11,240 nucleotides of DNA from Candidatus Falkowbacteria bacterium (GTDB taxonomy: Bacteria; Patescibacteriota; Patescibacteriia; CAIXNZ01). Location of the stretch: positions 1 through 11,240 of the forward strand of contig CAIXNZ010000090.1 in the NCBI GenBank assembly GCA_903920975.1, in the 5' to 3' direction. The position numbers were made by a program, and so were the translations under genes. The notes below the pieces were generated by a model. That model worked only from the letters and a program-made list of their open reading frames with translations. It did no database searches and was not told the DNA's origin. This document shows positions 1 to 11,240 of the stretch, in pieces. How positions within the stretch are numbered: position 1 is the stretch's first letter; every line of letters starts with the position of its first letter.

Positions 1-5149: not shown

Positions 5150-6343
5150 ATGCAATTAAAATCCATTGAACAAATTAAAAATCTAAAAAATAAGCGTGTT
5201 TTAGTACGCGTTGATTATAATGTTGATATTGCCAAAGGCAAAGTAACAGAACCCGAAAGAATTGACAGGACTTTCACTACTATTAATTATTTGGTCAAAA
5301 ATAAAGCTAAGGTAATATTGATGTCTCATTTGGGCAGGCCAGATGGACAGCGGGTGGAAAAATACAGCCTGAGGCCGGTTTATGGCTACTTAGACAAAAT
5401 GGCCAAAAGACCAGTTTATTTTGTTAATGATTGCATTGGCAATGCTGTTAAAGAAAAAATTGAGAAAATGCAGGCTGGGCAAATTTTGCTTTTAGAAAAT
5501 TTGCGATTTTATAGCGGGGAAGAAGCTAATGACACAAAATTTGCCCGCGAACTTGCTTCATTGGCTGACATTTATGTTAATGACGCCTTTGCCGTTGTGC
5601 ATCGCGCTCACGCTTCTGTAGCGGCAATAACCAAATATTCGCCGAGCTACGCAGGTTTTAATTTAATTGACGAGGTGAAGAATTTATCTAAATTATTGAG
5701 TGGCTTTAAAAAACCGGCCGTGGCAATCATTGGCGGAGTCAAAATTTCTACTAAGATTAAAGTTCTGGAGAATTTTTGCAAAAAATATGACAAGGTTTTG
5801 ATTGGCGGAGCACTTGCTAATAATTTTTTTGTCGCTAAAAAATATAATATTGGCCAATCAGTTTTTGAAGCAGATTTTGTAAAATTATCCAAACGCTTAT
5901 TGGACAAATACAAGAAAAAAATCATTCTACCCCTTGATGTTGTTATAACTAATAAAGTCGATATGAGCGGGAAAAAGGAAATCGTTAAAGTGACTGATTT
6001 AAATAAGCAAAAAAACAAAAAGTTTCTAATCGTTGATATTGGCACTAAAACAGAATTATATTTTGAAAGTTTTATTAAATCTTCCAGCACTTTTGTCTGG
6101 AATGGAGCCATGGGCGTATTTGAAATCCCGCAATTCGCTCACGGTAGTGATTATCTGGCCAGAATTATGGCCATGCAATCTCGGGGAGATGCTTATGGCG
6201 CAGTCGGCGGCGGAGACACCATAATCCTTATTAAGAGAAATTATTTGGAAAATTGGTATGATTTTGTTTCAACGGGCGGGGGAGCAATGCTGGAATTTCT
6301 GGAAGGTAAAGTTTTACCCGGCATTAAACCACTAGTAAGATGA
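5150..6343 (+). CDS. pgk: Phosphoglycerate kinase
   Basis: Motifs VLVRVDYNV, MSHLGRP, LLENLRF and the C-terminal STGGGAMLEFLEGK. Start placed at ATG 5150 (MQLKSIEQ) rather than the TTG at 5123. Confidence 0.93.
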   Translation: MQLKSIEQIKNLKNKRVLVRVDYNVDIAKGKVTEPERIDRTFTTINYLVKNKAKVILMSHLGRPDGQRVEKYSLRPVYGYLDKMAKRPVYFVNDCIGNAVKEKIEKMQAGQILLLENLRFYSGEEANDTKFARELASLADIYVNDAFAVVHRAHASVAAITKYSPSYAGFNLIDEVKNLSKLLSGFKKPAVAIIGGVKISTKIKVLENFCKKYDKVLIGGALANNFFVAKKYNIGQSVFEADFVKLSKRLLDKYKKKIILPLDVVITNKVDMSGKKEIVKVTDLNKQKNKKFLIVDIGTKTELYFESFIKSSSTFVWNGAMGVFEIPQFAHGSDYLARIMAMQSRGDAYGAVGGGDTIILIKRNYLENWYDFVSTGGGAMLEFLEGKVLPGIKPLVR

Positions 6344-6555
6344 ATTTAGATGAAATGCAAAAAACAGAAGATAAGTTGGGAGAAATCAGGGCAATCCTAA
6401 ATCCAGTTGATGCGCCATATATTTGCGATGTCATTATCAATAATATCAGCGATGAAATGTTGAATGATTTAATCATGGATATGATGGTGAAAATGGGGTA
6501 TAATAAGAAAAAGATATTAAAAATTGCTCAAATTATTAATCAAATACAATCATAA
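6340..6555 (+). CDS. 71-aa hypothetical protein, start overlapping the pgk stop
   Basis: ATGA overlap at 6340..6343 suggests translational coupling. The sequence is non-repetitive and I recognise no motif. Confidence 0.5.
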   Translation: MNLDEMQKTEDKLGEIRAILNPVDAPYICDVIINNISDEMLNDLIMDMMVKMGYNKKKILKIAQIINQIQS

Positions 6556-6580
6556 TAATTAAAAATTAATAAACAATTTT

Positions 6581-7354
6581 ATGAACACTTGTTGGCCAAA
6601 ATTTAAAGAAAACCCAATACTTTGTATTTTGGGTATCTTACTGCTTTTAGCTCTAATATTTGTCTTAGTTTTTTGGGCATTAAATCTTTATAAGCAGAAC
6701 TATTACATTGGGAAAAATCCTCAAATTGACAGAACAATTACAATTACTGGCGAGGGTAAAGTAACAGCTATTCCTGATATTGCCACTTTAAGCTTGGGCA
6801 TGGACAATACTAACATGGACATACAGGTTGCTCAAAAGAAAAATTCAGACACCATAACTGCTTTAATCAATGCCTTAAAAGCGCTGGATATTTCAAAAGA
6901 TGATATTCAGACCACCAATTACAGCATTTATCCGCAATATGATTGGAATAATGGTAAGCAGACTCTGACAGGCTATACTATTTCTCAAAACGTTACTGTA
7001 AAAATTAGGCAAACTGACAAAGTTGATCAGGTATTAAAAGTTGTCGGTGATTTGAAATTAAACCAAGTTGGCGGCTTATCATTTGATATTGATCAGCCAG
7101 AGATTTATAGACAGCAAGCTAGAATTTTGGCTTTGCAAAATGCCAAGGCCAAAGCTGACGCACTGGCAAAAATTATGGGCGTAAAACTGGGCAAAGTAAT
7201 TTCTTTTAATGAGTCAGGCACCGTTCCATCGGCTTATCCAATATATGCAGATAAAGCTGTTTCTGGAATGGGTGGAGGCGGCACAGCCCCGTCTATTTCT
7301 GCTGGTAGCCAGGATATTATTATTGATGCGTCAGTCGTTTATGAATTAGACTAA
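6581..7354 (+). CDS. SIMPL/DUF541 (BP26-like) protein with N-terminal membrane anchor
   Basis: Hydrophobic helix ILCILGILLLLALIFVLVFWAL, then ITITGEGKVTAIPDIATLSLG, typical of the SIMPL domain start. Confidence 0.75.
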   Translation: MNTCWPKFKENPILCILGILLLLALIFVLVFWALNLYKQNYYIGKNPQIDRTITITGEGKVTAIPDIATLSLGMDNTNMDIQVAQKKNSDTITALINALKALDISKDDIQTTNYSIYPQYDWNNGKQTLTGYTISQNVTVKIRQTDKVDQVLKVVGDLKLNQVGGLSFDIDQPEIYRQQARILALQNAKAKADALAKIMGVKLGKVISFNESGTVPSAYPIYADKAVSGMGGGGTAPSISAGSQDIIIDASVVYELD

Positions 7355-7359
7355 AAAAG

Positions 7360-8619
7360 ATGTTTTCTTCGCGTAAGATAAAAAAAATTCAAGCGCTAGA
7401 AATTTTAGATTCTCGGGGGAATCCCACCCTTGAGGTTATTGTTTATTTAAAAAATGGCATTAGCGGCAAGGCAGCCGTACCTTCGGGCGCTTCAACTGGC
7501 AGTCATGAAGCTTTGGAATTGCGCGATAATGACAAGAAGCGTTTTGGCGGCAAAGGCGTGCAAAAAGCCATTAAGCATGTTAACACTGAAATTAATTTTT
7601 TACTGAAAAATCTTGATGTCACCAAGCAACAGGATATTGATAAACTTATGATTAAGCTTGACGACTCTGATAATAAAGCAAATTTGGGAGCCAATGCAAT
7701 GCTGGGCGTTTCTTTGGCCTGTGCAGTTGCAGGCGCAAAAGTGTTAAATTTACCTTTATATAAATATTTAAGGCAAGTTTACCACATACACTATAAAGCT
7801 TTTCGTCTGCCTCGGCCCATGATGAATGTTCTAAACGGCGGCAAGCATGCCAATTGGGCCACTGATATCCAGGAGTTTATGATTGTGCCAAAGTCAGGCT
7901 CTATAGCAAAAAGAGTACAAATTGGCAGTGAAATATTTCATGCTTTAGCCAATATTTTGGAGGAAAAGAACTATGCGACACTGGTTGGTGATGAGGGCGG
8001 TTTTGCTCCAAAATTAAAGAAAAATGAAATGGCCTTAGATTTATTAGTGATGGCTATAAAAAAAGCTGGGTATAAATTAACCAAAGATGTTGATTTGGCC
8101 ATTGATTGCGCAGCTTCAGAATTTTTTAAAAAAACCAATAAGACTTATAGGTTGAACGGAAAAAAATTTACAACAGGTCGTTTAATCAATCTATATAAAA
8201 AATGGGTAAAAAAATATAAATTAATTTCCATTGAAGACGGCTTGGCAGAAGATGATTGGCAGGGCTGGCGAAATCTGACTAAAAAAATAGGCGCCAAATG
8301 CATGTTGATTGGCGATGATTTATTTGTAACTAATAGCGAAAGATTACAAAAGGGGATTAATATACAAGCTGGCAATGCCATTCTAATTAAGCCAAATCAA
8401 ATAGGCACTCTGACTGAAACCGTGGCTACAATTTATCTGGCAAAAATGAATAATTATAAAGTGATAGTTTCTCATAGAAGCGGTGAAACTTGCGATTCAT
8501 TTATCTCTGATTTGACAGTGGCAGTTAACGCTGAATTTATTAAAGCCGGATCTTTGAGTCGGGGAGAGCGAGTAGCAAAATACAATCGGCTGATAGAAAT
8601 ACAACAAGAATTAATTTAA
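7360..8619 (+). CDS. eno: Enolase (phosphopyruvate hydratase)
   Basis: Motifs ILDSRGNPTLEV, SGASTGSHEALELRD, IKPNQIGTLTE, SHRSGET and SLSRGERVAKYN. Confidence 0.95.
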   Translation: MFSSRKIKKIQALEILDSRGNPTLEVIVYLKNGISGKAAVPSGASTGSHEALELRDNDKKRFGGKGVQKAIKHVNTEINFLLKNLDVTKQQDIDKLMIKLDDSDNKANLGANAMLGVSLACAVAGAKVLNLPLYKYLRQVYHIHYKAFRLPRPMMNVLNGGKHANWATDIQEFMIVPKSGSIAKRVQIGSEIFHALANILEEKNYATLVGDEGGFAPKLKKNEMALDLLVMAIKKAGYKLTKDVDLAIDCAASEFFKKTNKTYRLNGKKFTTGRLINLYKKWVKKYKLISIEDGLAEDDWQGWRNLTKKIGAKCMLIGDDLFVTNSERLQKGINIQAGNAILIKPNQIGTLTETVATIYLAKMNNYKVIVSHRSGETCDSFISDLTVAVNAEFIKAGSLSRGERVAKYNRLIEIQQELI

Positions 8620-8632
8620 TTTATAATAAAAA

Positions 8633-8658
8633 GGCCCGTCGGAAAGCGGGTTTTTTTT
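8633..8658 (+). terminator. Rho-independent terminator after eno
   Basis: Short GC stem CCCG (8635..8638) / CGGG (8647..8650) followed by an 8-T run. Confidence 0.6.
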
Positions 8659-8668
8659 ATTTGATGAA

Positions 8669-8786
8669 GAGCGAAAACGGCTGTTATCATTGTTGTAGAG
8701 ACGCGCCATGGCGCGTCTCTACGGCGTACGCAAACCGTTGTAGAGACGCATTGCAATGCGTCTCTACGTTCTGGCCGTTTTCGCCC
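8669..8786. repeat. Clamped composite palindromic element E2 (GCGAAAACGGC...GCCGTTTTCGC) enclosing two tandem 28-nt perfect palindromes
   Basis: The outer 11-bp inverted repeat is 8671..8681 / 8774..8784. The inner palindromes are GTAGAGACGCGCCATGGCGCGTCTCTAC (8695..8722) and GTAGAGACGCATTGCAATGCGTCTCTAC (8740..8767). Confidence 0.85.
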
Positions 8787-8795
8787 ACAAGAACC

Positions 8796-8824
8796 TTGAC
8801 AAAATTAAATTTTTGCTCTATACT
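8796..8824 (+). promoter_or_regulatory. Sigma70 promoter of the 63-aa ORF cassette
   Basis: TTGACA (8796..8801), 17 nt, TATACT (8819..8824). Confidence 0.75.
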
Positions 8825-8830
8825 TTTAAA

Positions 8831-9019
8831 TCGAACCTTAAAAATATCTCTTGCTGAAAGGACAAGAGATTAAAAATATTGACCTCCGGTTATTGTTTAT
8901 TCCTGTATCATCGAGAAAAACTTCTCCCCGGATTATGAACGCCAAAAATGAAAAGGGCGAACAAAAAAGGGGAAAGGACAGGAACAAACTAACCGGCAAG
9001 TAATTGCCAAGGAGGTCTT
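8831..9019 (+). promoter_or_regulatory. Structured 5' leader, copy L1 (SD-sequestering; candidate cis-regulatory RNA)
   Basis: Non-coding stretch between promoter and ATG. It has a hairpin 8846..8870. GACCTCCGGTT (8881..8891) is complementary to AACC (8991..8994) and to the SD GGAGGTC (9011..9017). A junction hairpin GGCAA-GTAA-TTGCC lies at 8995..9008. It is homologous to 9727..9898. Confidence 0.65.
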
Positions 9020-9211
9020 ATGTTGAGATTTTCGAAGATGAGCGATGAGGAGATTAAGGAGTTGATGGCTAAGCCTATATCCAAGGAAGACGCAGATAGG
9101 TTGCACAAGATCAATGAGGAAGACAGATGGATGCTTTCTATGTTTCTAATTAGTGAAGCATCCAGTGAAGAACGAGCGTCCGGTAAAGCGAAGCCAAAAC
9201 GCAAGAGATAA
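9020..9211 (+). CDS. 63-aa highly charged hypothetical protein with Lys/Arg-rich tail (KAKPKRKR)
   Basis: ORF track. AAGGAGGTC lies 2 nt upstream of the ATG. It has a dedicated promoter and terminator. Confidence 0.7.
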   Translation: MLRFSKMSDEEIKELMAKPISKEDADRLHKINEEDRWMLSMFLISEASSEERASGKAKPKRKR

Positions 9212-9223
9212 CTTTTGCATTCA

Positions 9224-9252
9224 AGGCCTGCTGCAAAGCGGGCCTTTTTTTT
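9224..9252 (+). terminator. Rho-independent terminator of the 63-aa cassette
   Basis: AGGCCTGC (9224..9231) / GCGGGCCT (9238..9245) followed by a T-run. It is near-identical to the terminator at 10388..10416. Confidence 0.8.
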
Positions 9253-9262
9253 ATTCCAATTA

Positions 9263-9291
9263 TTGACAAATATATTAAAATATGCTATTAT
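9263..9291 (+). promoter_or_regulatory. Sigma70 promoter of the small membrane-protein cassette
   Basis: TTGACA (9263..9268), 17 nt, TATTAT (9286..9291). Confidence 0.75.
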
Positions 9292-9322
9292 TTTACTAAA
9301 TTAATCGAAAAAGGAGGGAGTG

Positions 9323-9634
9323 ATGATACACTATTTTTTGGTCCATTATTTTCAGACGTACTTGCTTATCGGATTGATTCTGACCGCATCTCTGTATTTC
9401 ATTTTCCTGAATGAGTTCGTGAACGAGGACAAGAAAATCGCCGCCATCTTGTTCCTTATCATCATCGCACTAATCTGGCCACTTTATCCGCTGGCGTTCA
9501 TCGAGGCCCTGATTGTCAGGACCCAAATCATCGGTACAACCGTGGCCATTCTCTTCGGGTGTATGTATAACTACATGTGGCATGGAAGGTTTACGCCCTT
9601 TCCGCCTTCACTAAGTGAGGAAGAAGAACTCTAA
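9323..9634 (+). CDS. 103-aa integral membrane protein (about 3 TM helices) with acidic C-terminal tail SLSEEEEL
   Basis: AGGAGG at 9312..9317, 5 nt before ATG 9323; the GTG at 9320 is too close to the SD. Three hydrophobic stretches: YLLIGLILTASLYFIFL, IAAILFLIIIALIWPLYPLAFI, IIGTTVAILFGCMY. Confidence 0.75.
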   Translation: MIHYFLVHYFQTYLLIGLILTASLYFIFLNEFVNEDKKIAAILFLIIIALIWPLYPLAFIEALIVRTQIIGTTVAILFGCMYNYMWHGRFTPFPPSLSEEEEL

Positions 9635-9648
9635 AAGATTGCCATAAC

Positions 9649-9681
9649 ACAACCGGAGCTAAAAACTTCGGTTGTTTTTTT
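9649..9681 (+). terminator. Rho-independent terminator of the membrane-protein cassette
   Basis: ACAACCG (9649..9655) / CGGTTGT (9669..9675) followed by TTTTTT. Confidence 0.7.
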
Positions 9682-9691
9682 ATATTTTCTA

Positions 9692-9720
9692 TTGACAAAA
9701 TATAATTTTTGCGCTAAAAT
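9692..9720 (+). promoter_or_regulatory. Sigma70 promoter of paralogue cassette 3
   Basis: TTGACA (9692..9697), 17 nt, TAAAAT (9715..9720). Confidence 0.75.
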
Positions 9721-9726
9721 ACCAAA

Positions 9727-9898
9727 TCATGAATCTTAAAAATATCTCTTGCGAAAGGACAAGAGATTGGAAATATTGACCTCCGGTTATTGTTATTCCC
9801 AAACCCAAGCCGCCAAAAAAGAAGAGGCGAAAAGAAGTGGGGAAAGAATTGGGAACAATAACTCAAACCGGCAAAGTAATTTGCCAGGGAGGTCTGAA
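9727..9898 (+). promoter_or_regulatory. Structured 5' leader, copy L2 (SD-sequestering; candidate cis-regulatory RNA)
   Basis: Homologous to L1. It has a hairpin 9744..9767, anti-SD GACCTCCGGTT at 9778..9788, junction hairpin GGCAAA-GTAA-TTTGCC at 9870..9885 and SD GGAGGTC at 9888..9894. Confidence 0.65.
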
Positions 9899-10372
9899 AT
9901 GGAAATCGAATTACAAATTGTTAGTGTTGAAAAAACTCACACCGTAATAGTTGATTACAATAAATCTCTTAAAGAGATGATAGCGCTTGGTGATTTTGAC
10001 GGGGTCGATCCAGAGATTATCGAGGTTGAACCATTTATAATTCAGGGTACTGACCAGCGAACGATGGAACTCTATTTGGCTATATTCAATCGTCATCCGG
10101 TCTCTGATAATGAGGCTACTGACAAACTCAGAAATGATGGATTTGAGCCAGCCGGAATCGAGTTTATAATTGCGCTTGGCGCTGTATGGATGATGCCTTC
10201 CAGAGAAATAATGATCTGGTCACTTCAGGAAGGCTCGGGACATTATAATCCTGTTTGGCCAGGCCTTGCTGTCAACGAGAATGGAAAATGCATTGTACTT
10301 GATAGTTGGTCACCTTGGGACGACCATTGTCCTGGTCGCCTCGGCTATTATTTGGTTTTTAAAAAACAATAG
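9899..10372 (+). CDS. Paralogue family member P3 (157 aa), most divergent copy, ending YYLVFKKQ
   Basis: ATG at 9899 follows GGGAGGTC. The ORF-track start at 9749 (TTG) would translate the conserved leader, whose counterpart L1 has stops in that frame. Shared motifs: VIVDY, KEMI, FD, FIIQG, EL, PAGIEFIIALGAVW. Confidence 0.8.
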   Translation: MEIELQIVSVEKTHTVIVDYNKSLKEMIALGDFDGVDPEIIEVEPFIIQGTDQRTMELYLAIFNRHPVSDNEATDKLRNDGFEPAGIEFIIALGAVWMMPSREIMIWSLQEGSGHYNPVWPGLAVNENGKCIVLDSWSPWDDHCPGRLGYYLVFKKQ

Positions 10373-10387
10373 ATATTTTCGAAATTA

Positions 10388-10416
10388 AGGCCTGCTGTAA
10401 AAGCGGGCCTTTTTTT
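10388..10416 (+). terminator. Rho-independent terminator of paralogue cassette 3
   Basis: AGGCCTGC (10388..10395) / GCGGGCCT (10403..10410) followed by a T-run. Confidence 0.8.
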
Positions 10417-10426
10417 ATTGATTTAA

Positions 10427-10518
10427 AGCGAAAACGCTTTGGCCATATAAAACTCTAAAGAGTGAATTCCGTATTCGGATTTTAGGCTTTAGCCTTTTAT
10501 CTTAACAGCGTTTTCGCT
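10427..10518. repeat. Clamped composite palindromic element E3 (AGCGAAAACGCT...AGCGTTTTCGCT)
   Basis: The outer 12-bp perfect inverted repeat is 10427..10438 / 10507..10518. Inside are three mini-hairpins: ACTCT-AA-AGAGT, GAATTCCG...CGGATT and AGGCT-TT-AGCCT. Confidence 0.8.
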
Positions 10519-10539
10519 AAATTGAATGGGTTTATTTAT

Positions 10540-10568
10540 TTGAATATAGGTGCATTTTGGTGTAAAAT
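10540..10568 (+). promoter_or_regulatory. Possible promoter of gpmI, giving a near-leaderless mRNA
   Basis: TTGAAT (10540..10545), 17 nt, TAAAAT (10563..10568). The ATG at 10577 is only about 8 nt after the -10 and has no SD. Confidence 0.35.
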
Positions 10569-10576
10569 ATAGGTAT

Positions 10577-11240
10577 ATGAATAAGACAGAAAAATATAAA
10601 AATCTGCCTTTTGTTTTGGTTATTTTGGATGGCTGGGGCATTGCGCCAGCTAGTCCGAGTAATCCGATTTCCTTGGCTAAAACGCCCAATATGGATAATT
10701 TTTTGAAATTTTATCCAAATACAGAGCTAATAGCTTCTGGTGAAAAAGTTGGATTAAAAAAAGGCGAAGATGGCAATTCTGAGGCTGGCCATATGAATAT
10801 TGGAGCAGGCCGGATAGTTATGCAAGATCAGATGGCTATTACAAAAATGATTAAGAATAAATCATTTTTCAAAAATGAAGCCTTACTGTCTGCCATAAAA
10901 CATGCCAAAAAATACAGATCAAATATTCATGTCATGGGTTTACTTTCCAACGGCCAAAGCGCCCATTCTGATCCGGAACATTTGTATGCTCTTATAGATT
11001 TTTTCAAGAAACAAAAATTTCATAGAATTTATTTTCATCTTTTTACTGATGGTCGCGATTCTCCTCCGCACGCTGCCGCACGATTAGTCAGCAAATTGAT
11101 AAATAATTTTAAAAATAAAGAAATTATTTCAACAATCATGGGCAGATTTTATGCCATGGATAGAATAAAAAAATGGACCAGAACCGAGGCCGCGTATAAT
11201 GCCATGGTTTTGGGAAATGGATTAGTCTCTGATAATCCAT
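10577..11240 (+). CDS. gpmI: 2,3-bisphosphoglycerate-independent phosphoglycerate mutase, N-terminal part (runs off the window)
   Basis: Hand translation gives MNKTEKYKNLPFVLVILDGWGIAP...GNSEAGHMNIGAGR...HLFTDGRDSPP, which are iPGM hallmark motifs. It is absent from the ORF track because no stop is reached before the window end. Confidence 0.88.
   Translation, partial: MNKTEKYKNLPFVLVILDGWGIAPASPSNPISLAKTPNMDNFLKFYPNTELIASGEKVGLKKGEDGNSEAGHMNIGAGRIVMQDQMAITKMIKNKSFFKNEALLSAIKHAKKYRSNIHVMGLLSNGQSAHSDPEHLYALIDFFKKQKFHRIYFHLFTDGRDSPPHAAARLVSKLINNFKNKEIISTIMGRFYAMDRIKKWTRTEAAYNAMVLGNGLVSDNP

What the first reader, a model, noticed from the sequence alone, without database searches (positions are those of the whole stretch)
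8669..10518. Three-cassette accessory island inserted between eno and gpmI, bounded by related clamped palindromic elements
eno ends with its terminator at about 8658 and gpmI starts at 10577. Between them lie three independent promoter-ORF-terminator units: a 63-aa charged protein, a 103-aa 3-TM protein with an acidic tail, and family member P3. The island starts with element E2 (8669..8786) and ends with element E3 (10427..10518). Both are clamped by GCGAAAAC...GTTTTCGC. The sequence leading into each is similar (TTTTTTTTATTTGATGAAGAGCGAAAACGG after the eno terminator vs TTTTTTATTGATTTAAAGCGAAAACGC after the P3 terminator). This is the kind of duplication expected if an ancestral single element between eno and gpmI was the insertion or recombination target. 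The first and third cassettes also share near-identical leaders and terminators (AGGCCTGCTGCAAAGCGGGCCTTTTTTTT vs AGGCCTGCTGTAAAAGCGGGCCTTTTTTT) despite unrelated ORFs. That argues for cassette shuffling on a common scaffold. No integrase, transposase or recombinase is present in the window.
Basis: partly seen in the sequence, partly recalled or inferred. Interest (0 to 1): 0.66.

Follow-up and report, generated by a model that had tools for sequence, protein, structure and literature searches.

The report
Variable small-gene hotspot between eno and gpmI
In a tiny-genome (CPR, Falkowbacteria-like) bacterium, the gap between two glycolysis genes is a real hot spot where small self-contained genes come and go between related species, bordered by REP-like palindromic repeats; this is a known kind of genome plasticity and not a new mobile-element system.

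Summary
Between them lie three promoter–ORF–terminator units (s63, m103, P3) and two palindromes, E2 and E3, both clamped by GCGAAAAC…GTTTTCGC.

Comparison with relatives shows a genuine variable locus:
- Nine more distant relatives have a 66–244 nt gap.
- L001, L002, L081, L083 and L163 each carry different content.
- L001 has the predicted "empty site": one E2-like element, then the sequence that follows E3. The indel ends exactly at the two right clamps.

The E elements are not island-specific att sites. They belong to a dispersed family of nested palindromes resembling REP/BIME elements. The clamp is conserved, with compensated changes, and the interiors are interchangeable. Copies also occur at 1216–1304 and at other intergenic sites in five relatives. 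s63 cassettes occur without any E in L081 and L002.

The quoted flank similarity is only a shared terminator hairpin. The shared "scaffold" of s63 and P3 is a roughly 180–200-nt leader that sequesters the ribosome-binding site. A mosaic copy in L163 points to recombination between scaffold copies.

I found no integrase and no attC features. The closest known analogue is the Neisseria "minimal mobile element". Verdict: a new member of a known kind, of moderate to low interest.

The parts
7360..8619 (+). eno (enolase), the conserved left anchor gene
   Evidence: 419-aa ORF. It is 55-85% identical to enolase in 160 loci.
8628..8657 (+). eno intrinsic terminator, a member of the terminator hairpin family shared with s63 and P3
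   Evidence: Terminator scan. It is 67-78% identical to the other family members in the window, L001, L002 and L081.
8670..8785 (.). E2, a nested palindrome. The outer 12-bp clamp is (A)GCGAAAACGGC / GCCGTTTTCGC. It encloses two perfect 28-nt palindromes, GTAGAGAC-N12-GTCTCTAC, at 8695-8722 and 8740-8767.
   Evidence: I19. Orthologous copies lie after the eno terminator in L163, L001 and L083, with different self-complementary hairpin centres in L001 and L083.
8796..8824 (+). s63 promoter (TTGACA-17-TATACT)
   Evidence: 11 of 12 consensus positions. Conserved in L002, L081 and L163.
8825..9019 (+). Leader copy 1, a 5' UTR of about 195 nt. It has a 5' hairpin at 8846-8870. The anti-SD GACCUCC (8881-8887) pairs with the SD GGAGGUC (9011-9017).
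   Evidence: MFE -60 kcal/mol, z = -5.5. Consensus fold. CM score 176 bits. No Rfam match.
9020..9211 (+). s63, a 63-aa charged protein with a basic tail. Cargo gene 1.
   Evidence: ORF. Homologs occur only in L002, L081, L163 and same-species contigs. pN/pS is 0.45 against L002. No hit in any family library.
9223..9254 (+). s63 terminator (same hairpin family as the eno and P3 terminators)
   Evidence: (D1).
9263..9291 (+). m103 promoter (TTGACA-17-TATTAT, with extended TG)
   Evidence: 11 of 12 consensus positions.
9323..9634 (+). m103, a 103-aa predicted membrane protein. Cargo gene 2.
   Evidence: ORF. Its single diverged homolog (77%) is in L163, in the same island position. pN/pS is 0.23.
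9649..9675 (+). m103 terminator (a different hairpin family)
   Evidence: Conserved in L163.
9692..9720 (+). P3 promoter (TTGACA-17-TAAAAT)
   Evidence: 11 of 12 consensus positions.
9721..9898 (+). Leader copy 2, about 178 nt. It has a 5' hairpin at 9744-9767, the anti-SD at 9778-9784 and the SD at 9888-9894.
   Evidence: MFE -50.9 kcal/mol, z = -3.6. It is 88-90% identical to the s63 leaders of L081 and L002, with few indels. Best CM score, 199.5 bits.
9899..10372 (+). P3, a 157-aa divergent paralog of P1 (1442-1903) and P2 (2069-2563). Cargo gene 3.
   Evidence: Alignment. The family profile finds 2722 representative proteins at E<=1e-3. No Pfam, PHROG, PADLOC or NCBIfam match.
10387..10417 (+). 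P3 terminator (same hairpin family as the eno and s63 terminators)
   Evidence: (D1). It is 90-94% identical to the L081 s63 and eno terminators.
10427..10518 (.). E3, a nested palindrome. It has the same clamp, AGCGAAAACGC / GCGTTTTCGCT, around a unique interior.
   Evidence: The interior has no other copy in the fetched loci. Its right flank is homologous to the right flank of L001's single E element.
10540..10568 (+). gpmI promoter (TTGAAT-17-TAAAAT)
   Evidence: Conserved in L001, L002 and L081.
10577..11239 (+). gpmI (2,3-bisphosphoglycerate-independent phosphoglycerate mutase). The conserved right anchor gene; it runs off the contig.
   Evidence: iPGM_N E = 6e-41, Metalloenzyme E = 7e-17.
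1216..1304 (.). E1, a third member of the clamp family, outside the reported interval. The clamp is GGCGAAAACC / GGTTTTCGCC, around a palindrome of the type that yields spurious 'SLSKG/QAQHD' ORFs. It is followed by a T-run and the P1 promoter.
   Evidence: Orthologous clamps with different interiors are in L001 4582-4692 and L002 2767-2860.
4790..4861 (.). Unclamped copy of the palindrome that forms E1's interior, lying between rsmE and hypA. It shows that the interior is an independent repeat.
   Evidence: (D3, D14). The gap is about 0 nt in L001.

Best explanation
The eno-gpmI spacer of this Falkowbacteria-like (Patescibacteria/CPR) lineage is a recombinational hot spot of the "minimal mobile element" type. 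It is a fixed position between two conserved genes where short, self-sufficient transcription units are gained, lost and swapped between species-level lineages.

The window's version holds three such units (s63, m103, P3). I found no locally encoded integrase or transposase.

Turnover most likely proceeds by host recombination, homologous or microhomology-mediated, between repeated non-coding modules that punctuate the units. There are two kinds of module:

(i) The outer clamp of the E palindromes. The difference from L001 is exactly the DNA between the right clamp of E2 and the right clamp of E3.

(ii) The shared promoter/leader/terminator scaffold. P3 sits in an s63-type scaffold, and L163 has a mosaic of the two copies.

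The E elements themselves are composite palindromes resembling REP/BIME elements. A conserved 10-15-bp clamp (RGCGAAAAYGGC) encloses interchangeable inner hairpins. They lie at the 3' ends of transcription units and predate the cargo. E2 is orthologous in four genomes.

The shared leader is a 5' UTR of about 180-200 nt. Its long closing helix pairs an anti-SD with the ribosome-binding site, so it most likely holds translation of s63 and P3 under a common control.

Shown: the anatomy, the variability, the breakpoints at the clamps, the mosaicism and the purifying selection on the cargo.

Inferred: that recombination at the clamps or scaffolds is the mechanism, the direction of each event, and the regulatory role of the leader.
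For: Variability:
- The spacer is 66-244 nt in nine relatives.
- It is 222, 850, 1249 and 1957 nt in the in-group, with different content each time.
- Phylogenetic frame: the in-group shows 77-91% concatenated identity, and all other relatives about 68%.

Breakpoints:
- The window minus 8785-10517 is colinear with L001 at 78-85% identity across the junction.
- The DNA to the right of the E2 clamp differs in window/L163, L001 and L083, starting directly after GTTTTCGCC.

Clamp family:
- Ten or more elements at orthologous and non-orthologous intergenic sites in seven lineages.
- Compensated clamp changes occur (C>T/G>A in L002 and L091; C>G/G>C in L001). Interiors are unrelated.

Scaffolds:
- The four scaffolds are 88-91% identical.
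- L163's s63 promoter matches the P3 version from the -10 to about +25.
- L163 against the window is 93% identical in eno and 99.5% over about 400 nt of leader+s63+terminator. Its m103 is 81% identical, with pS 0.64.

Cargo: coding, with pN/pS 0.45 and 0.23.

Leader: fold z-scores of -5.5 and -3.6, with the SD inside the closing helix in all five full copies.

Generality: other spacers of the same block are also variable and hold solitary small genes.

Precedents:
- Minimal mobile elements are clusters of three or fewer genes with alternative loci at syntenic sites (PMC1797815).
- REPs nested in conserved outer palindromes (PMC3733652).
Against: - No recombination intermediate or polymorphism is seen within the window's own species. 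Eight or more assemblies at >=99.5% identity all share one arrangement.
- The mosaic evidence rests on one 1.6-kb metagenomic contig (L163), which could be a chimeric assembly.
- Insertion and deletion relative to L001 cannot be told apart. s63 is present in three in-group lineages and absent in one, so each scenario needs one step.
- The coincidence of breakpoints with clamps rests on a single comparison. It might simply reflect that E elements sit at the borders of transcription units.
- The leader structure has only thermodynamic support. The copies are too similar for covariation: 2 of 36 pairs show double changes, and those are weak inner pairs.
- The rest of the genome is unseen, because the contig is the window. 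A dedicated recombinase elsewhere cannot be excluded.
Confidence: 0.6

Rival explanations
1. The E elements are functional structural elements, such as terminator extensions, transcriptional insulators or mRNA 3'-end stabilisers, as proposed for REPs. They are kept by selection at the ends of transcription units. They play no part in cassette turnover, which happens by generic illegitimate recombination or horizontal replacement through the flanking genes. The match between the L001 breakpoints and the clamps is a by-product of where E elements sit.
For: - All elements lie just downstream of a stop codon or terminator and upstream of the next promoter.
- E1-type copies and L002 18986 are followed by TTTTTGTTT, like intrinsic terminators.
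- Compensated clamp changes fit selection on pairing.
- s63 cassettes exist without E elements in L081 and L002.
- REPs are reported mainly downstream of coding regions and are thought to act as RNA elements (PMC3733652).
Against: - E2 and E3 follow complete canonical terminators and lack a T-run of their own. A terminator role is therefore redundant there.
- The folds are equally stable on both strands, which fits DNA-level palindromes as well as RNA.
- Three different right flanks begin exactly at the end of the E2 clamp.
- The L001 junction falls within the 9-nt repeat CGTTTTCGC.
Confidence: 0.22
2. This is an integron-like cassette platform. E elements act as attC-like recombination sites, with conserved inverted ends and a variable interior. 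A site-specific recombinase encoded elsewhere in the genome inserts and excises the DNA between two E elements as a circle. This is the mechanistic core of the first reader's idea.
For: - The architecture, with conserved complementary ends and a variable centre of 87-118 nt, is superficially like attC.
- The inner ends of the clamp read ...AAC / GTT....
- The difference from L001 equals one unit bounded by two right clamps.
- No recombinase needs to be adjacent, as in attC clusters that lack an integrase (my own knowledge).
Against: - The R-box consensus is not met. CGAAAAC against RYYYAAC, and GTTTTCG against GTTRRRY, agree only at AAC and GTT (read from the sequence).
- The clamps are uninterrupted perfect helices, without extrahelical bases or an unpaired spacer.
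- There are two E elements for three cassettes. s63 and m103 have none.
- Each cassette has its own strong promoter and terminator.
- E elements occur singly between housekeeping genes with no cargo (L087 hypA-pgk).
- s63 occupies the site without E elements in L081 and L002.
- No integrase was found in the window.
Confidence: 0.07
3. The shared leader marks a regulon rather than a shuffling scaffold. It would be a cis-regulatory RNA, either a riboswitch or a protein-binding leader, placed independently in front of genes that need co-regulation. The similarity between cassettes 1 and 3 would then reflect functional constraint, not duplication or recombination.
For: - Stable, similar folds with SD sequestration in every copy.
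- The leader is kept at 88-91% identity across lineages whose eno differs at pS 0.66-0.83.
- It stands in front of two unrelated ORFs.
Against: - All known copies lie in this single spacer. There are none elsewhere in 627 kb of related loci by covariance-model search, and none in the JGI metagenome pattern scan.
- The promoter and the terminator are co-duplicated with it. That indicates duplication of a whole unit.
- There is no covariation and no Rfam family.
Confidence: 0.15
4. It is an ancient fixed locus or an assembly artefact, with the three genes being ordinary conserved neighbours of eno and gpmI.
For: All assemblies of the window's own species show the same order.
Against: - None of about 25 relatives with the conserved block has m103 or P3 here, and only three lineages have s63.
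- s63 and m103 each have only one or two homolog clusters among 5.8 billion proteins.
- The arrangement recurs in independent assemblies from several studies, so it is not an artefact.
Confidence: 0.02

Closest known systems
Minimal mobile elements (MMEs) of Neisseria (Saunders & Snyder 2002, as described in PMC1797815)
   Same: - A defined spacer between two conserved genes carries alternative small gene sets (three or fewer genes) at the same syntenic place in different lineages.
- No associated mobility genes were found.
- Exchange is attributed to recombination.
- Intergenic repeat elements are nearby.
   Different: - The host is a CPR bacterium, whose competence and recombination biology are unknown.
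- The cargo is tiny orphan genes, each with its own promoter and terminator.
- Variation is seen between species-level lineages, not between strains of one species.
- Part of the exchange appears to use internal repeated regulatory scaffolds and palindrome clamps, not only the flanking genes.
REP/BIME elements, specifically GTAG-tagged REPs nested inside conserved outer palindromes (Di Nocera et al. 2013, PMC3733652)
   Same: - Palindromic units of 28 nt begin with GTAG and occur singly or in pairs.
- They are intergenic and downstream of coding regions.
- They are embedded in a conserved outer palindrome. As in Anabaena variabilis and Halothiobacillus neapolitanus, that outer palindrome is not found empty.
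- The stem and loop sequence within a family is heterogeneous.
   Different: - GTAG is paired with a 3' CTAC and is not an unpaired tag.
- The same clamp also encloses quite different palindromes (the 'SLSKG' type, the E3 type and the L087 type).
- The genome copy number and any RAYT transposase are unknown.
- The phylum (Patescibacteria) was not among those surveyed in that paper.
Integron gene cassettes / attC sites, including attC clusters lacking an integrase
   Same: Palindromic sites with conserved complementary ends and a variable centre; cargo of small orphan genes; one unit delimited by two such sites.
   Different: - The core-site consensus, the extrahelical bases, one site per cassette, promoterless cassettes and an integrase are all absent or not met.
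- E elements also occur without any cargo.
SD-sequestering 5' UTRs (RNA thermometers and translational riboswitches)
   Same: A long helix pairs an anti-SD (GACCUCC) with the SD (GGAGGUC) just upstream of the start codon. An independent 5' hairpin precedes it.
   Different: - No match to any Rfam family.
- Much longer (about 180-200 nt) than ROSE or fourU thermometers.
- No ligand-pocket-like conserved core can be recognised from five near-identical copies.
- Known only from one spacer in three lineages.

Membership tests
Integron cassette array / attC | attC ends fit the inverse core site RYYYAAC and the core site GTTRRRY | tested here: not met
   The clamp ends read CGAAAAC and GTTTTCG. Only the AAC and GTT triplets fit (sequence). 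The consensus is from my own knowledge of the integron literature.
Integron cassette array / attC | An imperfect hairpin with extrahelical bases and an unpaired central spacer between the R and L boxes | tested here: not met
   The clamps are uninterrupted perfect helices of 10-15 bp.
Integron cassette array / attC | One attC at the 3' end of every cassette; cassettes mostly promoterless | tested here: not met
   There are two E elements for three units. Each unit has a promoter matching 11 of 12 positions and its own terminator.
Integron cassette array / attC | An IntI tyrosine recombinase with attI and Pc | tested here: inconclusive
   None in the window. The rest of the genome is not available, because the contig equals the window.
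REP / BIME (GTAG superfamily) | Palindromic units of 20-40 bp | tested here: met
   The inner hairpins are 28-nt palindromes at 8695-8722 and 8740-8767.
REP / BIME (GTAG superfamily) | An unpaired GTAG (or CGTC) tag at one end | tested here: inconclusive
   GTAG is present at the 5' end but is paired with CTAC at the 3' end, so the unit is symmetric. Definition from PMC3733652.
REP / BIME (GTAG superfamily) | Located in intergenic DNA, mostly downstream of coding regions | tested here: met
   All ten or more elements lie after a stop codon or terminator.
REP / BIME (GTAG superfamily) | High copy number per genome (tens to thousands) | not testable with these tools
   Only an 11-kb contig is available. 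About 9 clamped elements are seen in about 63 kb of in-group DNA.
REP / BIME (GTAG superfamily) | An associated RAYT (Y1 HUH) transposase gene flanked by REPs | not testable with these tools
   None in the window. No recurrent transposase-like neighbour lies next to the same hairpin in viral contigs.
Minimal mobile element-type hot spot | Alternative gene content at one syntenic site between two conserved genes | tested here: met
   Spacer table and junction sequences.
Minimal mobile element-type hot spot | Few genes (three or fewer) and no mobility genes in the element | tested here: met
   Three small ORFs with no recombinase domains.
Minimal mobile element-type hot spot | Exchange by homologous recombination of imported DNA | tested here: inconclusive
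   The mosaic identity profile of L163 (93%, 99.5% and 81%) and its mosaic promoter support recombination. A chimeric assembly is not excluded, and DNA uptake is untestable.
MITE | 70-300 bp, terminal inverted repeats, no coding capacity | tested here: met
   87-142 nt with 10-16-bp terminal inverted repeats.
MITE | Target-site duplication, and a parent IS with the same inverted repeats | tested here: inconclusive
   No consistent duplication is seen at the element ends. No longer element with the clamp turned up in the fetched loci or in viral contigs.
Any Rfam RNA family (leader or E elements) | A covariance-model match at or near the gathering score | tested here: not met
   Nothing in 8669-10518 reaches a threshold. 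The only hits there are terminator look-alikes (Trp and Phe leaders, E 0.18-0.66). Nothing was found in the relatives either.
TIGR stem-loop arrays (TIGR-Tas) | A tandem array of stem-loops with dual 8-12-nt spacers flanked by box C/D motifs, next to a Nop-domain Tas gene | tested here: not met
   The hairpins are perfect palindromes without spacer loops. There are one or two per site, and no Tas gene. Definition from PMC12045711.

The most novel reading that the evidence does not exclude
The conserved clamp (RGCGAAAAYGGC...GCCRTTTTCGCY) could be the recognition site of an unidentified recombinase encoded elsewhere in these CPR genomes. Together with the portable promoter-leader-terminator scaffold, it would form a cassette-capture platform analogous to an integron but mechanistically distinct, with promoter-bearing cassettes and palindromes that have interchangeable cores. 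In that case the eno-gpmI and h74-hydL spacers would be its landing pads. A second, weaker novel reading is that the 180-200-nt leader is a new ligand- or factor-responsive translational switch.
Probability: 0.07. Interest if true: 0.75.

Novelty: new member of a known kind. Interest (0 to 1): 0.33.

Why it matters
CPR/Patescibacteria genomes are small and are thought to be streamlined, and how they acquire and trial new genes is poorly understood. This locus shows that even inside a tightly conserved glycolysis/hydrogenase block there are fixed positions where orphan small genes turn over between close lineages. Each such gene comes with its own promoter, leader and terminator. The turnover appears to need no dedicated mobile-element machinery and is associated with REP-like nested palindromes.

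The locus offers a concrete, PCR-sized site (eno to gpmI) for following gene gain and loss in uncultivated CPR populations. It also adds a palindromic-repeat family and a candidate translational control leader from a phylum in which neither has been catalogued. It does not reveal a new kind of system.

Tried and rejected
1. Integron/attC model. The core-site consensus, bulged hairpin, one site per cassette, promoterless cassettes and an integrase were all not met.

2. TIGR-Tas stem arrays. I considered these because they occur in CPR and have variable palindromes. I rejected them because there are no spacer loops, no array and no Tas gene.

3. Known RNA family for the leader, the E elements or the ORF-less units of L163 and L081. 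No Rfam match was found.

4. Wider distribution of the leader.
   - A structure-aware pattern scan of JGI metagenome contigs gave 0 hits.
   - A covariance model over 627 kb of related loci found only the known copies.

5. Phage or plasmid-like origin of the island.
   - blastn against phage records gave no match.
   - PHROGs and PADLOC gave nothing for any cargo protein.

6. Function of the P family.
   - Only a sub-threshold Pfam hit for P1 (DUF5726, E 0.0014); none for P2 or P3. No NCBIfam hit.
   - The only PDB sequence match was at E 0.075.
   - The AlphaFold model (pTM 0.75) gave only non-significant resemblance to C-type-lectin-like folds (E >= 0.08, TM about 0.35).
   - Function remains unknown.

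7. A small GGCG..CGCC hairpin as a constant partner of the GTAGAGAC hairpin. It occurred in 4 of 45 contexts against 0.8 expected, from only two element types, which is too weak.

8. An apparent population variant, L285. It turned out to be a scaffolding gap of N's.

9. The quoted flank similarity as evidence of a duplicated target. It is not significant once the shared terminator hairpin is excluded.

10. Polarising the L001 event as insertion or deletion from the phylogeny. It is equally parsimonious either way.

Full report
**1. What is in the sequence**

The window is a whole 11.2-kb metagenomic contig from a Patescibacteria (CPR) bacterium near Candidatus Falkowbacteria. Its eno is 85% identical to that of JAFGMD010000034 (L001) and 82% identical to that of JAQTMG010000002 (L002). 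The gene order is:

zinc-ribbon ORF, h117, h74, [E1, P1, P2], NiFe-hydrogenase large subunit, rsmE, hypA, pgk, h71, SIMPL, eno, [E2, s63, m103, P3, E3], gpmI.

- eno ends at 8619, with a terminator at 8628-8657.
- gpmI starts at 10577, behind its own promoter at 10540-10568.
- Between them the promoter/terminator scan finds three TTGACA-17-TAnnnT promoters, each matching 11 of 12 positions. They lie at 8796, 9263 and 9692.
- It also finds three intrinsic terminators, at 9223, 9649 and 10387. They frame ORFs of 63, 103 and 157 aa.
- E2 (8670-8785) and E3 (10427-10518) are strong palindromes (z = -8.2 and -6.1). Both are closed by GCGAAAAC...GTTTTCGC.

**2. Is it more than chance?**

- Exact GCGAAAAC occurs six times in the window, always as inverted pairs: 1217/1296, 8671/8777 and 10428/10510.
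- In about 1.15 Mb of other loci the 8-mer occurs 41 times. That predicts about 0.4 per window. The clamp is real.
- There is also a third element, E1 at 1216-1304.
  - The 50 nt to the left of the two clamps beat 1999 of 2000 dinucleotide shuffles, but only because both contain the same terminator hairpin.
  - The T-tail-to-clamp stretch alone is not significant (170 of 2000).
  - The right flanks are unrelated (597 of 2000).

**3. Comparative test of the "island"**

I fetched 160 eno loci from reference genomes and JGI metagenomes, plus contigs encoding homologs of s63 and m103. The block h74...eno-gpmI is syntenic in about 25 relatives.

Spacer lengths:

| Group | eno→gpmI spacer |
|---|---|
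| Nine relatives at about 66-75% protein identity | 66-244 nt |
| L005 and L008 (unrelated aminotransferase/two-component operon) | 3.4 and 5.6 kb |
| In-group: L001 / L002 / L081 / window | 222 / 850 / 1249 / 1957 nt |

Concatenated identities place the window nearest L081 (85%), then L002 (83%). L001 and L083 form a sister pair at 80-82% from the window. Everything else is at about 68%.

Content of the spacer in each in-group lineage:

- **L001:** terminator, one E2-like element, then the gpmI promoter.
- **L083:** E2 ortholog, then unrelated sequence before the contig ends.
- **L002:** a different palindrome, then promoter-leader-s63, then a palindrome of about 200 nt.
- **L081:** two reverse-strand small paralogs, a short promoter-hairpin unit, then promoter-leader-s63, with no E element.
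- **L163**, a close relative (eno 3' end 93% identical in DNA): E2, s63, another palindrome, an ORF-less promoter/110-nt/terminator unit, an m103 homolog (77%), and then a third copy of the leader.

The interval is therefore a true variable hot spot. This refutes the "ancient fixed locus" alternative. Within the window's own species, however, eight or more assemblies from several studies are 99.5-100% identical and share one arrangement. One apparent variant, L285, is a scaffolding gap.

**4. The predicted empty site**

- After the eno terminator comes GGGCGAAAACGGCC...GTCGTTTTCGCC with an E2-type interior.
- This is followed directly by AAATTGAACGAATTTATTTATTTGAATATAGG. That is the sequence which follows E3, not E2, in the window.
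- Deleting 8785-10517 in silico gives a sequence colinear with L001 at 78-85% identity across the junction, with only three gap positions.
- The event therefore has both endpoints in or at the end of the 9-nt direct repeat CGTTTTCGC, formed by the right clamps.
- Independently, three different sequences start immediately after the E2 clamp in window/L163, L001 and L083.

Whether L001 lost the cargo or the window lineage gained it cannot be decided. s63 is present in window, L081 and L002 and absent in L001, so each scenario needs one step. m103 and P3 are absent from L081, the window's nearest relative, and from L002. They are therefore probably gains on the window/L163 branch.

**5. What the E elements are**

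The clamp is not tied to this island. Elements with the same clamp (RGCGAAAAYGGC / GCCRTTTTCGCY) occur at these sites:

- window E1;
- L001 4582-4692 and L002 2767-2860, both at the orthologous h74→P-gene site;
- L002 18986-19077;
- L087 5677-5791, between hypA and pgk in a genome whose eno is only 70% identical;
- L091 12585-12729.

The clamp shows compensated changes: C>T with G>A in L002 and L091, and C>G with G>C in L001.

The interiors are interchangeable modules:

- one or two 28-nt perfect palindromes of the form GTAGAGAC-N12-GTCTCTAC;
- a palindrome of the type that yields spurious "SLSKG/QAQHD" ORFs. It also exists unclamped at 4790-4861, in L163 838-971 and in L002 11308-11395;
- unique hairpins (E3 and L087).

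At the orthologous E1 site the three genomes have three different interiors inside the same clamp.

In the GTAGAGAC hairpins the 12-14-nt centre differs completely between copies, yet it is perfectly self-complementary each time:

- GCGCCATGGCGC
- GCATTGCAATGC
- AGGGTATACCCT
- GCGGTGCACCGC
- CCCGCATTTGCGGG

This is what intramolecular template switching at quasi-palindromes would maintain. That is my inference from the established quasipalindrome-correction mechanism and was not tested here.

Folding is equally stable on both strands.

This architecture has a published precedent. Di Nocera et al. describe GTAG-tagged REP units or dimers "inserted within long palindromic sequences" with conserved arms. 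In two of the species they studied, the outer palindromes were not found empty (PMC3733652).

I therefore file the E elements as composite palindromes resembling REP/BIME elements, a new family in a phylum that paper did not survey. Two caveats apply:

- GTAG is paired here and is not an unpaired tag.
- Copy number and any RAYT transposase cannot be assessed from an 11-kb contig.

**6. The shared scaffold and the leader**

- The s63 and P3 units share the promoter, a 5' UTR of about 180-200 nt and the terminator.
- Both leaders fold alike. They have a 5' hairpin (AUCUCUUGC...GACAAGAGAU). A long helix then pairs GACCUCC with the Shine-Dalgarno GGAGGUC and encloses a purine-rich arm and a small hairpin. 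MFE is -60 and -51 kcal/mol, with z = -5.5 and -3.6.
- The same leader precedes s63 in L002, L081 and L163.
- All pairwise identities are 88-91%. The window's P3 copy is as close to the L002 and L081 s63 leaders as those are to each other. The window and L163 s63 copy carries about 40 extra nucleotides.
- The P3 unit therefore sits in an "ancestral-type" s63 scaffold.
- The copies are too similar for covariation. Only 2 of 36 pairs show double changes.
- No Rfam family matches.
- A covariance model finds no further copy in 627 kb of related loci. A pattern scan of JGI metagenomes finds none.
- The leader is thus confined to this one spacer in one sub-clade. That argues for local duplication of a whole transcription unit, not a genome-wide regulon.

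Direct signs of recombination between copies come from L163:

- Its s63 promoter matches the P3-scaffold version from the -10 to about +25, and the s63 version elsewhere.
- Its identity to the window runs 93% in the eno 3' end, then 99.5% over about 400 nt of leader+s63+terminator, then 81% in m103 with pS 0.64.
- A chimeric assembly of this 1.6-kb contig cannot be excluded. It would, however, require two switches.

**7. The cargo**

- s63 and m103 evolve as coding sequence. pN/pS is 0.45 and 0.23, against 0.14-0.15 for eno.
- Both are extremely narrow in distribution, with one or two homolog clusters among 5.8 billion proteins.
- P3 is a divergent member (29-40% identity) of the P1/P2 family. 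That family has 2722 representative clusters at E<=1e-3 and often occurs as tandem domains.
- None of the cargo matches Pfam, NCBIfam, PHROGs or PADLOC at threshold.
- A P1 model (pTM 0.75) has only non-significant resemblance to C-type-lectin-like folds.
- The island has no similarity to phage records.

**8. Generality**

- The h74→hydL spacer is as variable as eno→gpmI, ranging from -8 to 2476 nt, and holds the P1 and P2 units.
- Three other spacers vary occasionally.
- In L002 they hold solitary 23S_rRNA_IVP and PDDEXK_3 (GxxExxY) genes.
- Placing small stand-alone genes and palindromes between housekeeping genes is thus a habit of the lineage.

**9. Mechanism and comparison**

The best-supported reading is a hot spot of the "minimal mobile element" type. 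That term describes clusters of three or fewer genes with alternative loci at syntenic positions and no mobility genes (PMC1797815). Here the turnover is helped by recombination between repeated non-coding modules, namely the palindrome clamps and the promoter/leader/terminator scaffolds.

The integron analogy fails on every testable defining feature: core-site consensus, bulged hairpin, one site per cassette, promoterless cassettes and a nearby integrase. TIGR-Tas stem arrays also do not fit.

A dedicated recombinase encoded elsewhere cannot be excluded. I give that reading about 7%.

**10. Verdict**

However, the E elements are generic repeats resembling REP elements and not island-specific recombination targets, and the flank similarity is only a shared terminator. 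This is a new member of known kinds, of moderate to low interest.

Noticed in passing
window 8695-8722 and 8740-8767; viral loci L164-L243: The inner hairpin GTAGAGAC-N12-GTCTCTAC is widespread outside CPR. In the 80 loci kept:
- 27 of 94 hits have a perfectly palindromic centre.
- 55 hits have a stem of at least 12 bp.
- These fall in 45 unrelated contexts, in contigs of 37-64% GC.
One hit (L210) has the same centre, GCATTGCAATGC, as the window. In L170 the hairpins sit at the 3' ends of the major-capsid gene and a 108-aa gene. No recurrent transposase lies next to them. This hairpin class, with a conserved base and a variable top, is not named in the literature I could search.
   Followed up: partly
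window 1347-1400 (also 1985-2016); L001 4735-4785; L002 2895-2950: The P1-type genes share a different conserved 5' UTR. It has a small hairpin with compensated changes (CCATATC..GGTATGG, CCTTGCC..GGCAGGG, CCCTGCC..GGCAAGG). An invariant TCTGGCCGCGAATACCGGCTGG follows. This may be a second lineage-specific cis-regulatory motif. There is no Rfam match.
   Followed up: no
window 4790-4861, 1227-1294, about 2660-2745; L163 838-971; L002 11308-11395; L091 12600-12715: A palindromic repeat with ends TTGTCAYNCTGAGC...GCTCAGNRTGACAA produces the spurious ORFs 'VTLSLSKG', 'LRQAQHD' and 'PFDKLRVT'. It is inserted between rsmE and hypA in the window, where L001 has about 0 nt. It gives weak Rfam look-alike hits to AaHKsRNA41, far below threshold. 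It behaves as an independent MITE-like element that can also sit inside the E clamp.
   Followed up: partly
window 9200-9223 versus 9730-9753 (and 8846-8854): The last codons of s63 (AAACGCAAGAGATAA, encoding KRKR-stop) contain GCAAGAGAU. That sequence is complementary to the 5' arm (AUCUCUUGC) of the leader's first hairpin. It is conserved in all s63 orthologs. It could be a 5'-3' interaction within the s63 mRNA, or coincidence.
   Followed up: no
L163 977-1130; L081 4424-4535: Two ORF-less mini-units lie inside the same spacer in relatives. Each has a consensus promoter, a structured stretch of 80-110 nt (z = -2.8 and -3.2) and an intrinsic terminator. They are candidate small RNAs. There is no Rfam match.
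   Followed up: partly
L001 11483-12007: L001's gpmI is only 67% identical to the window's, whereas the other in-group members are 83-89% identical to it. Its promoter region is still about 85% identical. A recombination breakpoint or accelerated divergence seems to begin just inside gpmI.
   Followed up: partly
L002 5218-5568, 6363-6911, 8541-8912: Other spacers of the conserved block in L002 each hold one solitary small gene: 23S_rRNA_IVP (E = 1e-23), an unknown 182-aa ORF, and PDDEXK_3/GxxExxY (E = 5e-33). The first is bracketed by GAAGCTTGAAGCTT repeats.
   Followed up: partly
window 1442-1903, 2069-2563, 9899-10372: The P family has no Pfam or NCBIfam match at threshold, yet it has 2722 representative clusters in public data, many as two- or three-domain proteins and one fused to DnaJ. 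The predicted fold (pTM 0.75) has only non-significant similarity to C-type-lectin-like domains.
   Followed up: partly
L081 3789-4420: Copies of the + strand terminator hairpin GGCCTGCTGTAAAAGCGGGCC separate two reverse-strand paralogous small genes. In that position the hairpin cannot act as their terminator. The tandem duplication unit evidently included the eno-type terminator.
   Followed up: no

What the first reader, a model, noticed from the sequence alone, without database searches (positions are those of the whole stretch)
8831..9019. Long structured 5' leader that pairs an anti-SD mimic with its own Shine-Dalgarno (copy L1): candidate new cis-regulatory RNA
About 190 nt of non-coding RNA lie between a strong promoter (8796..8824) and the ATG at 9020. 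Four elements can be read directly. (i) A 5' hairpin ATCTCTTG (8846..8853) / CAAGAGAT (8863..8870) with loop CTGAAAGGA. (ii) GACCTCC (8881..8887) is the exact complement of GGAGGTC (9011..9017), the SD of the downstream ORF. So the upstream strand mimics the 16S anti-SD CCUCC, and the adjacent GGTT (8888..8891) complements AACC (8991..8994). (iii) A hairpin GGCAA-GTAA-TTGCC (8995..9008) is wedged between the two 3' half-strands, giving a three-way-junction-like layout. (iv) The enclosed ~100 nt are strikingly purine-rich (GCCAAAAATGAAAAGGGCGAACAAAAAAGGGGAAAGGACAGGAACAAA) and carry a CGCC/GGCG stem (8940..8943 / 8956..8959). Further complementarity (TTGTT / AACAA, CCGGTTA / TAACCGG) offers alternative registers, which is what a switching element would need. 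I cannot match it from memory to a riboswitch consensus (T-box, preQ1, ZTP, c-di-GMP I/II, guanidine I-III, fluoride, SAM classes). SD occlusion by a distal conserved strand is the classic layout of translational riboswitches, RNA thermometers and protein-titrated leaders.
Basis: partly seen in the sequence, partly recalled or inferred. Interest (0 to 1): 0.78.

Follow-up and report, generated by a model that had tools for sequence, protein, structure and literature searches.

The report
Structured mRNA leader masking its ribosome-binding site
A ~170-190-nt RNA leader, found in five copies in three related uncultured Patescibacteria genomes and in no known RNA family, folds so that an upstream CCUCC strand locks away the ribosome-binding site of the gene behind it; it looks like a real translational "clamp", but what opens it is unknown and it does not look like a classic riboswitch or thermometer.

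Summary
The leader (8831-9019) folds into the described layout: 5' hairpin P1, then a long bulged hairpin domain. The closing helix of that domain pairs GACCUCC+GGUU with AACC...GGAGGUC (the SD), with hairpin P3 at the junction (z = -5.5).

It recurs. A second copy lies at 9729-9898 in the window, two in MAG STA_35 and one in an ENA contig. All five sit between a conserved sigma-70-type promoter and a start codon, before three unrelated proteins of unknown function.

Stems are far better conserved than loops. P4 carries three compensated base pairs, and three G.U changes fit only the + strand. Rfam 15 has no match.

The switching interpretation is weak:
- The SD helix is predicted closed (P >= 0.92) from 10 to 60 C.
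- Opening it costs 11-13 kcal/mol, and no alternative partner for the anti-SD strand exists.
- The enclosed purine-rich loops vary in length and sequence, so there is no conserved ligand pocket.

Best reading: a new, narrowly distributed SD-sequestering leader that is OFF by default and probably released by a trans-acting factor binding its highly conserved 5' strand. With five sequences, covariation statistics are weak. Interest is moderate.

The parts
8796..8824 (+). Sigma-70-type promoter of copy L1 (TTGACA-17-TATACT)
   Evidence: 11 of 12 matches. The same TTGACA-17-TAnAnT arrangement precedes all five copies.
8831..8845 (+). 5' tail of the leader (..GAACCUUAAAAAU), conserved and unpaired
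   Evidence: Alignments. The TSS is inferred from the -10 box and is not mapped.
8846..8870 (+). P1 hairpin: ATCTCTTG / loop CTGAAAGGA / CAAGAGAT. The loop always ends in AGGA.
   Evidence: The 8 base pairs are kept in all five copies. One U-A to U.G change in L014 fits RNA pairing on the + strand only.
8871..8880 (+). J1/2 linker (UAAAAAUAUU), largely conserved
8881..8892 (+). Anti-SD strand GACCUCC (P2 5') plus the extension GGUUA (P2x 5')
   Evidence: Invariant in all five copies. Pairing probability with the SD is >= 0.92 at 10-60 C.
8900..8906 (+). P4 5' strand, TTCCTGT
   Evidence: It pairs with ACAGGAA at 8978-8984. The other copies have TTCCCAA/TTGGGAA, so three base pairs are compensated.
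8907..8925 (+). Insertion ATCATCGAGAAAAACTTCT, shared only with the STA_35 L006 copy ('long form')
8926..8972 (+). Apical part: P5 (CCCC 8926-8929 / GGGG 8969-8972) enclosing P6 (CGCC 8940-8943 / GGCG 8956-8959) with an A-rich loop and a purine-rich J6/5
   Evidence: The stem cores are invariant. The loops are variable in length and sequence but 86-95% purine after P6.
8978..8994 (+). 3' strands: ACAGGAA (P4 3'), CAAAC, and TAACC (P2x 3')
8995..9008 (+). P3 junction hairpin GGCAA-GTAA-TTGCC
   Evidence: W_L2 has one extra A-U pair. The STA_35 copies have 4 base pairs and a 6-nt loop.
9011..9017 (+). Shine-Dalgarno GGAGGTC, which is also the P2 3' strand
   Evidence: Exposing the RBS costs 16.4 kcal/mol, the highest of 14 + strand genes in the window.
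9020..9211 (+). Downstream ORF (63 aa, acidic with a basic tail GKAKPKRKR, no known family). Orthologues are present in STA_35, L046 and L050.
9223..9256 (+). Intrinsic terminator that closes the L1 transcription unit
9692..9898 (+). Second copy (L2). Promoter 9692-9720; P1 9744-9767; anti-SD 9778-9784; GGTT 9785-9788; P4 9796-9802 / 9849-9855; P5 9804-9806 / 9839-9842; P6 9811-9814 / 9826-9829; AACC 9866-9869; P3 9870-9885; SD 9888-9894. It lies upstream of ATG 9899.
   Evidence: CM score 168 bits
9899..10372 (+). ORF downstream of L2 (157 aa). It is a member of a large uncharacterised family and a paralogue of the ORFs at 1445-1903 and 2069-2563.

Best explanation
This is a lineage-restricted structured mRNA leader found in Falkowbacteria-like Patescibacteria. 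It acts in cis as a translational clamp.

Each copy is transcribed from its own conserved sigma-70-type promoter. The RNA forms a 5' hairpin (P1) and then a long bulged hairpin domain (P2-P2x-P4-P5-P6) with a side hairpin (P3). The closing helix of that domain pairs an invariant upstream strand (GACCUCC+GGUU) with the gene's own Shine-Dalgarno sequence (GGAGGUC).

The clamp is thermodynamically strong, so the default state is translation OFF or very low. No alternative fold, conserved ligand pocket or melting behaviour is seen. I therefore think release needs an external macromolecule. The most likely candidate is a trans-acting RNA or protein that recognises the near-invariant 5' part (tail, P1 with its AGGA loop, J1/2 and the anti-SD strand). 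Binding could occur in the window when that strand is still single-stranded, before the SD, 100-130 nt further on, has been transcribed.

The same promoter-plus-leader module sits in front of at least three unrelated accessory genes, so it would define a small co-regulated set.

Shown: the sequence features, the recurrence, the predicted fold, the conservation pattern and the compensatory changes.
Inferred: that translation is repressed, and that a trans factor relieves the repression.

My probability that it is a functional SD-sequestering cis element is about 0.65. My probability that the trigger is specifically a trans-acting RNA or protein is about 0.35.
For: - Same architecture and strong folds in all five copies: MFE -51 to -60 kcal/mol, z = -5.5 and -3.7 for the two window copies.
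- SD:anti-SD pairing probability is >= 0.92 in all copies at 10-60 C.
- Exposing the RBS costs 16.4 (L1) and 15.7 (L2) kcal/mol, the two highest values among 14 + strand genes in the window.
- There are five distinct copies in three genomes, always in the order promoter, leader, SD, then 4-7 nt to the ATG, and in the same orientation. They precede a 63-aa, a 157-aa and a 331-aa protein with no shared family.
- In the structure-guided alignment, 187 of 188 pair cells are canonical. P4 has three compensated base pairs, P3 gains a paired A-U, and three one-sided changes give G.U on the + strand, which would be A.C on the - strand.
- The tool count on the CM alignment gives 97.6% paired against 35-51% for slid controls.
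- Paired columns are invariant in 65 of 73 cases against 47 of 89 for unpaired columns (Fisher p = 4.5e-7).
- Between the window organism and STA_35, enolase third codon positions are only 45% identical and third positions of the 63-aa ORF are 68% identical. Leader stems are 93% identical.
- In the nascent transcript the anti-SD strand is unpaired in all five copies.
- In L050 the orthologous small gene has an unrelated leader that also masks its SD, through a local CCUCC-AAGGG-GGAGG hairpin. SD masking therefore appears to be the conserved property for this gene.
Against: - Only five closely related sequences exist. Most pairs never vary, and covariation is not statistically compelling: 2 pairs with changes on both sides in the tool's count, and 33 of 500 shuffles do as well.
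- There is no expression, TSS or probing data.
- No candidate trans-acting partner was found in the roughly 75 kb of DNA available from the three motif-carrying genomes.
- High similarity among copies could partly reflect recent duplication, transfer or gene conversion rather than selection. The 63-aa cassette is less diverged than the housekeeping genes.
- The clamp may never open, in which case it is a constitutive attenuator.
- Core genes of this lineage lack SDs, so the weight of SD pairing in initiation here is uncertain.
Confidence: 0.62

Rival explanations
1. It is a small-molecule riboswitch. The enclosed purine-rich three-way-junction domain would be an aptamer, and ligand binding would stabilise (OFF) or disrupt (ON) the SD-containing closing helix.
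For: The layout, with the SD inside the closing helix of a multi-helix domain, resembles translational riboswitches. There is no Rfam match, so it would be a new class. The stem cores of P5 and P6 and a GGGG tract are invariant.
Against: - The interior junctions and loops, where a pocket would lie, vary in length (P6 loop 10-19 nt, J4/5 0-19 nt, J6/5 9-13 nt) and in sequence. They evolve about as fast as the third codon positions of the adjacent ORF.
- The closing helix is already very stable without a ligand (11-13 kcal/mol), so a ligand-stabilised OFF switch is unnecessary.
- No alternative fold exists for an ON switch.
- The downstream genes are unrelated and of unknown function.
Confidence: 0.12
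2. It is a constitutive attenuator or mRNA-stability element. The clamp never switches. It only keeps translation of these strong-SD accessory genes low, and the compact fold protects the 5' UTR from RNases.
For: The helix is very stable with no predicted second state. The genes carry unusually strong SDs in a lineage whose core genes have none, so damping could be the whole function.
Against: A 150-185-nt conserved multi-helix leader with an invariant 5' part and a conserved P1 loop (AGGA) is much more than is needed to weaken an SD; a weaker SD would do. The sequence of unpaired 5' segments is conserved.
Confidence: 0.18
3. It is an RNA thermometer. The SD helix would melt on a temperature upshift.
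For: SD occlusion by an upstream strand is the thermometer principle. The long prfA-type thermosensor is a precedent (general knowledge).
Against: P2 is seven perfect Watson-Crick pairs (five G-C), stacked on further helices. Pairing probability is >= 0.92 even at 60 C in all five copies. There are no mismatches, G.U pairs or U-rich anti-SD typical of ROSE or fourU elements.
Confidence: 0.03
4. It is a leader activated by processing. An endonuclease (of the RNase III, E, Y or J type) would cut the long hairpin or its A-rich loops, removing the anti-SD strand and so activating translation, as described for adhE or tisB in E. coli (general knowledge).
For: The domain is a long, nearly continuous helix with large single-stranded A-rich loops that would be good endonuclease targets. 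No intramolecular way to open the clamp is predicted.
Against: The helices are interrupted every 4-9 base pairs, so the domain is a poor canonical RNase III substrate. There are no data on RNases or on 5' ends. After a cut the duplex would still have to dissociate.
Confidence: 0.1
5. It is incidental structure in a repeated or mobile DNA module, such as a MITE-like element with inverted-repeat ends GACCTCCGGTT...AACC..GGAGGTC or a duplicated promoter cassette. Similarity among copies would reflect recent spread, not RNA function.
For: There are multiple near-identical copies within and between genomes. The leader type is not congruent with gene orthology: W_L1 shares an insertion with L006 rather than with its positional orthologues, and the L050 orthologue has another leader. 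The region is rich in REP-like palindromes.
Against: - All five copies have the same orientation and the same position, with the 3' repeat arm serving as the SD 4-7 nt before an ATG.
- Stems are significantly more conserved than loops.
- The G.U changes are strand-specific.
- No copies occur in other contexts in about 160 kb of related DNA.
- There is no match in the phage or plasmid collections.
- No target-site duplications were seen.
Confidence: 0.07

Closest known systems
E. coli rpoS 5' leader (inhibitory stem opened by the sRNAs DsrA, RprA and ArcZ with Hfq) and similar 'anti-antisense' activated mRNAs
   Same: An upstream strand far from the start codon pairs with the ribosome-binding region, giving a default-OFF state. 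The inhibitory strand is the conserved target. A-rich (ARN-like) single-stranded tracts lie nearby. This is the mechanism I consider most likely (general knowledge).
   Different: There is no sequence or structure homology and no Rfam hit. No activating sRNA was found in the DNA available, and it is not known whether this lineage has Hfq. Here the module is multi-copy, sits in front of unrelated genes and is much shorter.
Translational riboswitches whose closing or pseudoknot helix contains the SD (e.g. SAM-II, preQ1-II, thiM TPP)
   Same: The SD is part of the structured domain. There is a three-way-junction-like layout and no terminator.
   Different: The junction and loop nucleotides are not conserved. 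The sequestering helix is stable on its own and no alternative platform exists. The gene association is incoherent. There is no Rfam match.
RNA thermometers (ROSE, fourU, the Listeria prfA 5' UTR)
   Same: The SD is masked by an upstream complementary strand within the 5' UTR.
   Different: The helix here is seven perfect pairs extended by further stems, and it is predicted closed up to 60 C. Thermometers rely on weak, mismatched helices.
Structured, translationally inert 5' UTRs that need processing or a standby site (tisB, zorO, adhE)
   Same: The primary transcript has a sequestered RBS, and there are long single-stranded purine- or A-rich stretches that could serve as a standby or cleavage site.
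   Different: The downstream proteins are not small hydrophobic toxins. No antisense RNA gene is apparent.

Membership tests
Any Rfam 15 family | Covariance-model score at or above the family's gathering threshold | tested here: not met
   There were no hits at gathering thresholds over the whole window. Permissive E <= 10 scans of L1, L2 and the L006 copy gave only terminator-like or spurious hits well below threshold.
Metabolite riboswitch | Highly conserved nucleotides in the junctions and loops that form a ligand pocket, with variable covarying stems | tested here: not met
   The pattern is the opposite. Stems are 89-100% identical and unpaired columns 70-81% identical. The interior loops vary in length and sequence.
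Metabolite riboswitch | An expression platform with mutually exclusive structures | tested here: not met
   Forcing the SD open costs 10.7-13.4 kcal/mol, changes nothing else, and gives the anti-SD strand no alternative partner in any copy.
Metabolite riboswitch | Association with genes of one pathway or transport function | tested here: not met
   The downstream genes are three unrelated proteins (63, 157 and 331 aa). None has a Pfam, NCBIfam, PHROG or PADLOC match.
Metabolite riboswitch | Direct, specific ligand binding | not testable with these tools
   This needs in-line probing, ITC or SHAPE.
RNA thermometer (ROSE / fourU / prfA type) | A marginally stable SD helix that melts within the physiological temperature range | tested here: not met
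   The pairing probability of each of the 7 SD:anti-SD pairs is >= 0.92 at 60 C in all five copies.
sRNA- or protein-opened inhibitory leader (rpoS type) | An upstream strand sequesters the RBS in the default fold | tested here: met
sRNA- or protein-opened inhibitory leader (rpoS type) | A trans-acting RNA complementary to the inhibitory strand, or a cognate binding protein | tested here: inconclusive
   No complement of 9 nt or more to the conserved 5' strand was found outside the leaders themselves in the window, L006, L014/L061 and L046. However, only about 75 kb of these genomes could be read.
Autoregulatory (protein-titrated) leader | The downstream gene product binds its own leader | not tested
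   The downstream genes differ between copies. The 63-aa basic-tailed protein is the only gene linked to the motif in all three genomes, which makes it a candidate, but nothing here tests binding.
MITE / REP-type repeated DNA | Copies in varied orientations and contexts, terminal inverted repeats with target-site duplications, and no strand-specific constraint | tested here: not met
   All five copies lie between a promoter and an ATG in one orientation. The G.U substitutions are strand-specific. No stray copies were found in related loci.
Transcription attenuator | An intrinsic terminator within the leader | tested here: not met
   There is no + strand terminator-like site between promoter and ATG. 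P3 is followed by AAGGAGG, not by a U-run.

The most novel reading that the evidence does not exclude
The leader is the sensor element of a regulon specific to candidate phyla radiation (CPR) bacteria. It would be a new class of RNA switch whose invariant 5' half is recognised by a dedicated trans-acting factor. That factor could be an sRNA, the co-occurring 63-aa basic protein, or a ribosome subpopulation able to use SDs in a lineage whose core genes are SD-less. The factor would turn on a set of lineage-specific accessory genes. Alternatively the leader binds an unknown small ligand.
Probability: 0.2. Interest if true: 0.7.

Novelty: new member of a known kind. Interest (0 to 1): 0.42.

Why it matters
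Almost nothing is known about post-transcriptional regulation in Patescibacteria (the candidate phyla radiation, CPR), which cannot be grown alone. A conserved, multi-copy leader that locks the ribosome-binding site of accessory genes would give a concrete handle on how these reduced genomes control lineage-specific genes. The core genes of this lineage appear to dispense with Shine-Dalgarno sequences altogether, which adds interest. The element is also an easy target for in-vitro tests such as toeprinting and SHAPE. Set against that, it is so far confined to three related metagenome-assembled genomes, its genes are of unknown function and its trigger is unknown. For now it is one more orphan structured-RNA candidate rather than a surprise.

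Tried and rejected
**Searches for more copies**
- Scan of GTDB genomes with the 17-mer TTGACCTCCGGTTATTG: 15 hits, of which only two are real, both in MAG STA_35.
- JGI metagenome scan with a P1 + anti-SD pattern: 28 hits, all by chance, mostly the ABC-ATPase signature motif on the other strand. With hindsight the pattern was too strict, since L046 has AAAGACCTCC.
- Three scans of viral contigs: only chance matches.
- Protein route: the 157-aa protein is an orphan in the word-indexed database. The 63-aa family gave one new genome, L046.
- Enolase-guided retrieval of syntenic loci from relatives (85%, 82% and 75% enolase identity): no further copy by nhmmer or by the covariance model. The one weak CM hit (L006 5826-5956, E = 0.11) is a terminator region.

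**Readings rejected**
- Leader peptide or small ORF: an ATG near the 5' end is present in 3 of 5 copies only, and stops occur in all frames.
- Pairing of the 5' tail with the start-codon region: predicted in some copies but not conserved.
- Transcription attenuation: there is no terminator in the leader.
- Integron attC site, retron, or TnpB/IscB guide RNA: no integrase, reverse transcriptase or nuclease gene lies nearby in any locus.

**Function of the downstream genes as a clue**
- No hit in Pfam, NCBIfam, PHROGs or PADLOC.
- The AF2 model of the 157-aa protein is good with a 29-sequence alignment (pLDDT 85), but it has no significant PDB fold match. The best is E = 0.09, TM 0.40, a C-type-lectin-like domain.
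- A profile search of PDB sequences found nothing.

**Other**
- Literature searches found no description of such a leader in CPR bacteria.
- blastn against the phage and plasmid collections found no match.

Full report
**Observation**

- promoter TTGACA-17-TATACT at 8796-8824 (11 of 12 matches);
- P1: ATCTCTTG 8846-8853, loop CTGAAAGGA, CAAGAGAT 8863-8870;
- GACCTCC 8881-8887, the exact complement of the SD GGAGGTC at 9011-9017;
- GGTT 8888-8891 with AACC 8991-8994;
- P3: GGCAA-GTAA-TTGCC 8995-9008;
- CGCC 8940-8943 with GGCG 8956-8959;
- ATG at 9020.

RNAfold gives exactly this architecture. The MFE is -60 kcal/mol and the dinucleotide shuffles average -38.1 +/- 4.0 (z = -5.5, none as good). 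There is no + strand terminator in the leader and no open reading frame runs through it.

**Recurrence**

The window holds a second copy (L2, about 9729-9898) behind its own TTGACA-17-TAAAAT promoter and in front of a different ORF (ATG 9899, 157 aa). It aligns with L1 and folds the same way.

A 17-mer scan of one genome per GTDB species found two more copies, both in the Patescibacteria MAG STA_35:
- L014 lies upstream of the orthologue of the 63-aa gene, in the same SIMPL-eno-[cassette]-gpmI synteny.
- L006 lies upstream of an unrelated 331-aa ORF between murJ and lepA.

The 63-aa protein family led to a fifth copy in an ENA contig (L046). Identical duplicates (L045, L047, L061) add nothing.

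Nothing else turned up:
- The JGI metagenome scan, three viral scans, and blastn against phages and plasmids found only chance matches.
- nhmmer and a covariance model (R1) found no further copy in about 160 kb of syntenic DNA from relatives with 75-85% identical enolase.

The family is therefore real but, as far as these collections show, confined to a narrow clade. Its closest named relative by enolase is a Candidatus Falkowbacteria MAG.

**Structure evidence**

All five copies fold into the same parts:
- P1;
- P2 (anti-SD:SD, invariant);
- P2x (GGUU/ARCC);
- the junction hairpin P3;
- P4;
- P5 (CCC/GGG core);
- the apical P6 (CGCC/GGCG) with an A-rich loop.

In a structure-guided alignment, 187 of 188 pair cells are canonical. 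The informative changes are:
- P4 is TTCCTGT/ACAGGAA in W_L1 and TTCCCAA/TTGGGAA elsewhere, so three adjacent pairs are compensated.
- P3 gains an A-U pair in W_L2 and shortens in the STA_35 copies.
- Three one-sided changes give U.G: in P1 of L014, and in P2x and P4 of L006. They would be A.C mismatches on the other strand, so the + strand RNA is the folded molecule.

The tool count on a CM-made alignment gives 97.6% paired cells, against 35-51% when partners are slid. It finds only two pairs with changes on both sides, and 33 of 500 shuffles do as well. With five close relatives the covariation statistics are weak.

Conservation is more telling. Paired columns are invariant in 65 of 73 cases and unpaired columns in 47 of 89 (Fisher p = 4.5e-7). 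Between the window organism and STA_35, identities are as follows:

| Sites compared | Identity |
|---|---|
| Enolase third codon positions | 45% |
| 63-aa ORF third codon positions | 68% |
| Leader unpaired columns | 70% |
| Leader stems | 93% |

The stems are therefore under purifying selection even relative to the cassette's own near-neutral sites.

**What it does**

The SD is predicted to be locked:
- Each of the seven SD:anti-SD pairs has probability >= 0.92 at 10, 20, 37, 50 and 60 C in every copy.
- Exposing the ribosome-binding region costs 16.4 (L1) and 15.7 (L2) kcal/mol, the highest of 14 + strand genes in the window.
- Forcing the SD open costs 10.7-13.4 kcal/mol, leaves the rest of the fold intact and leaves GACCUCC simply unpaired. 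No copy offers it another partner.

W_L1 uses GGUUA/UAACC, while the others prefer GGUUAUUG/CAAUAACU with CAAACC looped out. Both registers keep P2 closed, so they are not a switch.

The enclosed loops are purine-rich (86-95% after P6). They vary freely in length and sequence: the P6 loop is 10-19 nt, J4/5 is 0-19 nt and J6/5 is 9-13 nt. This is the opposite of a riboswitch aptamer, where junction nucleotides are the most conserved.

The three downstream proteins are unrelated and match no family in Pfam, NCBIfam, PHROGs or PADLOC. The 157-aa protein belongs to a large uncharacterised family with 2,721 cluster representatives. Its AF2 model is confident (pLDDT 85) but has no significant PDB fold match. 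Gene context therefore gives no ligand clue.

What is conserved outside the stems is the 5' part: the tail GAACCUUAAAAAU, the P1 loop ending in AGGA, J1/2 and the anti-SD strand with its flanks. In the nascent transcript this strand is single-stranded until the SD, 100-130 nt further on, is made.

I therefore commit to this reading: a default-OFF translational clamp released by a trans-acting macromolecule that recognises the conserved 5' strand, as sRNAs do for the rpoS leader. I put about 0.65 on a functional SD-sequestering cis element and about 0.35 on that specific trigger.

The rivals are a constitutive attenuator or stabiliser, a processing-activated leader, a small-molecule riboswitch, a mobile-repeat artefact and a thermometer. 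They are scored in the Rival explanations section.

No candidate partner RNA was found, but only about 75 kb of the three genomes could be read.

One supporting observation comes from L050 (enolase 82% identical). There the orthologous small gene has an unrelated GC-rich leader of about 170 nt that also masks its SD, with a local CCUCC-AAGGG-GGAGG hairpin. Rfam has no hit for it either.

**Context**

Each cassette is a self-contained unit of promoter, leader, ORF and a near-identical terminator.

Leader type and gene are not congruent:
- W_L1 shares a 19-nt insertion with L006 rather than with its positional orthologues.
- The paralogues of the 157-aa gene at 1445 and 2069 use a second leader family.
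- The L050 orthologue uses a third.

The promoter-leader modules thus seem to be exchangeable.

The core genes of this lineage have no recognisable SD. This holds for the housekeeping genes of the window and for 22 of 26 genes in STA_35. The hypothetical accessory genes, including all motif-bearing genes, have strong AGGAGG-type SDs.

**Comparison and novelty**

The element works like known SD-occluding leaders. It matches no Rfam family and no description I could find in the literature library. It fails the tested defining features of riboswitches, thermometers, attenuators and MITEs; the details are in the membership table.

I file it as a new member of a known kind, namely structured SD-sequestering 5' leaders. 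Interest is moderate. The element is real and new and sits in a poorly understood phylum. However, it is narrowly distributed, has weak covariation power, precedes genes of unknown function and has no identified trigger.

Noticed in passing
window 1316-1447 and 1954-2071; L048 4699-4794; L061 2870-2952: There is a second promoter-plus-leader family: TTGCCTTGACA...GATAATAT, then the hairpin CCATATCA-nnn-TGRTATGG. It precedes the two paralogues (152 and 164 aa) of the 157-aa gene and is conserved in two related genomes in front of other hypothetical genes. It does not obviously mask the SD.
   Followed up: partly
window, all + strand genes; L061 (STA_35), 26 genes: Core genes (hydrogenase, rsmE, hypA, pgk, SIMPL, eno, gpmI, fpg and others) have no Shine-Dalgarno sequence; in L061 this is true of 22 of 26 genes. 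The small hypothetical accessory genes have strong AGGAGG or GGAGG SDs. This suggests a low-SD lineage in which SD-led genes form a special class.
   Followed up: partly
L050 11400-11595: The orthologue of the 63-aa gene (79 aa here) carries an unrelated GC-rich leader of about 170 nt. A local CCUCC-AAGGG-GGAGG hairpin in it also covers the SD. There is no Rfam hit and no second copy in the fetched loci.
   Followed up: partly
window 8661-8790; L048 11304-11424; L050 11312-11395 and 17315-17371; L061 2802-2858 and 19021-19055: A REP-like element made of two palindromes (GTAGAGACGC...GCGTCTCTAC) is framed by the inverted repeat GCGAAAACGGC / GGCCGTTTTCGCC. It is conserved at the eno-gpmI junction whether or not a cassette is present, and it is repeated elsewhere.
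   Followed up: partly
window 1231-1300, 2662-2740, 4790-4862: A second palindromic repeat family (..CCTGAGCTTGTCGAAGG.. / ..CTTCGACAKGCTCAGCATGACA) sits in intergenic spacers next to the starts and ends of core genes.
   Followed up: no
window 9223-9246 and 10387-10411; L006 about 5246-5275; L046 4060-4090 and 4955-4985; L050 11273-11300: Nearly the same terminator hairpin, (A)AGGCCTGCTG(Y)AAA(A)GCGGGCCTTTTTTT, closes many unrelated transcription units in these genomes. This suggests standardised cassette ends.
   Followed up: no
L046 4418-4530: A short unit with its own TTGACA promoter, two hairpins (one containing CACCUCC) and a terminator lies directly upstream of the motif's promoter. It could be a small RNA or the remnant of a cassette, and it is not found in the other loci.
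   Followed up: partly
window 9899-10372 (also 1445-1903 and 2069-2563): The 157-aa protein belongs to a large uncharacterised family. A profile search of the whole library finds 2,721 cluster representatives at E <= 1e-3, some as tandem duplications and one fused to a DnaJ domain. AF2 gives pLDDT 85 with 29 sequences. There is no Pfam domain and no significant PDB fold match.
   Followed up: yes
window 9020-9211; L014 3434-3625; L046 4741-4943; L050 11592-11831: The small acidic protein with the invariant basic tail GKAK.KRKR is the only gene linked to the leader in all three motif-bearing genomes. It is a candidate RNA- or DNA-binding regulator, which is pure speculation.
   Followed up: no

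What the first reader, a model, noticed from the sequence alone, without database searches (positions are those of the whole stretch)
9727..9898. Second copy of the leader in front of an unrelated ORF, with helix-preserving differences
L2 precedes paralogue P3, whereas L1 precedes an unrelated 63-aa protein. The first ~65 nt (8837..8903 vs 9735..9799) differ by only two substitutions and two single-nt indels. The last ~35 nt are also conserved, and the middle is about 30 nt shorter in L2. Several differences preserve the fold. The junction hairpin changes from GGCAA-GTAA-TTGCC to GGCAAA-GTAA-TTTGCC (9870..9885), a paired A/T insertion. The indel in the 5' hairpin falls in the loop (CTGAAAGGA vs CGAAAGGA). 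The CGCC/GGCG stem is kept (9811..9814 / 9826..9829) with a different loop. The anti-SD (9778..9788) and SD (9888..9894) are kept. L2 also has a 9-bp extension GTTATTGTT (9786..9794) / AACAATAAC (9854..9862). The frame that reads through L2 (ORF-track start 9749) is closed by stops in L1, so the conservation is at RNA/DNA level, not protein level. A leader reused on different cargo genes behaves like a portable regulatory module.
Basis: seen in the sequence. Interest (0 to 1): 0.72.

Follow-up and report, generated by a model that had tools for sequence, protein, structure and literature searches.

The report
Reused ribosome-site-locking mRNA leader
Two unrelated small genes in this uncultivated ultrasmall bacterium (Patescibacteria) carry the same promoter plus a roughly 170-190-nt folded mRNA leader that hides the ribosome-binding site. 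Copies of this unit sit in front of a third kind of gene in a relative and are swapped between genes by recombination, so it looks like a new, lineage-specific 'off-by-default' expression module whose trigger is unknown.

Summary
L1 (8832-9019) and L2 (9729-9898) are homologous from the -35 box to the Shine-Dalgarno (SD) sequence and precede unrelated ORFs. I found three more independent copies in two related Patescibacteria genomes, plus a recombinant strain variant. Cargo genes are a 63-aa protein (three genomes), P3, and a 331-aa protein.

All copies fold on their own into the same architecture (z -3.9 to -6.1). This is a 5' hairpin H1, then a three-way junction in which the invariant GACCUCC pairs with the SD GGAGGUC. 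A long A/G-rich hairpin H3 and a small hairpin H4 branch from the junction. The SD is unpaired with probability below 0.01, and opening the ribosome site costs 12-17 kcal/mol.

Changes mostly keep the helices: three compensatory pairs, four wobble changes and one inserted pair. Most pairs never vary, so covariation statistics are weak.

The 5' block is 83-96% identical between copies, against 73% for the enolase gene between the same genomes. One strain carries L2's promoter and 5' tail at the L1 locus, which shows gene conversion.

There is no match in Rfam, phages or plasmids. Best reading: a new default-off translational leader that is part of a recombining promoter-leader module. What unlocks it is inferred, not shown.

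The parts
8796..8824 (+). L1 promoter: TTGACA, 17-nt spacer, TATACT
   Evidence: 11 of 12 consensus matches. Homology with L2, L4 and L5 starts at the -35 hexamer.
8832..9019 (+). Leader L1 (5' UTR, subtype A, 188 nt)
   Evidence: MFE -60 kcal/mol, z -6.1. CM R1 scores it 101 bits.
8846..8870 (+). L1 hairpin H1: AUCUCUUG / CAAGAGAU with loop CUGAAAGGA
   Evidence: The eight pairs are kept in all copies.
8881..8887 (+). L1 anti-SD GACCUCC
   Evidence: Pairs with 9011-9017 in the MFE structure and in the ensemble. Invariant in all copies.
8888..8994 (+). L1 long hairpin H3. It contains UUCCUGU/ACAGGAA, a 15-nt insertion at 8907-8921 that marks subtype A, an apical CGCC/GGCG stem and A-rich loops
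8995..9008 (+). L1 junction hairpin H4: GGCAA-GUAA-UUGCC
9011..9017 (+). L1 Shine-Dalgarno GGAGGUC, sequestered
   Evidence: P(unpaired) at most 0.003. Opening costs 15.9 kcal/mol.
9020..9211 (+). Cargo 1: the 63-aa charged protein 'sp63' with a basic C-terminal tail
   Evidence: Orthologues sit at the same eno-gpmI position in L017, L018 and L014. No Pfam, PHROGs or PADLOC match.
9225..9252 (+). Shared intrinsic terminator GGCCUGCUG..GCGGGCC followed by a U-run
   Evidence: The same terminator follows all five leader-bearing genes.
9692..9720 (+). L2 promoter: TTGACA, 17-nt spacer, TAAAAT
   Evidence: 11 of 12 consensus matches.
9729..9898 (+). Leader L2 (5' UTR, subtype B, 170 nt). This is the finding
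   Evidence: MFE -50.9 kcal/mol, z -3.9. CM R1 scores it 193 bits.
9744..9767 (+). L2 hairpin H1 with loop CGAAAGGA
9778..9784 (+). L2 anti-SD GACCUCC
   Evidence: Pairs with 9888-9894.
9785..9863 (+). L2 long hairpin H3: GGUUAUUGU/ACAAUAACU, UCCCAA/UUGGGA, CCCA/UGGG and CGCC/GGCG
9870..9885 (+). L2 junction hairpin H4: GGCAAA-GUAA-UUUGCC, one pair longer than in L1
9888..9894 (+). L2 Shine-Dalgarno GGAGGUC, sequestered
   Evidence: P(unpaired) at most 0.005. Opening costs 14.5 kcal/mol.
9899..10372 (+). Cargo 2: P3, 157 aa, a distant paralogue of P1 and P2
   Evidence: 29-35% identity over about 80 aa. It belongs to a large unnamed family.
10389..10416 (+). Shared terminator, second copy

Best explanation
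L1 and L2 are two copies of a lineage-specific, structured 5' untranslated leader. It is transcribed from its own sigma-70-type promoter.

**Fold.** The RNA forms a 5' hairpin (H1) followed by a three-way junction. The stem of that junction is the invariant anti-SD GACCUCC paired to the SD GGAGGUC. A long A/G-rich hairpin (H3) and a short hairpin (H4) hold the two strands together, so the ribosome-binding site is closed by default.

**Module.** The unit runs from the -35 box to the SD and is usually closed by one particular terminator. It behaves as a cassette of expression parts. Homologous recombination or gene conversion has placed it on at least three unrelated small accessory genes and still exchanges sequence between copies.

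**Shown here:** homology of the copies, a shared predicted fold, SD occlusion in the predicted ensemble, block-wise conservation, different cargo genes, and recombination between copies.

**Inferred:** that translation is really repressed, and that release needs a trans-acting factor. I think the most likely factor is a protein or small RNA that recognises the nearly invariant 5' block (5' tail, H1 with its A-R-A-G-G-A-C loop, A/U-rich linker and anti-SD strand). It would work in the manner of anti-antisense activation of the E. coli rpoS leader. The small basic 63-aa protein at the conserved eno-gpmI locus is one candidate. That comparison and that candidate are my own suggestions from general knowledge, not tool results.
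For: - **Independent copies.** There are five copies in three genomes plus one strain variant. The covariance model finds nothing else above noise in about 120 kb of related DNA.
- **Same fold.** Each copy folds alone into the same architecture, with z-scores of -6.1, -3.9, -4.1, -4.5 and -6.1. RNAalifold recovers H1, H2, H3b, H3c and H4.
- **Pairing kept.** 96.8% of cells are paired, against 33-53% when partners are slid. L1 has a triple compensatory change, UUCCUGU/ACAGGAA against UUCCCAA/UUGGGAA. Single-sided G-U or U-G changes occur in H1 (L4), H3c (L3) and H3d (L1 and L3), plus one in H3b (L027). L2 has a paired insertion in H4.
- **SD occluded.** P(SD unpaired) is below 0.01 in all five copies. 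Opening the ribosome site costs 11.8-17.1 kcal/mol. By a comparable measure it costs 17-18 kcal/mol for these two genes and 5-12 for all but one other gene in the window.
- **Block-wise conservation.** The 5' block is 83-96% identical between copies and the leader middle 61-87%. Between the window genome and STA_35 (the related Patescibacteria MAG GCA_028714455), enolase DNA is 72.8% identical and the sp63 coding sequence 77.7%.
- **Module boundaries.** Homology starts at the -35 hexamer and ends at SD+1, with a variable spacer before the ATG.
- **Recombination.** L027 carries the L2-type promoter spacer, -10 box and 5' tail inside the L1 locus. Subtype markers, promoters and H4 sort differently among copies.
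- **Shared terminator.** The same terminator follows all five cargo genes.
Against: - There is no expression, probing or translation data. All structures are predictions.
- Covariation is thin. 29 of 38 modelled pairs never vary, and the three double changes are all in one sequence and may be a single event. 35-43 of 500 shuffles reach the observed values.
- The reverse-complement strand folds about as well. Strand assignment therefore rests on the promoter, the SD and the terminator orientation.
- A few pairs are broken at helix ends: the two outer pairs of H3c in L4, the innermost pair of H4 in L3 and L4, and one in H3d.
- No conserved alternative 'ON' fold was found, so the release mechanism is conjecture.
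- Within-genome gene conversion is demonstrated, so it could account for part of the sequence identity.
- In one relative (L014) the sp63 orthologue has a different leader. The L-type leader is therefore not essential to that gene.
Confidence: 0.6

Rival explanations
1. The leader is a riboswitch. It binds a small molecule or ion, and binding opens the SD helix, turning on a small regulon of accessory genes.
For: The same leader sits in front of unrelated genes in one genome, which is the classic riboswitch signature. The ribosome site is locked and needs a trigger. Several unpaired segments are highly conserved.
Against: - Nothing on the leaders in a scan of all Rfam 15 families at E up to 1.
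- The junction strands vary: CUCAAACC, CUCAAGCC or CUAACC on one side and AA, AG or AAG on the other.
- The apical part of H3 varies in length and sequence.
- Invariance is concentrated in H1, the linker and one helix strand, not in a junction pocket.
- No mutually exclusive alternative fold is predicted.
- The cargo genes have no recognisable metabolic theme.
Confidence: 0.15
2. Selection acts on the DNA. The region is a promoter plus a promoter-proximal operator, with the 8-bp palindrome ATCTCTTG-N8/9-CAAGAGAT at about +15 to +39 bound by a repressor. The RNA fold is incidental.
For: Conservation begins exactly at the -35 hexamer and includes the promoter spacer. H1 is a perfect inverted repeat in four of five copies. 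The minus strand folds equally well.
Against: - The spacer between half-sites is 8 or 9 nt.
- The A-to-G change in L4 breaks the DNA palindrome but keeps a U-G pair in the RNA.
- This reading does not explain the invariant anti-SD/SD complementarity 110-140 nt apart.
- It does not explain the compensatory H3c change or the paired insertion in H4.
Confidence: 0.12
3. The leader has no regulatory role. The copies are recent duplicates kept similar by gene conversion, and the hairpins and SD pairing are neutral passengers.
For: Gene conversion between L1 and L2 is seen directly. The copies are mosaic. The family is tiny and patchy: it is absent from the eno-gpmI spacer of relatives with 85%, 83%, 75% and 74% enolase identity.
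Against: - Conservation is block-wise, not uniform. The 5' block is 83-96% identical across genomes whose enolase DNA is 73% identical, while the middle of the same leader falls to 61%.
- Substitutions and indels preferentially keep helices.
- All copies keep near-complete SD occlusion.
Confidence: 0.1
4. The leader is a constitutive mRNA stabiliser or translation throttle. H1 and the compact fold protect the 5' end, and the closed SD simply sets a low fixed translation rate. The A/U-rich single strands may act as a ribosome standby site. There is no switch.
For: The structure is strong and stable with no alternative fold. Conserved single-stranded A/U-rich segments flank H1, next to the closed ribosome site. 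The cargo genes are small accessory genes.
Against: The opening cost of 12-17 kcal/mol is large for useful constitutive expression. About 13 unpaired nt precede H1, which by my own knowledge is not the usual geometry for a 5'-terminal stabiliser. The near-invariance of the H1 loop and linker is not needed for a mere throttle.
Confidence: 0.12
5. The leader is an RNA thermometer that melts the SD helix at higher temperature.
For: The SD is paired to an upstream anti-SD.
Against: The helix has seven uninterrupted Watson-Crick pairs, five of them G-C, stacked on H3 and H4, and costs 12-17 kcal/mol to open. There is no ROSE, FourU or other thermometer hit in Rfam. The cargo genes are not recognisable stress genes.
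Confidence: 0.03

Closest known systems
SD-sequestering translational leaders opened by a trans-acting RNA or protein, for example the E. coli rpoS 5' UTR activated by DsrA, RprA or ArcZ (own knowledge)
   Same: A long 5' UTR whose upstream strand pairs with the SD region so the gene is off by default. The upstream strand is the natural target for an activator.
   Different: There is no sequence or Rfam relationship. No activator is known. The helix here is the stem of a three-way junction with an extra 5' hairpin. The same leader is shared by unrelated genes.
Putative mobile promoters (PMPs): Matus-Garcia, Nijveen and van Passel 2012, summarised in PMC3575422
   Same: Highly similar upstream DNA (at least 80% over at least 50 nt) in front of non-homologous genes within a genome and shared between related taxa. 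That survey already noted that riboswitch-like RNA motifs can travel on such units.
   Different: Here the unit is delimited exactly, from the -35 box to the SD. It contains a large structured leader. It is paired with a common terminator. An exchange between copies is caught at strain level.
Translational (SD-occluding) riboswitches
   Same: A structured leader with the SD in a helix, found before unrelated genes in one genome.
   Different: No conserved junction pocket, no alternative fold predicted, no Rfam family, no ligand clue.
5' UTRs of type I toxin mRNAs such as tisB, hok and aapA1 (own knowledge)
   Same: The primary transcript is translationally inert because the 5' UTR occludes the ribosome site. 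The genes are small and stand alone, each with its own promoter and terminator.
   Different: The cargo proteins are not small hydrophobic peptides: sp63 is highly charged, and the others are 157 and 331 aa. The consensus scan found no antisense promoter.

Membership tests
Any Rfam 15 family | Match to a family covariance model | tested here: not met
   A cmscan of the whole window at E up to 1 gives nine weak hits, none in 8796-9019 or 9692-9898.
Riboswitch (class level) | Conserved ligand-binding core, meaning invariant junction or pocket nucleotides with covarying stems | tested here: inconclusive
   With five or six sequences, the junction strands vary and the invariance lies in H1, the linker and one helix strand. 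There are too few sequences to exclude a pocket.
Riboswitch (class level) | Expression platform with mutually exclusive alternative pairing | tested here: not met
   When the ribosome site is forced open, the anti-SD finds no conserved alternative partner.
Riboswitch (class level) | Direct ligand binding | not testable with these tools
   Needs in-line probing or ITC.
RNA thermometer (ROSE, FourU) | SD held by a weak, mismatch-containing helix that melts within the physiological range | tested here: not met
   Seven perfect pairs, five of them G-C. Opening costs 12-17 kcal/mol at 37 C. No Rfam hit.
Type I toxin-antitoxin mRNA leader | Cargo is a small hydrophobic membrane peptide | tested here: not met
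   The translations show a charged 63-aa protein, a 157-aa protein and a 331-aa protein.
Type I toxin-antitoxin mRNA leader | Overlapping or adjacent antisense RNA gene | tested here: inconclusive
   The consensus scan finds no minus-strand promoter in 8500-10650. A consensus scan cannot exclude one.
Type I toxin-antitoxin mRNA leader | Ribosome site occluded in the primary transcript | tested here: met
   (prediction only).
Putative mobile promoter (PMP) | At least 80% identity over at least 50 nt of upstream DNA | tested here: met
   L1 vs L2: 94% over the 52-nt 5' block and 79% over the promoter. The definition is from PMC3575422.
Putative mobile promoter (PMP) | Downstream coding sequences are not homologous | tested here: met
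   sp63, P3 and the 331-aa ORF have different lengths and share no family hit. I did not compare them with each other directly.
MITE or REP-type mobile element | Terminal inverted repeats and target-site duplication at the unit's ends | tested here: not met
   The unit's ends (TTGACAAAAT... and ...GGAGGTCT) are not inverted repeats, and the flanks share no duplication (by inspection).
CsrA/RsmA-regulated leader | GGA motifs in a hairpin loop and at the SD | tested here: inconclusive
   The H1 loop keeps A-R-A-G-G-A-C in five of five copies, and the SD contains GGA. However, the SD copy is buried in a helix.
CsrA/RsmA-regulated leader | A csrA gene present in the genome | not testable with these tools
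   Only 11-21 kb pieces of these genomes were available.

The most novel reading that the evidence does not exclude
The leader is the cis-element of a small post-transcriptional regulon in one Patescibacteria clade. A dedicated factor would unlock the closed ribosome site. This could be the basic 63-aa protein encoded behind the ancestral copy, a small RNA or a ligand that recognises the invariant 5' block. New genes would join the regulon when recombination drops them between the promoter-leader part and the shared terminator, making a natural plug-and-play regulated expression cassette.
Probability: 0.22. Interest if true: 0.7.

Novelty: new member of a known kind. Interest (0 to 1): 0.47.

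Why it matters
Almost nothing is known about gene regulation in Patescibacteria, and a recent review of the field lists the lack of controllable expression systems as a limitation (PMC11665869). A native, compact promoter-leader unit that locks translation and can be moved between genes is a concrete candidate for the first lineage-specific cis-regulatory RNA in this group. It is also a possible starting point for an expression tool. Finally, it is an unusually clean natural example of regulatory-module reuse: the boundaries are exact (-35 box to SD), at least three kinds of cargo are involved, and an exchange between copies is visible between strains.

Tried and rejected
**Collection scans**
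- The genome-collection scan with GAAAGGACAAGAGA-N4-16-TGACCTCC gave one true hit (L002) and one chance hit inside an ATP-synthase gene.
- The metagenome scan with GGACAAGAGA-N4-16-TGACCTCCGG gave nine hits, all chance.
- In hindsight both patterns were too strict.
- Two viral scans and blastn against phages and plasmids found nothing.

**Cargo function**
- P3 alone has no homologue in the word-indexed protein search.
- The cargo proteins have no Pfam, PHROGs, PADLOC or PDB-sequence match.
- The AlphaFold model of P3 reached only pLDDT 59, so I did not use it for a fold search.

**Tests that did not discriminate or were negative**
- Strand test: the reverse complement folds as well as the + strand.
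- The leader's 5' end is complementary to the stop-codon region of sp63 mRNAs (-12 to -19 kcal/mol, 0-2 of 500 shuffles). The match is marginal for P3, absent for the 331-aa gene, and not part of the full-length MFE fold. I therefore do not treat it as part of the motif.
- Leader peptide: subtype B copies start with AUG at the predicted TSS, but subtype A copies lack it. The mini-ORFs end at different places, and the substitutions in L5 are non-synonymous.
- I searched the DNA held for a complement of the invariant 24-nt block, as a possible activator RNA. Only the leaders themselves came up.
- The different leader in L014 folds unconvincingly (z -1.8) and is not homologous.
- The literature searches found nothing describing this leader or any comparable Patescibacteria RNA motif.

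Full report
**Context**

The window is an 11.2-kb contig of an uncultivated Patescibacteria bacterium. Its enolase is 85% identical to that of a 'Candidatus Falkowbacteria' MAG and 82% identical to that of Patescibacteria MAG STA_35 (GCA_028714455).

Core genes run along the + strand: hydrogenase large subunit, rsmE, hypA, pgk, a SIMPL-domain protein, eno and gpmI. Three small stand-alone genes lie between eno (7360-8619) and gpmI (from 10578). Each has its own promoter and terminator:
- a 63-aa protein, here called sp63 (9020-9211);
- a 104-aa membrane protein (9320-9634);
- P3 (9899-10372).

The closest relative examined (L012) has none of these genes in that spacer. The block is therefore accessory.

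**Check of the observation**

All coordinates and sequence statements in the finding are correct (details in the observation check).

L1 and L2 are homologous from the -35 hexamer (8796 / 9692) to just past the SD (9017 / 9894). The spacer to the ATG and the coding regions are unrelated. The predicted TSS lies near 8830-8834 and 9726-9729, because both promoters match the consensus at 11 of 12 positions.

Two details need correcting. L2 is about 18 nt shorter than L1, not 30. The 'extra' 9-bp helix in L2 has a rearranged equivalent in L1.

P3 is a distant paralogue of P1 and P2, at 29-35% identity over about 80 aa.

**More copies**

| Copy | Location | Genome | Cargo gene |
|---|---|---|---|
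| L1 | window 8832-9019 | window | sp63 |
| L2 | window 9729-9898 | window | P3 |
| L3 | L002:4036-4234 | STA_35 | unrelated 331-aa ORF |
| L4 | L017:11439-11605 | STA_35, eno-gpmI spacer | sp63 orthologue |
| L5 | L018:4573-4740 | third genome | sp63 orthologue (reading frame broken in this assembly) |
| L1 variant | L027:413-600 | strain of the window species | sp63 |

- L3 came from a degenerate pattern scan of the species-representative genomes.
- L4 came from fetching DNA around close enolase homologues and searching it with a profile.
- L5 came from a search with the sp63 alignment. That assembly also has a fragmented enolase, so sequencing errors are likely.
- Other contigs (L019, L020, L026, L028, L029) repeat L1, L2 or L4 exactly.

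A covariance model built from L2, L4 and L5 finds exactly these copies and nothing else above noise in about 120 kb of related DNA.

Four relatives at 85%, 83%, 75% and 74% enolase identity have no L-type leader at this locus. A relative at 82% (L014) has the sp63 orthologue behind a different, GC-richer leader.

My two collection patterns would have missed L4 and L5. The true family is probably larger than five.

**Structure**

Each copy, folded alone, gives the same architecture with z-scores of -3.9 to -6.1:
- about 13 unpaired nt at the 5' end;
- hairpin H1 (AUCUCUUG/CAAGAGAU), with a loop that always contains A-R-A-G-G-A-C;
- an A/U-rich linker;
- helix H2 (GACCUCC/GGAGGUC), which is the anti-SD paired to the SD;
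- stacked on H2, a long interrupted hairpin H3, made of GGUUAUUGU/ACAAUAACU, UUCCCAA/UUGGGAA, a short CCC/GGG helix and an apical CGCC/GGCG stem with a 10-19-nt A-rich loop;
- a short hairpin H4 between H3 and the SD strand.

RNAalifold recovers H1, H2, H3b, H3c and H4 on its own.

On the model-guided alignment, 96.8% of cells are paired, against 33-53% when the 3' partners are slid by 1-3 columns.

Informative changes:
- three adjacent compensatory pairs in H3c of L1;
- U-A to U-G in H1 of L4;
- U-A to U-G in H3c of L3;
- C-G to U-G in the short H3d helix of L1 and L3;
- G-C to G-U in H3b of the L027 variant;
- an inserted A-U pair in H4 of L2;
- length changes confined to loops.

Weak points:
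- 29 of 38 pairs never vary.
- The three double changes sit in one sequence.
- 35-43 of 500 shuffles reach the observed scores.
- A few helix-end pairs are broken in single copies.
- The reverse strand folds equally well.

The fold is therefore supported mainly by thermodynamics repeated in five diverged copies and by the pattern of indels. It is not supported by statistically strong covariation.

**Consequence for translation (predicted)**

In the equilibrium ensemble each SD nucleotide is unpaired with probability of at most 0.006 in all five copies. Forcing the ribosome site open costs 11.8-17.1 kcal/mol.

In a uniform comparison across 16 starts in the window, these two genes need 17-18 kcal/mol. 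Most others need 5-12. The exception is hypA, whose start abuts a repeat palindrome.

When the site is forced open, the anti-SD finds no conserved alternative partner. The leader looks built to close. There is no terminator inside it, so transcription attenuation is not the mode.

**Conservation pattern**

| Region compared | Identity |
|---|---|
| 5' block (H1, linker, anti-SD, 5' strand of H3), between copies | 83-96% |
| 3' block, between copies | 80-95% |
| Leader middle, between copies | 61-87% |
| Enolase DNA, window vs STA_35 | 72.8% |
| sp63 coding sequence, window vs STA_35 | 77.7% |

One strand of the leader is thus better conserved than a glycolytic gene. It is also better conserved than pairing alone requires. 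This points to recognition of that block by something sequence-specific. That step is my inference.

**Portability**

Cargo genes differ: sp63 three times, P3 once and the 331-aa ORF once.

Two subtypes exist:
- Subtype A (L1, L3) has the 5' end CGAACC, the loop CUGAAAGGA and a shared 15-17-nt insertion AUCAUCRAGAAAAAY.
- Subtype B (L2, L4, L5) has the 5' end CAUGAAC and a short middle.

Each of the two best-sampled genomes has one copy of each subtype, but on different cargo. sp63 carries A in the window genome and B in STA_35.

Promoters group by locus (L1, L4, L5). H4 groups by genome: L3 and L4 share GGCAUUAAUUUGCC.

The L027 strain shows exchange directly. Its L1 locus has the L1 flank and the L1 body, but about 40 nt (promoter spacer, -10 box and 5' tail) are the L2 version.

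The same terminator, GGCCUGCUG..GCGGGCC plus a U-run, follows all five cargo genes. In the DNA held from the window, L002 and L017, those are its only occurrences.

The unit has no terminal inverted repeats or target duplications. Spread by homologous recombination between shared parts is more likely than transposition. This fits the published notion of 'putative mobile promoters', which were noted to carry riboswitch-like RNAs in some cases (PMC3575422).

**What it is not**

- It matches no Rfam family.
- It has no phage or plasmid match.
- No tRNA or tmRNA gene was found anywhere in the window.
- It is not a thermometer-type weak helix.
- It is not a type I toxin leader, judging by the cargo.
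- It does not encode a conserved peptide.

A DNA operator reading of H1 is weakened in two ways. The half-site spacing is 8 or 9 nt. The L4 change keeps only RNA pairing. That reading also cannot explain H2, H3 or H4.

**Verdict**

The element is a new, narrowly distributed, structured 5' leader that is predicted to lock the ribosome-binding site. It belongs to a promoter-leader(-terminator) set of parts that recombination moves between small accessory genes.

Its kind is known: SD-sequestering leaders and reused promoter modules. This particular family is not described in Rfam or in the literature I could search.

The trigger that opens it is unknown. I favour a trans-acting factor that reads the invariant 5' block. 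A ligand-sensing riboswitch, a constitutive throttle and a DNA-level operator are the live alternatives.

Noticed in passing
window 9225-9252 and 10389-10416; L002:5247-5273; L017:11811-11838; L018:4956-4984; L014:11274-11301 and 11845-11871: One nearly identical intrinsic terminator (GGCCTGCTG-TAAAA-GCGGGCC followed by a T-run) follows every leader-bearing gene. In some relatives it also follows eno. In the window, L002 and L017 these are its only occurrences. Together with the promoter-leader it brackets variable cargo like an expression cassette.
   Followed up: partly
window 8671-8784, 10428-10517 and 1217-1303; L002:3896-3974; L012:11313-11423; L014:11314-11392; L025:1448-1534: There are 79-114-nt palindromic elements bounded by GCGAAAAC[GC]...[GC]GTTTTCGC. 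Several hold nested inner palindromes (GTAGAGAC..GTCTCTAC). Two of them flank the accessory block between eno and gpmI, and one sits just upstream of the L3 promoter. They look like lineage-specific REP-like repeats. Their function is unknown.
   Followed up: partly
window 1236-1297, 2702-2743 and 4790-4866: A second repeat family (TGTCACCCTGAGCTTGTCGAAGG...CTCAGCATGACA) forms long hairpins. The copy at 4790-4866 ends 1 nt before the hypA start codon (4868). This gives that gene the most occluded ribosome site in the window, at about 20 kcal/mol.
   Followed up: no
whole window (16 start sites): Core genes (eno, pgk, SIMPL, the 71-aa ORF at 6340) have no recognisable Shine-Dalgarno sequence. 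The small accessory genes (sp63, P3, the 104-aa membrane protein, P1, P2 and the two minus-strand ORFs at 222-437 and 459-812) all have a strong (A)GGAGG.
   Followed up: no
window 1306-1444 and 1944-2068: P1 and P2 share a different promoter plus leader of about 100 nt (84% identity over 73 nt), with a conserved CCATA..TATGG hairpin. This is a second leader family in the same contig, here on paralogous genes.
   Followed up: no
window 1445-1903, 2069-2563 and 9899-10372: P1, P2 and P3 belong to a large domain family that Pfam does not name. The family has 2721 cluster representatives at E up to 1e-3, often as tandem two-domain proteins, and one is fused to a DnaJ domain. The AlphaFold model was poor (pLDDT 59).
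   Followed up: partly
eno-gpmI spacer in L012, L014, L017, L018, L021, L022, L025 and L027: This spacer is a hotspot for small accessory genes, and its content differs in every relative. It holds nothing extra in L012, L021 and L022. It holds sp63 with another leader in L014, sp63 only in L017, and two minus-strand small ORFs plus sp63 in L018. L025 has a 172-aa ORF, and L027 has extra repeat elements.
   Followed up: partly
L018:4425-4530 and L027:about 970-1130: Each region has a consensus promoter (TTGACAAA...) followed by a short GC-rich structured stretch and a terminator, with no ORF. These are possible small RNA genes inside the same hotspot.
   Followed up: no
window 8832-8856 vs 9197-9224 (also L017 and L018): The first 22-25 nt of the leader are complementary to the stop-codon region and 3' UTR of sp63 (GCAAGAGAUAACUUUUGC). 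The duplex energy is -12 to -19 kcal/mol and 0-2 of 500 shuffles do as well. The match is marginal for P3, absent for the 331-aa gene, and not present in the full-length MFE fold (I15, 86, 87). The 3' segment is also conserved in L014, which lacks the 5' partner.
   Followed up: yes
window 9729-9779; L017:11439-11462; L018:4572-4613: Subtype B leaders begin with AUG at or next to the predicted TSS. This would give leaderless mini-ORFs of 16, 7 and 13 codons (MN[LF][KR]NIS...). Subtype A leaders (L1, L3) lack the AUG, so a leader peptide is unlikely.
   Followed up: yes
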